Assembly (NCBI GenBank): GCA_963664295.1
Contig: OY760935.1
Location: 1,056,001-1,120,000 of the forward strand
From: Candidatus Altimarinota bacterium
Lineage (GTDB): Bacteria; Patescibacteriota; Gracilibacteria; CAIRYL01; GCA-016699755
Reading direction: 5' to 3'
DNA: 64,000 nt
The notes beneath the pieces are model-generated. The model was not told the origin of the DNA. It made no database searches and saw only the letters and a list, made by a program, of their open reading frames with translations. Made by a program: the position numbers and the translations under genes. Positions 1 to 64,000 of this stretch are shown here, piece by piece. The number at the start of each line of letters is the position of its first letter. Within the stretch, counting starts at the first letter, position 1.

Positions 1-3000
1 TAATGTTTGTCACACCTGGGTTAATTAAGAAATTGCCTGATTTATCTTGATTAAATGAAGGATTAGAAAGATAAGTTGGTGTCTTAAGAACAATAATTCC
101 CAAATTGCCACCATCAGTCATTTTTTGACCAATTCCATTAACAATATTTCCTTTTAGGTTTACATTACCACCGCTCACAATAATTGTGTAAGCTTTGCTG
201 TTTGGTATCTCAAGGTCACCATTGATATTTAAGGTGAAATCTTCTCCGTGGAACCAGGCAATTTTGCCATTTTCAAGAATTTCTGCTTTTTCTTGTCCAG
301 GCAAAGGATTAAATATGTCGTCCCAATTATTTACTGTCACGCTTGAGCCAGCAATATGATCATCAAGAGATTTTTGCCCCTTGGTTGCAGAAGCAACATT
401 TCTTTTGATTAACTCTGACATGTCTGTAAACGCAGATATGCTTCCTGTTTCAATAAATCTTGTTTTTGCTGGATTAGAAATAGAATCTTCAACTACATTT
501 TCTCCTGCTGCTAAGCCTTCAATAGAAATTTTTCTATCAATTAACGAGCCAGCACCTTCTTCTATAATCAGCTGATGTTTTACTTCTTCACTTCCGTCAT
601 TATCATAGCTAACAAAAATATTCATTCTTGTGCCAATATCCATGCCAGCGATTGCATCTTCATCAAGAAGAGACTGCTCTGTTGCTAAAGTGAAGTAATT
701 TGTTGTGCCATAAGGCCATGTAATAGAATGTGGTGCGTTCATAAGTTCTGTACTCATAATTCCGCTTTCAATTCCGTTAAATGTAAATGGATTATTAAAA
801 CTATAATTCTCACTAGCTTCTTCTAAGTAGCTTTGTAGAACACAATCATTATGGCAATAGCCAGGCAAAGGATTACTAGCACCTTCTGTGCCATCATAAG
901 AAACTGTTGTCACATTGCCGTCATTGTCTATGTCAACAAGACGAGTTTTATTATAAACAATACTAGCTATATCCTGTCCATTGTTTTGATCATAGGCAAA
1001 CATTTCTGCCAAAATATCAGCTTCTTCTATTGTTTTACTTTCATCACCGTCATCGTTATTAACAACTGTGAAGTTTATAATTGCATCTTCATCATTATTG
1101 AAGATAATATTTTCGAATTCCATTGGAGCACCATTTTCATCCACTAGCTCTCCTGCAAGCATGGCTTTGAAATCAACGCTCCTGTTAAGCATTAATTTAC
1201 AATCATTTTCATTATCACAAGAGCCGACCTCACCAAATCCTGGTTCGTTTATGATAACAACTTCAATGTTTGCCAAGGCTAAAGTATTATCAGAATTATC
1301 ATTAGTTTCTTGATAATAAGTTGGTGCAAATGAAGTGACATCAAAAATAATTGGATTACCATCAGGATCAAAAGTGACCTCATCATAATTGCCATTACGC
1401 ATTTCGAGATTTGCTCCAATATAATCATATTCAACAGGTTCACCATTATCAAATTCAGGTTTTGAATATTGATCATAATCAACAGTGTTCAAGAAATTTG
1501 CTTTTACAAAAACTGTTTTTAGTGGATCACCTTCTCCTGGTCCAGCTTGAATAGTTTCTGAAACAATTGGATGACCAAACTCATCACGAACATCAAGAAG
1601 TAGTCTATAATAATCTTCGCCATTCGCATAAGGATCATCTGTAGGCTCTGTGAACACATAAGTATTTGTTTGTGTAAAATCAGGAGCTCCAGCAACTACT
1701 TGTATGGTGTGGCGTGGAAGTTCAAGTAAATTACCAGCGCCATCAGTAACATTGCCAATAATTTCATAAATACCTAATTGTGTTGAAATATCTGTACCCA
1801 ATAAGCCATCAGTTGGTGATAAATCAAGTCTAAGTTCTTTAAAATAACAATCTTCGTCTGGATCGCTAGCACAACTTGCAATGGCGTCTTCACAAACAAT
1901 TTGATATTCTTTATTGTCACTAGCTTGAATTTTATTTTCTTCGTCAGAATTATCTGGATCGTAATAAATTAATTCCATGTCTATATTTTCATTGTTTGTA
2001 TCAAGTATTCCTCCTGGGCAATAAAAACCACTATCACCATCAATTTCTTCTATTGCTAGCAAGATTGTGTCTTGATTGCGTTTTGCTGAAAAAACATAGT
2101 TTTGCGTGTTTTCAGGGCTAGCCACAGGTGGATTAGGATCAGGTATCCATTCACCAACAGCAAAGAAATTGATCATAGCATTATCGCCTGATATTGTTTC
2201 ATATCTATTAAAATCAACCCAGCCAATTGAATCATTCCAAGCATAACCCGCAAATCCACCGTCGTTCATAATGTTTACTTGTAGTTTTTCAACATTAATT
2301 GAAGGAGGTATAAATCCGCATTGTGCAGGGAATTTGTCACAAATATAACTTTGGTCATTAAAATAAAGATAGCCACCAAAATCTTGTAACCATGCTTTTC
2401 CGCTTAGTTCACCTCTTTTGCTGTTTTTAACTGCAAAGTCATTAACATCACAAATATATTCATCATTGATTTCAATTAAGCCATCATTGTTCATATCTCC
2501 GCTTATTTTACAGTTCATGCGGATTTTTCCTAAGTATTGATTCCAGGCATAACCCAGAAGCTCAGTTTCATTAATATAAACACCAAGACCTTTTGGATTA
2601 AAATCAACCCAGCCTATGCTCATATCGTTGAGCATTTCACTTATATTATAAGCAAATCTGTGTAGTCTTTTTTCTTCATCAGTGCCTGGAAATCTAATAT
2701 TTTTTGTTCCAATATTACCAAATCCATCATCACTAATTTCAAGTAAATTAAAACTCCAAGGGGCATCTTGTTTGTTCACACTTTCACCATCTTGATCAGT
2801 AATAACAACTTGCCAAAAGTAAGCTTTTCCTCTTTCTAAAGGTGTATCTACAATAAATTCATATTCTCCTTGACCAATATTTTCTTTAAGCCCTTCCCAG
2901 TCGGTAAAATTTAAACCACTATCTTCACCGATTTTTGCATGAGCTGTAAAATTATTGCCTTGCTCATCATCTGTAAATTCAAATTTTATTACTGGAGTTG

Positions 3001-4933
3001 TGTCATATGTATCTGATCCATTATTAATTATTGCTCCTGCACCTTCAATCCAAATCATTTCATCATCAAGAGTAGGAGCTCTGTTTGCGACTGTAAAATT
3101 ACAGGTTTTTGTTTTTAAGTTATCATTACTATCAAGAACTTCAATTTTCCATTTATAATTATTAGTCGCAAAAGAATCAGCACTTGAAACCTGATGAGTC
3201 ACATTGTTTTCACTTGCTGTTGTGTAAGCAGTTTCAACTTCTGGTGAACTAAAATCATTAGACTCATCAATTTTTATGCGCCATTTATAATCTTGATTGT
3301 TTGGTTCAGTTATTTCTAGTGCTAATTCAGGAGTTCTGTCATAAACTGTCTCACCATCTGCAGGGTAAGCACAATTAATCTCAGCAGTAGGAGTTGTAAT
3401 AGTAAATTCTCTCAGGTAGCTATCAACTTTATTTGGTGTGTCATCATCGTCAGAAGTTTCAATTTGCCATCTATAACTTCCGTTAGTAAGTTCTGTAATC
3501 TGAACAGAGCTACTAACTGCATTTTGATCAATAATTGTTGAGTTTATAGTTTTTTCTTTAAATGTTTCCCAAATATCATCATCAGAATTATATTTTTCTA
3601 TTTTCAAAATAGAGCTTAAAGTTGTTCCAGGCTTATCTTTTATTGTAAAATTAAATTCATTAGTATAATTTGCAATTACCGCTCCACTGGAAGGTGTAAT
3701 TAAAATAACCTCAGGATCAGCTTTAATAGTAAATTCTTGTATATCAGAATAATCAGAACAAGTTTCATCTCCTTTGGTGCAAACTCGCCAGAAATATGTT
3801 TTTCCATCTTCTAATTCTGGAGTTGTATAAGAATAACCAGTAACTTCCTCTGTCACAACAGGATTGCTCCAGTTTATATCAGAAAGAGAAATTTCCACCC
3901 TAAATGTAGGCTGATTTATTTCAATAGTCTCAAAGTCAATCCAGCCAAAATTTTCACTCCACGCATGACCATGACTTTTTCCATTTTCATCTATGCAAAC
4001 ATTGAAATTATTTTCAATCAAAGAAGCTCGATTTACACATTCAAGTTCATTAACATTACAAGCACCTGCTCCTTGAGGAACATCTACCATGTCTTCACAT
4101 GAAAAATATATCCAACCAGCACCCTCTGCCCATGCTTTTCCAGAGAGATTATTGATCACAATATTTTCACCATTTTTTTCAACGGTTTTTTTGTTTGTGA
4201 CAATTCCAAAATCATCATCAATATTTGTTGACCCTGGTTCGCCATCAGAATCGAGAATAATCCAACCACTAGTTTCAGACCAAAGATGACCAACTAATCC
4301 ACTATTATATAATTTAGTTGCTATTTTTTCATTGTCGTGATCAGCAATAATTTGTCCAAGATAGTCACTAGCAATTTCGCCAGCAGTACCAAAGCCAGCT
4401 GTTTCACCAGAGAAAAATAATTCTAATTCTGTGTCGTATGTTTCTTGTCCATTATTTAATTTTTCCTCAAAAGCTTCTTGCCAAATATCTTCATTTTGTG
4501 GAGCTTGTGGTTCAAAAACAATATAATCACCTCTCACAGTAGCCAATAAATTACCGCTTTCACGAACATCAATATCAAAATGATAAATTCCATTTTCTAT
4601 TCCGTTTGCTGAAGTTAAATAAAAAGGCATTGAAGCAGTAGAATTTTCAGCAATAGTTAAAAAATCACTGTCAAATTCATAGGCCCAACCAGTAGGAACA
4701 GAAGATGTTAAATCAACAGTAATTTCTTCGCTACTATTATTAGTGACATCAACTTGGTATTCTATTCTTTGTCCCTTTTTTCCAATATTTTTAATTGGAT
4801 CAATGCTAACTTGATATAAGCTTAAAGCTCTAGTGGTAATAAAAGCACATAAGCTCAAAGCAATAATAGCAATAGCAATAAAAACAATATTTTCTATTAG
4901 AAAAGCCTTATTTATTTTTATTTTTTTATTCAT
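1..4933 (-). CDS. Giant secreted/surface protein (>1640 aa, 3' end beyond window); repeated G(Y/H/K)AWxxxxGW(I/V)xF motifs and Ig/FN3-like modules
   Basis: Missing from ORF track because it has no stop in the window. Manual translation from ATG 4933: MNKKIKINKAFLIENIVFIAIAIIALSLCAF (signal/TM), motifs GHAWSENFGWIDF, GKAWAEGAGWIYF, GYAWNDSIGWVDF; same frame still open at position 1 (GGNLGIIVLK...GNFLINPGVTNI). Confidence 0.85.
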   Translation of the reverse strand, partial: MNKKIKINKAFLIENIVFIAIAIIALSLCAFITTRALSLYQVSIDPIKNIGKKGQRIEYQVDVTNNSSEEITVDLTSSVPTGWAYEFDSDFLTIAENSTASMPFYLTSANGIENGIYHFDIDVRESGNLLATVRGDYIVFEPQAPQNEDIWQEAFEEKLNNGQETYDTELELFFSGETAGFGTAGEIASDYLGQIIADHDNEKIATKLYNSGLVGHLWSETSGWIILDSDGEPGSTNIDDDFGIVTNKKTVEKNGENIVINNLSGKAWAEGAGWIYFSCEDMVDVPQGAGACNVNELECVNRASLIENNFNVCIDENGKSHGHAWSENFGWIDFETIEINQPTFRVEISLSDINWSNPVVTEEVTGYSYTTPELEDGKTYFWRVCTKGDETCSDYSDIQEFTIKADPEVILITPSSGAVIANYTNEFNFTIKDKPGTTLSSILKIEKYNSDDDIWETFKEKTINSTIIDQNAVSSSVQITELTNGSYRWQIETSDDDDTPNKVDSYLREFTITTPTAEINCAYPADGETVYDRTPELALEITEPNNQDYKWRIKIDESNDFSSPEVETAYTTASENNVTHQVSSADSFATNNYKWKIEVLDSNDNLKTKTCNFTVANRAPTLDDEMIWIEGAGAIINNGSDTYDTTPVIKFEFTDDEQGNNFTAHAKIGEDSGLNFTDWEGLKENIGQGEYEFIVDTPLERGKAYFWQVVITDQDGESVNKQDAPWSFNLLEISDDGFGNIGTKNIRFPGTDEEKRLHRFAYNISEMLNDMSIGWVDFNPKGLGVYINETELLGYAWNQYLGKIRMNCKISGDMNNDGLIEINDEYICDVNDFAVKNSKRGELSGKAWLQDFGGYLYFNDQSYICDKFPAQCGFIPPSINVEKLQVNIMNDGGFAGYAWNDSIGWVDFNRYETISGDNAMINFFAVGEWIPDPNPPVASPENTQNYVFSAKRNQDTILLAIEEIDGDSGFYCPGGILDTNNENIDMELIYYDPDNSDEENKIQASDNKEYQIVCEDAIASCASDPDEDCYFKELRLDLSPTDGLLGTDISTQLGIYEIIGNVTDGAGNLLELPRHTIQVVAGAPDFTQTNTYVFTEPTDDPYANGEDYYRLLLDVRDEFGHPIVSETIQAGPGEGDPLKTVFVKANFLNTVDYDQYSKPEFDNGEPVEYDYIGANLEMRNGNYDEVTFDPDGNPIIFDVTSFAPTYYQETNDNSDNTLALANIEVVIINEPGFGEVGSCDNENDCKLMLNRSVDFKAMLAGELVDENGAPMEFENIIFNNDEDAIINFTVVNNDDGDESKTIEEADILAEMFAYDQNNGQDIASIVYNKTRLVDIDNDGNVTTVSYDGTEGASNPLPGYCHNDCVLQSYLEEASENYSFNNPFTFNGIESGIMSTELMNAPHSITWPYGTTNYFTLATEQSLLDEDAIAGMDIGTRMNIFVSYDNDGSEEVKHQLIIEEGAGSLIDRKISIEGLAAGENVVEDSISNPAKTRFIETGSISAFTDMSELIKRNVASATKGQKSLDDHIAGSSVTVNNWDDIFNPLPGQEKAEILENGKIAWFHGEDFTLNINGDLEIPNSKAYTIIVSGGNVNLKGNIVNGIGQKMTDGGNLGIIVLKTPTYLSNPSFNQDKSGNFLINPGVTNI

Positions 4934-4934
4934 T

Positions 4935-5978
4935 TTAAAGTAATGTGATACATTCGTTTTTTATTTTTTCATCAGTAATTTTGAGGCAATATTCTTCTTT
5001 TCTCTCTTTTTTTGCCCTCAATGACCAATATAAGTTGATTTTTTCTTCATCCTTAAAACAAGCTGTTTTTATTTCTGGATTAACAATTTTTTCGCAATAA
5101 TTAACATCCCTATAAATGCGCATTGCTTGAAAATTTGCTTTATCTTTACATTTTTGTTTTAGTTCAGCGTCTATAATAGAAGCACAATTAGCAGCATCAC
5201 CTTTTTCTACTGCCTCTTTTGCCCAATCATTTTGAGTTATTTTTTTGACATTATTTTTACACGCGTCTTGTTTTGTTTGATTGCTAATTTTGTCACATAT
5301 TTCTAAGTCTAAATTTTCTTCAGCTTCTTTTGTGTATAATTCATCAACACATTCTTGGCGTAATTTATTGTCTATAATCGTTGAGCAGTCATCACTGCTA
5401 TCAGCATTTTTTGTTTGAAAATGAGCCATACATTTTGCTCTTAGGTCTTTATTTGTGATATTGCGACAATCTTCAGGAGCGCTTGCTTTTAATAAGTTTT
5501 GTTTATCAGCAATATCAAGACATTGTTCCTTTAGGGCTGAGCTTTTTATTTCTGCACATTTTTCGTAATTTTTTTGAGAAATTACAGTTTTAAGGATAAT
5601 TTGATCTGCACAATATTCAGCAGTGCTTTTGTCTTCAATTTTTTCACAAAGGGATTGATCATTGATTTCCAGGGCTTTTGCTAGCCTTACGCTGTCAAAA
5701 CATTTTTTGCGTACATCATCATTTTTAATGTCATGACAAATGTTTTCATCTGTTTGCACAAGTGCTTTTTTGAGTATTATAGAGTCAGAGTCTTCTTTTT
5801 TTACCTCTGCCTCTAGATCAACTTCTTTTTCGCTTTCGCTATCTTCAATAACAGTTTCTTCAGGGGGCAATTCATAATCAGATTGCATTTTTTGTTGCAG
5901 ATAAATGCCCAAAAAGGCTATAAGTAGCCCCAAGGCGAGCATTATTCCAACACCTGCTAGAAATTTTTTTTGGTTCAT
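4935..5978 (-). CDS. Membrane-anchored Cys-repeat protein (C-x2-I-x7-C repeats)
   Basis: N-terminal TM helix followed by many CxxIxxxxxxxxC units; abuts giant surface protein gene. Confidence 0.8.
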   Translation of the reverse strand: MNQKKFLAGVGIMLALGLLIAFLGIYLQQKMQSDYELPPEETVIEDSESEKEVDLEAEVKKEDSDSIILKKALVQTDENICHDIKNDDVRKKCFDSVRLAKALEINDQSLCEKIEDKSTAEYCADQIILKTVISQKNYEKCAEIKSSALKEQCLDIADKQNLLKASAPEDCRNITNKDLRAKCMAHFQTKNADSSDDCSTIIDNKLRQECVDELYTKEAEENLDLEICDKISNQTKQDACKNNVKKITQNDWAKEAVEKGDAANCASIIDAELKQKCKDKANFQAMRIYRDVNYCEKIVNPEIKTACFKDEEKINLYWSLRAKKERKEEYCLKITDEKIKNECITLL

Positions 5979-6093
5979 TTTTGTTTTTTAGCGCGCTTAA
6001 AATTTTTATTTTTCATATAATATTAACACAAAAAAACCATTTTTACAAGATTTATTGTCTTAATTTTCTTGCATAATGCATTATAAAAAATTC

Positions 6094-6134
6094 TTGACTT
6101 CTAATTTTTAGCACTCTAAAATAGAGAGTGCTAG
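6094..6134 (+). promoter_or_regulatory. sigma70 promoter (TTGACT-17-TAAAAT) overlapped by CIRCE (HrcA operator)
   Basis: TTAGCACTC-taaaataga-GAGTGCTAG at 6108-6134 is the CIRCE consensus with one mismatch; its 9-nt spacer holds the -10 box; directly upstream of clpB. Confidence 0.9.
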
Positions 6135-6150
6135 ATTTAATAAAAAATCT

Positions 6151-8688
6151 ATGAAAAATAATTTAACAATCAACACACAAAAGGTCATTGAAGCATCTCT
6201 TGCAATCGCAAAAGAAAACTTTAACCAAGAAGCTATAGTAGATCATTTATTATTGGCATTGATTTCACAAAAAGAAAGCGTGGTGCCAATTATTTTAAGA
6301 AAATTAAATATAAATTTAAATGGATTAGCAGGTGAATTAAGCCAAAATATTCAATTATTACCAAAAGTAGAAGATGTTGGTCAGCAATTTGTATCAACAG
6401 AATACAAAAAAATACTCGATCAAGCCGAAAAAGAAGCAAAAAAAATGGGCGATGAGTATATTTCCACAGAACATTTATTATTAGCTTTTGCTGATTTAGA
6501 TAATCCAATAATTAAAAAATACAACTTAGATAAAAATAAAATTTTAGAAATATTGAAAAACATAAGAGGAAATCAAAAAATCACAGATGATAGCCCAGAA
6601 TCAAAAATGCAAGCACTGGAAAAATACGCCCAAAATTTAACCAAAAGAGCAAAAGAAGGAAAAATAGACCCAGTTATTGGTCGAGATGAAGAAATTAGAA
6701 GAGTTATGCAAATTCTTTCTCGCAGAACAAAAAACAACCCAGTGCTAATAGGCGAGCCAGGCACAGGAAAGACAGCAATAGTTGAAGGCTTAGCCCTGCG
6801 TATTTTTCATGGTGATGTGCCAGAAACTTTAAAAAATAAAGAAGTAATTTCACTCGACCTTGGATTATTAGTAGCAGGCACAAAATATCGTGGTGAATTT
6901 GAAGACAGATTAAAAGCAATATTAAAAGAAGTTGAAAAAGCAGAGGGAAATATAATTATGTTTATTGATGAGCTCCATACAATAGTAGGAGCAGGTGCTG
7001 CTGAGGGGCAAATGGATGCTGCAAACATGATAAAACCACAGTTAGCTAGAGGAATTTTGAAAGTAATTGGAGCAACAACACTCAAGGAGTACCAGAAATA
7101 TATTGAAAAAGATGCCGCCTTAGAAAGGCGTTTTCAGCCTGTTTTTGTTGCTGAACCAACCCCAGAAGAAGCAATAGCTATATTAAGAGGAATTAAAGAA
7201 AAATTCGAAGTTCATCATGGTGTGCGCATAACAGATTCTGCAATAATTGCCTCAGTTGATTTATCCGTGCGTCATATTCCAGATAGATTTTTGCCAGATA
7301 AGGCAATTGACCTAATTGATGAAGCAACAAGCTCAATAAGGCTAGAAATAGAATCCTTACCAACAGCATTAGACCAAATAAAGCGTAAAATAATGCAAGC
7401 AGAGATAGAGCTCGAAGCATTAAAAAAAGACGAAGATGTAAAAAAAGAAATAGAAAAAATTAAAAAACAAATTGCAGACCTAAAAGAGGAAGAAAAAGCC
7501 CTTTCTCTTAAATGGCAAGAAGAAAAAAAGGTTTTAGAAAAAATTAAATCTAAAAAAGAAGAAGTAGATCAGTTAAAAATAGAAGCAGAAATGCTCGAAA
7601 AAAATGGAGACTTAAGAGGCGTAGCGGAAATAAGATATGGCAAATTGCCAAGCATAGAAAAAGAAATAGAAAAATTAAGCAAAAATTTAGATAAAGAAAA
7701 TAGCTTATTGCGCCAGGAAGTGACAGAAGAAGACATTGCGCGCGTGGTTTCTCGTTGGACAGGAATTCCAGTAGAAAAAATGCTCGAATCAGAAAGTGAA
7801 AAATTAACAAAAATGGAAGAATTTTTATCAAAAAGAGTGATAGGACAAAAGCAAGCAATTAAGGCAGTGTCAAATGCAGTGCGCAGAAATAGGGCAGGCA
7901 TAGGCGAAGAAGGCAGGCCAATAGGATCATTTTTATTTCTTGGTTCAACAGGAGTAGGAAAAACAGAGCTGGCAAAAACTTTAGCAGAATTTTTGTTTGA
8001 CGATGAAAAATCCATGGTTAGATTGGATATGAGTGAGTTTATGGAAAAACATTCAGTTTCTAAGCTGATTGGTTCACCCCCAGGTTATATTGGTTTTGAC
8101 GAAGGAGGTCAATTAACAGAAAAAATTCGCAGAAGACCATATTCAGTAGTTTTGTTTGATGAAATAGAAAAAGCACATCCAGATGTGCTTAATATTCTTT
8201 TGCAGATTATGGATGACGGGCGCCTCACAGACACAAAAGGTCGCACAGTAAGTTTTAAAAACACAGTAATTATAATGACTTCAAATGTTGGCTCTCATTT
8301 AATTACAGCTGAAAAATTGGAGCCAGTTGCTTTGGAAATGAAATATAAAGAAGAATTAAATAAATTTTTTAGACCGGAATTTTTAAACAGAATAGACGAA
8401 ATAATCACATTCCACACACTTCAGCCCGAAGAAATTCGACAAATTCTTAATTTACAAATAAATAATTTGGAAAAAAGACTATTCAAAAAAGGAATAAAAA
8501 TTGAAGTAAGTGATAAAGCAAAAGAATTATTGGCAAAAAAAGGCTATTCCCAAGTTTATGGCGCCAGACCACTAAAAAGATTAATTCAGACAGAATTAGA
8601 AAACCCAATAGCACTCAAAATTGTTGAAGGCAAAGCAGAGAAAAAGCTAAAAATAGATGAAAAAAAAGAAGAAATTGTAATCCAATAA
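6151..8688 (+). CDS. clpB: ATP-dependent chaperone ClpB
   Basis: Two AAA+ modules ([16 protein letters not shown]), N-terminal Clp repeats, middle coiled coil. Confidence 0.95.
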
Positions 8689-8750
8689 TTTTTTTAGACA
8701 ATAAAAAAAAGAACTGCACACATTCTTTTTCTTTTATCAATTTAGTTGAA

Positions 8751-9002
8751 TTAGTCTCTTGGTCTTGCTTCGTTAACAACAAGAGCACGGCCATTTAATT
8801 CATAGCCATTTAATTCTTCGATAGCTTTGTCAGCATCTTCGTTATTAGTAAAGGTAACGAAGCCAAACCCTTTAGAACGTCCGGAAAATTTATCTTTCAA
8901 GATAATGTGATCTTCAATTTCACCATGTTGTTCAAATAAAGCTTTTAAGTCATCATCAGTTGTACTCCATTCAATATTTCCGATAAATAATTTTTTTGAC
9001 AT
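8751..9002 (-). CDS. RRM RNA-binding protein
   Basis: RNP2 LFIGNI, RNP1 KGFGFVTF, VNEARP ending. Confidence 0.93.
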   Translation of the reverse strand: MSKKLFIGNIEWSTTDDDLKALFEQHGEIEDHIILKDKFSGRSKGFGFVTFTNNEDADKAIEELNGYELNGRALVVNEARPRD

Positions 9003-9229
9003 ATTTTTTAATTTAAAAAGTAATTATTCACAAACTTATTTCTTTTGAAATACTAACTAAACTGTGCACTTTTAACCTGAAGTATTTTTTAAAGATTTAA
9101 AGTTTGTTGTTTAACTATAAACAAGTTTTCATAAAAAGCAAGAAATAAAAAAAATAAATTTTTTAAAACAAAAAACTGTTAATTCATAAGTTTATTTAAT
9201 ACAATAAAAATTGATTTTTTATAAAAATA

Positions 9230-10975
9230 ATGTGCGGAATTTTTGCAGTTTCAGGAAAAGAAGAAAACGCAGGCGAGGTAGTTCTAAAGGGATTAAAACT
9301 ACTCGAATACAGAGGTTATGACTCTTGGGGAGTAAGCGTAAAAAAAGCAGATCAGGCAACAGAAGTAAAAAAGAATATTGGAAAAATATCCAAAGTTTCC
9401 TGTGATTTTGTCGCAGGAACAGAAGCAATGGGGCATTCCCGCTGGGCAACACATGGCGGAGTGACCAAAAAAAACGCCCATCCACACAAAGTTGGCAAAG
9501 TGACCATAGTCCACAACGGTATTTTTGAAAATTACTTAGAAGTCAAAAAAGAATATCCAAAACATACCTGTGTCTCAGAAACAGATACAGAAATAATCGC
9601 AGTATGCATCAATGACCTCATAGAAAAAGGCAAGAAGCCATTAGACGCAATTCGACAAACAGCAAAAAAAATCACAGGTCGATTTGCAATATTAGTCATG
9701 ATAGATGGAACAGAAGGGATTTATGGCGCGCGCCGAGGCTCACCACTAATTATAGGCAGAGGCAAAAAAGAAACCTTTATCGCCTCCGATATTCCAGCAT
9801 TTTTAGAGAAAACCAATACAGTAAATTATCTCGATGACAATGAAATGGTTTATATTAAAAATGGCGAAGCAATTTTTTATGATTTACTTAATGGAAAAGA
9901 GATAAAAAAACGCAATATAGCAGTGCAATGGAGCAACACAGAAGCAGAAAAAGGAGATTATCCCCACTTCATGATTAAGGAGATATTTGACCAAAAAGAT
10001 ACAATCACTAGAGCAATAAATCACCCAGATACAGAAATAAAGAAATTCATTAAAATATTACAGAAAGCCAATGGAGCATATTTTATAGCCTGTGGCACAG
10101 CACATAAAGTAGCCATGTCAGCAGAGTATTTTTTTACAGAAATATCCGGCAGAAAAATAAATGTAGTGCCTGCCTCCGAAATGAAGTATTTTGAAAGATT
10201 TATCAACAAAAAAACAGCCATGATCGCAATTTCTCAATCAGGAGAAACAGCCGATGTGCTTGAGTCGCTCGAAAATGGAAAGAAAAAAGGCGCAAAAATA
10301 CTTTCCATGACCAATGTCGAAAGTTCTTCAATTGCTCGCATTTCCAACGCACATTTACCAATAAACGCAGGACCAGAAAAAGCAGTAGCATCAACAAAAG
10401 CTGCCACAGCACAAATGGCACTTTGTTTATTGCTCGCTTATGCAGATGCAGGCAAATTAAATCAGGGAAAACAAATCCTCAATATAACAGCTGGCAGTAT
10501 CAACGACATGCTCAACCCAAGATATGAAAACTTAATCCGTAAAATTGCCAAAAAAATCGTAAATAATAAAAATTTATTCATCATTGGCAGAGGTAGCTTA
10601 TATGCAATGGCGTTGGAGTCAGCAATAAAAATACAAGAAGTTTCATACATAAATGCACAAGGATTTGCAGCAGGAGAACTAAAACACGGACCAATAGCAT
10701 TGATAGAAAAAAACACCCCCTGTGTTGTTTTGGGAGACGACATGGAAACAATCTCCAATGCAATAGAATTAAAAGCCAGAGGAGCAAAAATAATCGGCAT
10801 AGCACCAAAAAAGGCCGAGGTTTTTGACGAATGGATAAAAGTGCCAGATTGTCAATCAGGTCAGGCAATAGCTACAATAATCCCAGTGCAGATTTTGGCT
10901 TATCATTTAGCTGTTTTGCGCTCACTAGATCCAGACATGCCAAGAAACTTAGCTAAGTCTGTGACGGTGAAGTAG
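9230..10975 (+). CDS. glmS: Glutamine--fructose-6-phosphate aminotransferase
   Basis: MCGI N-terminus, LEYRGYDS, GHSRWATHG, C-terminal PRNLAKSVTV. Confidence 0.97.
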   Translation: MCGIFAVSGKEENAGEVVLKGLKLLEYRGYDSWGVSVKKADQATEVKKNIGKISKVSCDFVAGTEAMGHSRWATHGGVTKKNAHPHKVGKVTIVHNGIFENYLEVKKEYPKHTCVSETDTEIIAVCINDLIEKGKKPLDAIRQTAKKITGRFAILVMIDGTEGIYGARRGSPLIIGRGKKETFIASDIPAFLEKTNTVNYLDDNEMVYIKNGEAIFYDLLNGKEIKKRNIAVQWSNTEAEKGDYPHFMIKEIFDQKDTITRAINHPDTEIKKFIKILQKANGAYFIACGTAHKVAMSAEYFFTEISGRKINVVPASEMKYFERFINKKTAMIAISQSGETADVLESLENGKKKGAKILSMTNVESSSIARISNAHLPINAGPEKAVASTKAATAQMALCLLLAYADAGKLNQGKQILNITAGSINDMLNPRYENLIRKIAKKIVNNKNLFIIGRGSLYAMALESAIKIQEVSYINAQGFAAGELKHGPIALIEKNTPCVVLGDDMETISNAIELKARGAKIIGIAPKKAEVFDEWIKVPDCQSGQAIATIIPVQILAYHLAVLRSLDPDMPRNLAKSVTVK

Positions 10976-11702
10976 GGGTGACTTCTGCAGAAAGTTCTTT
11001 TCGCATCAAAATAATTATTTCATCTATTTTACTGTTAATATTTTTCATAATTTTTTCAGAATCCATTTTGTTTACAAAAATTAATTCTTGAGCACTATTG
11101 AATTCTTCTATTAAGTAGTCAATTTTTTCACATAGTGTTTTTGAGAAGTAAATTTTGTTCATATAAAAGTATCTATGCATTTCTGGGATAACCTGAGTTA
11201 ATGTTAAAAATTGTATTAATTTTGTAGCATCCATTATTTTTTTGTACTCTTTGTCTTTTTTGTCTTCTGGTGCTATTGACCAATTTTCTATAGTTTTTTC
11301 AAAGTTTACAATTGTTTGCTTATCGTTATATTCTTTTATTTTGTTGAGACCAATACTTTGAAATGGTTTTTGAGTTGAATCTTGGTTATGAAGTAGTGCT
11401 TGAATTAACACTATTTTTTCTAGAAGCTCTAAATAAGATTTGTGTTTTTTGTGAACATAAACATTATAGTCTGTAATTTGACGATTATAATAATGTCCAA
11501 TAGACAAATAGTGTTTGTTAATTTTTTTCTCAATTTGCTCCCTAATGTTTCCCTCTAAGGATAAATAATGTTCATCAATTTTTTTTTGAACTCTTGTGTT
11601 AATTTGTCCTCTTAAGTTTTCTTTAAAGTAAAATTCATATAGTCCCCATATGGCAGACGCAGTTGTAAATAGAGATATTCCCAAGTATTTTAAGAGTTCC
11701 AT
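10953..11702 (-). CDS. Hypothetical protein with N-terminal TM helix
   Basis: 249-aa ORF, no recognisable motif, 23-bp convergent overlap with glmS, just downstream of tRNA-Ser repeats. Confidence 0.7.
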   Translation of the reverse strand: MELLKYLGISLFTTASAIWGLYEFYFKENLRGQINTRVQKKIDEHYLSLEGNIREQIEKKINKHYLSIGHYYNRQITDYNVYVHKKHKSYLELLEKIVLIQALLHNQDSTQKPFQSIGLNKIKEYNDKQTIVNFEKTIENWSIAPEDKKDKEYKKIMDATKLIQFLTLTQVIPEMHRYFYMNKIYFSKTLCEKIDYLIEEFNSAQELIFVNKMDSEKIMKNINSKIDEIIILMRKELSAEVTPTSPSQT

Positions 11703-11757
11703 TTTATAGTAAAATTTATATTTTAATTATACTTTTTAATATATAAAGTACAAATAA

Positions 11758-12145
11758 AGAGCGGGATGCTTATTTTTTCGGAGCTTTGCTCCTCAAAAAC
11801 AAGGCCTTCTGCGCTCGCTCGGAATTTTGCACAAGCGCAAATTCTCTCGCTCGCTTGAGTGTCGAACCCGAGGCTTCTTATCAAGCCACTTCTTTGCCAT
11901 TATTAAAAATTTTGCCCCCATCAGGGCAAACTTTTTAATGGCGGAGAGAGCGGGATGCTTATTTTTTCGGAGCTTTGCTCCTCAAAAACAAGGCCTTCTG
12001 CGCTCGCTCGGAATTTTGCACAAGCGCAAATTCTCTCGCTCGCTTGAGTGTCGAACCCGAGGCTTCGTATCAAGCCACTTCTTTGCCATTATTAAAAATT
12101 TTGCCCCCATCAGGGCAAACTTTTTAATGGCGGAGAGAGCGGGAT
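11758..12145 (-). repeat. 189-bp tandem repeat (2 units) containing tRNA-Ser 3' end with 94-nt T-loop insert
   Basis: 11758-11946 vs 11947-12135 differ at one position (11878 T / 12067 G); each unit has GGGTTCGA-[94 nt]-ATCCCGCTCT(CTCCGCCA) on the minus strand. Confidence 0.95.
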
Positions 12146-12220
12146 TCGAACCCGCGGATCCGGTATAACCGAATCAACACATTAGCAGTGTGCCGCTTTC
12201 GACCACTCAGCCATCTCTCC
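12128..12220 (-). tRNA. tRNA-Ser(GCT)
   Basis: GGAGAGATGGCTGAGTGGTCGAAAGC...CACAC-T-GCT-AATGTG, long variable arm, GGTTCGAATCC, encoded CCA. Confidence 0.97.
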
Positions 12221-12248
12221 GTAATATTATGTTGTTAATGTTTCATCT

Positions 12249-12383
12249 GCACACTGCTTGTTGCGTGTGCCCCTATCTAGATACACTCAGCCATCTCTCC
12301 GTACTTTGTAAAAATATTAATGTTCTGTTCGGCACACTGCTTGTTGCGTGTGCCCCTATCTAGATACACTCAGCCATCTCTCC
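12249..12383 (-). repeat. Two 52-bp direct repeats carrying the tRNA-Ser 5' end
   Basis: 12249-12300 = 12332-12383; each starts (minus strand) GGAGAGATGGCTGAGTG, the first 17 nt of tRNA-Ser. Confidence 0.95.
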
Positions 12384-12493
12384 ACATTTTTAACGAGCAG
12401 AGATATTTTGCCGAAATTTTTATTCACAATCAAGCCTGATTTGCTATATTCGCTGATCCATGAGAAAATCAAGGCAGAAATTTTGCAAAAAAC

Positions 12494-13768
12494 ATGGAAC
12501 AAATACAAAAGGTTCACGCTAGAGAGGTGTTGGACTCCCGTGGTAATCCCACGGTTGAGGTTGAGGTGAGCCTGCTTTCTGGTATAAAAGCTTCAGCAAT
12601 AGTGCCGAGCGGTGCTTCAACTGGTTCGCATGAGGCTGTGGAGCTTCGTGATGGTGATGAAAAACGCTATCTTGGCAAAGGTGTCTTACATGCTATTAAC
12701 AATGTAAATACTACTATTTCTGACGCTATTGAAGGCTTGGATCCAACTAGACAAGAAGATATAGATAATAAACTCATTGAGCTTGATGGCACTAAAAACA
12801 AAAGAAAGCTTGGTGCTAACGCTATTCTTGGGGCTTCTCTTGCTGTTGCTAAATCTGCGGCTATAAGTAGAAGAACTAATTTATTTCAACATTTCGCCAA
12901 TCTTGGCAGAAAAGGTTTTGCCACTCTTTTGCCTACTCCGCTGATGAATATTATCAATGGTGGTGTGCATGCGGATAGTGGTTTGGATATTCAAGAGTTT
13001 ATGCTTGTGCCTACTGGTGCAGAGAGTTTTTCTGAAGCTTTGCAAATTGGTGCAGAAACTTTTCATACTTTGAAGCAGATTTTAAAAGAAAAAAAGCAAG
13101 TGACGGCTGTTGGTGACGAGGGAGGTTTTGCTCCTCATCTTAAGAAAAATGAAGAGGCAATTGAGATTATTCTTGAGGCTGCCAAAAAAGCAGGTCATCT
13201 TAAAAAAGTTCAGATTGCGCTTGATGTTGCGGCTAGTGAATTTTATGATGCTGAGTCTGGTAAGTATAATTTTGCTGGCAAAAAGAAAAAACCAGAAGAT
13301 ATGGTTAAGTTTTATAAAGATTTAGCGAAAAAATACCCTATTATTTCAATTGAAGATCCTTTTGCAGAAGATGATTTTGAATCTACTGCTTTATTGACTA
13401 AAGAAATTGGCAAAAAAGTACAGATTGTTGGTGATGATCTTTTTGTCACCAATATTCAAAGATTAGAAGAGGGCATTAACAAGGAGGCGGGTAATTCTAT
13501 TTTAATTAAGTTAAATCAAATTGGTACAGTGACGGAAACTATGAAAGCTGTGGAAATGGCTCATAAGGCTGGTTGGACTGCAGTTGTTTCCCATAGGAGT
13601 GGCGAAACTGAAGATACAACAATAGCGGATTTGGCAGTTGGTCTTAGCACTGGTCAAATTAAAACTGGTTCTCTTTGTCGCTCTGAGCGTATTGCAAAAT
13701 ACAATCAATTACTACGAATTGAAGAATTTTTAGCTGGTAAGGCAACTTATCAGGGAAAAATTAAATAA
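12494..13768 (+). CDS. eno: Enolase
   Basis: [50 protein letters not shown]. Confidence 0.98.
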
Positions 13769-13987
13769 AAAAAGACCCACTTATTTAAGTGGGCCGAGAG
13801 TCAACGCTCACATATCGCTGGGAGGGGGGTAGTTTTTCCACGATATGCATTTGCGCCATCAGAAGCCCTACATGGGCTTCATCTGAGGTGTTTTGTTGCA
13901 AAAGGGGGCAACAAAAACCCAGACTCTCGGCCCAACAGGCTTAGTTATTTTCGCTTTAAAAGATCACACTCTATTAAAAGAGTGTGA
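13767..13987 (-). ncRNA. Candidate structured non-coding RNA of unknown family
   Basis: 13-bp closing helix (13790-13802 with 13922-13934) enclosing three hairpins; GC-rich island; minus-strand intrinsic terminator (GCCCACTT-AAAT-AAGTGGGT-CTTTTTTT); TTGACA at 14017-14012. Confidence 0.6.
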
Positions 13988-14023
13988 CATTTAATCATAG
14001 AAACATTTTTTTGTCAAGGGTTT

Positions 14024-15262
14024 TTATCTGCTAACGAATTTTTTTACCATTTTTTTAATTTTATTTTCAAAAATATCCTTTTTTGTTTGTCGAAAACATA
14101 GGCCTAAAACAAGCGCCAAAATTACCATTCCTGCATGAATAGTAATTAAAAAATGATCAAATAAGCCAAAAATAAAAATAGTTATTAATAAGCTTTTTGT
14201 TTCATTATTTTTATAGGCTAAATAAAAAATAACTAAGAAAATTAGTCCAGCAAGGGAACCGTTTTCATTGCCAATAAGTAAGAAAATATTATGTACTGGT
14301 TGATAAAGCCAAGTTTCCATTGCTGGCATATTTAAAATAAAGTTTTTTATTCCTACGCCCCAAGGAAATAAGTACATCATGCCAACAGATATTTTTGCTA
14401 GCTTTAAGCGTTCTGTGAGCGAATTATTTAAATGTAGCCTGCTGATCACTAGCTCTCTTGCTTCTGGAATAATTAAAATAATTCCAATTAACAAAATAAT
14501 TCCAATTAACACTTTTCTGGTGTTTTTTCTTTCAATTAGAATACCGCTTAAAAAAGCCACAAAGCCTATTCTGGAAAAAGTGAGCGCAAGTGGCACTAAC
14601 AGTAGCCATTTAAGATGTCTAAGGCTATTTTTAATATTTTTTGCTAAAAAAAAGGTAATTACCAAAAAGCAGGCAAAAATATTAGGGTGCAAAAAAGTGC
14701 CAGTTGCTCTTAGATATAATTCATTATTTACTATTAACTTTGGGCTACCTGCATTTTTTAAGTCCATTGGCTGTTCCCCGATTAAGCCAAGACCAATATC
14801 ATGCCCGCCAATAAACTGAAAAACACCAATAATTCCTTGAAAAAGAGCAATAAGTAAAAATATTTTTGCTATTTTTTCTTTTGAATAATTAGAAATTGCA
14901 ATAAAAATTCCAATAAAAATAATTTCAATCAATTTTAATGTACCAAAATAAGCAATTATTTGGCTTTTTGCAAAAAATACTCCAATTAAACTACTTAATA
15001 AAAATAATATTAATAAAAAACTTACAGAATTTTTTATTTTTAAACTTTTTTTGCTAAAAGCAAAGAAAATAAAAGCAGGAATTATAAAAAATTCACTAAT
15101 TTCAAAAAAAATAGTGAGATATTCCGAGAAAAGACCAGTAATAAAAGAATTATTTTCATATAAAACCTTTCTTATTGGAAAAGTAAAGCTTATTAAGAAT
15201 AAGCTAAAAAAGAAATAAGATATTTTTTCTGCTAAAAATTTATTTTCTTTTTTCACGATCAA
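14024..15262 (-). CDS. O-antigen ligase (Wzy_C) family membrane protein
   Basis: Polytopic; RATGTFLHPN, LTFSR, PVHNIFL motifs. Confidence 0.85.
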   Translation of the reverse strand: MIVKKENKFLAEKISYFFFSLFLISFTFPIRKVLYENNSFITGLFSEYLTIFFEISEFFIIPAFIFFAFSKKSLKIKNSVSFLLILFLLSSLIGVFFAKSQIIAYFGTLKLIEIIFIGIFIAISNYSKEKIAKIFLLIALFQGIIGVFQFIGGHDIGLGLIGEQPMDLKNAGSPKLIVNNELYLRATGTFLHPNIFACFLVITFFLAKNIKNSLRHLKWLLLVPLALTFSRIGFVAFLSGILIERKNTRKVLIGIILLIGIILIIPEARELVISRLHLNNSLTERLKLAKISVGMMYLFPWGVGIKNFILNMPAMETWLYQPVHNIFLLIGNENGSLAGLIFLVIFYLAYKNNETKSLLITIFIFGLFDHFLITIHAGMVILALVLGLCFRQTKKDIFENKIKKMVKKFVSR

Positions 15263-15298
15263 TATTTTCTGTTTTTTTTAAGAATAATTCAATCTTAT

Positions 15299-16750
15299 TT
15301 ATTCAATTTCTTCGCAAACTGTGTCTATGAGTGGGTCTGATTTTTTCTTAATTACACAATCCATTCTTTTTTGTGCTAGTTGCAATGCAGATTCTGATGT
15401 TGATTTTGATTTTGCAACTGAATCGATTGCCTCTGAAAAAATTGTATTAAATGTTTTTTCATCAATTGGTTGTAGGCTTTTTGCATATGAAGCTTGTCTG
15501 GCAAACACTCCAAAAAGACTTTCTACAGACTGATCATCAACCATGTCCATTCTGGAGGTTGGTTTATGTGTTTGTTCATGGTAGTCCTGTAGGCTTTCTG
15601 GTGATGCCAAAAAGCTGATAAATTCCCAGGCTATGTCAGCATGTTCTGAGTTTCTGGAGACAGTAAGGGGGTAATAGCTAGCAAAGGCATCACGCTTGCC
15701 AGAGCGTTCAGGGTCAACGAGCTGAGGAACAACCGCAATACCCACATCTTCTAGTGCAATATGGCTTTCTCCGCTTTTTTGCGCAGCTTGAATTTGTAAA
15801 TCAATTTCATCATAAAGCCAAGAATAGCCAAAAATCATAGCTGTTTTTCCTTTTACAAAAACACCAACTTCTTTTTCGTCTTTAAAAAAACTGGTTATGA
15901 GATTGTTCCAGGAATAATTTTTATAACTTGATAAAGCAAAACTTGTATAGAGTTTTAATGCTTCAACTCCTCTGTAATATGGCTTACCAGTGCCCTCTAT
16001 TGTTCCTTGTTGTTCTGCAAATTTTGCTCTTTTGCCATCTTCACTATATAGCTCTGTGTCATGTTGTATTAAAAGCAGAGAAAGAATATCTATTGATCTG
16101 CTAATATTATCTGCTCTGCCCATAGCAATACCAGAAACAGCAAATCGCTCAATAGAATTATCGCTTTTAGTAAGTGCGTAAACTTGTTCTTTTAAGTCTT
16201 CCCAATTATCAGCCGGTTTATCTGTTGAAGGAATGTTGTCTCTGAACAATTGTTTATTGTAATAAATTGCAAGAGTGTCTATATAAAGCGGTATTCCATA
16301 TATTTGTTCGAGACCGTCTTCATCTTCTAAAATTAAATCATCAGAAGCTACAGAGAAAAATAAATCCCTAAATTCTTCTGGCACAATTAAGTTTGCTGGC
16401 ACAGGACTAATTTTTTTTTGATGTTCTTTTACTTTTGTATTTTTAATTGAAAAAATATCCGGACCTTCGCCTTCTGCAAGCTCATTGATCAATAATTTTT
16501 CAAATTCATCTGCATTTGTAAACTTTTTACAAGTAATTTTATAGCCAGGATTTTGACTTTGAAATTCTTGTATTTGTCCCTTAAAAGTATCGCAGGGGTC
16601 AAATAAGTTCCACCAAACAATTTCTATTGTTTCTCCGCTTATCGGTTGTGCCCCACCTTCTTCCTCTTCTCCTTTTTTGCGACAAGCAGAAAGAGGTGTG
16701 ACTAAGGCAACTGTTAAAATAATACTTATAAATAATTTGATTTTTTTCAT
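15299..16750 (-). CDS. Sugar ABC transporter substrate-binding lipoprotein
   Basis: Lipobox LSAC, GPDIF, YGIPLYIDTLAIYYNK, AWEFISFL; start taken at ATGA overlap 16750. Confidence 0.88.
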   Translation of the reverse strand: MKKIKLFISIILTVALVTPLSACRKKGEEEEGGAQPISGETIEIVWWNLFDPCDTFKGQIQEFQSQNPGYKITCKKFTNADEFEKLLINELAEGEGPDIFSIKNTKVKEHQKKISPVPANLIVPEEFRDLFFSVASDDLILEDEDGLEQIYGIPLYIDTLAIYYNKQLFRDNIPSTDKPADNWEDLKEQVYALTKSDNSIERFAVSGIAMGRADNISRSIDILSLLLIQHDTELYSEDGKRAKFAEQQGTIEGTGKPYYRGVEALKLYTSFALSSYKNYSWNNLITSFFKDEKEVGVFVKGKTAMIFGYSWLYDEIDLQIQAAQKSGESHIALEDVGIAVVPQLVDPERSGKRDAFASYYPLTVSRNSEHADIAWEFISFLASPESLQDYHEQTHKPTSRMDMVDDQSVESLFGVFARQASYAKSLQPIDEKTFNTIFSEAIDSVAKSKSTSESALQLAQKRMDCVIKKKSDPLIDTVCEEIE

Positions 16751-18054
16751 TTTATTTTGCGCCATAATTTTTTAAAAAAGGCTTTTGCTCCTCTTTTTTT
16801 AAAATAAATTTTTGCCAATTTAAAATAATTTGGCTTCATTTTTATTAGTTTTCTTTTGTCAGGAGCAAGTTGTGGATTTTTTATCCATTCTAGAACAGGT
16901 TTCATGCATATTTTGTCAGAATATTTTTCTTTAAGCAACTTTTGTCCGTTTTTAACTAGTTTTTCTTGCAGTTTTTTGTCCTTACTTAATTTGTAAATTA
17001 TTTCTGCTAAGTTTTTATGGTCTCCGTTGTTAACTCCCAAACCTGCCTCATGCTCAACAATTTCTTTTGCTATTTCACTGCCCAATGTTGTAATTATTGT
17101 TTTGGAAAATTTTAAGCTTTCTGTGAGTCTGTTGCGTGCTCCCATTGTTGTTTCTGTGCAGTCAAAGTCTGTGTTGATAATGGAATTTGACTGAGCGTAA
17201 ACTAAGGGAATTTTTTCAGTTTTTATCCAGCCTAAAAGATGAAAATGGTTTTTGAATTTTGATTTTTTTATTCTTTTGTGAAAGCGAGGATAAGAATCCT
17301 CATCAACTCCTTTTATTGCCCCTCCTGTTGTTATGAAATGAATTTTGGGATTTTTTTTCATAGCTTTTTCAAGCCCTTTAAACAATGTTTCTTCATCAAA
17401 CCAAGCATTAAAACCACCTATCTGCCCAACAACAAAAGCATTTTTTGGTAAATCAATAATTTCTTTTTTTGTTTTATTAATATCAGTTTTGAATTTTTTA
17501 GTGCTATTTCTAATTACTGATATTGTCTGATCGCAAAAATTTTGCCTGGAAAGCCTGCCAAGCATGGCGAGTTCTCCAATAATTGCGTGTTTTTGTGGGG
17601 TGGAAACAACAGAAATTTTATCTGCTTTTTCAAGAATTGCCTTTTCTAGTTTATAAGCATAGGGAATAAACGCATTTGAACCGAGTGATTTGCTTTGTGC
17701 TTGTATTTCTGCCATTAACCAGCCATTAAGATCAGCCCAAAATGGTGTTTTTTTGTCAACAATTTGAGACGCAATGTAAGAAGGGTAGTTATTAACACCG
17801 ATTAAAATATCTGGTTGAAAATTTTTAAATATTTTTTTAATTTTTTTTGCATCTTCTTTGGTTTTTTTAAAATGAGTAAAAACAGAAAACCGACGACAGG
17901 TTTTGCTTTTTGACTCATCTTCTATTGTGACAAGACAAATTTTATTACCTTTTTTTAATATTGAAATAAATTGTTCTGTTCTTAGTCCAGCGGCAGATCT
18001 GATACCTTTTTTTTCGTTTGGTAATGGGCCTGCTCCAATAATCATTATTTTCAT
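16747..18054 (-). CDS. GT4-like glycosyltransferase
   Basis: GT-B C-terminal pattern (LLGWI...YAQS...TES...IITT), translationally coupled to next gene. Confidence 0.75.
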   Translation of the reverse strand: MKIMIIGAGPLPNEKKGIRSAAGLRTEQFISILKKGNKICLVTIEDESKSKTCRRFSVFTHFKKTKEDAKKIKKIFKNFQPDILIGVNNYPSYIASQIVDKKTPFWADLNGWLMAEIQAQSKSLGSNAFIPYAYKLEKAILEKADKISVVSTPQKHAIIGELAMLGRLSRQNFCDQTISVIRNSTKKFKTDINKTKKEIIDLPKNAFVVGQIGGFNAWFDEETLFKGLEKAMKKNPKIHFITTGGAIKGVDEDSYPRFHKRIKKSKFKNHFHLLGWIKTEKIPLVYAQSNSIINTDFDCTETTMGARNRLTESLKFSKTIITTLGSEIAKEIVEHEAGLGVNNGDHKNLAEIIYKLSKDKKLQEKLVKNGQKLLKEKYSDKICMKPVLEWIKNPQLAPDKRKLIKMKPNYFKLAKIYFKKRGAKAFFKKLWRKIK

Positions 18055-18149
18055 AATTTTATTTTAACAATTTTTTATCTCGTCTGTTAATCTTAACTTT
18101 GATTATTTTATTTTTTTTTGCCAAAATAGGCAGGCATTTTTAAAACCTA

Positions 18150-19535
18150 ATGTCATTGTATATTTACAACACATCTTCAAAAGACAAAGAAGAGTTTAAG
18201 CCTATTGATAATAATGAAGTAAAAATTTATTCTTGTGGGCCTACTGTCTATAATGTGCCACATATTGGCAATTTGCGTGCCTTTGTCTTTGCAGATAGCC
18301 TTTATCGCTGGTTGAAATATGGCGAAAAATATGAAACTAAATGGGTAATGAATATTACTGATGTTGACGATAAAACCATTCGTGATTCTCAAAAAGAATA
18401 TCCAGAATTATCCGCAGAAGAAGCTTTAAAAAAATTTACTCGCAAATACGAAGACGCTTTTTTTGCAGATTTAGAAAAAATTAACATAAAAAAAGACTCT
18501 TTTATAGAAAATCCTAGGGCAACAGAATATATAAAAGCCATGCAAGACCTTACAAAAGATATTTATGAACAAGGTTTTGCAAAAATTGTTGATGGGTCTG
18601 TGTTTTTTGATGTTAAAAAATACACAGAAAGTAATAAATATGGTGTTTTGCTTAATCTTAATTTAGATAATTTAAAATCTGGCACACGCACACTTGCAGA
18701 CGAAATTGAAAAAGAAAATGTACAGGATTTCGCACTTTGGAAAGGAAAAAAAGAGGGTGAGCCATGTTGGGATTTTGAATTAGACGGACAAAGTTTGCCA
18801 GGAAGACCTGGTTGGCATATTGAATGTTCTGCTATGAGCTCTGTCTTGCTTGGTTTGCCTTTTGATATTCATACTGGTGGAATTGATCTTGTTTTTCCTC
18901 ACCATGAGAATGAAATTGCACAAGCACAAGCAGGTTGGAATAAAAAAACTGCTAATTTTTGGGTACATAATGAGCACCTGATGGTTGAAGGTAAAAAAAT
19001 GTCTAAATCATTGGGTAATTTTTATGTTTTACAAGATTTAATAGATAAAGGAGTTGACCCCGAAGTAATTCGTTTCTTTTTTATTAGCAATCACTACCGA
19101 GCAAAAATAAATTTATCTGAAGATTCTTTGCAAAATGCTGAAAACACTCTTCAAAAAATTAGAAATCAACTAGCCATTAAAGAAGGCGGTTCAATGTCTA
19201 CTGAAGAAAAAAAGCAGGAATTTTATCAAGCTATGCAAGATGACTTAAATACTCCTGTTGCTTTTTCTGTTCTTTTTGAGCTTTTGAAAGGTGATTATAA
19301 AAAAGATGAAGTTGAAGACTTTTTTAAATTTGCTGAAAAAGTTTTTGGTGTGAGATTTTTGCCAAAAAACGAACAAATTCCAGAAAAAATTCAAAAAATA
19401 GCCCAAGATCGCTGGCAAGCGAAAAAAGATAAAAATTTTGAACTTGCTGATGATTTAAGAAAAAAAGCCCTTGAAGAAGGTTATGAAATCAGGGATACTG
19501 CTGACTCTTATGAAATACTGCCCTTAAAGCAATGA
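18150..19535 (+). CDS. cysS: Cysteine--tRNA ligase
   Basis: CGPTVY, HIGN, GRPGWHIEC, KMSKS. Confidence 0.97.
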   Translation: MSLYIYNTSSKDKEEFKPIDNNEVKIYSCGPTVYNVPHIGNLRAFVFADSLYRWLKYGEKYETKWVMNITDVDDKTIRDSQKEYPELSAEEALKKFTRKYEDAFFADLEKINIKKDSFIENPRATEYIKAMQDLTKDIYEQGFAKIVDGSVFFDVKKYTESNKYGVLLNLNLDNLKSGTRTLADEIEKENVQDFALWKGKKEGEPCWDFELDGQSLPGRPGWHIECSAMSSVLLGLPFDIHTGGIDLVFPHHENEIAQAQAGWNKKTANFWVHNEHLMVEGKKMSKSLGNFYVLQDLIDKGVDPEVIRFFFISNHYRAKINLSEDSLQNAENTLQKIRNQLAIKEGGSMSTEEKKQEFYQAMQDDLNTPVAFSVLFELLKGDYKKDEVEDFFKFAEKVFGVRFLPKNEQIPEKIQKIAQDRWQAKKDKNFELADDLRKKALEEGYEIRDTADSYEILPLKQ

Positions 19536-20455
19536 GATATAAATTATTGAAACTTTTGCCGAAAATTATTATTACCATTATTTTTTTTGGTGCGATTATT
19601 TTTTCGTTACTTTTTTCCAAGGGTATTAGATTTGACTCCGACAGTGGTCAATTTATTCAAACAGGAATATTAGAAGTTTCCTCTGCGCCAAAAGGTGCGA
19701 TTATTTTTTTAGACAATAAATACATAGATACAACGCCTACTTTTATAAGGAGTGTGCCTTTGCAAAATATCACCGTAAGATTGGAAAAAAGCGGTTATTA
19801 TCATTGGCAAAAAGTAGTTAAAATTAGTGAGGATACAGTAATTCGCCTTAAAGACATACCACTTGCACCAAAAGATAATAAAAAAATAAAAAAATTAGCA
19901 TCAAAAGAAAAAGTCTTAGTTGATCCACTAAAAAAAGGCCTTGTTATTGTTTATGATGATCTTAATGTTATCAATATTATTAATTTTTCTGACCCAGAAG
20001 ATGAAATAGTATTTTTTAATGAAGATATTGGTAATATTTCTTTCACAGACTATGGAGAATTGATTATTAATGGCAAAAGAACAGGAAATACGAATATTTT
20101 TAGTAAAATAAAAAACGAACCAAGGCCAGTAGAGCAGGAAAAAAGCAGAATTTCCTATAAAGGTGAATATCTTCTTTTTATTAGAGATAAATCTTTATGG
20201 AAATACAACACAACAACAGAAGAAAGTGTTTTAATTAAAGAGTTTTCTGAGCTTATAGATGGTGCGTTTTGGTTTCAAGATAGTTTCTCTATTGTTGTTG
20301 CCCTAAAAAACAAAATATTGCTCATAGATCATGATGGAGAAAATGAAAGGATTTTGTTTCAAAAAGAACCAGGAGAAAATATTTACTTTAGCTTAGACAT
20401 GAAAGAGCTTTTTTGGTTAAATAATGATTATTGGTATAAATATAGTTTTGAGTAA
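19532..20455 (+). CDS. PEGA-domain membrane protein
   Basis: TM helix then GILEVSSAPKGAIIFLD...TTP...LEKSGYYHW. Confidence 0.8.
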   Translation: MRYKLLKLLPKIIITIIFFGAIIFSLLFSKGIRFDSDSGQFIQTGILEVSSAPKGAIIFLDNKYIDTTPTFIRSVPLQNITVRLEKSGYYHWQKVVKISEDTVIRLKDIPLAPKDNKKIKKLASKEKVLVDPLKKGLVIVYDDLNVINIINFSDPEDEIVFFNEDIGNISFTDYGELIINGKRTGNTNIFSKIKNEPRPVEQEKSRISYKGEYLLFIRDKSLWKYNTTTEESVLIKEFSELIDGAFWFQDSFSIVVALKNKILLIDHDGENERILFQKEPGENIYFSLDMKELFWLNNDYWYKYSFE

Positions 20456-20668
20456 TAGAAATATTCTTATAAAATAAAAAATTTATTTGACAAGAAAAAA
20501 AGTTTATCTTTAAAACAAAAAATAAATTAACGCAAGACGAAATAGTGAAACAAATTTGTGTCATATGCGTTTAAAATTGCGACTACTTAGCCAAAAAAAT
20601 CGCTTAATAAGCCAAAATATAAAAAAGTAAAAAAAGACAAATCAATCAGAAACAGCCAATTAAGGCGT

Positions 20669-20696
20669 TTGACAGTGTATATATATCAATTAGAAT
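20669..20696 (+). promoter_or_regulatory. Putative sigma70 promoter for S-layer gene (about 300-nt leader)
   Basis: TTGACA-16-TAGAAT. Confidence 0.6.
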
Positions 20697-20998
20697 AGCG
20701 ATAAATAGGCAAAAACTATAAATTATTGAGAATTAACGCTTTCAAGAAATAATCTTGAAATGCGGTCAGATAAAAATATGCCCTTTAAAAATCAGGCAAA
20801 AAAGAAACAAAGAATATAATAATTGAGAGGTTAGATAATTATATCCTTATATATATAATTATTTTTTGCGAGGACATAGAAGTAAATAACTCCTTTTCGG
20901 TCTACCGACATTATATTAGTAATGATCGGTTGTTCCTATATACACAGAGCTTTTCGCTCTAAAACAAAATTTTTATTAAAATTTTATCTTTTTAACTT

Positions 20999-23900
20999 AT
21001 GGAAACTCTTAAAAGATTCCTTGCGAGTTTCTCAGCTATTGCACTTCTACTTTCAGTAGCAGTACTTCCAGCTTCGGCTGCGACGTTTTCTGATATTGAA
21101 GGTCACTGGAGTGAAGAATTCGTTGAGACACTTGTGGACGAAGGTTTGGTTTCAACAGACCATGAAAACTATCGTCCAGATGATTATCTTAACCGTGCAG
21201 AGTTAGCCAAGCTAGTAGTTGAAGCAAATGACGGCATCATTCCTGGTGTTACAGAAGCTCCAACTTTCTCAGACGTGGCAAAAGATGCATGGTACTACGA
21301 TTATGTTGAAACAGCATATGCTCTTGGCATTGTTGGTGGTTACGGTGACGGGACTTTTGGTCCACAAGACAACGTAACACGTGAACAAGCTGTTAAAATG
21401 ATCGTGGAAGGTCTTTCAGTTCCTACTGATTTAGACCCAGCAGAACAATTCCCTGATGTTTCATCAAGCGATTGGTCTGTTGACTACATTACAACAGCTG
21501 TTAATCAATGTATAGTTGGTGGTTATGCTAATGGTAATTTTGGTCCACAAGATTTAGTTACTCGTGGTCAAGTTGCAAAAATGTTAGCAAAAGCTATGGA
21601 CTACGGTTGTGATGCAGACGACGCTGGTGATGACGCTGGTGACGACGACGACGCTGGTGATGACGCTGGTGACGACGACGATGCTGATGTAACTCCTGTT
21701 AGCGAAGGTACAGTTGAGGTTAGCCTTTCTGCTGATAATCCAGCAGGTCAAACTGTTCCAAACAATGGTACAAATGTTCCTTACCTTGTACTAGACTTTA
21801 CAGCTGGTAATGGTGAAGACGTTGAAGTTACAAACTTGACTATTTCTATTGCTGGTCTTGGTAACGAGAACAACTATAATGAGGTTAAAGTTTTTGATGG
21901 TTTTGACCAACTTGGTTCTGGTAGAAGCTTCTCAAGTGCTACTAATCAAGCTGCTTTAAACCTAACAACTGATCCAATTAAAGTTGAATCTGGTACTACA
22001 AAAACAATTGTAGTTGCTGCCGACATGGCTGCTGCTACAGTGGCTGGTACTGAAAACTATTTCTCAGTTGACTCAGTTGAAAGTGTTATGGCTTTTGGTG
22101 CTGAAACAGGTGGCGAAGTTGAAGTAGCCGGTGATTTCCCACTAAGAGGTAACATTATGACAATTGGTAGCGTTCCGGTTGGTGCTCTTGACTTCACAGA
22201 AAAGACAACAAGCGATACTAATGCTGATATTGGTGAAGAACAAGTGCAGGTTTCACGCTTCGAAATTGCAGCTGACGGTGCTGAAGATATATTAGTTAAA
22301 GCTATTACTTTTAAACAAGTTGGAACTGCTGATACTGATGAGATTGCTAATGTTTCTCTTTGGTATGGTGATACTCAACTTGGTGAAACAGCTGAAACAG
22401 TTGGCGCTGGCGATAAAGTGACAATCGACCTTACAGGTATGGCTGATGGCGGTTGGATTCTTGAAGACGGCACAGCAAGAACTCTTTGGGTAAAATGTGA
22501 CATCATTAAAGGTGTTGGTAAAAATATCACTTTTGAAATTGATGAGCCATCAGAAGATGTTATTGCTGAAGGCTTAACTTACGGCTTTAACGTTGGTATG
22601 GGTGATTGGTGTAAAGGTGCAGGTGGCACTACATCTGCTGGTGCTGGTTGTGCTGGTGTTAATGCTACTGCTGTTGATATTAATGGTGGTACACTTAACT
22701 TCGCATTTACATCAACTGCTCGTGATGTTGCTCCTGATACAGGTGATATAGAATTTGGTGTTCTTACAATTGAAAACGCAGGTGAACCTGTGACAATTAA
22801 AACACTTGATCTTATTCTTGATCCAACTGCTGGTGTTGGTACAGCTAATAACAACAAAATTACAGATGTAAAACTTGTTGACGCTGATACAGGACAAACA
22901 GTTTCTGGTCCAGAAGATCCAGCAGCTTCTGCTATTGCTGCAGCTACTACATTCGGTGATGATTTCTTCATTGATAGTGGTGAATCTTTAACTCTTCAAT
23001 TGTTAGCTGATGTTGAAAACACAGCTGCAACTGGTGAAAAATACAGCTTTGCTCTTGATATGAGCACTATTGAATACAAAGGTGAAACATCTGGTGATGA
23101 CTTTACTTGTCTTGCTGGTGGTGATGACGACTGTAAACCAACAGCTGATCCAGACACAAAAGATTACACAATTGCTCAGCCTACTGTAACTTTCAGTCAA
23201 AAAACAATTGCTGGTCAGATTTATGTATCTAAAGCTGAACAAATTGTTCTTTGGGAAGGTACAGCAAAAGCTAATGATGCTGAAGATGTAAAAATTACAG
23301 AACTTGTGTTCACAGAAACAACAGGTTGTTCTGGTGCTGCTTGTAATGGTAATGGTCATACAGACAACATTGAAAACCTTGCTATCTACACAAAGAAAGG
23401 TAGTTCAACTACTCTTCAAGAAAGTGGTGTAAGCATGGGAGCTTTGACTGGTCCTAATACTACTCCTACTAACACTACATCAACCGTTACATTTACAGAG
23501 CTTGATGAAGATGGATCAAGTGGTATTGCTCTTTCAGCTGGTGAAGAAGTTACAATTATCTTGAAAGGTAATGTTGCTTCAACAATAGTTCACCAAGATA
23601 GTGGTACTGGTACTCCAACTGCAACATTTAGTATCAACCCAGCTGGTGGTGATGCTTCAGCAGAAAACCTAGAAGGTACTGCTGCTACAGTTGTTGGTGG
23701 TTTACTAACTGCAACAGCTCAAACTCTTGCAAACTCAGGTTCTCTAACAGTTGAACTAAACACAGATACTCCAGATGCTCAACTTCTTGTTGCTGGCACA
23801 GAAAATGTAGAAATTGCTACATTTGACTTTGATGCTGACGATGAAGATGCTGACATCGAAGATCTTACTGTTGAATTCACACCAGCCGGTGCTGCAAACC

Positions 23901-25207
23901 AAGTTAATACATTAGTTCCTGGTGGAACTATTGAAGCTGCTGATACATTCACAGTTAAAATCACTAATGATGACGCTGCTCTTACTAACAACACAATAAC
24001 AGTTACTGGTAATGCTACAGCTGCTCTTACAGCTGCTGCTCTTACAGCTGCTATCAATGCTGATCCAACACTTTCTGGTTTTGTGACAGCTGCTACAGTT
24101 GGTGGTACTACAACTACTGTAACCGCTAACACTGCTGGTACAGCCTTCACTCTTGAAGCTAGTGCTACAGACGGTGGTGCAGACACTACTCAAAGAATTA
24201 ACAATGTTAAAACAACAGCTAATGTACCTGCTACATCAACAAATGCTATTGATTCAGTAGCTCTATTCTATGATGATGGTACTCCAGTGTTGAAAAACAA
24301 TGGTAGCGCTGCTACAACAGCAGACATCACAGCTAATCTAGCTGAATTAACTGGTCTTGACCTTGTTATCGATAAAGATAATGCATCAGACACAGTTATT
24401 GGTGTTTATGTAACATTGAACGACATTTCAGATACTGATATTGCACGCAGTAACATGCAATTCTCAGCTAACCTATCATTTGGTGCTGGTGAATATGATA
24501 TCACTGGTTTCTCATCAGGTACTGACTACGTTGCAGTAACTGTAGATGGAACAGGAACCAACACTGATGTTGGTAATACAATGTATGTATTTGCTAACAA
24601 AGTTGTTGCTAGTGAAACTCTTAACTCAAGTGGTAATCCAGAAGCTGATACTCTATTATCTGATGGTTGGAAAAATGCTGCTAAAATCACTCTTACAAGA
24701 GGCTCTAAAAATGCATATTTGAAAGAACTTTCAGTAGACATTAACCAATCTATTGGTGCTGCTTCTTCATATGGTGTTTGTGAGCTAAGACTTAAAAACG
24801 GTAGTGGTGACCTCATCGCTTCTATTGATGCTGGTGCTGCTGCTCCATTATCTGGTACACAAACTTTCACAGTTGGTACTTGTGCTACTGGTACTTGTGC
24901 GCAATCTGATCTTGTTAATCTTCGCGATGTAATTTCTGAAGATGAAGTTTACACTGTTGAAGCTGACGTTGAAGGTTTGGACTTAGTTAACACTAACCCT
25001 GCTGCTGTTTGTGACGGTAGTGCTACTATATTTGATGACAATGACAAATTAGAATTTGAAATTGCTATCAACGGTAATACTCCAAACACAGCTGATGATT
25101 ATATTAAATGGGAAGATTATGGTACAAACGGTAAAGATGGTGCTGAGATCAAATGGATTGATCTTGGTAACAGTACTGTACAGAAAATCTCTAATACTCT
25201 TCAATAA
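20999..25207 (+). CDS. S-layer protein with three N-terminal SLH domains
   Basis: Signal peptide; FSDI..HW, GYGDGTFGP..VTREQ, GYANGNFGP..VTRGQ; acidic, T/A/G-rich; strongly biased codons. Confidence 0.9.
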   Translation: METLKRFLASFSAIALLLSVAVLPASAATFSDIEGHWSEEFVETLVDEGLVSTDHENYRPDDYLNRAELAKLVVEANDGIIPGVTEAPTFSDVAKDAWYYDYVETAYALGIVGGYGDGTFGPQDNVTREQAVKMIVEGLSVPTDLDPAEQFPDVSSSDWSVDYITTAVNQCIVGGYANGNFGPQDLVTRGQVAKMLAKAMDYGCDADDAGDDAGDDDDAGDDAGDDDDADVTPVSEGTVEVSLSADNPAGQTVPNNGTNVPYLVLDFTAGNGEDVEVTNLTISIAGLGNENNYNEVKVFDGFDQLGSGRSFSSATNQAALNLTTDPIKVESGTTKTIVVAADMAAATVAGTENYFSVDSVESVMAFGAETGGEVEVAGDFPLRGNIMTIGSVPVGALDFTEKTTSDTNADIGEEQVQVSRFEIAADGAEDILVKAITFKQVGTADTDEIANVSLWYGDTQLGETAETVGAGDKVTIDLTGMADGGWILEDGTARTLWVKCDIIKGVGKNITFEIDEPSEDVIAEGLTYGFNVGMGDWCKGAGGTTSAGAGCAGVNATAVDINGGTLNFAFTSTARDVAPDTGDIEFGVLTIENAGEPVTIKTLDLILDPTAGVGTANNNKITDVKLVDADTGQTVSGPEDPAASAIAAATTFGDDFFIDSGESLTLQLLADVENTAATGEKYSFALDMSTIEYKGETSGDDFTCLAGGDDDCKPTADPDTKDYTIAQPTVTFSQKTIAGQIYVSKAEQIVLWEGTAKANDAEDVKITELVFTETTGCSGAACNGNGHTDNIENLAIYTKKGSSTTLQESGVSMGALTGPNTTPTNTTSTVTFTELDEDGSSGIALSAGEEVTIILKGNVASTIVHQDSGTGTPTATFSINPAGGDASAENLEGTAATVVGGLLTATAQTLANSGSLTVELNTDTPDAQLLVAGTENVEIATFDFDADDEDADIEDLTVEFTPAGAANQVNTLVPGGTIEAADTFTVKITNDDAALTNNTITVTGNATAALTAAALTAAINADPTLSGFVTAATVGGTTTTVTANTAGTAFTLEASATDGGADTTQRINNVKTTANVPATSTNAIDSVALFYDDGTPVLKNNGSAATTADITANLAELTGLDLVIDKDNASDTVIGVYVTLNDISDTDIARSNMQFSANLSFGAGEYDITGFSSGTDYVAVTVDGTGTNTDVGNTMYVFANKVVASETLNSSGNPEADTLLSDGWKNAAKITLTRGSKNAYLKELSVDINQSIGAASSYGVCELRLKNGSGDLIASIDAGAAAPLSGTQTFTVGTCATGTCAQSDLVNLRDVISEDEVYTVEADVEGLDLVNTNPAAVCDGSATIFDDNDKLEFEIAINGNTPNTADDYIKWEDYGTNGKDGAEIKWIDLGNSTVQKISNTLQ
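21617..21688 (+). repeat. 30-bp coding tandem repeat (DDAGDDAGDD) forming an acidic linker
   Basis: gacgacgctggtgatgacgctggtgacgac twice plus a partial copy. Confidence 0.9.
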
Positions 25208-25229
25208 TAAGTTTTATACTTAGAAATAA

Positions 25230-25261
25230 AAAAAAGCCCTCCTAAACTGGAGGGCTTTTTT
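25230..25261 (+). terminator. Intrinsic terminator of S-layer gene
   Basis: aaaaagccctcc-taaact-ggagggcttttt. Confidence 0.9.
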
Positions 25262-25349
25262 GTTGTGTAAATTTTTAAGTAATTTTTTCTTTAAAATTGA
25301 CTTGATATAAATTATATGCGATTATGTCCGGGCAATTTTTGAACAATAT

Positions 25350-25424
25350 TGCCCGGTAGCCAAGCGGTAAGGCAGGGGACTTTGAATCCTCCATGCGTAG
25401 GTTCGAATCCTACCCGGGCAGCCA
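25350..25424 (+). tRNA. tRNA-Gln(TTG)
   Basis: TGCCCGGTAGCCAAGCGGTAAGGC-A-GGGGA-CT-TTG-AA-TCCTC...GGTTCGAATCC...CCA. Confidence 0.97.
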
Positions 25425-25610
25425 TTTAAAAACAGTTGTCACAAAGTGACAATTTTTTTAAATTATTGTTTAGGTAGGACCGAGAACCTGGTTCGACAGC
25501 TAGGAGCCCGAGTGCAAGTGTATGCTTGCATTAAGCTTGCCGAGGGCGACGACGATGCCTTATTTTGCGAGGTGAAACCGAGCAAAATGAGCATCCTACC
25601 CGGGCAGCCA
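25407..25610 (+). repeat. Duplicated tRNA-Gln 3' end (18 bp, period 186) with 96-nt T-loop insert
   Basis: ATCCTACCCGGGCAGCCA at 25407-25424 and 25593-25610; GGTTCGA at 25490-25496 precedes the insert 25497-25592. Confidence 0.93.
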
Positions 25611-25719
25611 GTTGCTTAGCGAGAATTATGTTTAAGTGGGTTTTTTGCATAGTTTCAAATTGTCTTCAGAAAACAATTATATTAAACTAAAAAAGATAAA
25701 AAATTTAACCACAAAAGAC

Positions 25720-26160
25720 ATGAAAGTAAGAATTCATAAACTTAGAGATGATGTAGAAATACCAAAATTTGAAACAGAAGGGTCAGTAGGTTTTGACCTA
25801 GCGTCTGCTGATGATGTAGAAATTCAGCCTCGTGAAATAAAACTAATTTCAACAGGATTTGTCATTGAAGTCCCAAAAGGATATGCACTAATTCTTGCTT
25901 CAAGAAGTTCAACTCCAAAAAAGAAAGGACTAAAAATGCCCCATGGAATTGGAGTAATAGACCAAGACTATTGTGGTAAAGATGATGAAATTAAAATTCA
26001 GGTTTATAATTTCACAAATGAGCCTGTTTTGATAAAAAAAGGTGACAAAATAGCCCAAGGGCTGTTCATGCGTGCAGAAATCGCAAATTTTGAGCTTATA
26101 GATGAAGCTCCTTCTGAAAAAATCAGAGGAGGTTTTGGCTCAACAGGTGGTCACAATTAA
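25720..26160 (+). CDS. dut: dUTP diphosphatase
   Basis: GFDL, SRSS, GVIDQDY, IAQ, RGGFGSTG; start moved to ATG 25720. Confidence 0.95.
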   Translation: MKVRIHKLRDDVEIPKFETEGSVGFDLASADDVEIQPREIKLISTGFVIEVPKGYALILASRSSTPKKKGLKMPHGIGVIDQDYCGKDDEIKIQVYNFTNEPVLIKKGDKIAQGLFMRAEIANFELIDEAPSEKIRGGFGSTGGHN

Positions 26161-27545
26161 ATTTCAATAATATCTCCCTCTTCTGGCACAATAACATTCG
26201 CAGAAGGAATATTTTTTTGTAGAGTTTTTTGATATCCCAAAGCCTGACTTTCTTCGCCATGGACAATAAAAATATTTTTTAAGCCCTTAATGTGCATAGC
26301 AAATTCTAAGAGCTCGTTTTTGTCTGCATGACCAGAATAGCCGTTAATAACTTCAACGTCAGCACGTACTTTATGCATTTCGTCAAAAATTTTAACCATC
26401 TTACGACCTTCTACAAGCTTTCTACCTAAAGTATGTTCAGCCATAAAACCAACAATTAAAATTGTGTTTTTTGGGTCACCAATAGAATTGCGTAAATGGT
26501 GACGAATACGACCTGCTTCACACATTCCGCTAGCAGAAACAACAATGCAAGATCCCATGTAGCTATTTATTGCCTTTGATTCTTCAACTGAAGCTGTGAA
26601 TTGAATATCACCAAATGGCCTTTTTCCTTTATTAAAAAAATCTTTACTCGTTTCTTCATCAAAAAAATCTTTATTTTTTGAAAATATTTTTGTCACTTTT
26701 GTTGCCAAAGGGCTATCAATAAAAATAGGTATTTTCGGAATTTCCCCATTTACCATTAAATAATTAAGGTCATAGACAATCTCTTGTGTTCTTTCTAAGG
26801 CAAAAGAAGGAATAATAATTTTCCCGCCTTTTGATATGGTTTTATTGATTACTTTTTGTAATTTTCCGCGATTGTCTTCAGTTGGTGGATGCTCTCTAAG
26901 TCCATATGTACTTTCTGTAATTAAAATATCCGCTTGATCAATAAATTCAGGATCTTCGAGAATATTTCTGTTTTTTCTTCCTAAATCACCAGTAAAAACC
27001 AATTTTTTTTCTTTACCGTTTTCTTTGATTTTTAAAACCACAATTTCAGAACCTAAAACATGACCAGCATCATAAAAAATACAAGTAATTTCATCTGTAA
27101 TTTTAAATTCTTTGTGTAAAGGTTTGGGACTAAAAAATTTAGCTGTTTCTTGGGCATCTTTTTGATTATAAATTGGCTCAATGGGTTTAAGGGCTGTTGC
27201 GCTAAGTTTTCGCGCAAAATATTCATTATCTTTTTCTTGGATATAAGCAGAATCAAGTAGCATAACCTTAGTAATATCTGCTGTTGCTGATGAGCAATAA
27301 ATTTTTCCTTTAAATCCATTTTTTGTTAATGTTGGTAAGGCGCCAGAGTGGTCAATATGAGCATGTGATAAAACCACAGCAGTTAATTTTTTTGGATCCA
27401 AAGGAAGATTACTGTTTTTTTCAAAACTTTTTTTACGTGGACCTTGAAACAATCCACATTCCAAAAGCACCTGCTTGCCGGCAACTTCAATTAAATGTTT
27501 TGATCCAGTAACGTTTCTAGCTGCTCCTAAAAAATGTATTTTCAT
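26157..27545 (-). CDS. MBL-fold beta-CASP ribonuclease
   Basis: SHAHIDHSG, AGHVLGS, FTGDLG, ESTYG, SGHAD. Confidence 0.92.
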   Translation of the reverse strand: MKIHFLGAARNVTGSKHLIEVAGKQVLLECGLFQGPRKKSFEKNSNLPLDPKKLTAVVLSHAHIDHSGALPTLTKNGFKGKIYCSSATADITKVMLLDSAYIQEKDNEYFARKLSATALKPIEPIYNQKDAQETAKFFSPKPLHKEFKITDEITCIFYDAGHVLGSEIVVLKIKENGKEKKLVFTGDLGRKNRNILEDPEFIDQADILITESTYGLREHPPTEDNRGKLQKVINKTISKGGKIIIPSFALERTQEIVYDLNYLMVNGEIPKIPIFIDSPLATKVTKIFSKNKDFFDEETSKDFFNKGKRPFGDIQFTASVEESKAINSYMGSCIVVSASGMCEAGRIRHHLRNSIGDPKNTILIVGFMAEHTLGRKLVEGRKMVKIFDEMHKVRADVEVINGYSGHADKNELLEFAMHIKGLKNIFIVHGEESQALGYQKTLQKNIPSANVIVPEEGDIIEI

Positions 27546-27663
27546 TTGTTATTTTGTTTTAAAGCCTTAAAAAACCTATTCATATCTCTATATTTTATCA
27601 TAAAGAAACCTTAATTTCAATCTTAGTCTTTTATTTAAGGCATTTTTGTGGCATTTTTAAGAG

Positions 27664-28551
27664 GTGAAAAGTTTTAGAGAAAATTCCCTTCATCAAGGCA
27701 AAAATTGGCAAAAATTCCAAGATTCTTTGGGTATAAAAACAGTAAACCTTAAAAACATTCTTATATTAGTTAAAAAAATACCTTTTGGTAAAAGTTTTTT
27801 AGAAATTCAAAGAGCGGACTTAGATAGACAAATTTGGGAACAAATAATTCAATTAGCAAAAAAAGAAAAAACAATTTTTTGTAGGATTGCATTAAATACA
27901 GACATAATGCCTAATTTTTTAGAAAAAAAAGCATGTTTTTTAAAAAATCACCGCTTTCCTGAGCTAAGTTTAATGTTAGACCTAGAAAAAAATGAGGAAG
28001 AATTATTAAAAGACATGAACCAGACAGGAAGAAGACATTTAAAAAAAGCTAAAAAAGAAGGCGTAGTTATTGAAAAATCCACAAATATAGATAAATTTAT
28101 GGAAATTTTTTCCGAAACCACAAAAAGAGATGGTTTTAGTGGTCATCAAAAAAATTATTACAAAAAATTACTAAATATTTTTGAAAATAATGCTTTTATG
28201 CTTTTAGCAAAACATGAAAAAGAAATTTTAGCAGGAGGTATTTTTGCTTACACAGAAGATACTTGTATTTATCTCTATGGAGCTTCATCAAATCAAAAAA
28301 GAAAATTGCAAGCACCGACTTTATTGCAATGGGAAGCCATTTTAGAAGCTAAAAAAGCAGGCAAAACAATATATGATTTTTTTGGAATAGCACCAGAAAA
28401 TCAAAAAAATCATCCTTGGCAAGGAGTGAGTCAGTTTAAAAGAAAATTTGGCGGTATAGAAATTGCCTATGTGCCACAATTTGAAATTATTTTCTCAAAA
28501 TTTTGGTATTTTTTGTTTAATTTAGCAAAAAAAATCAGAAAATTAATTTAA
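27664..28551 (+). CDS. FemABX-family peptidoglycan bridge peptidyltransferase
   Basis: YLYGAS, LQWEAI..AK..G...YDFFG, FKRKFGG. Confidence 0.88.
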   Translation: MKSFRENSLHQGKNWQKFQDSLGIKTVNLKNILILVKKIPFGKSFLEIQRADLDRQIWEQIIQLAKKEKTIFCRIALNTDIMPNFLEKKACFLKNHRFPELSLMLDLEKNEEELLKDMNQTGRRHLKKAKKEGVVIEKSTNIDKFMEIFSETTKRDGFSGHQKNYYKKLLNIFENNAFMLLAKHEKEILAGGIFAYTEDTCIYLYGASSNQKRKLQAPTLLQWEAILEAKKAGKTIYDFFGIAPENQKNHPWQGVSQFKRKFGGIEIAYVPQFEIIFSKFWYFLFNLAKKIRKLI

Positions 28552-28587
28552 TTATCAAGATTTACGCTTTTGTGAGATAATTTTTTT

Positions 28588-29028
28588 GTGAAAATAATCG
28601 CAAATAACAAAAAGGCTTTTTTTGATTATGAAGTTCTGGAAAAAATTGAAGCAGGAATAGTGCTTTTAGGTTGTGAAATAAAATCAATTCGTGAAGGCAA
28701 GGTAAACTTAAAAGGAAGTTATATTACAATAAGACAAGAAGAAGTTTGGCTAAAAAATGTTCATATTTCTCCCTATAAATTTTGCACAGAACAAGTAGAT
28801 CCCTTAAGAGAAAGAAAATTGTTGCTTAATAAAAGAGAAATTAAAAAAATAGAGCAAAAATTAAATGAACAAGGAACAACCTGTGTTCCATTGGCCATAG
28901 GGCTTAAAAAAAATTACTGCAAATTGGAAATTGCGCTTGTGCGAGGAAAAAAGAAATACGACAAGAGAGCAAGTCTAAAAAAACGTGATCAGGAAAGAGA
29001 AATTTCTCGTAAAATAAAACAATTTTAA
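28588..29028 (+). CDS. smpB: SsrA-binding protein
   Basis: NKKAFFDY, EAGIVLLG.EIKSIR, RKLLL, GKKKYDKR. Confidence 0.97.
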   Translation: MKIIANNKKAFFDYEVLEKIEAGIVLLGCEIKSIREGKVNLKGSYITIRQEEVWLKNVHISPYKFCTEQVDPLRERKLLLNKREIKKIEQKLNEQGTTCVPLAIGLKKNYCKLEIALVRGKKKYDKRASLKKRDQEREISRKIKQF

Positions 29029-29060
29029 AAAATCTATTTTTATGTTAAAAATAGTTAGCA

Positions 29061-30158
29061 ATGAATAACAATAAACATTCAAACCAAGGGCTAATAATAT
29101 TTTTTATTGCTATTTTTCTAATCGTCATTACAAGAGGCGCAATAATACCTTTTTTTATAATTGGCTACATTATTTATAAAGTATTTTTTGCAGAAATTAA
29201 GAAAAATTTGCAAAATTATGCTGAAAAAATTAAAAAAAATACTCAAGAAATTAAATTAAAACCCAATCAGAAGGGTGTTTTTTCTTCAAATTTTACTAAA
29301 CCAAAAATGCCTGAAATTAAAATCAAAGCAAGACATATAATTATTTCTTTGCTTATTGTTTTGGCTACTTTTATTGTGATTGACGGACTTGTTTCCGTGC
29401 CAGCAGGTCATGTTGCTGTGATTTATGATCGTGGTCGTGGTGTATTGGATGAAGAGTTGCCACCTGGTTTGCACCTCAAAATTCCTTTTTGGCAAACCTC
29501 TATTGTAATGGAAACAAGATTACAAGAATATACAATGAGCATTGCTCCTGGAGAAGGTGCTTATTATTATGCTGATCCAATATCTTCTCTTACAGAAGAT
29601 GGCCAACAAGTTGATGTTGATGCTACTATTTGGTATTACATTGATAACCAAAAAGCATCTGATATTTATCAAGATATTGGCTTAAATTATGAAGAAAAAG
29701 TTATTCGCCCTGATGTTCGTAGGGTTATTCGAGAGGCCGTCACCGACTATAGTTCTAAATCTCTTTATAACCTAGAAACAAGAGAACAATTATCAGCTGA
29801 CATTAGAGAAAGATTGACTGCAAGTTATGCCACAAAAAATATTATTCTTGACGATGTTTTAATTAGAAATATTCGTTTTTCAGAGGTGTATCTTGATGCT
29901 ATTGAGCAAAAACAGGTTGAACAACAAAAAATTGAGAAGGCTGAATACGAACGTCAGCAAGCAGAAATAATTAAACAAAAGAAAATTATTGAAGCAGAAG
30001 CAGAAGCCGAAGCTATAAAAATAAGAGGAGAGGCGCTTAGGGAAAATCCTGAAATTATTGAGCTTAATTTTGTTGAAAAAATGGCACCAAATATTAATTG
30101 GGGCATTTTACCTGACAATACAATTCCTTTGCTTGATTTAAAATCTATTCAAAATTAA
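29061..30158 (+). CDS. SPFH/prohibitin family membrane protein
   Basis: VPAGHVAV, GLHLKIPF, AIEQKQV, AEAEAEA. Confidence 0.9.
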   Translation: MNNNKHSNQGLIIFFIAIFLIVITRGAIIPFFIIGYIIYKVFFAEIKKNLQNYAEKIKKNTQEIKLKPNQKGVFSSNFTKPKMPEIKIKARHIIISLLIVLATFIVIDGLVSVPAGHVAVIYDRGRGVLDEELPPGLHLKIPFWQTSIVMETRLQEYTMSIAPGEGAYYYADPISSLTEDGQQVDVDATIWYYIDNQKASDIYQDIGLNYEEKVIRPDVRRVIREAVTDYSSKSLYNLETREQLSADIRERLTASYATKNIILDDVLIRNIRFSEVYLDAIEQKQVEQQKIEKAEYERQQAEIIKQKKIIEAEAEAEAIKIRGEALRENPEIIELNFVEKMAPNINWGILPDNTIPLLDLKSIQN

Positions 30159-30215
30159 TTACACTTGTAATTTTTGTAATTTTCGATAAAATAATTTCTA
30201 CTTTTTATTTATAAA

Positions 30216-30869
30216 ATGGCGGTTCTAAAAGTAAATCCAACAAGAATGAACCTTTTAAGCTTAAAAAAGCAGATTAAAACTGCTAAAAGAGGTCATAAAT
30301 TGCTCAAAGACAAGCGTGATGGTTTGATGAAAAAATTTATGGAAATTATTCGTGAAGCAAGAGAATTAAGAAAAGAAGCAGAAGAAAAAATAGGTAATGT
30401 TTTTTCACATTTTTTATCAGCAAGCGCAATTATGTCTGCAGAAGAAATTGAAAGCTCTTTATTGCTTTCTACTGCGGAATTAAGCCTTGATGTTGAAACA
30501 AAAAATATTATGAGTGTACATGTTCCAGAATTTAAATCAGAATTTTCTGGTTCTACCAAGGCATATTCTCCAAATTTTACATCAGGCGAGCTTGATATTG
30601 CTCTAGACAAACTTCAGGAGCTTTTTCCACTTTTATTAAGACTGGCTGAAATTGAAAAAAAAGCAGAAGCAATGGCAGATGAAATTGAAAAAACGCGTCG
30701 CAGAGTAAATGCTCTTGAGCACAGACGCATTCCTGACTTACAAGACACGCTTCGTTTTATTACAATCAAACTTGAAGAAATGGCTAGAGATTCATTGATT
30801 TCTGTGATGCAAGTAAAAAGTATGATTGAAGCAAAGGAGGAGGCGGAAAAAAAGGCAAAAAAACAATAA
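30216..30869 (+). CDS. ntpD: V/A-type ATP synthase subunit D
   Basis: NPTRMNL, GHKLLKDKRD, EIEKTRRRVNALEH. Confidence 0.93.
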   Translation: MAVLKVNPTRMNLLSLKKQIKTAKRGHKLLKDKRDGLMKKFMEIIREARELRKEAEEKIGNVFSHFLSASAIMSAEEIESSLLLSTAELSLDVETKNIMSVHVPEFKSEFSGSTKAYSPNFTSGELDIALDKLQELFPLLLRLAEIEKKAEAMADEIEKTRRRVNALEHRRIPDLQDTLRFITIKLEEMARDSLISVMQVKSMIEAKEEAEKKAKKQ

Positions 30870-30885
30870 ACTAAATTTAGACATC

Positions 30886-30912
30886 AAAAGGAGCCCAAAA
30901 GGCTCTTTTTTT
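30886..30912 (+). terminator. Intrinsic terminator after ntpD
   Basis: aaaaggagcc-caaaa-ggctcttttttt. Confidence 0.85.
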
Positions 30913-31007
30913 GTGCTTAAAAACTAACTATTTGTTTGTTTTTTAAGTGTTTTTGTGTTATAATTTTATGATAAAGTCTATCCTTATATCTCAAAAACAA
31001 AAATTTA

Positions 31008-33872
31008 ATGAGCAATAAAAAAACAAATTATACGGTTGCACGCTTTGAAGATCTGGAAAAGAACGAGACCACCATTGAACAACATTCCAGCTTACATAGA
31101 TTTTTAAATCTTAGTTTTGCACTAGTAATAACAGTTTTAACCGTAGGTATAGCTTGGTTTTTTGGGGATAATGCAGTGAGAGATATTGGCTCAAGAATGA
31201 CAATCGAGGTTGATGGAAAAGTTGTTATTACTGATGAGTTTGGCAAAAGCCGAGAAGCTGTGGACAAAATTTTTGTTTATGAAGGCGAAACAATTGAGAC
31301 AGATGAATTTTCTAGTGCATCAATTAAGTTGCCAGATTTGTCAGAATTAAGGCTCGACAATAACTCAAAAATAAAAATCAACAAACAAGATGATTTTTAT
31401 ATCAATAATGGCCATATTTGGCTGTTTAGTGCTGGCAATGTCACAATTGGCGCAGAAAAAGTTAATTTTATCGCCGAAAATACATCTGCTGATTTTTTAA
31501 TCAATGATGTTTATGAGGTCTCTTCTTGGCGACATAATCTTGAAGTTGACTTAACTCTTGATGAAGCAGGCTTGTCAAAATCAATTTTATTGCCAGTTGG
31601 CACCAGGATTATGTTTTCTCCAAAACAATTAAATAGTGATTTTGATTTATTGCGTTTTTCTAAGTTAAAAAAAGAATTAAAACTACACTTTGCGAGCATG
31701 ACTGATTGGGAAAGTATAAACTTGGAAAAAGATCAGGAAAGATTATTAGTTTTTGAAGATGAAGCTTTTTCTATTGATATAAGTGCCAGAGAGCCTTCAG
31801 AAAGCTTCTTTTTTATGAAAATGTTTTTCGCATTTTTTCCAGAAAAAAAACTAAGCCTTGAAAATAATTTTATTAGCAGAGAAATTAATAAAGTTTTTAA
31901 AGAATTGTCAGAAAATAATTTTCAATCGGCAAAAAGATCTATAATAGGGCAAAATTTTTCAGAAAATCAATTAGAAGATATGTGGCTTAAAACAAGGGCT
32001 TTGTCGAGCACAAAGACATTTCTTGAGGCAAAGCACGCAATTCAAGACATATGGCTTAAAAATTTTTCAGACAACAAAGAAGAATTGCAAACAAAATTTT
32101 TAAGATCTTCTTTAGCAATGTTGGAAGATTATACAAAAAATCGTAATGAGCCTTTATTAACAATCGAATTAGATTATTACAAAAATTTATGGAATAAGTT
32201 TGAGGGAGACGATTATTTATCTGAGTTAGATAGTCACAGGGAAGCAGTTTATGCGATTATGAACTACTATGTTGACAGAATAGATTCAAATTTTGTTGCT
32301 TTAGATAATTGGCTTGATGATTTGGCTATAATGAGCGAAGTTGGTCGCGATCAAGATGTATTGCGATTAGAAATCGCTCAAAAAAATCTTTCTTTAGTAG
32401 AAATTTTTATCAATAGTCAGAGGTATTTTTTGGCACAAGAAATAATCGAAGACTCAAAACAAAGACTTGCTATAGAAAAAGTTCCAGAAATTTCCAATGT
32501 TAGTCGTCAAATTGTTGCTAAAGAAGAATTGTTAAATGAAAAACTTGAATTTATAGGTAAAACAGGAGACATGGACGAAGAGCAATTTAGGCAATACTTA
32601 CTAGAAAGACAAAAAGAAGAAGAATTATTAGCAGAATTAAGAGGTGATAGCGAGGATTACTTGGATCAAATGAGTGATGAGGAAAAGTTGGCAAACATTA
32701 AAGAGTTTGTTCGGGAAAGTTTTTCAAAAGAAGGCCTAACTTTAATATCTTATAATCCTGAAGGAAGCTCTGATAATATTTTTGTTATTGATAGAGCTGT
32801 TTTGCCAGACGGAAAAGGCTTTTCAGCTGTTTATAACAGGCAAACAAATGCTTTATCAGACATTATTTTTGATGATGGCACAGAATATACAGTAGGTGTT
32901 AAATTAACACACATTATCTGGCTTTCAGATCAATTATTTGCCGAAGTTGAAGATGGCGGAGAACACGCAGTTGCAGATGAAGACAATGAAAATGACCCTA
33001 CTTATCAACCGATTAGTTCTAATTTGGCAGTTTTATTAAAGAAAAAGGCAAGTAATAAAATGGAAGAATTTTCTATTAAAGTATCAGCAAAAGATTTAGA
33101 AGTAATTTCAACTAATCAGGTTAGCATTAGCAATGCTGTTATGGAAGACGTAGCATACACAGTTTCTTTTGATTTTAATGTTGATAATTCTTATTGTACC
33201 AATATTAAGGTTGGTAATATTGAGATTGATGATGTTGAAATCAAAGATCTTAAAAAAGAGATTATTGGTATTGCAGAGGAAAAAGCAGAAATGGATAGCT
33301 TAATAAAAAGCGTTGAAAGTGCATTTAATTCGCTTGGAATTAGGTTTGAAATTGGTAAAAATGTTTTAATAGATAAACAAAATCTAACTGCTCGTTTTAG
33401 TAAATTAGTCTTTAAATATCAAGAAGAAGAATTTGTTGTCTCAGGTGTTTACGACATTGAAAAATTATCTTTTATTACTATTGCAGAAGAAAATAAAAAA
33501 TTTGAAACCATAAGAAATATAAATATTTTAAAATTTGCTAAATCCATTGAAGATGCTTATCAAACAAAACAAGAGGAAATAAAAGACGAACAAGAGGCAA
33601 GCAAAGAAGAGCAAAAACGCAAAGAAATGCTTAAAAGCTTCAAGGCGCTTTTGGATTTATATGGAACACAGTATGTAGAAGAAAATATTCAAATTTTTCC
33701 TCAAGAAAATAAAATTGTTTTCACAAGGGTTTATTTAGAAAATTATGAAATTTGGATTGCAGGTGAATATGACACAGAAAAAGAAATCCTACTTTATGTC
33801 ACTTCTGCCAACTTTGAGCCAAAAGAAAACATTACTTTTATAGAGCTTGATACTTTTTTGATGCAAAATTAA
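31008..33872 (+). CDS. Large membrane-anchored protein with FecR-like domain
   Basis: TM helix then GETIETD..SSASI.LPD.SELRLDNNS; acidic C-terminal repeated beta modules. Confidence 0.7.
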   Translation: MSNKKTNYTVARFEDLEKNETTIEQHSSLHRFLNLSFALVITVLTVGIAWFFGDNAVRDIGSRMTIEVDGKVVITDEFGKSREAVDKIFVYEGETIETDEFSSASIKLPDLSELRLDNNSKIKINKQDDFYINNGHIWLFSAGNVTIGAEKVNFIAENTSADFLINDVYEVSSWRHNLEVDLTLDEAGLSKSILLPVGTRIMFSPKQLNSDFDLLRFSKLKKELKLHFASMTDWESINLEKDQERLLVFEDEAFSIDISAREPSESFFFMKMFFAFFPEKKLSLENNFISREINKVFKELSENNFQSAKRSIIGQNFSENQLEDMWLKTRALSSTKTFLEAKHAIQDIWLKNFSDNKEELQTKFLRSSLAMLEDYTKNRNEPLLTIELDYYKNLWNKFEGDDYLSELDSHREAVYAIMNYYVDRIDSNFVALDNWLDDLAIMSEVGRDQDVLRLEIAQKNLSLVEIFINSQRYFLAQEIIEDSKQRLAIEKVPEISNVSRQIVAKEELLNEKLEFIGKTGDMDEEQFRQYLLERQKEEELLAELRGDSEDYLDQMSDEEKLANIKEFVRESFSKEGLTLISYNPEGSSDNIFVIDRAVLPDGKGFSAVYNRQTNALSDIIFDDGTEYTVGVKLTHIIWLSDQLFAEVEDGGEHAVADEDNENDPTYQPISSNLAVLLKKKASNKMEEFSIKVSAKDLEVISTNQVSISNAVMEDVAYTVSFDFNVDNSYCTNIKVGNIEIDDVEIKDLKKEIIGIAEEKAEMDSLIKSVESAFNSLGIRFEIGKNVLIDKQNLTARFSKLVFKYQEEEFVVSGVYDIEKLSFITIAEENKKFETIRNINILKFAKSIEDAYQTKQEEIKDEQEASKEEQKRKEMLKSFKALLDLYGTQYVEENIQIFPQENKIVFTRVYLENYEIWIAGEYDTEKEILLYVTSANFEPKENITFIELDTFLMQN

Positions 33873-33875
33873 GTC

Positions 33876-35162
33876 TTAAGTTTGAAAAAGCAAAAGATAA
33901 ACTGCTCCAATAGCAACAGAAATAAGCATGATTGGGAATGCATAAATAAAGTACTTTTTAAAAGTAAGTGGTACTTCATTTTGTTCTGCAATGCCCGCAA
34001 CAACAAGATTACAACTTGCCCCAACAAGAGTTCCACTACCGCCAATACAAGCACCTAAGGCTAGCGACCAAAACAAAGGATCAGTTTGCATGCCTGTTAA
34101 ATCACCAATTTTAAAAATAATTGGTATCATAGCAGTAGCAAAAGGAATATTATCTACAAAAGCAGAGAAAACAGCAGAACCAAAAACAATAGCCATCATC
34201 AAAAGCACCATATTGTTACCAAAAAGATCAACAAGCTTAAGCGCTAAAAAGTCAATTACGCCAGTCACTTCCAGTGCGCCAATGAGTGTAAACAAGCCAA
34301 CAAAAAAGAAAATAATTGACCATTCAACCATCTCAAATGCTTCCCTTGGTTCTTTTTTGGTAATTAACAAAAGCAACATAGCACCGCCAAGTGCAATCAT
34401 GCCATTGTCCATTGTTAATTGTTCATGAAAAATAAAACCAGTAATCACAATAGCCAAAATTCCTAACCCTTGATACATTAGTTTTTTATTTGTTATCCAA
34501 GATTTACCATGAAGATCAGCAAGGCTTTCTTTGGCAGCATTTTTTAAGTCTTTGCGAAAAACAAAAGTAGCTATCCCGGCAGACACAATAGCAATAATCA
34601 ATACAACAGGACCTAAGTTGCTAACAACTTTTGTAAAACTAAAGCCAGCCTTACTAGCAATAATAATATTAGTCATATCTCCAATTGGTGTTGCAGTACC
34701 TCCAATGTTGGATAATAAAATTTCTGTAATGAAAAATGGCAAAGGATTTAGCTTAAACCTATAACAAATTACAAGAAAAATAGGTGTTAAAATCATGACA
34801 GTTGTCACATTGCTTAATAATGCAGTCAAAAACGCAGTAAGTATCATTAACAAAAAGAACAATAATTTCATATTGCCCTTTGTTATTCTTACAAGCTTCA
34901 TGGCAACTTCTGTAAAAATTCCTGATTTTTCAGTAATTCTTACAATAATCATCATGCCAATAATCAAACTTAAGACATTGAAGTCAATAAAATGTAAAAT
35001 TTCGTTCAATTGTCCGTGTCCTTCTGCGCTTGGAAATATTTTGCACAAACCAAGTAAAAAACTTCCCAATAAAACAATAATTGTTTTGTGAATTTTTTCT
35101 TGCACTATAAAAAAATAAGATATAGCAAAGACGCCAACAGCAATAACTATAGGTAAATTCAT
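33876..35162 (-). CDS. ArsB/NhaD family ion transporter
   Basis: SNIGGTATPIGD, FVDNIPF, LALGACIGG..TLVGAS.N. Confidence 0.9.
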   Translation of the reverse strand: MNLPIVIAVGVFAISYFFIVQEKIHKTIIVLLGSFLLGLCKIFPSAEGHGQLNEILHFIDFNVLSLIIGMMIIVRITEKSGIFTEVAMKLVRITKGNMKLLFFLLMILTAFLTALLSNVTTVMILTPIFLVICYRFKLNPLPFFITEILLSNIGGTATPIGDMTNIIIASKAGFSFTKVVSNLGPVVLIIAIVSAGIATFVFRKDLKNAAKESLADLHGKSWITNKKLMYQGLGILAIVITGFIFHEQLTMDNGMIALGGAMLLLLITKKEPREAFEMVEWSIIFFFVGLFTLIGALEVTGVIDFLALKLVDLFGNNMVLLMMAIVFGSAVFSAFVDNIPFATAMIPIIFKIGDLTGMQTDPLFWSLALGACIGGSGTLVGASCNLVVAGIAEQNEVPLTFKKYFIYAFPIMLISVAIGAVYLLLFQT

Positions 35163-35167
35163 ATTAT

Positions 35168-35623
35168 TTAAGTTAAAATTTTAAGTTCTTTAGCAATCAA
35201 CTCTCTCAAAATACTTCTATTAACAACGCCAATAAGTTGATTATTTTCATTTACAACTGGTATGCGATAATGCTCTGTTTGTAGTGAATTTGCTGCAATT
35301 TCAATTAGTTTTGTGTCTAAATATACTTTTGGTGGCTCCTGAAGCATAAAATCTTTTGCCTTTAAGTCTCTTTTTTTATTCACACGCTCCAAAAAAAGCC
35401 CTACGCTTGTTGCTCGGGCTAATTCTGGTTTTTCTTTTAATGAATTTGGCACTATTGCTTTGAGGATTTCAAAAATAGTGACTAAGCCTAAAAGATGATT
35501 ATTATCATCAACTATAAAAATACCATTAGTTTTTTCTTCAGTAGAAAGCTTAACTAAATCATAAACACTTGCCTCAGGAGAAGCCTTAGCAAAATTTTTA
35601 AGGTAAATATCTTTAACGAGCAT
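35168..35623 (-). CDS. CBS-domain protein
   Basis: Two CBS motifs (IVDD..LLGLV, IPVVNE..LIGVV), upstream of transporter. Confidence 0.88.
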   Translation of the reverse strand: MLVKDIYLKNFAKASPEASVYDLVKLSTEEKTNGIFIVDDNNHLLGLVTIFEILKAIVPNSLKEKPELARATSVGLFLERVNKKRDLKAKDFMLQEPPKVYLDTKLIEIAANSLQTEHYRIPVVNENNQLIGVVNRSILRELIAKELKILT

Positions 35624-35677
35624 ACTTTTTTGGGAAAAACGTACGCATTTTCCGCCTCTTATTTTGAATTGTCAATC

Positions 35678-36703
35678 TTAATTATCAGCTTTCCTTAATT
35701 CTTCGATTACTTTATCTAAATTGCCAGCTAAAAAATCTTTTAAGCCAAAAAAATTCTTTTTAATTCTGTGGTCTGTAAGTCTATCCTGGGGAAAATTCCA
35801 GGTGCGAATTTTTTCACTTCTATCACCTGAACGAATTTTGCTTCTTCTCTCTTCACCTTGTTCCTGTAATTCTTCTTCTTTTTTCTTTTCAATAATTCTA
35901 GATATAAGAATACTCATTGCTCGTTCTTTGTTTTTGTGTTGGGATTTTTCATCCTGACAAGAAACAGTAATACCAGTAGGGATATGAGTTAAACGCACAG
36001 CAGAGTCAGTTGTGTTCACGCTTTGTCCCCCAGGCCCAGAAGAGCGAAAAGTTTCCATTTTAATATCATTCGCAGGTATTTCTAGCTCATCTTCATCGTG
36101 CTCAGGATAAATAAAAACAGTAGCAGCAGAAGTATGCAGTCTGCCTTTTGATTCTGTTTTGGGTATTCTTTGTACTCTGTGCACCCCGCTTTCAAATTTT
36201 AATTGCCCATAAACATCATTGCCTCTCATTGCAAAAGAGATATCTTTTATTCCTCCATCTTCAGTTTCGTTTTTATCAAAAATTTCTGTAGAAAATCCTT
36301 TATTTTCAGCAAATTTAAAATACATGCGAGTTAGGTCGCCAGCAAAAAGAGCTGCCTCATCACCTCCTGTGCCAGCACGAATTTCTATTATTACATCTTT
36401 GCTGTCATCAGGATTTTTTGGGTTCAATAAATCATATATTTCGTTTTCTAATTTTTCATTTTCTTCCTCTAGTATGCCTATTTCCTCTTTTGCTAAATCA
36501 CCAAGCTCTTTATCTTTTAATAAGCTTTGATTTTCTTCAATTCTTTTTTGGTTTTCGAGATGTTTTGTGATTTTTTGATATGGTTCTTGTATCAATGAAA
36601 GGCGCTTGGAAAGTTTTTGCAGTTTCTGTGACTCCATGGGAGTTTGCAAATCTTTCTCAAGCGCCTCGTACTCTTCTATAACTCTTTTCCAGTTTTCTTG
36701 CAT
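35678..36703 (-). CDS. prfA: Peptide chain release factor 1
   Basis: EIRAGTGGDEA, PKT (PxT) specificity motif, GGQ. Confidence 0.95.
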   Translation of the reverse strand: MQENWKRVIEEYEALEKDLQTPMESQKLQKLSKRLSLIQEPYQKITKHLENQKRIEENQSLLKDKELGDLAKEEIGILEEENEKLENEIYDLLNPKNPDDSKDVIIEIRAGTGGDEAALFAGDLTRMYFKFAENKGFSTEIFDKNETEDGGIKDISFAMRGNDVYGQLKFESGVHRVQRIPKTESKGRLHTSAATVFIYPEHDEDELEIPANDIKMETFRSSGPGGQSVNTTDSAVRLTHIPTGITVSCQDEKSQHKNKERAMSILISRIIEKKKEEELQEQGEERRSKIRSGDRSEKIRTWNFPQDRLTDHRIKKNFFGLKDFLAGNLDKVIEELRKADN

Positions 36704-36706
36704 ATT

Positions 36707-37588
36707 TTATTTAGTTTTTAGGAATGCTTTTTTGCCACCGCATTTTTGCCAAAGAATAGCAAATGAACCGCCTGATAATAATACACCAATAAGACCAATT
36801 CTAATATCATTTTTAGAAAAATTAGTGCCATGGATTAAGTCTGACAATAATTCATGTGTAATCAAGCCAATAATTATTACGCCTACAGCAATTACAGTTG
36901 CCATTAAAATTGTGTGCAAAATATTGTAAGTTGGAGATTTTATTTGAGGCATAAATCTTTTTTTCTTCATAAAAGAAGGACAAAGAACAATAAAAAGTAA
37001 TAAATATGGAATTAATAATGAAAAGAAATTAACAACAAAATCTTTAAAGTCACCCATTTTATTATCAGCTAAAGGAATAAGGGATAACAAAAAGTCACCA
37101 GTTATGTAGCCTAAAACAATGCCAATACCAAGAAAAAGGCCAGCAAGTTTTATGTGGAACAATTGAGAAACAAAAAGGGTAGGAGATTTTTTTTCATCTT
37201 TTTCAGTATCAAAAATAGTTCCTTTGAAATATTTTTTCATCACCCAAACTAATTTAGCGCCAATAAGAATAAGAACAATTTGTAGTCTTAATGCTGGCAT
37301 ACTCCAAGTAAAGTCAGCAGTTTTGTCATTAGAAAAATCAGCCATCATATACATGGGTGCTTTATATAAACCAAAGCTACTTAAAAGCTGGTCTAAAAAC
37401 CCAGCAATGCCAAAAATAAGCATAATTAAGGCAATAATCCAAATAAACATTGAAAAAATTGAGGAAAGTATTCTATTTGGAGCGGGTGCTAATAAATACA
37501 AGGCTAAAACAGGTAAGTAGGCCAGAGACACAAGCGCAAGAAGCATCATGCCACCTGAGAACACTAAGTCATACATAAAGTAGCTCAT
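36707..37588 (-). CDS. Hypothetical polytopic membrane protein
   Basis: About 7 hydrophobic segments; start moved to ATG 37588 to avoid secA overlap. Confidence 0.7.
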   Translation of the reverse strand: MSYFMYDLVFSGGMMLLALVSLAYLPVLALYLLAPAPNRILSSIFSMFIWIIALIMLIFGIAGFLDQLLSSFGLYKAPMYMMADFSNDKTADFTWSMPALRLQIVLILIGAKLVWVMKKYFKGTIFDTEKDEKKSPTLFVSQLFHIKLAGLFLGIGIVLGYITGDFLLSLIPLADNKMGDFKDFVVNFFSLLIPYLLLFIVLCPSFMKKKRFMPQIKSPTYNILHTILMATVIAVGVIIIGLITHELLSDLIHGTNFSKNDIRIGLIGVLLSGGSFAILWQKCGGKKAFLKTK

Positions 37589-37653
37589 AGGTTTTGAAAA
37601 AAAGTGAAAATTCAAAATAAAATTAGCACATTGGCAAAAACTTAACAAATTAT

Positions 37654-40257
37654 CTAAAAATTTTTGCCACAGCATTTTTTAAACTTTTTACCACTTCCAC
37701 AAGGACAAGGGTCGTTTCTGCCCACTCCTTCAGCTTCTGTCTTTTTAATTGTGCCAGCTACTTTGGTTTTTTTAGGTGCAAAATTTCTTCTACCAGATTG
37801 TTCAATTTCGTCTGTATTTGTGCTCAATTTTTGAGCTACTTCTTTGATTGGAGCAATCCTTTCGATTGTAATTTTTACTCTATAAAGTGCATTTATTGTT
37901 TGATTTTCTATATCGCTCAATAGTTGTTTAAATTTTTGATAACCCTCGCTTTTATATTCTGTTAATGGATCTCTTTGTGCATATCCCCTGAGTGAAACTA
38001 TTTCTCTTAAGTGTGACATTGTGTTGATGTGTTCTGGCCAGAGAGTGTCAATTGCGCGTAAATACATATGGCGCTCTACATCTGCAAATCTTTCAGGGTC
38101 TGGCAACTCTGCTTTTTTTTCTTCCAATGCCTCTATTAGGTAATTTTTAACAAATTCTTCAATTTTTTGTGGTTTATCTAGTTTTTCTAATTCTTCGGGG
38201 CTAAGTTTTTCCGGATTATTATGAATAGCACTAATTGTTTCATATATTTCTTTTTTATTCCATTCGTGTGGCTTGCCTGTTGTGTTGAAAATCACTGTAT
38301 CGTGAGCAATATTGTTGACCATTTCCAATATTTCTTCATGTAAGTTTTCATTTTTAAGAATTTTTAATCTTCGTTTGCCAATAATTTCACGATGTCTATT
38401 GGTGACATCATCAAAATCAACTAAGTGTTTTCTGATGTCAAAATTTCTACCTTCTACTTTTTTTTGTGCACTTTCAATAGCGCCAGAGACCATTTTGCTT
38501 TCAATAGGCATATCATCAGGCACCTTAAGGGTGTTCATAATTCCCTGAAGTCTGTCTGAGCCGAAAAGACGCATTAAAGGATCAGTAAGTGCAACATAAA
38601 ATTGAGTTTCACCAGGATCGCCCTGACGACCAGCACGACCTCTAAGCTGATTATCTATTCTTCGTGATTCATGTCGCTCTGAGCCAAGAATACAAAGTCC
38701 GCCAAGATTTTTGACTTCATCTGTTAGCTTGATATCCGTACCGCGACCTGCCATATTAGTAGCAATTGTCACGGCGCCTTTTTGTCCTGCTTGAGACACT
38801 ATTTCCGCTTCCTTTTGGTGATGTTTTGCATTCAAAACAGCATGAGGAACGCCCTCTCTTTTTAATATATCTGATAATGTTTCAGATTTTTCTATTGAAA
38901 TTGTGCCAATTAGTATAGGTTGCCCTTTTTCATGTTTTTCTTTGACTATTTTTGCAATTGCTTGAAATTTTCCTCTTTCGTTCTTAAAAACCAGATCTTT
39001 TTTGTCTTCTCTGGCAATTGGTTTGTGAGTTGGAATTGGTAAAACTTCAAGATTATATATTTTTGCAAATTCTTCTGCTTCTGTGAGTGCAGTACCTGTC
39101 ATGCCAGCAAGTTTTGTGTATATACGGAAATAATTTTGAAAAGTAATTGTTGCCATTGTTTTGCTTTCTCTTTTTATTTCCACTCCTTCTTTTGCTTCAA
39201 TGGCTTGATGAAGACCTTCTGAATATCTTCTGCCTGGCATTAGCCTGCCTGTAAATTCATCAACAATCACAACTTCGCCTTCTTCACTAACCACATAATC
39301 TTTATCTTTTTCATAACAAGTTTTTGCTTTTAATGCTTGTTCAATATGACGCACTTCAATAAGCCCTGCATCAACGTAAATATTTTCTACTCCCAGTATT
39401 TCTTCCATTTTTTTAATACCTTCCTCAGAGAGCACAGCAGTTTTTTGTTTTTCATCAATATTATAATGCACATTTTCTTCCAATTGGTTAATAAGCTGAG
39501 CATAACGCATGTATTTTGATGTCACTTCTTCTGCAGGAGCAGAAATAATTAGCGGAGTTCTAGCTTCATCAATCAAAATTGAGTCTACTTCATCAACAAT
39601 CGCATAATGCAAATCTCTTTGAACCATTTGTTCAAGGCTGTGAACCATGCTGTCACGCAGAAAATCAAAACCAAATTCATTATTGGTTCCATAAGTAATA
39701 TCAGAGTTATAAGCTTCTTTTCTGTCTTCACTACTAAGATCATGAATAATTACACCCACGCTAAGGCCTAAAAATTCATACAAAGGTTTCATCCATTCAG
39801 CATCTCTTTTTGCTAAATAATCATTCACAGTCACCACATGGACACCTTTTTCTTCTAGTGCATTTAGATAAACCGGCATAGTTGCCACCAAGGTTTTACC
39901 TTCACCAGTTTTCATTTCAGAGATTTTACCTTGATGAAGAGTAATGCCACCAATTATTTGCACATCATAAGGTACCATTTCCCATGTTTGTTCTTTTCCA
40001 AGAATATTAAATTTTTTGCCAAGCAACCTACGACAGGCATTTTTAACTACAGCAAAAGCCTCTGGCAAGATTTCATCACTTGTTTTGCCATTTTTAAGTT
40101 TTTCTTTTAATTCATTAGTTTTATTTTTTAGCTCTTCATCACTTAAATTTTGTAATTTTTTTTCTATTTCATTAATTTCCTCAACTTGTTTGCGGATTAT
40201 ATTTAACTCTTTTTCAACAGGGTCGCCAAATACTTTGTTAATTATCTTTGAAAACAC
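37654..40257 (-). CDS. secA: Preprotein translocase ATPase SecA
   Basis: MKTGEGKT, DEVDSILIDEARTPLIIS, NMAGRGTDI, SEC-C GRNDPCPCGSGKKFKKC. Confidence 0.98.
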   Translation of the reverse strand: MFSKIINKVFGDPVEKELNIIRKQVEEINEIEKKLQNLSDEELKNKTNELKEKLKNGKTSDEILPEAFAVVKNACRRLLGKKFNILGKEQTWEMVPYDVQIIGGITLHQGKISEMKTGEGKTLVATMPVYLNALEEKGVHVVTVNDYLAKRDAEWMKPLYEFLGLSVGVIIHDLSSEDRKEAYNSDITYGTNNEFGFDFLRDSMVHSLEQMVQRDLHYAIVDEVDSILIDEARTPLIISAPAEEVTSKYMRYAQLINQLEENVHYNIDEKQKTAVLSEEGIKKMEEILGVENIYVDAGLIEVRHIEQALKAKTCYEKDKDYVVSEEGEVVIVDEFTGRLMPGRRYSEGLHQAIEAKEGVEIKRESKTMATITFQNYFRIYTKLAGMTGTALTEAEEFAKIYNLEVLPIPTHKPIAREDKKDLVFKNERGKFQAIAKIVKEKHEKGQPILIGTISIEKSETLSDILKREGVPHAVLNAKHHQKEAEIVSQAGQKGAVTIATNMAGRGTDIKLTDEVKNLGGLCILGSERHESRRIDNQLRGRAGRQGDPGETQFYVALTDPLMRLFGSDRLQGIMNTLKVPDDMPIESKMVSGAIESAQKKVEGRNFDIRKHLVDFDDVTNRHREIIGKRRLKILKNENLHEEILEMVNNIAHDTVIFNTTGKPHEWNKKEIYETISAIHNNPEKLSPEELEKLDKPQKIEEFVKNYLIEALEEKKAELPDPERFADVERHMYLRAIDTLWPEHINTMSHLREIVSLRGYAQRDPLTEYKSEGYQKFKQLLSDIENQTINALYRVKITIERIAPIKEVAQKLSTNTDEIEQSGRRNFAPKKTKVAGTIKKTEAEGVGRNDPCPCGSGKKFKKCCGKNF

Positions 40258-40372
40258 GGTTTTTAATAAAAATCAAAAGCCATTCTGCCATTAAATTATA
40301 AAAAATTAAATCTTTTTATATTTACCAAAATCCAACTTTTGAGCTAAAATCATTAAGAATTATTAAAAAAAA

Positions 40373-41227
40373 GTGAGTTTTGACGCAATTTCCATTGGCC
40401 CATTCTTAATCTCAACTGGCGGAGTGGTGCTTTTGGTTGGTATTTTACTTGCTACCAAGCTCCTTCTTGAGACTGCTCGTAAAAAAGAATTATCAATCAA
40501 TTTTTTAAGTAAAAATTTATTTTGGTTTTTGTTAATAGCTTTAATCTCCGGAAGAGTGGGTATGATGATCACAAGCTCCTCTAGCCTTTCTTTGGCCATG
40601 GAAAATGCTGATTTTTTTGAAAAAATATTAATTTTCATCAAGCATTTTTTGTATTTTTGGCAGGGCGGGTTCGATTATACTTGGTTGATTATTGGATTTA
40701 TGGTTGCCCTTATTCTTTTTGCATATATAAAAAAACAAGCTCTTAGAAAATGGCTTGATGCATTTGTTTTGCCAGCATTACTTGTTGCAATTTTTATTCA
40801 TCTTGGTGGGTTTTTGAGTGGTTGGGGCTATGGCAAGCCTGTTGGCGAAAATTTTCCTGATTGGCTAGCAATAAAATACAATCTTCCTTCTGTTCGCTTT
40901 GCTGGAGAGATTTATCCTGTGCAGATTTATGGCGCTATTTTGTTTGGTTTATTGTTTTATTTTGGTAATAGATTATGGCAAAAATCTTTTTATAGGCGTA
41001 GGCACTGGAAAGGTGGTACTTATTTTGCAATTATGACTATTTTTGCGTCCTTGGCTAATGTTTTTTTGGAATTTTTTAGAGGAAACCCAGCAACACAAAT
41101 AGGTGTTTTTCGTTTTCCGCAGTTGCTTAGCTTATTGCTTGCTGTTGGCGCTTTAATTTTTTTGGTAATCAACACCCATGAAAGAAAAATAAAAGCCAAA
41201 GCAGACAAAAAAGAAGATATTAAATAA
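40373..41227 (+). CDS. lgt: Divergent prolipoprotein diacylglyceryl transferase (Lgt-like)
   Basis: AISIGPF, WQGG, G.P, YPVQIY, EFFRG, Q.LS layout; several catalytic residues substituted. Confidence 0.7.
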   Translation: MSFDAISIGPFLISTGGVVLLVGILLATKLLLETARKKELSINFLSKNLFWFLLIALISGRVGMMITSSSSLSLAMENADFFEKILIFIKHFLYFWQGGFDYTWLIIGFMVALILFAYIKKQALRKWLDAFVLPALLVAIFIHLGGFLSGWGYGKPVGENFPDWLAIKYNLPSVRFAGEIYPVQIYGAILFGLLFYFGNRLWQKSFYRRRHWKGGTYFAIMTIFASLANVFLEFFRGNPATQIGVFRFPQLLSLLLAVGALIFLVINTHERKIKAKADKKEDIK

Positions 41228-41231
41228 AATA

Positions 41232-41651
41232 ATGTTTTTTGAAAATTTAGATTTTAATACTTGGCTTAAAATAGGCCTATTCACAGGAGGTTTTTTACAT
41301 TTTTTTGTAGTTGTTTGGGTTGCAAAAGATATTTTTCATCGCTCGAAAAGTATTATTTTTCAAATTATTAGTTTAATTATAGTTTTTTTTCTCCCTCTTT
41401 ATGGGCTTTTGCTTTATATTCTCATTCGCCCTTATGACACAATTAGTGAAAAAACAATAAAAAACCTTTATTTATATATGAAATTATTTGAGTGCTCTGA
41501 ATGTGGCGCTTTTAATAAAGATGAATTTAAATATTGTCACTCTTGTGGAGCAGATCTAAAAAAACAAAAAAAGTGTTCTGCTTGCAAAAAAAATTATAAC
41601 TATTATTTTAATTACTGTCCTTTTTGTAAACAAAAAAATGGAAATGATTAA
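41232..41651 (+). CDS. Membrane protein with double zinc ribbon
   Basis: WVAKDI..R...GLLLYILIRP then four CxxC pairs. Confidence 0.85.
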   Translation: MFFENLDFNTWLKIGLFTGGFLHFFVVVWVAKDIFHRSKSIIFQIISLIIVFFLPLYGLLLYILIRPYDTISEKTIKNLYLYMKLFECSECGAFNKDEFKYCHSCGADLKKQKKCSACKKNYNYYFNYCPFCKQKNGND

Positions 41652-42027
41652 ATTTCACTTATTTAGACTTTTTCAAAAAGTCCCTGGTAGCAGTTTGTCC
41701 AATGAAATCATTATTGGCTTAGTTGCCTTTGGAATTATTTTATTACTTGCTTCTTTTTTGCTTAAAATTTGGCGCAAAAATACTAAAAATAAAACTTGTA
41801 AAAAATATATTAGGGAATATCCAAGAGGACTTTTTTGGTTTGGACTGATTTCTTTGGTTTTAGTTTGGTTTAGGCTAGAAAGCGTGCCAGTTTTTTCTAT
41901 GAGACTTTGGTGGCTTGTTTATTGGATTTCTTTTGCTATTTGGGCTTATTCAAAAATTAAAAAAACAATAAAGCTCAAAAAAAGACTTACTAGATCTATG
42001 TCAAACAATGAATCAGGTAAAGTTTAA
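41638..42027 (+). CDS. Hypothetical membrane protein
   Basis: Three TM segments, FR.E.VP.FSMR.W motif. Confidence 0.7.
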   Translation: MEMIKFHLFRLFQKVPGSSLSNEIIIGLVAFGIILLLASFLLKIWRKNTKNKTCKKYIREYPRGLFWFGLISLVLVWFRLESVPVFSMRLWWLVYWISFAIWAYSKIKKTIKLKKRLTRSMSNNESGKV

Positions 42028-42919
42028 AAAAATAATTTGGACTGACCTTGTTAATCCAACAAGAGAAGAGCTTGAAGTGCTACAAAAGCGCTATAGATTT
42101 CACGATCTTGATATTGAAGACACCTTATCTATTCACGAAAGACCAAAAATTGAGGCTCATTCAAAGCATTTATTTTTGATTTTTAAACTTCCTCGCTTTA
42201 ATAAGCGCACTCGACTCATAGAGATCGCAGAATTAAACTTGTTTATGGGTAGTAATTTTGTAATTACTTCACATGAAGGAAAAATTAAGCTTTTAAATCA
42301 AATTTTTGAAGACGCAAAAGGGTCTTTAGTCTCTAGAAAAAGGCTTTTTTCTGAAGGTACTGGTAAGTTTTTGTGGGAACTCCTTAAAACTCTTTTTAGA
42401 GATATTTTTCCAATGGTTGATCGCATGAGCAAAGAGCTTAGAAGAATGGAAAGAGATGTTTTTGAAAGCAAGGTGCTTAGAAATCAATTAAAAGATATTT
42501 TAATTTTTAAAAGAAACTTAATTACCTTACGCAGGATTTTAATACCGCAAAGGGCAGTGATTGAAAGTATTGAAGCTCTTAAAATGCAGTTTTTGCCTGA
42601 CAATTTGGAGATATTTTTTGATGATATTCTTGATAAAATTGAAAAACTAATTGAATCCACAACAAGCTTGCAAGACTTAGTCGATTCTTTGCGTGACACA
42701 AACGAAACTATGCTTACCCATTCTTTGAATAATACCATTCGGGTTTTGACTATTTTTTCAGCAATTTTATTGCCTTTAACCTTTGTTACAGGTTTTTATG
42801 GCATGAACATAGCATTGCCATATCAAGACTACCCCAATATTCATCTTTGGATTATTGGAGGAATGACGCTTTTAAGCGTTTTTATGCTTGTATTTTTTAA
42901 GTGGAGAAAATGGGTTTAA
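42008..42919 (+). CDS. corA: CorA Mg2+ transporter
   Basis: RPKIE, LPLTFVTGFYGMN signature. Confidence 0.93.
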   Translation: MNQVKFKKIIWTDLVNPTREELEVLQKRYRFHDLDIEDTLSIHERPKIEAHSKHLFLIFKLPRFNKRTRLIEIAELNLFMGSNFVITSHEGKIKLLNQIFEDAKGSLVSRKRLFSEGTGKFLWELLKTLFRDIFPMVDRMSKELRRMERDVFESKVLRNQLKDILIFKRNLITLRRILIPQRAVIESIEALKMQFLPDNLEIFFDDILDKIEKLIESTTSLQDLVDSLRDTNETMLTHSLNNTIRVLTIFSAILLPLTFVTGFYGMNIALPYQDYPNIHLWIIGGMTLLSVFMLVFFKWRKWV

Positions 42920-43053
42920 GCCCTATTTAAAGCAATATTTGACAAATAGATTGTTTTATTTTGCCATATTTTTTAGTATGTGCAATCTATAAACATAGAC
43001 ATAAACAGAAAGCTGATATATAATCTGCTGATTTAAAAATAAACACAAAAAAC

Positions 43054-44235
43054 ATGAAAATCAAAAAATTAACCATATTTTTATTGGCTTCAGTACTGGT
43101 TTTGCCAGCTTTGTTTTCTGTTCAACTTGCCCTTGCAGATGGCACGCCAAGAGTTTTTTTAGTTTCAGCGTATTACTCGCCTTTGCCGGATCAAACACAT
43201 TATCTCAGAGGTACTTATGAAGCTGATATTAGGCTAAATGGCAGGGGAACAAACGGAGCAGATGGCACAGCAGTTTATGCAGGCATGATTGCGGCACCAA
43301 AAAATTATGATTTTGGTACTAAAATTGAAATTCCTGGACTTGGTATAGGCACTGTTCATGATCGTGGTGGCGCTATTATTGCTCATCAGGATTATGACCG
43401 TATTGATATTTGGATGGGTCATGGTGATGAGGGTCTTGCGCGCGCTCTTGCTTGGGGTATGCGCACAGTTGAGGGAATTATTTATGACGATTCCAGTATA
43501 GAGGACACATTAGATTTTATGAGTATTAACCCTGCTGATTTTGCTTATATTCCTAAGGCAAAGTCATACACCTCTTTATTGAGAGGTGCAGAAGGCGAAG
43601 AAGTTGCAGAATTACAATCTTCATTAAAAGAGTTAGGTTATTATAATGAAGCAATTACAGGTTATTTTGGAGAATTAACAGAAAAAGCTGTTTTTGATTT
43701 TCAAGTAGCAGAAGGTTTGGTGGGTTCAATGGAATCACCGGGTGCTGGTTGTTATGGTCCCAAAACTCATTCTGCATTAAGTAAAAAAATAGCAAAAATT
43801 ACTCAAGTTGCCACAGAGCAAGCAAAGGTAATTAAAAACCTTTTTCCTGTTGGTATGGGTGAAGGTTTAGAAAGTGATAATGTGCTTAGGCTTCAACTTG
43901 TATTGAAAGATCTTGGCTACTTAAGCGATGAAGCAGATGGCTCTTTTGATAGTGATACAGAAAAAGCTGTTCTAGATTTTCAGCTTTCAAATAATGTAGT
44001 CACATCTAATCAGGACGCAGGAGCAGGCTATTTTGGACCAAAAACACATCAAGCCCTAGTTGACACTTTAGGTGAACGAAAAACAAAAGTAAGTAAATTT
44101 TCACCAGAAATAAAAACAGCTAGCTATACAGGCAGTGGTGAATTAGCTAAAAAAAGCACAATTAGTCAGCCTGCGGAAGTTTATCAACAAGAAACAACAA
44201 CTGCTAATACTGTAAAAATTGCTGTTTTTAATTAA
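43054..44235 (+). CDS. Secreted 3D-domain protein with two peptidoglycan-binding domains
   Basis: SAYYSP...IAAP..YDFGT...DRGGAI...RIDIWMG; two LQ..L..LGY...G.F...T..AV..FQ repeats. Confidence 0.85.
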   Translation: MKIKKLTIFLLASVLVLPALFSVQLALADGTPRVFLVSAYYSPLPDQTHYLRGTYEADIRLNGRGTNGADGTAVYAGMIAAPKNYDFGTKIEIPGLGIGTVHDRGGAIIAHQDYDRIDIWMGHGDEGLARALAWGMRTVEGIIYDDSSIEDTLDFMSINPADFAYIPKAKSYTSLLRGAEGEEVAELQSSLKELGYYNEAITGYFGELTEKAVFDFQVAEGLVGSMESPGAGCYGPKTHSALSKKIAKITQVATEQAKVIKNLFPVGMGEGLESDNVLRLQLVLKDLGYLSDEADGSFDSDTEKAVLDFQLSNNVVTSNQDAGAGYFGPKTHQALVDTLGERKTKVSKFSPEIKTASYTGSGELAKKSTISQPAEVYQQETTTANTVKIAVFN

Positions 44236-44274
44236 AGGATTGCGATTTTTGTTTGCTGATGAGAGAATTTTTTT

Positions 44275-45063
44275 ATGAAAATTTCCACAGCATTAAGAGA
44301 GGCAAAAAAAGAGATAAAAGCATTAGACGCAGAAATTTTATTAGCTTTTGTTTTAGATAAAAATAGGGAATATTTATTTTCTCATAGTGAAGAGGTAGTA
44401 GCACATAAAAAACTGCGTTTTTTCTTTCAATATGTAAATCAAAGAAAAAATCATAAACCAATAGCATATATAATAGGAAATAAAGAATTTTTTGGATTTG
44501 AATTTAATGTGAATGAAAATGTGCTTATTCCAAGGCCAGAAACAGAAACAATAGTGCAAATTTTAATAAACAAGGCACCAAAAAATGCCACCTTATTTGA
44601 TATTGGTACTGGTTCAGGTTGTATTGCAATTAGTACTTTAAAAAATTCTTTGGATTATAATCAGGCGATTTGTGTTGATGTTTCTAAAAAAGCCTTGGAA
44701 CTTGCTCAAAAAAACGCAAAAAAACACAAAATTGAACAAAAAATAAATTTTATAGAAAGTGATTTATTAACAAATATTGAGCAAAATTTATTTAAATCAC
44801 CATTAGTTTTTGCTCTTAATTTGCCATACATAAAAGAAAGCGAAAATTTAATGAAAGATGTTATTGATTATGAGCCACATAGTGCTTTGTTTTCAGGAAA
44901 AGACGGACTTGATTTATATCGTAGATTTTTTGAACAAATAAGAAACATAAATTTTGATTTTATTGTTTTGGAATGTGATCCAGAGCAGAAATTTTTCTTT
45001 GATTCATTGCCCTACAAGAAAGAATTTTACGGAGAAAATAGAATAGTAATGATTTTTCCTTGA
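44275..45063 (+). CDS. prmC: Release factor glutamine methyltransferase
   Basis: PIAYIIG.KEF, VLIPRPETE, DIGTGSGCI, NLPY, EP..ALF.G.DGL. Confidence 0.93.
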   Translation: MKISTALREAKKEIKALDAEILLAFVLDKNREYLFSHSEEVVAHKKLRFFFQYVNQRKNHKPIAYIIGNKEFFGFEFNVNENVLIPRPETETIVQILINKAPKNATLFDIGTGSGCIAISTLKNSLDYNQAICVDVSKKALELAQKNAKKHKIEQKINFIESDLLTNIEQNLFKSPLVFALNLPYIKESENLMKDVIDYEPHSALFSGKDGLDLYRRFFEQIRNINFDFIVLECDPEQKFFFDSLPYKKEFYGENRIVMIFP

Positions 45064-45110
45064 CGAAGAGTGAAAAAAATAGGAGAATGTCTTTCGCTTT
45101 TTTATGTTGT

Positions 45111-45587
45111 ATGTTTGCAGTTATAGAAACCGGTGGAAAACAAGTGCGCGTTGAAAAAGGTGCTAAAATTCGCGTTGAAAAATTACCACAAAAAGAAGGA
45201 GAAAATGTTGTCTTTGAGAATGTACTTTTGTTTGCTGATGACAAAAAAGTTAATGTTGGTCAACCTTATGTTGCTGGCATGGCTGTCAAAGGTAAAGTTC
45301 TTGCTCATGGTCGTGATAAAAAAATTGTAGTATTTAAATTTAAATCAAAAAAACGTTATCAAAAAAAGCAAGGTCACAGACAAAGTTATTCAGAAGTTGA
45401 AATTATTGATTTTGGCAGGGCTACAAGTCCTAAAAAAACAATAAAAGACTTAAAAGAACAAGCTGAAAAAACAGCTCCAAAGAAAGCTGTCACTAAAAAA
45501 GCAAGTCCTAAAAAAACTGCTACAAAAACAACAACAGCAAAAAAAGTAACTCCTAAAAAAACAACAGCTAAGAAAAAAGCAGAATAA
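45111..45587 (+). CDS. rplU: 50S ribosomal protein L21 with Lys/Ala/Thr-rich C-terminal tail
   Basis: MFAVIETGGKQ..V, KQGHRQ; start moved to ATG 45111. Confidence 0.95.
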   Translation: MFAVIETGGKQVRVEKGAKIRVEKLPQKEGENVVFENVLLFADDKKVNVGQPYVAGMAVKGKVLAHGRDKKIVVFKFKSKKRYQKKQGHRQSYSEVEIIDFGRATSPKKTIKDLKEQAEKTAPKKAVTKKASPKKTATKTTTAKKVTPKKTTAKKKAE

Positions 45588-45624
45588 TTTGCTTTTTTCT
45601 AAAAAATTTGAGATAATAAATACG

Positions 45625-45681
45625 ATGAACCTACAAAGAAACTATTTTTACGGATATTGGTTTTTTAGCCCACTGGGGTGA
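45625..45681 (+). CDS. Aromatic-rich attenuator leader peptide MNLQRNYFYGYWFFSPLG
   Basis: 7 of 8 consecutive codons are Tyr/Phe/Trp; lies between a promoter (TTGCTT-17-GATAAT, 45589-45617) and a terminator upstream of an aromatic pathway gene. Confidence 0.85.
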   Translation: MNLQRNYFYGYWFFSPLG

Positions 45682-45746
45682 GGTTCTTTTATTAGTATTA
45701 AGTAAATAATTCCTCGCTTCCAGATAAACAGGGCGAGGATTTTTTT
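45675..45746 (+). promoter_or_regulatory. Transcription attenuator (antiterminator/terminator)
   Basis: Terminator TCCTCGC(45711-17)...GCGAGGA(45733-39)-T7; GGGGTGAGG (45675-83) can pair with CCTCGCTTC (45712-20). Confidence 0.8.
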
Positions 45747-45772
45747 AATTTTGCAAATTTTTTAAAACTAAA

Positions 45773-46570
45773 ATGCTTGGAAAATCAATACGTATGGAGC
45801 GGATAATAGACCGCAATACAAGAAAAACAATCATTGTGCCCATGGATCATGGGTGTACAGTGGGTCCTATCGAAGGACTTTTGGATTTAGGTTCTAGTGT
45901 AGATAAAGTAGCCATGGGAGGCGCGAATGCCGTTGTTGGGCATGTCGGTCTCCCTCGGTATGGTCATCGTCACCATGGAAAAGATGTAGGCTTAATCCTT
46001 CATCTCTCTGCTTCTACCTGTCTTAATCCTACTGATCCAAACGATAAAGTGCTTGTAAATACTGTTGAGCGTGCAATTAAGATGGGTGCTGACGGTGTTT
46101 CTGTGCATGTAAACATTGGCTCAAAGAATGAAAGTAAACAATTAGAAATTTTAGGCAAAATTGCTGGTGATTGTTTAGAGTGGGGTATGCCTCTTTTGGC
46201 GATGATGTATCCACGTGGAGAAGGCCTGACTGCTGATGAAAAGTCTCCAGAAATGGTTAAAATAGCTGCTCGTGTTGGTGCTGAACTTGGAGCTGATTTA
46301 GTAAAAACTTATTACACAGGTGATCCAGAAACAATGAAAGAGGTTGTGGAAGGTTGTCCTGCACCTGTTGTCATTGCTGGTGGATCAAAATTATCTGATG
46401 AAGAAACATTAAAAATGATCCGCGGGGCAATGGATGCTGGCTGTGCAGGTCTTTCTATGGGTAGAAATGCTTTTCAGCATGAAGATCCTGCAAAATTTGT
46501 TCGTGCTGCTGCTTCTATTGTGCATGATGATAAATCTATTGAGGAAGCACTTGCTATCTTAAAAGGATAA
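45773..46570 (+). CDS. DhnA-type class I aldolase, likely 2-amino-3,7-dideoxy-D-threo-hept-6-ulosonate synthase (AroA')
   Basis: [10 protein letters not shown]....[45 protein letters not shown]; aromatic attenuator upstream. Confidence 0.85.
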
Positions 46571-46594
46571 AAATCATTTTTTATGTAAAAAATT

Positions 46595-46622
46595 AAAACC
46601 AGAGATTAATTTCTCTGGTTTT
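46595..46622 (+). terminator. Hairpin terminator after aldolase
   Basis: aaaaccagaga-ttaatt-tctctggtttt. Confidence 0.8.
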
Positions 46623-46694
46623 AAAATAATATATATTATTTGACATTTATATTTTTATATTGTATAATTATTACGATTTTTTAATAAAACAAAA

Positions 46695-48578
46695 ATGAAA
46701 AATAAAATCCTCAAAAAACTGCAACAGCTTTTAAGCTGTACAGTAGCAAGTATTTTGCTTGCAAGCCTTGTTGTCATACCTGGCGCAAGAGCTGATTTAA
46801 CAAACCTGTCTCTTGTAATAGGCAACACTAACCTTGGTGAAGCAACAGGTACATCAACATTTACCTTTACATCTGATGTTGTTGCTAATGCGGGCGATTT
46901 TCAAATGAATCTCGTTGTTTATGGCTTTGCTGGTAACGACATAGATGGTACAGGTGATAATCATCTTTGGGATCATTGTTCAGCAACTGTTGACGGTTCT
47001 GCTGCTACCATTGTTGAAGATGATGGTGATACATATCTAGAATCATATGATGATAATGTTGATATGTATATCACATTAAATACTGCTGTAGCAGCCACTG
47101 ATGAAGTAGTTGTTTCTTGTGACAGCACTGTTATTGACACTAATCCATCAGCATATGGTTCATATGAGGTGGACTTTGCTGTTGAAGACTTAAATGACTC
47201 TGATTTCTCAGCTGGTACTATTTTTTATTCTTTTCCTCCTCCAGCAGGTCAAATTGCTGTTTTATCAGATGGAAGTGGTGTTTATGTAGCAAATGAAACA
47301 AATCCTTATCAAGGTTATGTTTTAACAAACAGCACAACTGTGCCAGCCAATGGTGAAATCGTAATAACTTATCCAGCAGAATTTACAATGGACGATATTG
47401 TTGACGCTAGTGGTTCAATTATGATGGCTGTAGATGATTTTAATAATATGCAAACTATCACAACAGCAGATCTTACAAGTAATGTTCTTAGTATCACTGT
47501 TCCTAATGAAATTACTGCAGGTAGCGCAATTCTTTTAAGTTTTGCCCCAGGTTTGGTTGATAATGCACCAGCTACTGCAGGTGATTATAGTGTTCAATTT
47601 GAAACTCAAAATGCCTCTGCTACAACTTTAGACACAGGATCTTATGATGTAACAGTTGTTGATGCTGATCTTTCAAGAGGTGGCCCTTCTGATAGAATAT
47701 ATAATTTTTATTTTGCACATACAACTACTATTCCTTCTGGTGGTTCAGTTATGATAACTTTCCCAGAAGAATACACAATGGATGATATTGCTGATGCTAG
47801 TTCTGTAGTAGAGTTATCTGCTGGTTGGTCATCTGTATCAATTTCTTCTGCAAATGTCACAGACAAAGTTTTAACCATTGTTGTTGGCGAAGAGGTTGCA
47901 ACAGGTAGTACTCTTCATGTAGCAACATTAACTGATGCTGTTGTTGACGGTCTTCCTTCTACATCTGGTCAATATGGTATTCAAATTATGAGTAAAGATG
48001 ATGAAGGTGAAACTTTAAACACATGGCTTGCTTATGATGATGTAAATAACTCTGTCACCATCACAGCCACAGTTCAAGAAGCTCTAATTATGACTCTTGA
48101 TGACACTAGTGTTAACCTAAATGTTGATCCTTCTGTTAATAACGGTGAAGACTATTCTCAAAAAACACTACTTAACGTTAAAACTAATGCTGCTAATGGT
48201 TATAAAATCCAAGCACAACTTCAAGACTCAGATACTAACGCTACTTTAAAAAACGGTACACACAACATCAACACAGGTAGTGTTTACGATGGTGCATCAT
48301 ACACTCCAAACACATTCAGTTATGTAGCTTATAACGATGATGAAACAAAAGACAAAGCAGGTCTAAAATCAGACATTGAGTCAGCAAATGGAACAGGAAC
48401 ATTCCAAGCTTCATCATCAGATCTATCACTATACAACGGTACAGCAAGTGGTGTAGGTTTTGCATCAAACACAAACTCACAAGATCACACAATCTACTAC
48501 ATTCTATACGTTGACTACCAAACAGTTGCTGGTATCTACTCAGCTAACGTAATCTACACAGCTTTGCCAACATTTTAA
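46695..48578 (+). CDS. Secreted acidic surface protein with two internal repeats and WxL-like C-terminal domain
   Basis: Signal peptide; repeats TTVPANGEIVITYPAEFTMDD / TTIPSGGSVMITFPEEYTMDD; C-terminus AGIYSANVIYTALPTF. Confidence 0.8.
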   Translation: MKNKILKKLQQLLSCTVASILLASLVVIPGARADLTNLSLVIGNTNLGEATGTSTFTFTSDVVANAGDFQMNLVVYGFAGNDIDGTGDNHLWDHCSATVDGSAATIVEDDGDTYLESYDDNVDMYITLNTAVAATDEVVVSCDSTVIDTNPSAYGSYEVDFAVEDLNDSDFSAGTIFYSFPPPAGQIAVLSDGSGVYVANETNPYQGYVLTNSTTVPANGEIVITYPAEFTMDDIVDASGSIMMAVDDFNNMQTITTADLTSNVLSITVPNEITAGSAILLSFAPGLVDNAPATAGDYSVQFETQNASATTLDTGSYDVTVVDADLSRGGPSDRIYNFYFAHTTTIPSGGSVMITFPEEYTMDDIADASSVVELSAGWSSVSISSANVTDKVLTIVVGEEVATGSTLHVATLTDAVVDGLPSTSGQYGIQIMSKDDEGETLNTWLAYDDVNNSVTITATVQEALIMTLDDTSVNLNVDPSVNNGEDYSQKTLLNVKTNAANGYKIQAQLQDSDTNATLKNGTHNINTGSVYDGASYTPNTFSYVAYNDDETKDKAGLKSDIESANGTGTFQASSSDLSLYNGTASGVGFASNTNSQDHTIYYILYVDYQTVAGIYSANVIYTALPTF

Positions 48579-48606
48579 TCCTAAAATAACAATTAGTTTC
48601 TAAATT

Positions 48607-48643
48607 AAAATAGTCCGAACAATCTGTTCGGACTATTTTTTTT
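48607..48643. terminator. Bidirectional terminator
   Basis: aaaatagtccgaaca-atc-tgttcggactatttt between convergent genes. Confidence 0.88.
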
Positions 48644-48659
48644 ACAACTTAGTTAAAAT

Positions 48660-49265
48660 TTATTTTAAAATTTTATCAATAATTCCAAAGTTTAATGCTT
48701 CTTGTGCATCCATAAAATTATCCCTTTCTGTGCCGTCTTTTACGACATCAATAGGCTGACCTGTGCGTTCAGCTATTAAGTTGTTTAACAAGTCTTTGGT
48801 TTTAATAATATGATTTGCAGCAATAGCAATATCAGTTGCTTGACCCTCTGCGCCACCAAGTGGTTGATGGATCATTACCTCAGAATGAGGAAGGGCAAAT
48901 CTTTTACCTTTTGTACCACCAAGAAGAATAATAGCTCCACCGGAAGCAGCCATGCCCACACAAACAGTAGAAACATCACAAGAAATATGTTGCATAGTAT
49001 CATACATAGCTAAAGTAGCAGTGACACTACCACCAGGAGAATTTACATAAAGAGTAATGTCTTTTTTTGGATTTTCTCTTTCAAGAAAAAGCAATTGAGC
49101 AATCACAGTATTAGCAACATTATTATCAATACCTGTGCCTAAAAAAATAATTCTGTCTTTCAAAAGACGTGAATATATATCATAAGCACGTTCACCTTCA
49201 TGACTTTTATCAATAACAGTAGGAATTAAAGTTGCTTTTGGTGGATTTATTTGTTTTTTATTCAT
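48660..49265 (-). CDS. clpP: ATP-dependent Clp protease proteolytic subunit
   Basis: [36 protein letters not shown]. Confidence 0.97.
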
Positions 49266-49324
49266 GTTTAATAAGATAAATCTTTACCTTATTTTATCAT
49301 AATTACTTAATAATAGCGATAATT

Positions 49325-50116
49325 TTACCTAACTCCACAAATTAAGTTTTGACGATTATTTTCAAGAATAACAATTCTGTTTTGTAATAATTCAATATTA
49401 TATGCAAGCCTTTGTTCCACTGCCAATAAATAGCCTAGGTCAGCACGAAAAATAACCGCTTTTTGTCTTTCTTGTTTATATTCTTTAAAAAATATTTCAC
49501 TATTTTCAGCATGCATTTGTTCTAAATATGCGAAAAAATTAGCTTCAACATTTTTTACTTTTTCGTTAGTTATATTGAGTTTTTCTTCTGTTGTGGCTCT
49601 TTGTTGGCTTACTTGATTTAATTCATTTAATCCCTTTTGTTGAAGACTTTTTAAGTAAACAAGATGCTCATCAATAGCAAGACCTCGATCATAATCATGA
49701 TTAAATTGTTGACTTATATCTAAAGAAAGCACATTGGTAATTTCTTTCAAAACAAGTAATGGCTCAAATTCAGGACTGTAAATTGGTTCTTTATAAGCAA
49801 AATTAGTAGAAACAAAAACAGCATTTTGACCTCCTTTTATTTCTGGATTTGTTGGATAGCTAAAACTTTCACCAATAAAAATGCCCAATTCACTACCACG
49901 AATAGGTTTATTTTGAGTTATTTTTCGAGGATTTGATGCTTGATTTGTTAAAAAAATACCCAATTCACTACCTTGAATATTTTCTTGTTCACTATTTTTT
50001 GATTTAATAAAAAAATTAAGCCCAAATAAACCAATAATAGCAATTACACAGAAAATAATGGTAAAAATACCATAAATTTTTGCCAATTTTGCCAATAATG
50101 TACTTTTTGAAGACAA
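49325..50116 (-). CDS. Hypothetical membrane-anchored coiled-coil protein
   Basis: N-terminal TM, short duplicated GSELGIF motif, helical C-terminus. Confidence 0.7.
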   Translation of the reverse strand: MSSKSTLLAKLAKIYGIFTIIFCVIAIIGLFGLNFFIKSKNSEQENIQGSELGIFLTNQASNPRKITQNKPIRGSELGIFIGESFSYPTNPEIKGGQNAVFVSTNFAYKEPIYSPEFEPLLVLKEITNVLSLDISQQFNHDYDRGLAIDEHLVYLKSLQQKGLNELNQVSQQRATTEEKLNITNEKVKNVEANFFAYLEQMHAENSEIFFKEYKQERQKAVIFRADLGYLLAVEQRLAYNIELLQNRIVILENNRQNLICGVR

Positions 50117-50215
50117 AATTTTTTATAAAATGGTTAATACTTTATAATAAAATATATATTTTGTCAATATAAATATACCTTGTTTTTATTTGTTTAAAGT
50201 TGGCACAATTTAAAT

Positions 50216-50704
50216 ATGAAAAAAATTATTGGAATTGATCCAGGACTAGAAACAACAGGCTTTGCAATTATTGAGCTAGATAAGCAAAAAAAACCACATA
50301 TTTTGGACTGTGGCGTGCTTTTGACAGACAAAAAACAAGCTTTTGAAGATCGCTTGCTGGAAATTGCCACAGAAACAGCAGATTTGATTAAAGAATATAA
50401 GCCAAATTTAATGGCTATTGAAAAATTAGTGTTTGTAAAAAATGTAAGCTCGGGAATTTTAGTCTCTCATGCTAGAGGAGTTGTGCTTGCAGAAGGCGCT
50501 AGAGCAGGTGTGCAAATATTAGAATTACAGCCAACAGAAATTAAAATGAGGGTGACTGGATACGGTAGAGCACCAAAAATACAAGTTCAAACCATGGTGC
50601 AAAAGATTTTTAACTTAGCGCAAATACCAAAACCAGATGATGCCGCAGATGCTTTGGCTATTGCTTATTCAGCTATTGGTGATGATGAGATTATGATTGC
50701 TTAA
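50216..50704 (+). CDS. ruvC: Holliday junction resolvase
   Basis: IIGIDPG, AIE, TGYGRA.K.QV, DDAADALAIA. Confidence 0.96.
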   Translation: MKKIIGIDPGLETTGFAIIELDKQKKPHILDCGVLLTDKKQAFEDRLLEIATETADLIKEYKPNLMAIEKLVFVKNVSSGILVSHARGVVLAEGARAGVQILELQPTEIKMRVTGYGRAPKIQVQTMVQKIFNLAQIPKPDDAADALAIAYSAIGDDEIMIA

Positions 50705-50705
50705 T

Positions 50706-52397
50706 TTACCACTCTCCGAGGATTTTAATAAATTTTGACTTCTTTTTTACACTTTTTAGTGCTTTTTTAACATTCTTTTTTTGTAAATCACCTTCAATAT
50801 CAATAAAAAATATCCATTCACCAAATTTTCGTTTACTTGGACGGGATTCAATTCTGGTTAGATTAATTTTTTCATCAGCAAAATCTTGAAGAACAGAAAG
50901 AAGCGCACCAGGTTCATCTTTTGTTGTAAAAGCAAGTGAAACCCGACCTTCTTTTTTATTGTTCACTTTGAAATCTTTTTTAGAAATCAAAGCAAAACGA
51001 GTTTCGTTTTTTTCTTTATTTTCAATTTCTTTATGAACAATTTTTAATCCTGCATTTTTACTGGCTTGAACAGAAGAAATTGCGCCAATGTTTTTATTTG
51101 CACTTGCTTTCACCTGCCTTACTGCCTCAGCAGTTGAGCTAACTGGTATTTTTATTACTTTTGGATAATGTTTTTTTAAAAAATCACCAGCCTGTGCAAG
51201 TGCCTGCGGGTGAGAATAAATTATTTCAATTTTATCTTTATTTGCATCAGGATGAACCGAAACAGCGTGATTAATTTCCATTTTATACATTGCCACAATT
51301 TTGCTTTTGCCAGCTAGCAAATTATCGAAAGTGGCACTAACTGCTCCTTCAAATTTATTTTCTATTGGTATTAAACCAAGTTTAACTTGATTTTTTTCAA
51401 CAGCAGAAAAAGCTTCCTCAATTGTTTTGCAAAATAATTTTGTTTTATTGGGGAAATATTTTTCACTAGCTATATGAGAATAGGTATCTTTTGGTCCAAG
51501 AATTGCAATATCTGCCTTCTTTTTTTGTCTTTCCCAAACACTTTTTTCTTCTTGTGAAGATATTTTTTCAAAAAGATAGTCAATCACTTGATCGCTTTCG
51601 TCTTGCGCTTTTTGTGTGAATTTTCCTAAATGTTTTTTGCCTTTATTAAAAATTTTTACAAAAGATTTTATGTCTTTTTTTTCTATTATTTTTAATAAGT
51701 CTTCTCCAGAATTTAAAAAACTTTTTATGTGTGAAGGAATTTGTTCGTTTTGAATTTCAATATTAGCATATAAGTAAGGTTCTTGATGCAAAATGCGTCC
51801 CAAAAAATCCATTGTTATTCTGTAAACCGGGCTTTGAAGATCTAGGAATTTTTTAATTGAAGTTTTTTCTTTCGCAAGAGTATAGGCTAGATTGACACTA
51901 ATAAAATGTTGCAAACCCTGAACAATAGCCATTATTTTGTCGTGTTCTTTTGCGGAAATTATTTTTATATTTACCCCTGCTTCTTCAAATATTTTTTGCA
52001 TAAAATTTTGCCATTTTTTGCCTCTACCAGGGGTAAAAACAACAATTTGTCCTTTAATATTATTTGTTGGGCCGAACATAGGATGACAACCAAGCACAGA
52101 GCTTTTTGCAAATTTTAGCATTGTCTTCACAGGATCTTCTTTTGTGGAAGTTAAGTCCATTAGTAAGCCAGATTTTTTTACAAATGGCGCAACTTCTTCA
52201 ATAATTTCTACTGTTTTATCAATAGGCACAGAAACAATTACAATATCACTTTTTTTTGCAAGTTCTTTGTTGCTTAATTTTGTGCGCAAATCAGAAATAA
52301 GCACCTTAAATCCTCGTTTTTCAAAAAATTCTTGAAAAAATAGACCCATGGCGCCTTTGCCACCAATTATCCCTATTACTGGTTTTTTTGTTTTCAT
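50706..52397 (-). CDS. Prephenate dehydrogenase - prephenate dehydratase fusion
   Basis: N-half GIIGG.G.MG, DLTSTK, HPMFGP, HD..MA.VQGL.H (TyrA); C-half LGP..TYS, PIEN..EG, SHPQALAQ, NETRF, ACT with IESRP (PheA). Confidence 0.92.
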   Translation of the reverse strand: MKTKKPVIGIIGGKGAMGLFFQEFFEKRGFKVLISDLRTKLSNKELAKKSDIVIVSVPIDKTVEIIEEVAPFVKKSGLLMDLTSTKEDPVKTMLKFAKSSVLGCHPMFGPTNNIKGQIVVFTPGRGKKWQNFMQKIFEEAGVNIKIISAKEHDKIMAIVQGLQHFISVNLAYTLAKEKTSIKKFLDLQSPVYRITMDFLGRILHQEPYLYANIEIQNEQIPSHIKSFLNSGEDLLKIIEKKDIKSFVKIFNKGKKHLGKFTQKAQDESDQVIDYLFEKISSQEEKSVWERQKKKADIAILGPKDTYSHIASEKYFPNKTKLFCKTIEEAFSAVEKNQVKLGLIPIENKFEGAVSATFDNLLAGKSKIVAMYKMEINHAVSVHPDANKDKIEIIYSHPQALAQAGDFLKKHYPKVIKIPVSSTAEAVRQVKASANKNIGAISSVQASKNAGLKIVHKEIENKEKNETRFALISKKDFKVNNKKEGRVSLAFTTKDEPGALLSVLQDFADEKINLTRIESRPSKRKFGEWIFFIDIEGDLQKKNVKKALKSVKKKSKFIKILGEW

Positions 52398-53128
52398 TTT
52401 CTTTGTAAAAGATATAGCACCTCCCCTTTTTTTGTGAGAGGGATTATTGTTTGTTCATAAAACTTAGCCATTAAAGCAGGGTCAATAATTCTGCGAACCT
52501 GCGCATTAACATCTTTTTGAAAAAGTTTTGTTTTTTCACGCACTCTTTCAAGTATCCTTCTCTCAACCTCTGCCCTGGTTAGTGCAATTAAAATGCCTTC
52601 TTCGTCTTTTTGATCAATTAAGGGTTGATATAAATCAGGGTCACTTTGGTATTTTGTTTCTGCTACATAAAAAGCACCAAAATGCACACGCTCAGAAATT
52701 GCCTGCAAAGCATAAACATCATGCTCAATACTAGATCCATATTGACTTGGGTCGTTGCCTTCTTCGGCAATTTCATCAACTAAGCCTAGGTAAGACTTTA
52801 AAATATCTTCAGTTAGATTTATTTTATCTAACTCATCAATGTGCAAAGGGCTTTCTGGTGGTAAAAAATCACGCTCGCTTTTTGGTAAATTTGTATTAAA
52901 AGGTCTTTCTTCAGGGCAAGAATATCTATTAAAAACTGCCTCCAGTTCTTCTTGTTTCAACAAACGAATTCCAAATAAACTTTTATCTGGATGATTTTTA
53001 AACCCACTTTTGCCAATTTGGTAAATAAGAGGGTTTTTTTTATATTGCGCCCTGGTAATTATTTTAAAAATTATTGTTTCTTCCAAGGCTTCAAGTCTTG
53101 CCGCAATATTATTGATTTTCAACTTCAT
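52394..53128 (-). CDS. Chorismate mutase, eukaryotic (Aro7-like) AroQ type
   Basis: LEETIIF....RAQ, RY..PEE.PF, YGS....D...LQAIS.R.H.G..VAE.K, IIPLTK..EV.YLL.R; ATGA-coupled to TyrA-PheA. Confidence 0.88.
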   Translation of the reverse strand: MKLKINNIAARLEALEETIIFKIITRAQYKKNPLIYQIGKSGFKNHPDKSLFGIRLLKQEELEAVFNRYSCPEERPFNTNLPKSERDFLPPESPLHIDELDKINLTEDILKSYLGLVDEIAEEGNDPSQYGSSIEHDVYALQAISERVHFGAFYVAETKYQSDPDLYQPLIDQKDEEGILIALTRAEVERRILERVREKTKLFQKDVNAQVRRIIDPALMAKFYEQTIIPLTKKGEVLYLLQRK

Positions 53129-54284
53129 TTGTTATTTCGTGTAATGCTTTTTGCGCTACTCTGTTCCAATTAAATTCTTTGGATTTTATCCTTCCTTTTT
53201 GAGAAAGCTCTTTTCGAAGCTCAGGATTAAAATAAATTTCTTCTATTTTAGCACATAATTTCTCTTTATCTAAAGGATCAAAAAATAAAGCAGAGTCTTT
53301 TGCTACCTCAGGTAAAGAAGAATAATTTGAACTAATCACAGGAGCACCCGAAGCCATTGCTTCTACAACTGGCAAGCCAAAGCCCTCAAAAAGTGAAGGA
53401 AAAACAAAAGCAAGAGCAGATGAATATAAAGCAGGTTTGTGCTCTTCTTTGATAAATCCAGGAAAAACAACTTTAGCTTTTTCTGGTAGAGTAGTTTTTG
53501 CAAAAATAGAATCATGTCTTTGTCCAGCAATTACTAAATACAAGTCCTCGTGAGAAAATTTTCGAGAAAACAAACTAAAAGCATCAATTAAAAGATTGAG
53601 GTTTTTTCTTGGTTCTAGGGTTGAAAGAGTGAGTAAAAATTTTTTTGGTAAATTGTATTTTTTTCTAACCTCATAAAGATCAATTTCGTCTTTTGGGAAG
53701 AATTTTTCGTCAACGCCTTCGTTAATAACCACTATTTTTTCCTCGGGAATTTTATAAGAAAGTATTAAATCGTTTTTTGTGAATTCTGAAGGTGTAAAAA
53801 TTTTAAATGCTTCTTTCGCTTCTTTTTTTGATCTTAATAATTTATGCCAGATTTTTGTTTTGCAAGAAAAAGTCTGTTTAAAGTGAATAAAAGAAAGGTC
53901 ATGGAACATGATAAATTTTTTCACATTTTTGCTGACCGGAGCAGGGCGAAGATCAGGCATAAAAATTACATCAAAGTTATCATTTTTTGATAAAAGTCCA
54001 TACTTTAAACACTCTTTTTTAACCAATTGATCAATTTTTGGATACCTAAAAAGAGATAAAAACAGGTTTAAAAATCTGTTTGATTTTTTTGTGTGAATTC
54101 TTACTACATTTTTTCCAGAAAATTTAGGGAAATTTTCTGGTAATTTTTTTGCAGCATTAGTCCAAAGAAAAAAATTATGTTTTTCTCCTTCTTTTATTAA
54201 CTTGCGAGTTATGTTTTCTGTAAAAACTTCTACACCAGATATTTTTCCGTTTTGAAGAGGGCGTAGATCAATTAAAATATTCAT
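53109..54284 (-). CDS. GT4 glycosyltransferase
   Basis: LEPRKNL, FPSLFEGFGLPVVEAMASG. Confidence 0.92.
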   Translation of the reverse strand: MNILIDLRPLQNGKISGVEVFTENITRKLIKEGEKHNFFLWTNAAKKLPENFPKFSGKNVVRIHTKKSNRFLNLFLSLFRYPKIDQLVKKECLKYGLLSKNDNFDVIFMPDLRPAPVSKNVKKFIMFHDLSFIHFKQTFSCKTKIWHKLLRSKKEAKEAFKIFTPSEFTKNDLILSYKIPEEKIVVINEGVDEKFFPKDEIDLYEVRKKYNLPKKFLLTLSTLEPRKNLNLLIDAFSLFSRKFSHEDLYLVIAGQRHDSIFAKTTLPEKAKVVFPGFIKEEHKPALYSSALAFVFPSLFEGFGLPVVEAMASGAPVISSNYSSLPEVAKDSALFFDPLDKEKLCAKIEEIYFNPELRKELSQKGRIKSKEFNWNRVAQKALHEITNEVENQ

Positions 54285-54322
54285 GCTTATATTTTTGCAA
54301 CATTAAGCAAATTGTGCAAGTT

Positions 54323-55294
54323 TTAGTTTTGTACTATTTTCCATTTCACCTCTTGTTCAAGATGTCCTTCCATTGTAAATCCAGCTGCTTTTTTGTGTCC
54401 GCCTCCGCCAAAATGAGAAGCAATTTCAGCAACATCAACATCATCACGCATTGTCCTGAAAGATCCTTTTACCTTGCCATTATTTTCAGTTAGTAAGAGT
54501 GAAAATTGCGAATCAGGAACAGAATTTAAGTAGTTGATCACTCCAGAAAGGTCAGAAGGTTCTGTTTTTGTTTCCCAAAAATCTTCATTAGTCACATTAG
54601 AAATAACTACGCCTTTGTTGTCTTTATATGCTCTGGAAAGCACCCTTCCCCAAAGTTCAAGCACAGAAGATTTGTTATTATGAAAAATACTTTTGCTAAT
54701 TTGTCTTATTGTGCCTCCTTGACGCATTAAGAAAGAGGCAGTTCTTAGTTCTCTTGGAGTTGTATTTGAATGCTGAAAACTGCCAGTGTCTGTAAAAAGA
54801 CCACAAAGCAGGGAAGTTGCTGTGCGGTGGCTAATTTTTTCATCCCAAAACTGTAATAATTCCGTAATAATTAAAGTTGTTGAAGCCGCAGTTTCGTCAA
54901 CAATATTCCATTTTCCAAAACCATCATTGCTTGGATGGTGATCAATATTAACCAAATTAAAACTGCCCCCAAAGATTTCAGGAGCAGTTTCGTGTATTCC
55001 GGTCATATAATTTGCGCCACAATCTACGCAAAACACAAGATCAAAGCTCTTAATATCTCCAAATTCATTCTTTAGTTCTTCAAAATTAGGAAGAAAAAAT
55101 AAATTTTCAGGCAGGGGATCAACACAAAAAACCGAGGGATTTTTGCCTAAGTCCTTGAAGGTTTCACATAAAGCAAAAGCCGACCCAGCCGCATCTCCAT
55201 CAGGGTTTTTATGCGCAATTATTAGTATTTTATCGGCTTTTTCAAGCTCTTTTTTTACTGCCAGTGCGTCCTGATGAAATTTAGGGTCGAGCAT
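54323..55294 (-). CDS. nrnA: DHH/DHHA1 phosphoesterase (NrnA-like)
   Basis: H.NPDGDA.GS, IDHH, TDTGSF, GGGGH..AAG. Confidence 0.9.
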   Translation of the reverse strand: MLDPKFHQDALAVKKELEKADKILIIAHKNPDGDAAGSAFALCETFKDLGKNPSVFCVDPLPENLFFLPNFEELKNEFGDIKSFDLVFCVDCGANYMTGIHETAPEIFGGSFNLVNIDHHPSNDGFGKWNIVDETAASTTLIITELLQFWDEKISHRTATSLLCGLFTDTGSFQHSNTTPRELRTASFLMRQGGTIRQISKSIFHNNKSSVLELWGRVLSRAYKDNKGVVISNVTNEDFWETKTEPSDLSGVINYLNSVPDSQFSLLLTENNGKVKGSFRTMRDDVDVAEIASHFGGGGHKKAAGFTMEGHLEQEVKWKIVQN

Positions 55295-55382
55295 GATTAA
55301 TTTATAGGAAACAATTTTCCAGCCTTTTTAGTTTTCAAGCAAGAGTTTTAACTTGCTAGGGATAAAAAAATATGGTGATTTT

Positions 55383-55706
55383 TTATAATGAGTCCAATAT
55401 TCTTAATACATTTTCAGTTTTATCATCATTATTTTTTGGTAGGAATTTTATTTTTGGTGTTTTTTTAAGTTTTAACCTAGGGGCAAGATCGCGAGCAATT
55501 TTCCATGATTTTTTATTAGCTTCTTTGAAAAATCTAGTTTTTCCCTTGAGTAAGCTCACATAAATTTTTGCCAAAGATAAATCATCATAAACCTCAATTT
55601 TTTCAATAGTAATTAAGCCAAAAGCTTCTTCATTAAAATATTTAAGAAGCAAAGAAGGCACCTCATGCTGTATTAAGCTGGCAATTTTTTCTGTTCTTGT
55701 GGACAT
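55383..55706 (-). CDS. rbfA: Ribosome-binding factor A
   Basis: R.EKIASLI, DLSLAKIYVS, TPKIKF; upstream of DHH gene as in many bacteria. Confidence 0.8.
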   Translation of the reverse strand: MSTRTEKIASLIQHEVPSLLLKYFNEEAFGLITIEKIEVYDDLSLAKIYVSLLKGKTRFFKEANKKSWKIARDLAPRLKLKKTPKIKFLPKNNDDKTENVLRILDSL

Positions 55707-55736
55707 TTTTTAATAAAAACGCAAAAATTATAACAA

Positions 55737-56582
55737 ATGAATAAAGAAAAAATCATCTTTTTTGGCACTTCAAAAATATCTGTTCAGTGTTTGGAAGAAT
55801 TTTTAAAAGAAAAAAGCTTTTCAGTTGAGTTAATAATTACAAAAAAATACTCAGATTTAGAAAAATTTGCTCAAAAAAAAGAAATAAAAGTATTAAATGA
55901 GCTAAATCAGCAAAAAATTGCAGAAATAAATCCAGACAAATTCGCAGTAGTCGATTTTGGAGTCATAATTCCTGATGAAATCTTAAAATTATCAAAAAAA
56001 GGCGCATATAATTTGCATTTTTCATTATTGCCAAAATATCGAGGTGCATCACCAGTGCAAAGTGCAATCTTAAACAGGGATAAAATTAGCGGAGTGAGCA
56101 TAATTGAAGTTGTAAAAAAATTAGACGCAGGAAAAATATTTGCCCAAAAAGAACTTGCAATTGAGAACCTGCGAGCAGATGAAGTTTTTGAAAAAATGTT
56201 AAAAATAGGTGCGCCACTTTTTGTGCAAACAGTAAAAAATCCAGGTCAGGGCGAAGATCAAGATGAAAATCAAGCCACATTTTGCGGAAAAATAAGTAAA
56301 AAAAATGGCTTAATAGAGCCAAAAAAAGAATTAGTTGATGATTTTATAAAAAAAGTAAACGCCTATTATCCTTGGCCAAGTGTGTATTTTGAGCATGAAA
56401 AATTAGGATTATTAAAAATTCTCAGAGCAAAAAAAGCAAATAACACACAAGGTAAAGAATTATTTAAAGAAAATAAAAAATTATTTTTAGAATTAAAAGA
56501 TGGAATAGTGGAAATTTTGGAAATTCAAAGAGAAGGAAGAAAAAAAATCACAGGCGAAGAATTTGCCAGAGGAATGCAATAA
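55737..56582 (+). CDS. fmt: Methionyl-tRNA formyltransferase
   Basis: IIFFGT, NLHFSLLPKYRGASP, LDAG, PWP. Confidence 0.92.
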   Translation: MNKEKIIFFGTSKISVQCLEEFLKEKSFSVELIITKKYSDLEKFAQKKEIKVLNELNQQKIAEINPDKFAVVDFGVIIPDEILKLSKKGAYNLHFSLLPKYRGASPVQSAILNRDKISGVSIIEVVKKLDAGKIFAQKELAIENLRADEVFEKMLKIGAPLFVQTVKNPGQGEDQDENQATFCGKISKKNGLIEPKKELVDDFIKKVNAYYPWPSVYFEHEKLGLLKILRAKKANNTQGKELFKENKKLFLELKDGIVEILEIQREGRKKITGEEFARGMQ

Positions 56583-56587
56583 TAAAA

Positions 56588-56612
56588 AAAGAGTAGATAC
56601 TCTCTACTCTTT
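56588..56612. terminator. Hairpin terminator between convergent genes
   Basis: aaagagtaga-tactc-tctactcttt. Confidence 0.75.
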
Positions 56613-56636
56613 AATAAGCTTTGCTTAGGTTATAAA

Positions 56637-58193
56637 TTAGATCGCAGGACAAGTATTACCTAAATCAGTCCACCATTTATGGCATGGATAAGTGTTGCCT
56701 TCGTCAATTGTCCAGATGTTTACAAAGTCCCAACTACTATAAGTATTTTCCTCTTGCATCTTAAAAGTTGCAAAAGCATATACAAGAAAGACATTGTCAT
56801 AGGAAGTGCTACCACCATTGTGAACCCCAATAGCATCATTCTGCCCTGTTGTTTGATAATTAAAGCGACAGTCTTCAGTGTTAGCCTGAGTGCCATTTTG
56901 TGTTCCAATAAGTCCACCAACCCAGCCAAGATAATCGCTATCACTCACATTACCAGTAGCATAAGAGTTTGTAATAATTCCATCATTATAAGCAGCTATG
57001 CCGCCAACGCCACGATTGCCACTAACATTACCAGTTGCATAAGAATTATTAATAGTTCCATCGTTGTTAGATATTAGGCCACCAGCTGAGCTCGCACTAG
57101 TAACAACACCAGTTGCAAAAGAGTTGATTATTTCGCTTTTTATTTCGCTTGATCCAACAAGTCCTCCAACATTACTTTCACCACTTATATCAACACTAGA
57201 GCCGGAATTATTAATAACAGATGAGTCTTCCATGCGACCAACTAACCCGCCGGATACGCTTCCAGTAATGTTGCCAGTAATATAGCAATGATCAACATAG
57301 CTATTGCTAACCATGGCGCCAATTAGTCCGCCAACCCAAGTTTTACCATTGATATTAACATTAGTAAGATTTAAGTTTTTGATTTCAGCATCTTTAGTGG
57401 CCATAAATAGACCAATAAAAAACTCATTAGGTCTGTTGATAGTAAGATTGTTAATTGCGTAGCCTTGTCCGTCAAACGTGCCAGTAAAAATATCATCAAT
57501 ATCTTCAATAGCTCCACTGCTGGTGTCATTATCAGTGCCAATTGGGTCAAAACCAGCACCATTATTCCAATTTACAGTATCACTACAATCAATATTTGCA
57601 GTTAATACATAATCACCATCAAGAGGATATTCAGGGTAATTTGGGTCACCTATTTTTTGTAATTCTTCGCAGGCAGATATATCACTATCAATCACTACAG
57701 TTGGTTCAGCAGGACTTGTTGCTTCTTGTTCTGGTGCGCCAGGATAACAAACATTACCAGCTAGATAAATATCACCAGTGTCAGTTTCAAAACGAGCTAC
57801 ATTGAGACCCAAACTATTTTGTATTATTAAATTTGCACCATCACCATTGGTAATATTAGATTGCTCAGTCAAAACATCACCTTTAATATAAGCTCTAAAG
57901 TTGTTAAAAATAAAAACCTTTGCATTAGTTTGATTAGTAATAATTAAGCTTTTATATACGCTTTCCAAAGGTATTGTGTTTAAGTGAACCTCTTGAGAGA
58001 TAATGTCCATATTGCCATTGTTGTCCACTATCAAAAGAGTAGATCCGTCATTGTTTTGTGCTACCCAATAAGGTTCTTGAAAATTTATCCCACAGTTTTC
58101 ATAGTCTGCAGAACTTTGTCCTGCAAGTGTAAATAAACATAAGAAGAATAGACCATAAAGAAAGATATTATTTAAAAAAGTTTTTATTTTCAT
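56637..58193 (-). CDS. Secreted GLUG-motif beta-helix protein
   Basis: Y.LTANID, GFDPIG, FTGTFDGQG, repeated VGGL(V/I)G, SYATGNV, WDF.NIW. Confidence 0.85.
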   Translation of the reverse strand: MKIKTFLNNIFLYGLFFLCLFTLAGQSSADYENCGINFQEPYWVAQNNDGSTLLIVDNNGNMDIISQEVHLNTIPLESVYKSLIITNQTNAKVFIFNNFRAYIKGDVLTEQSNITNGDGANLIIQNSLGLNVARFETDTGDIYLAGNVCYPGAPEQEATSPAEPTVVIDSDISACEELQKIGDPNYPEYPLDGDYVLTANIDCSDTVNWNNGAGFDPIGTDNDTSSGAIEDIDDIFTGTFDGQGYAINNLTINRPNEFFIGLFMATKDAEIKNLNLTNVNINGKTWVGGLIGAMVSNSYVDHCYITGNITGSVSGGLVGRMEDSSVINNSGSSVDISGESNVGGLVGSSEIKSEIINSFATGVVTSASSAGGLISNNDGTINNSYATGNVSGNRGVGGIAAYNDGIITNSYATGNVSDSDYLGWVGGLIGTQNGTQANTEDCRFNYQTTGQNDAIGVHNGGSTSYDNVFLVYAFATFKMQEENTYSSWDFVNIWTIDEGNTYPCHKWWTDLGNTCPAI

Positions 58194-58223
58194 TGTGTGT
58201 TTTTAGATTTTAATTTTTTGTTT

Positions 58224-59660
58224 TTACATCTCAAGACTATTAACAATTTCTGTAGTACTACTATTACCAAGGTCTATCCACTTAATCGCAACACCATCTT
58301 GACCATTTGTTCCATAGTCTTGCCAAGTAATATAATCATCAGAAGTATTTGGCTCATTGCCATTAATTGCAACTCTGAATGTTATTTCGTCATCATCACC
58401 AAAACTAGCAGCACTGCCATCACAGTTGCCAGATTCGTTTATGCCTTCGATTTTAGCTTCAACAGTGTAAACTTCATCTTCAGAAATTACATCGCGAAGA
58501 TTAACAAGATCAGATTGCGCACAAGTGCCAGTGGCACAAGTGCCAACTGTGAAGTTTTGTGTGCCAGTTAATGCAGCACCAGTGCCAGCATCAATAGAAG
58601 CAATTGTATCAAAGTTGTTATTTACAAGTTTAAGTTCACAAACACCAAATGAAGAGCCAATGCTCGTAGTTTTATTAATATCTATTGAAAGAGCCTTAAG
58701 GTATGCCTCTCCAGTATTTTTTGTAAATTGTACCTTTAGGGTATCTTTCCAGCCAGCGCCAAGTGTGGTATCAGCACCAATAGACTTTGTGGCAACAACT
58801 TTGTTAGTAAATATATACATTGTGTTACCAGTAGCAGTGTTATTACTCGCTCCATCTGTAGTAATTGAGCTATAGCTAACACCAGAAGTTACACCAGTAA
58901 TATTATATTCACCATTAGCAAATGAAAGTTTTGTTGCAAATTGCATATTGCTTTTTGCAGTGTCAGCACTATTAGTGACATCATTTATTGTTGCATAAAC
59001 ATCAATAGTTGTGTCTGAAGCACTATCAATAATAAGATTAAGTCCAGTCAATGAGGCTAAACCATCTGTGACGTTTGCCACTGTGGCTACACTGCCATCA
59101 TTTTTTAATACCGGAGTCCCATCATTGTAATAAAGCGTAATTGAATCAATAGCGTTTGTTGAGTTACTAGGAGCTTCAGCAGGAACTGTAAACTCAACAG
59201 TAAGATCCTCAATATCAGCATTCTCAGTATTCGCATCAAAATCAAAACTAGCAATTTTTACATTACTTGACCCACCAACAATAATCTGAGAATCAGGAGT
59301 ATTTGAGTTTAGCTTAGCTGTCAGACTTCCTGAGCTTGGTGTTGTTTGTGCTTGAGAACCAAGCCTAATAATAACATTGCCGTTTTCTGCGTAAATAATG
59401 TTGTCATCATTTACGTCAACAATGGTGCGGGCTTTTTTTACAGCCTTGTCGGAAATCAGGGTTCCATCTTGGCTCCATACAGGTTCTTCTGCCAGTATGC
59501 TTTTTAGTAAGTTCATAAATTTACCACCCTCAATCTCACCATCAGGTGCTTCCCAGGTAGCATAAGTGGCTCCAAGGCCAAGAAAAAGCGCAAATCCCAG
59601 CACAGCTGAAGATACTGCTATTGTTGCTGTTTTTGCAATGTTTTTGATTTTTGTTTTCAT
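58224..59660 (-). CDS. Secreted paralog of the S-layer C-terminal region (no SLH)
   Basis: From SGSLTAKLN onward aligns with S-layer C-terminus (ADIEDLTVEFT, STNAIDS, GTCATGTCAQSDLVNLRDVISEDEVYTVEA, IKWIDLGNS). Confidence 0.88.
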   Translation of the reverse strand: MKTKIKNIAKTATIAVSSAVLGFALFLGLGATYATWEAPDGEIEGGKFMNLLKSILAEEPVWSQDGTLISDKAVKKARTIVDVNDDNIIYAENGNVIIRLGSQAQTTPSSGSLTAKLNSNTPDSQIIVGGSSNVKIASFDFDANTENADIEDLTVEFTVPAEAPSNSTNAIDSITLYYNDGTPVLKNDGSVATVANVTDGLASLTGLNLIIDSASDTTIDVYATINDVTNSADTAKSNMQFATKLSFANGEYNITGVTSGVSYSSITTDGASNNTATGNTMYIFTNKVVATKSIGADTTLGAGWKDTLKVQFTKNTGEAYLKALSIDINKTTSIGSSFGVCELKLVNNNFDTIASIDAGTGAALTGTQNFTVGTCATGTCAQSDLVNLRDVISEDEVYTVEAKIEGINESGNCDGSAASFGDDDEITFRVAINGNEPNTSDDYITWQDYGTNGQDGVAIKWIDLGNSSTTEIVNSLEM

Positions 59661-59808
59661 TTTTTATTTAGTTTAAATTTATTCATATAATAATACCACA
59701 TTTTAAGCACTAAAATCAAATAAAAACATTATTTATACAAGATTATTATTTCATTTTTGACAAAAAATAATTTTTGTGACAAATTTAATGCAAAATTTTT
59801 TAAAAAAT

Positions 59809-60618
59809 ATGATCAATAAAACACCAGAACCAACAAGATTAATATCAGATGATGAAAGAATGATTGGTATTGTTGGTGGAGTAGGCCCAGAGGCAGGAAC
59901 TCTTTTGCATAGATTTATTATTGAAGAAACTGCAAAGTTAAAAAAAGTTGGTAGAGATCAGGATCATTTATTAACTCATCATATATCAGCATCTCCATGG
60001 ATTACAGATAGAACTAATTTTTTACTTGGTGAGCATGATCAAAATTCTGCTGAGGGTGTTGCTAGAGTGATAAAAATATTTGATGATATTGCAAAATCTC
60101 AAGATAGAAAATTTGTTGCAGGTGTTCCATGTAATACTTTTCATGCCCCACCTATTTTTAATCATTTAGAAATTTTAATTGAACAACATGGTGTTGAAAA
60201 TGTAGAAATTTTACACATGATTCAGGAAACAAAAAATTATATTGAAGAAAATTTTCAAGGCGTACAAAAAATAGGCTTAATGTCTACTACTGGCACCAAA
60301 GAGCAAAGAATTTATCATGACCTATTAGAGCCATTAGGCTATGAGGTTATTGAAGTTGATGAAGCTGATCAAGCTAACCTGCATGATACTATTTATAATT
60401 CTGAATGGGGCATTAAGGCAGTTTCTCCTGTAAGCGAACAAGCAAAAAATAATTTTGAATTATATGCAAAACAACTACAAAATAAAGGGGCAGAGGCTCT
60501 TATTCTTGGTTGCACAGAAATTCCAATAGCCTTACCAGGAAATGATTTTGAAGGCACACCACTTATTGATCCAATGAGAGCCTTGGCAAGAGCTTTGGTT
60601 GCTCGTGCTATTGGTTAA
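59809..60618 (+). CDS. Aspartate/glutamate racemase family protein
   Basis: IGIVGGVGP.A, PCNTFH, LGCTEIP; start moved to ATG 59809. Confidence 0.9.
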   Translation: MINKTPEPTRLISDDERMIGIVGGVGPEAGTLLHRFIIEETAKLKKVGRDQDHLLTHHISASPWITDRTNFLLGEHDQNSAEGVARVIKIFDDIAKSQDRKFVAGVPCNTFHAPPIFNHLEILIEQHGVENVEILHMIQETKNYIEENFQGVQKIGLMSTTGTKEQRIYHDLLEPLGYEVIEVDEADQANLHDTIYNSEWGIKAVSPVSEQAKNNFELYAKQLQNKGAEALILGCTEIPIALPGNDFEGTPLIDPMRALARALVARAIG

Positions 60619-60633
60619 TATTTAGGTAAAACT

Positions 60634-60671
60634 AAAACCGTATCTGTATTGATTATAGGTACGGTTTTTTT
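60634..60671. terminator. Bidirectional terminator between racemase and tRNA-Leu
   Basis: aaaaccgtatct...aggtacggttttt. Confidence 0.75.
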
Positions 60672-60677
60672 CATACT

Positions 60678-60763
60678 TGGTGCCGAGGAAGAGACTCGAA
60701 CTCTTACGGGTCAACCCCGCCGGCTTCTAAGGCCGGTGCGTCTACCAATTCCGCCACCTCGGC
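60678..60763 (-). tRNA. tRNA-Leu(TAG)
   Basis: GCCGAGGTGGCGGAATTGGTAGACGC-A-CCGGC-CT-TAG-AA-GCCGG, variable arm, GTTCGAGTC, ACCA. Confidence 0.97.
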
Positions 60764-60801
60764 AAAAATTAAAGCTTCAAAAATATACCCTCTTTCAATA
60801 T

Positions 60802-61848
60802 TTAATTCAAGTATTTTCTTTTGTTTGCATTATGCTCAAGTAAGCTTTCTGCATAATGAATTTCTCCGCTGTTATCATGTAAAAAATACCAATATGCGTT
60901 TGATTTTGGATATATTGTTGCTTTTATTGATTCTAATCCGGGATTACAAATTGCAGTTGGTGTTAATCCTCTGTGTTTACGAGTGTTGTATGGATTATCT
61001 TCTTGTAAATCTTCATAGGTAATATCGCCTTCTTTATTGCCAGTGAAAAAACGCACAGTTGCATCAGCTCCAAGGCTAATTCCGTTATCCAATCTACGCC
61101 AAAAAATATCTGCAACCATTGGTCTTTCTGTTCCTGTGCGCGTTTCTTTTTCTAGTATAGAAGCCATAATAATAGTGTCAGTCAAATTTCTGCCATTTTT
61201 TTCTATGTCTGGCCAAAATTTTTGAGTACGATTTTGAAAATTATCAATCATTTGTTTTGCAAAATTTTCAAGCTCAAAACTCTGTGGATAAACAAAATAA
61301 GTATCAGGAAAGAAAAAGCCTTCTAATTTATCCCTTTCTGTAGGTAAAAAATCGTATTCAGAAAAATTACAAGTTTCAAAAACGCAATTTTTGAATTCAT
61401 TTTCTTGAATTAAGCCCAGTCGTGCTAGTCTTGCGTCCATTTCCTGTACAGTAAATCCTTCTGGGAAAACAACAGTAATTTTTGCCACTTCTGCTTGAGT
61501 TAATTTTTCTGCGACTTCCGGAATTGTTAGGTTTTTTGCTAAATAAAATCTGCCTGCTTGATATTTATTGCCCAACTCACTGCGCTTGCTGTATTTCAAA
61601 AAAGCCTCAGCAGAAATTACAAAACCATTTTCTTGCAAATTCATACTTACTTTTTGAGGCAATTCGCCTTCTTGAATATCAAAGGGAAAAACCCGACTAT
61701 CTTCACTGGCAGGTAAGTTGATTAAATATCTGTATTGATATTCTTTAAAGCCAAAATAGCCTCCAATCCCAATAGCTAATCCAATCAAAAAAGGAATTAA
61801 GAGATTTTTTTTCTTTTTTTTGCCAATTTTTTGATTTGTAAAGTTCAT
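60802..61848 (-). CDS. mltG: Endolytic transglycosylase MltG
   Basis: PEGFT, LEGFFFPDTY, ASILEKE, PYNTR...GL.PT.I.NPG. Confidence 0.95.
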   Translation of the reverse strand: MNFTNQKIGKKKKKNLLIPFLIGLAIGIGGYFGFKEYQYRYLINLPASEDSRVFPFDIQEGELPQKVSMNLQENGFVISAEAFLKYSKRSELGNKYQAGRFYLAKNLTIPEVAEKLTQAEVAKITVVFPEGFTVQEMDARLARLGLIQENEFKNCVFETCNFSEYDFLPTERDKLEGFFFPDTYFVYPQSFELENFAKQMIDNFQNRTQKFWPDIEKNGRNLTDTIIMASILEKETRTGTERPMVADIFWRRLDNGISLGADATVRFFTGNKEGDITYEDLQEDNPYNTRKHRGLTPTAICNPGLESIKATIYPKSNAYWYFLHDNSGEIHYAESLLEHNANKRKYLN

Positions 61849-61849
61849 T

Positions 61850-62149
61850 TTACATTCCTGGGAAGCCCATGTCGCCCATTACTCCTTTCATTTTTTCTGC
61901 AGCAATTTCTTCTGCTTTTTTGGAAGCTTTATTAATTGCACTTACTGCTGATTTTTCAATACGAGATTTATTTTCAGCATTAAGCATGTCTGCAGGTATA
62001 TCTATTGAAACAAGTTCTTTTTCAGCAGAAACATTTACAACAATACCGTTTTCTTCTGCTTCAACATGAATTTTTTTTAATTCCTTTTTAATTTTTTTTG
62101 CCTGACTCTGCAATTTATACAGATCTTTCATTTTTCCAAACATGTTCAT
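61850..62149 (-). CDS. ybaB: YbaB/EbfC nucleoid-associated protein
   Basis: QAKKIKKEL....VEA...G.V.V...V.SI.I...A.N.A..KA. Confidence 0.85.
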   Translation of the reverse strand: MNMFGKMKDLYKLQSQAKKIKKELKKIHVEAEENGIVVNVSAEKELVSIDIPADMLNAENKSRIEKSAVSAINKASKKAEEIAAEKMKGVMGDMGFPGM

Positions 62150-62255
62150 AATTTTTTTTATTAAAATTGCCAAACGACTTTCTCAAAAATAAAATAAAAA
62201 ATCAAGTTGACAAAAATGATTTATTTTTTCACAATAACTTGGCTTTAATTTTAAA

Positions 62256-62264
62256 TAAGGGGTG
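62256..62264 (+). promoter_or_regulatory. Strong Shine-Dalgarno-like site of rpsU
   Basis: TAAGGGGTG, 5 nt before ATG 62270. Confidence 0.7.
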
Positions 62265-62269
62265 GAAAT

Positions 62270-62479
62270 ATGGCAGTAAAAGTTGCAAAACGCAGAGACG
62301 AATCAAACGAAAAGCTTATTAAAAGGTTTAAACGCCAAACACAAGGTGCACGAGTAATGCAAAAAGTTCGCAGTGAACGCTATCATTCAGGTGATAAAAC
62401 TAAAAGAAGAGTTAGGGAAGAAGCATTATCAAGAGAGCATTACAGAGAGTTACGTGAAAAAGAAAAATTTTATCTTTAA
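62270..62479 (+). CDS. rpsU: 30S ribosomal protein S21
   Basis: V.V.KR.DES.EKLIKRFKR, basic 69 aa, own promoter and hairpin (62506-62536). Confidence 0.85.
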   Translation: MAVKVAKRRDESNEKLIKRFKRQTQGARVMQKVRSERYHSGDKTKRRVREEALSREHYRELREKEKFYL

Positions 62480-62558
62480 AATTAAAGTAATAAATTTGAA
62501 TTTTTTATTAACAGCGGACTTGTTCCGCTGTTAATATTATGTAGGTTTTTATAAAAAA

Positions 62559-63917
62559 ATGGCTTTAATTGCAATTGTTGGCAAACCAAATACAGGAAAA
62601 TCTACACTTTTTAATCGTATTGCAGGAAAAAGAAAAGCAGTAGAAAGCAAAATTCCCGGTACTACCCGTGATCGTATTTTTTTTGATTATCAGGGCGATA
62701 AACTAGAAATGACCTTTGTGGACACAGGCGGAATTAGTTTTGGTGATGCTGATTTTGAAAATGAAATTAAAAAACAGGCTGAAATTGCCATTGCAGATGC
62801 AGATATAATTTTGTTTTCTATAGATAGCAAAGAGGGTTGCACAGTTGCGGATCAGGAAGTTGCTCAAATATTAAGAAAAAAAGTTGATAAAAATAAAATA
62901 TTTTTAGTAGCAACAAAGGCGGACAAGCCTCTTTTGGAGGAGGAAAAAATAGAGTTTTTATCGCTAGGATTTGATGAAGAAAATACTTTTTTTGTTTCCG
63001 CTTTTCACAATGTGGGAATTAAAAAACTTTTAAATAAAATTGAAAAAAATCTTTTAAAAAGAGGATTTACACCGCCAGAGAAAAAAGAAAAAACCACAGA
63101 GGCAACTCTAGCATTAATTGGCAAACCAAATACAGGTAAGTCATCGCTTGTTAATGCATTTTTGAATGAAGAAAAATTAATTGTATCCAACATTCCAGGT
63201 ACAACAATAGACAGTGTGGATTTTAATATCGCTTTTGAGAATAAAAATTACACAATTATTGACACAGCAGGCATAAGAAAGCGTAAAAAAATCAAAAAAG
63301 GCATTGAAAGTTTTTCAATCCTGCGTAGTTTTGAGGCCTTAAAGCGAGCAGACATTGCGCTTTTGGTTATTGATGCAACAGAAGGTGCAACACATCAAGA
63401 GCAAGCAATTATAAACGAGGTTTTACAATCTAAAACAGGTTTAATTATTGTGGTTAATAAATGGGATCAAAAAGAAGGTGGTAAATTTGCCACAGAAGAA
63501 GACAAAGAAGAAGCAAGAAAAAGAATGCTTGCCCAATTAAGACATAAATTTGCTTTTATCAGCTGGGCGAGTGTGGTTTTTGTTTCTGCAAAAGAAAGAA
63601 AAAATCTCACCAGAATATTTTTATTAGCTGATGAAATTCAAAAAGAAAGGCAAAAAAAGATACCTACTCCGGTTTTAAATCAGTTTTTAGAAGAAATAAT
63701 GTCTCGATATTCATTAAAAGGTAGAGGCAGAGGAGGAAAGCGTGTTTCAAATATAAAATTTTGCAAACAAGTGGGAGTATCACCGCCTCATTTTGTTTTT
63801 TTCTTAAATAACCCAGAAGCAATTCATTTTTCTTCAAAAAGATACATAGAAAATAGACTTAGGGAGACTTTTGGTTTTGTGGGCACTCCTGTTGTTTTAG
63901 AGTTTAAGCAAAAATAA
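62559..63917 (+). CDS. der: Ribosome biogenesis GTPase Der
   Basis: Two GTPase domains (GKPNTGKS twice, DTGG/DTAG, NKWD), KH-like C-terminus. Confidence 0.96.
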   Translation: MALIAIVGKPNTGKSTLFNRIAGKRKAVESKIPGTTRDRIFFDYQGDKLEMTFVDTGGISFGDADFENEIKKQAEIAIADADIILFSIDSKEGCTVADQEVAQILRKKVDKNKIFLVATKADKPLLEEEKIEFLSLGFDEENTFFVSAFHNVGIKKLLNKIEKNLLKRGFTPPEKKEKTTEATLALIGKPNTGKSSLVNAFLNEEKLIVSNIPGTTIDSVDFNIAFENKNYTIIDTAGIRKRKKIKKGIESFSILRSFEALKRADIALLVIDATEGATHQEQAIINEVLQSKTGLIIVVNKWDQKEGGKFATEEDKEEARKRMLAQLRHKFAFISWASVVFVSAKERKNLTRIFLLADEIQKERQKKIPTPVLNQFLEEIMSRYSLKGRGRGGKRVSNIKFCKQVGVSPPHFVFFLNNPEAIHFSSKRYIENRLRETFGFVGTPVVLEFKQK

Positions 63918-63936
63918 TTTATTTATTAAGTATAAC

Positions 63937-63971
63937 AAAAAACCGCTCATATTTTTATGAGCGGTTTTTTT
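63937..63971. terminator. Intrinsic terminator after der
   Basis: aaaaaaccgctcat-attttt-atgagcggtttttt. Confidence 0.88.
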
Positions 63972-64000
63972 CTTTTAAGCTTATTTTTTATTGATACATT

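Follow-up and report, generated by a model that had tools for sequence, protein, structure and literature searches.

The window, by which we mean the whole 64,000-nucleotide stretch of DNA analysed here, carries an intact tRNA-Ser(GCT) gene on its minus strand, followed on the tRNA-sense strand by two tandem repeat units, each built around a 94-nt core. The features of this locus, in window coordinates, are as follows:

12128-12220, minus strand: intact tRNA-Ser(GCT) (ARAGORN; Rfam RF00005, 62.4 bits)
12128-12145, minus strand: the 18-nt tail of tRNA-Ser(GCT) that is copied in the modules
12094-12125, minus strand: unit 1, terminator-like hairpin straight after CCA (A-run, stem, T-run)
12075-12088, minus strand: unit 1, arm X, TGGCAAAGAAGTGG, imperfectly reverse-complementary to the tRNA tail, CCA included
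12061-12074, minus strand: unit 1, small hairpin resembling a decayed inverted T-arm
12051-12060, minus strand: unit 1, TCGGGTTCGA, the T-stem 5' strand plus TTCGA (T-loop nt 54-58)
11957-12050, minus strand: unit 1, core of 94 nt
11939-11956, minus strand: unit 1, exact 18-nt copy of tRNA nt 59-76 (ATCC...CCA)
11755-11936, minus strand: unit 2 as a whole
11905-11936, minus strand: unit 2, hairpin
11886-11899, minus strand: unit 2, arm X
11862-11885, minus strand: unit 2, small hairpin and T-stem 5' strand
11768-11861, minus strand: unit 2, core of 94 nt
11755-11767, minus strand: unit 2, tail copy, truncated

A single module of the same kind lies on the plus strand behind tRNA-Gln(TTG):

25350-25424, plus strand: intact tRNA-Gln(TTG) (ARAGORN, Rfam)
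25428-25459, plus strand: terminator-like hairpin after the tRNA-Gln CCA
25466-25479, plus strand: arm X, TTGTTTAGGTAGGA
25480-25489, plus strand: CCGAGAACCT, between arm X and GGTTCGA
25490-25496, plus strand: GGTTCGA
25497-25592, plus strand: core of 96 nt, of a divergent subfamily (covariance model, 85.3 bits)
25593-25610, plus strand: exact 18-nt copy of the tRNA-Gln tail

Both loci share one order, namely tRNA, terminator-like hairpin, antisense tail copy, GGTTCGA, core and exact 18-nt tail copy, and in both the core is inserted between GGTTCGA and ATCC, which corresponds to T-loop position 58/59. Every element that an earlier note had described for these loci was recovered at its position, including the degenerate inverted copies of the tRNA tail (the arms X at 12075-12088 and 25466-25479). 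The Ser unit had also been described as a tandem with one mismatch, and Tandem Repeats Finder returns a repeat over 11758-12145 with a period of 189, 2.1 copies and 99% matches; the sole difference between units 1 and 2 noticed by eye is GATACGAAGCC versus GATAAGAAGCC.

The host genome is complete in a single contig of 1,215,430 bp (33.5% G+C), with 37 tRNA genes and a tmRNA. Short-read contigs of the source runs end inside the Ser repeat, and among the pieces listed for four runs none spans it, so the copy number cannot be confirmed from them; word depth is 22-42 at the unit junction (12028-12145) and 14-19 on either side of it, as expected for two copies. Pieces nearly identical to the Ser module, together with a loose end resembling the Arg module, are also present in a run from a second study. 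Modules of this type disrupt short-read assemblies at tRNA genes and yield pseudo-tRNA calls.

The units measure 171-189 bp and the modules have no ORF or coding capacity. Folding of the Ser and Gln modules beats 200 of 200 shuffles (z = -3.68 and -4.19, respectively), and in both predicted folds the pairing of arm X with the tail copy closes the structure; at the Ser locus the predicted partner of arm X is the copy at 11939-11956. Hairpin 1 of the Ser core comprises CGAG/CGAG tandem G.A pairs and a CUUG apex, and hairpin 2 reads CUUGU..AUAAG. The Gln core has the same fold with different stem sequences, and the consensus fold carries compensatory changes between the two, in keeping with the original suggestion that the inserts differ in sequence but fold alike. 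A promoter-like TTGTCA-17-TAAATT overlaps the Gln terminator-like hairpin (25428-25459), though promoter-like sites at the Ser and Gln loci are no more frequent than in shuffles.

At the gathering threshold, RF00005 matches only the three real tRNAs in the 64-kb window, and no Rfam 15 family matches the core there. A cmscan of both loci at E up to 10 returned weak, chance-level rows only, with the modules free of RF00005 matches, and 20 consensus-core loci searched against Rfam at E up to 0.01 returned just tRNAs and two unrelated rows. Membership of an already described Rfam family, which had been raised as a reason to abandon the proposal, thus receives no support in the window or at the 20 consensus loci. 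Full-text literature searches likewise found no description of the core family.

BLAST of the Ser unit against its own genome located five more places, all just 3' of tRNA genes, and a first covariance model, built from seven cores, recovered nine copies in the genome, all nine behind eight tRNA genes (Gly-GCC, Ser-TGA, Arg-GCG, Gly-TCC, Ser-GGA, Gln-CTG, Ser-GCT twice and Gln-TTG). In each copy the core starts 66-77 nt past CCA. The claim that the inserts form one covarying family at TTCGA^ATCC of tRNA 3' copies therefore holds for 9/9 matches in this genome. Canonical cores behind unrelated tRNAs are 87-98% identical, and arm X, the T-stem bases and the tail copy match the local tRNA at each locus; the flanks are thus tRNA-specific, with a core that is near-constant within the genome and diverged between genomes. 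The two tRNA-Gln paralogues show that the core is exchangeable inside constant flanks: their hairpins, arms X and post-CCA sequences are near-identical and their cores are different. The module at Ser-TGA lacks a tail copy and that at Gly-GCC has a decayed one, and the second hairpin of the Arg-GCG module is TCCGCC..GGCGGA, as in several cores of family f18. The Ser and Gln loci are copies of a multi-copy, gene-less, strongly folded module directly behind tRNA genes. Our favored interpretation, to which we give about even odds, is that it is a mobile but non-autonomous DNA element that spreads from one tRNA tail to another.

To place the module among relatives, we used sequence, model and motif searches. 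BLAST of the Ser unit against 40 relatives gave no real match, and an exact-pattern scan with the host genome's own core found 0 loci in genome contigs and 0 in metagenome contigs. The first covariance model matched 4 of 151 genomes sampled from the class (G000 included, as in all counts per genome set given here). A second covariance model, of 11 sequences, matched 2/20 genomes of the host's own order (G000 and G004), 7/12 of family f18 (E up to 0.01, with one or two matches doubtful), 6/151 class-sampled and 3/151 phylum-sampled genomes; across class and phylum the distribution is patchy. Three weak matches (L071, L072 and L073) were rejected as false, having no nearby tRNA and lying, by eye, apparently in coding sequence. 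The complete arrangement (hairpin, arm X, GGTTCG, core, exact tail copy) is present again in six further genomes: G004 (behind Gln-TTG, Arg-TCT and, as two units, Ser-GGA), G081 (Val-GAC and Cys-GCA), G090 (Lys-TTT), G108 (Arg-GCG), G139 (Glu-TTC and Arg-TCG) and G132 (Arg-TCG). The proposed model scan of other genomes has accordingly yielded homologues at different tRNAs, from two families within the host's class. The T-loop bases left of the core track the local tRNA, e.g. GGTTCA for a TTCAAAT loop, so the tail copy is locally derived and the junction lies at 58/59. In G081 each module is flanked on both sides by tRNA genes that share an orientation (Val-module-Ser and Cys-module-Leu). In family f18 the first module hairpin has no T-run.

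Empty sites in relatives had been named as a further form of support. In G002, a complete genome of the same family as the host, 31 of the 32 tRNAs read have no tail copy, among them Ser-GCT, Gln-TTG, Gln-CTG, Gly-GCC and Arg-GCG, five tRNAs that carry modules in the host; behind its tRNA-Gly(TCC) there is a decayed module whose insert is different and longer. No fresh insertion with a matching empty site was found in a close strain.

A motif scan with a degenerate pattern of the two conserved loop strands extended the family to at least 121 loci in species-representative genomes, and to two loci in viral contigs that encode prohead protease, portal protein and a CHAP domain. Among the matches listed, record titles are mostly of Saccharibacteria, Gracilibacteria, Peribacteria, Peregrinibacteria, Parcubacteria-type groups and Patescibacteria; the few records with other labels may be chance matches or binning errors. 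When 82 of these loci (of at least 121) were read, 17 had a same-strand tRNA within 250 nt upstream, and in 13 the core is followed by an exact copy of the final 12 nt of that tRNA; the other 65 are either intergenic in a different setting or part of core arrays. In G292 a core closely resembling that of the host genome runs antisense to a cluster of tRNA genes, where it is bracketed by directly repeated copies of a tRNA-Pro 5' end plus leader. The idea of an element that targets the T-loop agrees with the host genome, where all nine copies occupy that site, but in the family at large the core is not strictly confined to it, given the 65/82 loci that have no such tRNA upstream and the antisense copy.

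The consensus structure consists of P1, GAGGAWAGCGAG, a variable P2 hairpin (often with a CUUG-type loop), YGAGCGACGCAG, P1' and a further hairpin, such that a conserved internal loop, GAGGAWAGCGAG / GAGCGACGCAG, is set amid hypervariable stems; the canonical copies of the host diverge from this consensus (CAAGCGAGCGAG ... CGAGCGAGCGCAG). In the 11-sequence alignment, which was fitted to the model and is thereby biased towards the structure, 93.3% of cells are paired, versus 37-51% when pairing partners are slid by 1-3 columns. Both sides have changed in 18 of its 24 pairs, and 0/500 shuffles reach any of the observed pairing measures. The P2 sequence is distinct in 80 of the 82 motif loci read (of at least 121), and over these 80 distinct stems its pairs comprise 777 Watson-Crick, 36 G.U and 7 isolated A.C. 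On the tRNA-sense strand, P1 has 21 G.U versus 11 A.C. In arm X, C>T changes occur at 11/36 C sites versus G>A at 13/106 G sites (Fisher p 0.019), and these C>T changes preserve pairing as G.U.

These single-strand signs of selection, namely intact variable stems, G.U in excess of A.C and the C>T bias of arm X, fit an RNA gene equally well. The module may instead be a structured non-coding RNA family, transcribed with or just after the tRNA and folded into a junction, in which the closing helix would mimic an acceptor/T-stem stack ending in CCA and the conserved domain would project from the T-loop; such an RNA could be a decoy, a regulator or a processing signal for a factor that handles the 3' ends of tRNAs, and its spread among tRNAs would be secondary. 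We hold this alternative to be possible but doubtful. The strong covariation against the slid controls, the conserved internal loop amid stems that differ at 80 of 82 loci, the strand bias of the substitutions and the fold z-scores (-3.7 and -4.2) all speak for it, as do the placement of the G081 modules within co-oriented tRNA genes and the f18 hairpins devoid of a T-run. T-loop motifs, moreover, tolerate insertions at position 58/59. Against it, an intrinsic-terminator-like hairpin precedes each module in the host genome, the promoter-like sites are no commoner than in shuffles, one copy (G292) is antisense to tRNA genes, and decay, tandem amplification and within-genome homogenization are the behavior of repeats, unlike that of single-copy RNA genes. 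A function as RNA is nevertheless compatible with mobility, and carries substantial weight.

The wider genome provides context for the tail copies, and a further argument against an RNA gene. A copy of the last 15 nt (up to 3 mismatches) occurs within 1.5 kb downstream of 16 of the 37 tRNAs, where chance would give 0.018 per tRNA flank and 0.68 over all 37; a copy of the first 15 nt lies upstream of 8/37, and taken together 20 of the 37 tRNA genes have partial copies of themselves on one side or the other. Fifteen of the 66 tandem arrays with a period of at least 25 overlap or abut tRNA genes (distance 0-3 nt), and these are mostly 96-100% identical. Modules in the same order but with unrelated hairpin inserts after T-loop position 54 follow tRNA-Val, tRNA-Ala, two tRNA-Lys genes and two tRNA-Met genes. 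The region upstream of tRNA-Pro carries a repeated 321-bp unit that contains the tRNA 5' part up to GGTT, then a small GIY-YIG ORF with an open frame of 91 aa; the array comprises 2.2 units and two complete copies of the ORF. That unrelated inserts and a nuclease ORF occupy the same layout counts against an RNA-specific explanation. A hairpin with a GTTCT...AGGTT base occurs eight times in the genome, in all eight cases 7-8 nt past a ...CCA tail, further repeat families abut the CCA ends of tRNAs and the tmRNA, and tRNA-Asp is separated from a short repeat of its own tail by a 4-kb segment that contains two large ORFs. The studied module is thus one recurrent and conserved route by which tRNA genes come to carry their own partial copies.

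Such abundance raises the question of whether the modules are unselected replication debris, left by template switching or slippage at structured tRNA genes, with hairpins that are fresh palindromes. The direct-inverted-direct layout, centred on the terminator loop and T-arm, is what this process would produce, and the 15 tRNA-associated arrays and 20 tRNAs with partial copies agree with it. Debris leaves unexplained the presence of the same core at eight tRNAs, and equally its conserved internal loop and covarying stems in other families and phyla-level groups. As an account of the whole module we consider it very improbable: for the core it is contradicted, and the spare tail copies could be explained by it.

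If the module is a mobile element, its machinery should be sought elsewhere, and the earlier note had named HUH/RAYT, GIY-YIG, integrase and reverse transcriptase genes as candidates. In the complete host genome there is no match to PF00078 (reverse transcriptase) or PF00239 (serine recombinase), and there are 0 matches to PF07282 (TnpB), PF01797 (Y1 HUH) and PF01548 (the DEDD transposase of IS110). One tyrosine recombinase (PF00589; 1158017-1158550) is present, about 90 kb from the nearest class-A module, that at Ser(GCT). The check thus turned up no convincing mobiliser; the remaining class, GIY-YIG, is linked to the module by circumstantial evidence.

The genome encodes three small GIY-YIG ORFs, with open frames of 91, 91 and 103 aa, and one long GIY-YIG protein. 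Two of the small ORFs lie in the tRNA-Pro array, at 482.7-483.3 kb, and one at about 622.6 kb, where it is flanked by GTCATT..AATCCAG hairpins, of which there are 12 genome-wide. None of the nine modules adjoins a GIY-YIG gene, a crude regular-expression screen of the 400-nt flanks of the 82 core loci detected no ORF of GIY-YIG type, and G004 has six model matches and no small GIY-YIG gene. In family f18, small GIY-YIG genes number 10 in G090, 12 in G108, 4 in G139 and 1 in G081. Of 17 such genes read, ten are no more than 600 nt from a tRNA on the same strand, and they lie inside arrays of partial tRNA copies with loops plugged by hairpins, e.g. TCCGCC..GGCGGA.

A related system is that of the Ssn nucleases, single-domain GIY-YIG ssDNA endonucleases accompanied by NTS/SRM hairpin repeats (PMC11893778). 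The resemblance lies in short, oriented, multi-copy hairpin repeats occurring in a genome together with tiny single-domain GIY-YIG genes (PMC11893778), and the hairpins that flank the 622.6-kb gene match the described NTS/SRM repeats in form. The core differs from these repeats in sequence, has a larger fold of two or three helices and is embedded in tRNA-tail copies; nor is it found beside GIY-YIG genes, at the nine host modules or, by the crude screen, at the 82 loci. The word tRNA is absent from the paper's text (PMC11893778).

The direct repeats of tRNA tails also bear on a different origin, in which integrative elements with a recombinase underwent crossover at tRNA genes, within the T-loop or at the 3' end, and later lost their bulk, so that attL- and attR-proximal pieces were joined. 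Direct repeats of the tRNA tail are the classic signature of such events, the two-ORF segment at tRNA-Asp and the repeat families at tRNA and tmRNA CCA ends would fit, and partial tRNAs made by integration are documented in the literature (PMC9897764). For integrase islands and partial-tRNA arrays, the parallels with our module are an exact 3'-end copy downstream of an intact tRNA, repeated units and a junction in the T-loop (PMC9897764; 10.1101/2020.12.28.424599). The module departs from these islands in being smaller than 200 bp with no recombinase or cargo, and in possessing an antisense arm and a core inside the copy's T-loop (PMC9897764; 10.1101/2020.12.28.424599). As to attachment-site duplication itself, the direct repeat of the tRNA 3' end is present (exact, 18 nt), and a recombinase and cargo between the repeats are absent. 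Scars of this type are an improbable source: the units are 171-189 bp and gene-less, the complete genome has one tyrosine and no serine recombinase, the core interrupts the T-loop of the copy rather than adjoining an intact att core, and the same core occurs at eight tRNAs with a structure conserved across families.

We return to the reading of the module as a non-autonomous mobile DNA element. In its favor we count the nine copies, all at tRNA tails; the near-identity of cores behind unrelated tRNAs and the differing cores of the two tRNA-Gln paralogues; the decay at Ser-TGA and Gly-GCC, the Ser-GCT tandem and the 31 tRNAs of G002 with no tail copy; the change of occupied tRNAs from genome to genome and the patchy distribution; the other cargo, GIY-YIG ORFs included, in the same layout; and the cores found away from tRNAs, in phage contigs and, once, antisense beside a tRNA 5'-end copy; against it we count the lack of a mobiliser, the signs of single-strand selection and the lack of a fresh insertion caught in the act. 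A possible sequence of events would begin with a spare copy of the tRNA tail arising beside the intact gene. Because repeats around the terminator hairpin run first inverted and then direct, this copy could be the product of recombination or of a switch of strands at the hairpins of the terminator and T-arm. The core would then be copied into the T-arm loop of the spare copy in a structure-directed, single-strand event, for which the universal loop halves GGTTCGA / ATCC could provide landing homology. Insertion into a working tRNA gene would, we propose, be lethal, so that only insertions into spare copies are seen. The candidate enzyme class would be a small single-domain (Ssn-like) GIY-YIG nuclease, the sole candidate class present, and the conserved internal loop may be the recognition feature for this machinery or for an RNA-binding factor.

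Several known systems resemble the module in part. REP/BIME elements with RAYT, ERIC, Correia and Rickettsia palindromic elements are small, non-coding, hairpin-forming, intergenic multi-copy sequences that are probably passively transcribed. The module is likewise small, non-coding, hairpin-forming and multi-copy, but there is no HUH/RAYT gene in the genome, and unlike REP its stems are hypervariable around a conserved loop and its flanks are tailored to the tRNA. The 3' repeats of E. coli tyrT, with the rtT RNA, comprise tandem units behind a tRNA that each end in the tRNA's 3' terminal nucleotides, as do the tandem Ser units with their tail copies; here, however, there is no Rfam match (to RtT, if it is in the library), and the family spans many tRNAs and many genomes. 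Integron attC sites are recognized through a conserved unpaired motif in a fold whose stems vary freely, and by analogy recognition of the module would also rest on a conserved unpaired motif, although the motifs differ and the module has no integron integrase or cassettes. Compared with MITEs, the module is multi-copy and non-coding, and its inverted termini would be arm X and the tail copy; these termini are tRNA-specific, and an autonomous partner was not found in the genome. Retrons, IS110 bridge-RNA systems and IS200/IS605-type elements do not describe the module, since the genome has no reverse transcriptase, DEDD transposase, Y1 HUH or TnpB.

Other identities were considered and rejected: a tRNA intron (the copy has no D and anticodon arms), a split or permuted tRNA (the full anticodon set is present), a tmRNA-like domain (a normal tmRNA exists, and the sole Rfam row is an 18.9-bit match over the tRNA tail), a retroelement primer-binding site (the genome has no reverse transcriptase) and a TnpB guide RNA (it has no TnpB or TnpA).

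Overall, the core family is found in many Patescibacteria lineages and in phages, outside Rfam and the literature searched. A broader proposition, which we advance as unlikely though worth stating, is that the modules are a Patescibacteria-wide family templated on tRNA tails, each of which would rebuild itself around the tRNA that precedes it, either as a mobile element whose tail would be a programmable address or as a tail-mimic RNA that would titrate or guide a 3'-end enzyme. The hosts are ultra-small bacteria in which few mobile-element enzymes are known and the RNA-processing machinery is minimal. If resolved, the manner in which a gene-less 170-190-bp unit gains a new tRNA tail would be new biology, as would an RNA that acts on tRNA 3'-end metabolism.

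Partial copies of themselves accompany 20 of the 37 tRNA genes in the complete source genome (G000, single contig C1): own 3' ends are copied downstream of 16 of the 37, and own 5' ends upstream of eight of the 37. Of the 66 tandem arrays with a period of at least 25, 15 overlap or abut tRNA genes. Downstream copies include a second kind of tail module, found at the following sites.

G000:C1, 1131.7 kb, behind tRNA-Val(TAC)
G000:C1, 119.1 kb, behind tRNA-Ala(TGC)
G000:C1, 557.5 kb, behind tRNA-Lys(TTT)
G000:C1, 136.0 kb, behind tRNA-Lys(CTT)
G000:C1, 13.7 kb, behind a tRNA-Met
G000:C1, 419.2 kb, behind a tRNA-Met

In order, this module comprises a hairpin, a long inverted copy of the 3' third of the tRNA, a TATAAT/CTAATTA-like spacer, the 5' strand of the T-stem, a hairpin insert of 47-65 nt after T-loop nt 54, and a copy of the tRNA tail. 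Two units stand in tandem at both Val and Ala.

Several further sequences lie at or close to the CCA ends of tRNAs and modules, and one island-like segment is delimited by a tRNA and a copy of its tail.

Window 25611-25628, plus five sites elsewhere in the genome: GCTTAGCGAGAATTA motif
G000:C1, 97.6, 135.5, 606.3, 748.0, 844.4 and 1133.5 kb: GC-rich repeat (...CCTCTCGCTCACT...) with strong hairpins
G000:C1:70189-74360: segment of ~4 kb bounded by tRNA-Asp and a short tRNA-Asp tail copy

The GCTTAGCGAGAATTA motif abuts the last CCA of modules at tRNA-Gln (two genes), Gly-TCC, Phe and Lys-CTT, and at some sites continues into a purine-rich repeat of ~80 nt. The GC-rich repeat follows tRNA-Leu, Lys, Ser, Met and Thr genes as well as the tmRNA gene. 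A hairpin with a GTTCT...AGGTT base occurs eight times in G000:C1 (e.g. at 488817, 545377 and 606541), in all eight cases 7-8 nt past a tRNA-type ...CCA end, and the same base motif follows module-bearing tRNAs in f18, a second family of the same class. The short tRNA-Asp tail copy has this GTTCT hairpin behind it. The segment that this copy closes encodes two large ORFs (701 and 599 aa) without assigned function; its layout is island-like, and no recombinase was found within its ~4 kb.

The core, the conserved two-hairpin insert of the modules, also occurs away from tRNA tails in other genomes and in phage-like contigs.

G292:C1:34124-37210 (locus L231): core close to the G000 version, antisense to a tRNA cluster

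The L231 core is flanked by direct repeats that comprise the 5' end of tRNA-Pro and its leader. Two phage-like viral contigs (L088 and L089), encoding a prohead protease, a portal protein and CHAP, contain the consensus core. In L089 the core overlaps the portal ORF at its 3' end, and this sequence recurs in a Saccharibacteria MAG record. One Saccharibacteria record (L094) carries at least three cores head to tail, separated by spacers of ~20 nt.

Upstream of tRNA genes, tandem units carry copies of tRNA 5' ends, in one case together with a small GIY-YIG ORF; a further small GIY-YIG gene and the sites of its hairpin type are listed alongside.

G000:C1:482683-483373: 321-bp tandem unit, 2.2 copies, upstream of tRNA-Pro(TGG)
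G000:C1:622.4-622.9 kb: small GIY-YIG gene resembling Ssn (single-domain ssDNA nucleases with hairpin repeats), flanked by GTCATT..AATCCAG hairpins
G000:C1:268.6-269.5 kb: 217-bp tandem array of four copies, with four further GTCATT..AATCCAG hairpins
Window 12204-12383, minus strand: 83-bp tandem units, 2.2 copies, upstream of tRNA-Ser(GCT)

The 321-bp unit contains the 5' part of tRNA-Pro as far as GGTT in the T-loop, its anticodon arm being replaced by a TCCGCCTTAGGCGGA hairpin; next comes the GIY-YIG ORF (open frame of 91 aa), present in two complete copies. The 83-bp unit opens with the first 17 nt of the tRNA, after which come TATCTAGATAGG, a perfect GGCACAC..GTGTGCC hairpin and CGAACAGAA. 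Both ATCTAG and CGAACAGAA recur as motifs in the units that precede a tRNA-Met (G000:C1, ~419.5 kb), and a family of 5'-end modules therefore also exists.

Follow-up and report, generated by a model that had tools for sequence, protein, structure and literature searches.

A 186-base non-coding repeat begins at position 25425, directly after the CCA of a tRNA-Gln(TTG) gene, in a single-contig genome (1.215 Mb, 33.5% G+C) of Candidatus Altimarinota bacterium. Positions are those of the window, by which we mean the whole stretch of 64,000 nucleotides analysed. A large S-layer-homology gene flanks the tRNA gene on one side and a dUTPase gene on the other, and a promoter-like site lies upstream of it at 25297-25325. 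The parts of the locus are as follows; hairpin A is supported by a G.A motif search, alignment and covariation.

25350..25424, + strand: tRNA-Gln(TTG) gene with encoded CCA, host of the module (ARAGORN; Rfam tRNA, 65.9 bits)
25425..25462, + strand: hairpin 1, terminator-like, with arms 25426-25442 / 25446-25462 and a C(AAA)G loop, then a T run
25463..25489, + strand: antisense arm, a decayed reverse complement of the tRNA CCA, acceptor 3' strand and T-arm
25490..25496, + strand: GGTTCGA core, equal in sequence to tRNA positions 52-58 (5' part of the T-loop)
25506..25547, + strand: insert hairpin A, made of a stem, tandem G.A pairs (CGAG/CGAG), an inner stem and a small hairpin
25559..25591, + strand: insert hairpin B, whose loop is T(GAA)A and which carries another tandem G.A pair
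25593..25610, + strand: 18-nt direct copy of the tRNA 3' end, from position 59 to CCA
25611..25628, + strand: stub of a second repeat family, outside the module proper

The distal copy at 25593-25610 is identical to 25407-25424 at 18 of 18 positions, and the 168 nt between these two 18-nt repeats hold no open reading frame of at least 60 amino acids. Hairpin 1 (25425-25462) has three G-C pairs only and forms the centre of a long imperfect palindrome, and the antisense arm terminates in GAGAACC, a landmark of the family to which the module belongs. The second repeat family trails CCA ends at other sites in the genome: it also follows Gln(CTG), Gly(TCC), Lys(CTT), Phe and Glu(CTC) copies, and while it is cut to 18 nt in the window (25611-25628), it is full-length at other genome sites. 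Starts resembling it trail tRNAs in another genome, G004. Upstream, an inverted repeat at 25328-25356 (12 nt, 92%) can pair with the 5' end of tRNA-Gln(TTG) and would compete with its acceptor stem; it is absent before tRNA-Gln(CTG). The S-layer-homology gene (23716-25175) has an inverted paralogous stretch at 58259-59352, about 33 kb off, matching at up to 90% over 161 nt.

The initial annotation had described an inverted segment able to pair either with the 3' strand of the real tRNA, across the hairpin, or with the downstream copy. Its coordinates and pairings hold, and the inverted arm, the hairpin and the distal CCA copy are all present. The arm at 25466-25479 pairs with the tRNA at 25408-25421 and is predicted to pair alternatively with the copy at 25594-25607, in either case through 9 Watson-Crick, 4 G.T and 1 A.C pairs, and GAACCT (25484-25489) extends the arm pairing onto the T-stem and T-loop of the tRNA. 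The arm scores 11 against its own tRNA and a mean of -1.5 against 43 other tRNA ends, none of which reaches 11. Folding of the region predicted both structures, at -110.3 kcal/mol for arm with tRNA and -98.5 kcal/mol for arm with copy. Once the arm is made, its fold-back onto the tRNA is predicted to beat the cloverleaf by about 7 kcal/mol; the fold of lowest predicted energy has the tRNA's 5' acceptor strand, released from its usual partner, bound to the distal copy, and its GCCA end is also free. Folded as RNA, the region reaches z-scores of -6.5 (25320-25615) and -5.3 (25425-25612), and none of 200 shuffles did as well in either case.

The two predicted folds, and the lead of the fold-back over the cloverleaf, favour the idea of the initial annotation that the module works as RNA: read-through of hairpin 1 would produce a fold-back that sequesters the 3' half of the tRNA and reduces the amount of mature tRNA, or a processed, CCA-ended small RNA of the RtT type acting as a sponge or decoy. 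The promoter-like site and the few G-C pairs of hairpin 1 point the same way. We regard this RNA role as possible but doubtful, and weigh it below against a reading of the module as a folded single-stranded DNA element.

Modules behind tRNA genes of this and other genomes

Arm-bearing modules, whole or truncated, follow 16 of the 38 tRNA and tmRNA genes of the genome. A near-exact 3' copy lies within 260 nt of 15 of these 38 genes (a 5' copy lies upstream of 8); 12 of these 15 loci carry the arm, and truncated modules were recognized by reading at 4 further genes. One class of modules has the GAACC/GGTTCG core seen in the window, and a second has a longer arm with the T-loop split earlier (Val, Ala, Lys, Met). 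The core pattern occurs four times in the genome, always behind tRNAs, and its reversed control never. A single module copy is found at Gln(TTG), two at Ser(GCT), Val(TAC) and Ala(TGC), and three at Lys(CTT); perfect tandem arrays occur. The Gln(TTG) and Gln(CTG) modules are identical at 73 of their first 74 nt and have different inserts, and the Gln(CTG) insert recurs in Ser, Arg and Gly modules, so that the parts form a mosaic. By eye, no module lies behind 5S rRNA in any of five genomes. Contigs assembled from three runs of one sample, a form of data that drops rare variants, contained no module-skipping joint and no circle.

Other repeats accompany tRNA genes of this genome. At tRNA-Ser(GCT), two tandem 189-nt modules lie downstream and two 5'-fragment repeats upstream (window 11758-12135, 12246-12390), the latter keeping the anticodon stem with its loop replaced. 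A third post-CCA repeat can replace hairpin 1 and is found after tRNA-Leu(GAG), -Met, -Thr(GGT) and tmRNA, as well as after Ser(GGA) and Lys(CTT) copies. The trailers of tRNA-His, -Glu(CTC) and -Phe consist of tandem 80-85-nt pseudo 3' halves; the tRNA-His unit holds a short inverted copy of the anticodon region and may be an anticodon-loop version of the module design.

We searched for an enzyme that could mobilise the module. The genome encodes a single tyrosine recombinase and neither a Y1 transposase nor a reverse transcriptase, and a rough motif screen detected no integrase among the open reading frames beside other modules; that no enzyme was found weighs against the DNA reading. Small GIY-YIG proteins are candidates in view of the Ssn study (PMC11893778). 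Three small GIY-YIG genes are present, all with other repeats (two in a tRNA-Pro cassette, one among palindromic repeats), and nothing ties them to the window module. The hairpin at the end of one Arg(GCG) module resembles the hairpin of the tRNA-Pro cassette. The cassette itself (genome 482700-483400, minus strand) comprises two 321-nt units before tRNA-Pro, each made of a tRNA 5' fragment, a hairpin replacing the anticodon arm and then an 82-aa GIY-YIG gene, and a similar cassette precedes tRNA-Leu in genome G045. Genome positions 268800-269500 and 622200-623300 hold tandem 217-nt palindromic repeats and, around a 95-aa GIY-YIG gene, similar ones, in an arrangement that resembles an Ssn/SRM system.

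Among relatives, 19 tRNA-Gln loci were viewed by eye; one was too short, and the module is present at 2 of the remaining 18. Modules are found behind other tRNAs in several genomes of the class. This patchiness is hard to square with a needed control of tRNA maturation, and it counts against an RNA role.

A wider pattern scan matched at least 120 GTDB contig stretches and at least 125 viral stretches. Among the matches listed for the broad pattern, 174 of 256 lay inside a following tRNA; a narrow viral pattern gave two matches, both of them chance occurrences in coding sequence. We kept 49 of 58 parsed candidates, dropping nine (following tRNAs, mis-parsed, reversed or compound loci). Among the matches listed, this genome supplied 6 of the 49 modules, relatives 10, GTDB contigs 31 and viral contigs 2, and removal of two near-duplicate arms left 47 for the substitution, tRNA-versus-copy and register counts. 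The set was chosen by the GAACC..GGTTCG pattern and includes kin that are not independent. Because of this selection, conservation of the core motif, such as the GGTTCG that is invariant in 28 modules of other genomes, is not independent evidence.

Named hosts include Moellerella, Mixta, Sedimenticola, Lysobacteraceae and Rickettsiales, as well as Ca. Enterousia, Lachnospiraceae, Paenibacillus and Saccharibacteria. An enterobacterial module is matched in 4363 of 5426 E. coli genomes, almost always on the chromosome, and two E. coli strains carry 3 versus 2 RtT copies behind the same tRNA-Lys. When the RtT insert was compared with plasmids, the 15 matches listed were mostly chromosome-sized E. 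coli records. Several single modules repeat the terminator behind the copy as well, with a match that reaches the terminator end and goes no further. Target duplication would give such a repeat; collapse of a tandem array would give the same. The tRNA-Ala(GGC) locus of genome G004 (L097) has an arm that is a perfect 16-nt complement of the upstream tRNA and direct copies that match a different tRNA-Ala allele, which makes the module chimeric.

The antisense arm and the folded insert

In 45 of the 49 modules, the arm scores higher against its own tRNA than against other tRNAs on average. Past GAACC, 23 informative arm positions agree with the real tRNA, 1 with the copy in the module itself and 5 with neither, as would also be expected if the tRNA were the conserved ancestral state. 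A tRNA-versus-copy test (24 to 4) was given no weight, as it is biased: arms were aligned to the tRNA, and several differences were register errors. A clear hairpin is present in 32 of the 47 modules and absent from 15; in 24 of the 32, the arm begins at most 2 nt away from the point that mirrors A76 across the hairpin loop. Against permuted hairpin centres this register is modest, at 25 compared with a mean of 17.6 and a maximum of 25. The mirror position of the arm start makes the tRNA end, the hairpin and the arm one imperfect palindrome.

The arms have decayed, with only 288 of 483 positions still able to form Watson-Crick pairs (tRNA positions 63-73), while the distal copies are identical to the tRNA at 503 of 517 positions. 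Such loss of pairing in the arm next to a preserved copy argues against an RNA role. The initial annotation had pointed to C-to-T changes that retain G.U pairing. Over 47 arms, C-to-T changes (53/117) do exceed G-to-A changes (46/168; p = 0.002), in keeping with that proposal and with an RNA role; the matching excess of A-to-G (11/72) over T-to-C (10/51) does not appear, which speaks against both. A skew that affects C-to-T and not A-to-G is also predicted by strand-biased deamination, and since wobble tolerance and deamination of an exposed sense strand both fit, the G.U argument does not show selection at the RNA level. G.T retention in the arms is thus weak evidence. Mutagenesis of the type seen in diversity-generating retroelements (DGRs) was rejected as a source of the arm changes, with mismatches mainly opposite G and C, not A.

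We aligned hairpin A of the window with eight others from the genome and two relatives. Both partners vary at 10 of its 14 pairs, and pairing is kept in 85.5% of cells, a value reached by none of 500 shuffles and by no slid control; the structure was drawn by hand from the window sequence and the alignment, and the sequences are related, which tempers this support for the DNA reading. The tandem G.A stem motif is found in 15 of 47 inserts, compared with 1.5 in shuffles and none on the opposite strand, and this strand bias argues that the insert fold is selected on the tRNA-sense strand. Tandem G.A pairs are stable in RNA too. The folding strand is also the transcribed strand, as an RNA role predicts, and to this extent the sense-specific fold favours that role and weighs against the DNA reading.

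The loops point towards DNA. C(GNA)G hairpins number 32 in the 47 inserts, compared with 2.6 in shuffles (maximum 8), while GNRA loops number 4, compared with 1.8. At the loci of other genomes, C(GNA)G loops close 25 of 109 insert hairpins and 2 of 94 terminator-like hairpins. C(AAA)G loops in DNA behave like C(GNA)G, and in this genome 14 of 23 hairpins directly after tRNA genes, the one in the window included, close with one or the other. Mini-hairpins of the GCGNAGC type are described as extraordinarily stable in DNA and much weaker in RNA, and as sitting at single-strand priming signals (PMC13037366). An insert rich in the stable DNA type and not enriched in GNRA supports the DNA reading and argues against an RNA role. 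The window insert itself, however, lacks C(GNA)G loops, and its class shows little of this signal, with 3 C(GNA)G and 4 C(AAA)G loops among 18 hairpins.

The same features bear on whether the module is an inert scar, in which a tRNA-integrating element would have lost its interior, kept its two ends and later been amplified as a minisatellite. Integration usually leaves a duplicated tRNA 3' end behind (PMC9897764), every change in the arm of the window copy runs from G or C to A or T, as decay would produce, and perfect tandem arrays fit amplification. A scar should not, however, have inserts that covary and keep strand-specific G.A motifs, or the same landmarks from Enterobacterales to this group. 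It also leaves unexplained an inverted arm in mirror register and a T-loop that is split by the insert and not duplicated whole, and a rough motif screen revealed no integrase-bearing long form. This origin is already disfavoured, and we consider it improbable.

The insert could also be a single-strand priming signal kept by the host (of the primosome-assembly or ssi type), serving replication restart at heavily transcribed tRNA genes. The phiX174 F-G intergenic hairpin, which we take to be a primosome assembly site, has the same build of a stem, tandem YGAR/YGAR, a short stem and an A/T-rich hairpin. The best ColE1 match of the E. coli RtT insert covers 15 of 16 nt at about position 1330, presumably a pas site; its score of 27, however, is near the 95th percentile of shuffles (26). 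PriA was present in all five genomes searched, and the CCGAAGG mini-hairpin occurs both in RSF1010 ssiA (PMC13037366) and in the RtT consensus. Against this, genes with a module are co-oriented with the fork in 10 of 16 cases and genes without in 15 of 22 (p = 0.74), with fork direction, origin and terminus inferred from GC skew, so that modules follow the direction of the tRNA and not that of the inferred fork; a chromosomal priming role would call for a site on the lagging-strand template. AAGCGG is not enriched (3 versus 2.65), and stable DNA hairpins can converge. The likeness of the insert to primosome and ssi signals would then be a structural resemblance only, and a host priming function is the least probable of the readings considered here.

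A proposed DNA element that copies its target, and its known counterparts

With confidence that is about evenly balanced, we propose that the module acts as non-coding DNA, a hairpin element folded on the single tRNA-sense strand, copying its target and spreading through recombination, with its read-through RNA being secondary. The RtT layout is observed in 49 modules from several groups and, with the match of each arm to its own tRNA and the mirror register, it argues for such an element, as do the G.A motif on one strand, the covariation of hairpin A, cores and inserts shared as a mosaic between tRNAs, the tandem copies that vary between E. coli strains, and the patchiness among relatives. 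Support is tempered by the modest outcome of the register test and by a module set that is selected and contains kin.

The steps of its movement, all of which we infer, would be as follows. The arm would arise by fold-back copying primed in hairpin 1. At the universal T-loop sequence, the copying would jump to the core and insert and later return to the target, which would duplicate the tRNA 3' end, often with the terminator, and leave the tRNA intact. Recombination, at the 18-nt repeat as well as at the GAACC/GGTTCG and GAGC/ATCC junctions, would then let copies gain or lose units and exchange their inserts. The mobilising enzyme would act in trans, and the read-through RNA would be a by-product open to co-option by the host.

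The module resembles integrative elements of tRNA genes in its direct repeat of the tRNA 3' end, which starts in the T-loop and leaves the tRNA intact. It differs from them in having no integrase or cargo, only 168 nt between the repeats, and an inverted arm. Moreover, 16 of 38 genes carry a module, and the one tyrosine recombinase of the genome is sited elsewhere. REP/RAYT and Ssn/SRM systems are likewise short, non-coding DNA folds of one strand, probably served by a protein in trans (PMC11893778), whereas the module is always tied and tailored to a tRNA or tmRNA end. Unlike in RAYT systems, the genome has no RAYT-type Y1 gene, and its small GIY-YIG genes adjoin other hairpins.

The closest named counterparts are the tRNA-linked repeats (TLRs) of E. 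coli. These have been known since 1978 with no assigned function, and are reported as 22 copies at ten loci, each repeating 18-19 bp equal to the end of the upstream gene (PMC8144298). The window module likewise lies directly behind a stable-RNA gene, with its last 18 nt equal to the 3' end of that gene and a terminator-like hairpin ahead, and the family has one to a few tandem copies per locus and several loci per genome. Judged on sequence, the window copy carries the published TLR hallmarks. It differs in that the final copy is followed by the stub of another repeat and not by a second terminator. The main TLR description (PMC8144298) makes no mention of an antisense arm, a mirror register or DNA-type loops; its supplementary alignments may bear on the arm. 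In the literature searched, mostly without subscription papers, we found no description of TLR/RtT outside Enterobacterales.

Public E. coli records annotate RtT as an sRNA. The rRNA-linked TLRs yield defined read-through RNAs bound by Hfq and CsrA, and rrB among them arises by read-through of a terminator that stops 87% of transcripts, followed by processing (PMC8144298). RtT RNAs are also listed as differentially expressed in Klebsiella RNA-seq (PMC4147364). These data favour an RNA role and weigh against the DNA reading. It is because the E. coli TLRs are transcribed that we keep an RNA role as a possibility, and a CCA-ended RNA such as the initial annotation had suggested may exist at the window locus, as its E. 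coli relatives arise by terminator read-through and processing (PMC8144298). Against an RNA role, the stress phenotype of E. coli RtT was retracted and deletion of the rRNA-linked TLRs gave modest phenotypes only (PMC8144298).

The consensus of RtT (RF00391) has the landmarks of the window module in the same order: a U run, a purine-rich arm, GAGAAcC, GGUUCGA, a hairpin insert, GAG.AUCC and CCA. In both the consensus and the predicted fold of the window module, the arm and the 3' copy form the closing helix, and the E. coli lysine RtT has a 13-nt perfect anti-T-arm. The insert sequence of the window, by contrast, is not alignable to RF00391. An Rfam scan of the whole window and of the module alone returned no credible family for the module and no RF00391 match (cut-off 45 bits). 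Among 20 loci scanned, two enterobacterial modules score as Rfam RtT (94 and 88 bits), and some modules of relatives reach 14-20 bits only. When 28 modules from other genomes were built into a profile, it did not detect the window copy; in the genome it matched two Ser modules only, both weakly (E 0.04 and 0.16), and these are linked to the window copy through the Gln(CTG) module. From these alignments and scores, the window module appears to be built like RtT and linked to it stepwise, and is not a member by score.

The present analysis contributes three points: the connection with the named TLR class, the mirror register, and insert folds that are strand-specific and of DNA type. In its furthest form, which we think unlikely, TLR/RtT would be a pan-bacterial, protein-less mobile DNA that writes its own guide: the arm would form by fold-back, entry would take place at the T-loop, the G.A-rich insert would act as a single-strand priming or recognition hairpin, and an excised circle would be copied and re-inserted by host enzymes alone. 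A self-copying element, if real, would account for the partial self-copies at roughly half of the tRNA genes in this small genome, copies that annotation tools and scar-based reasoning dismiss. If TLR/RtT is one branch of a wide, tRNA-tailored and DNA-folded family, the question it poses shifts from its role as an sRNA to how it copies its target and moves.
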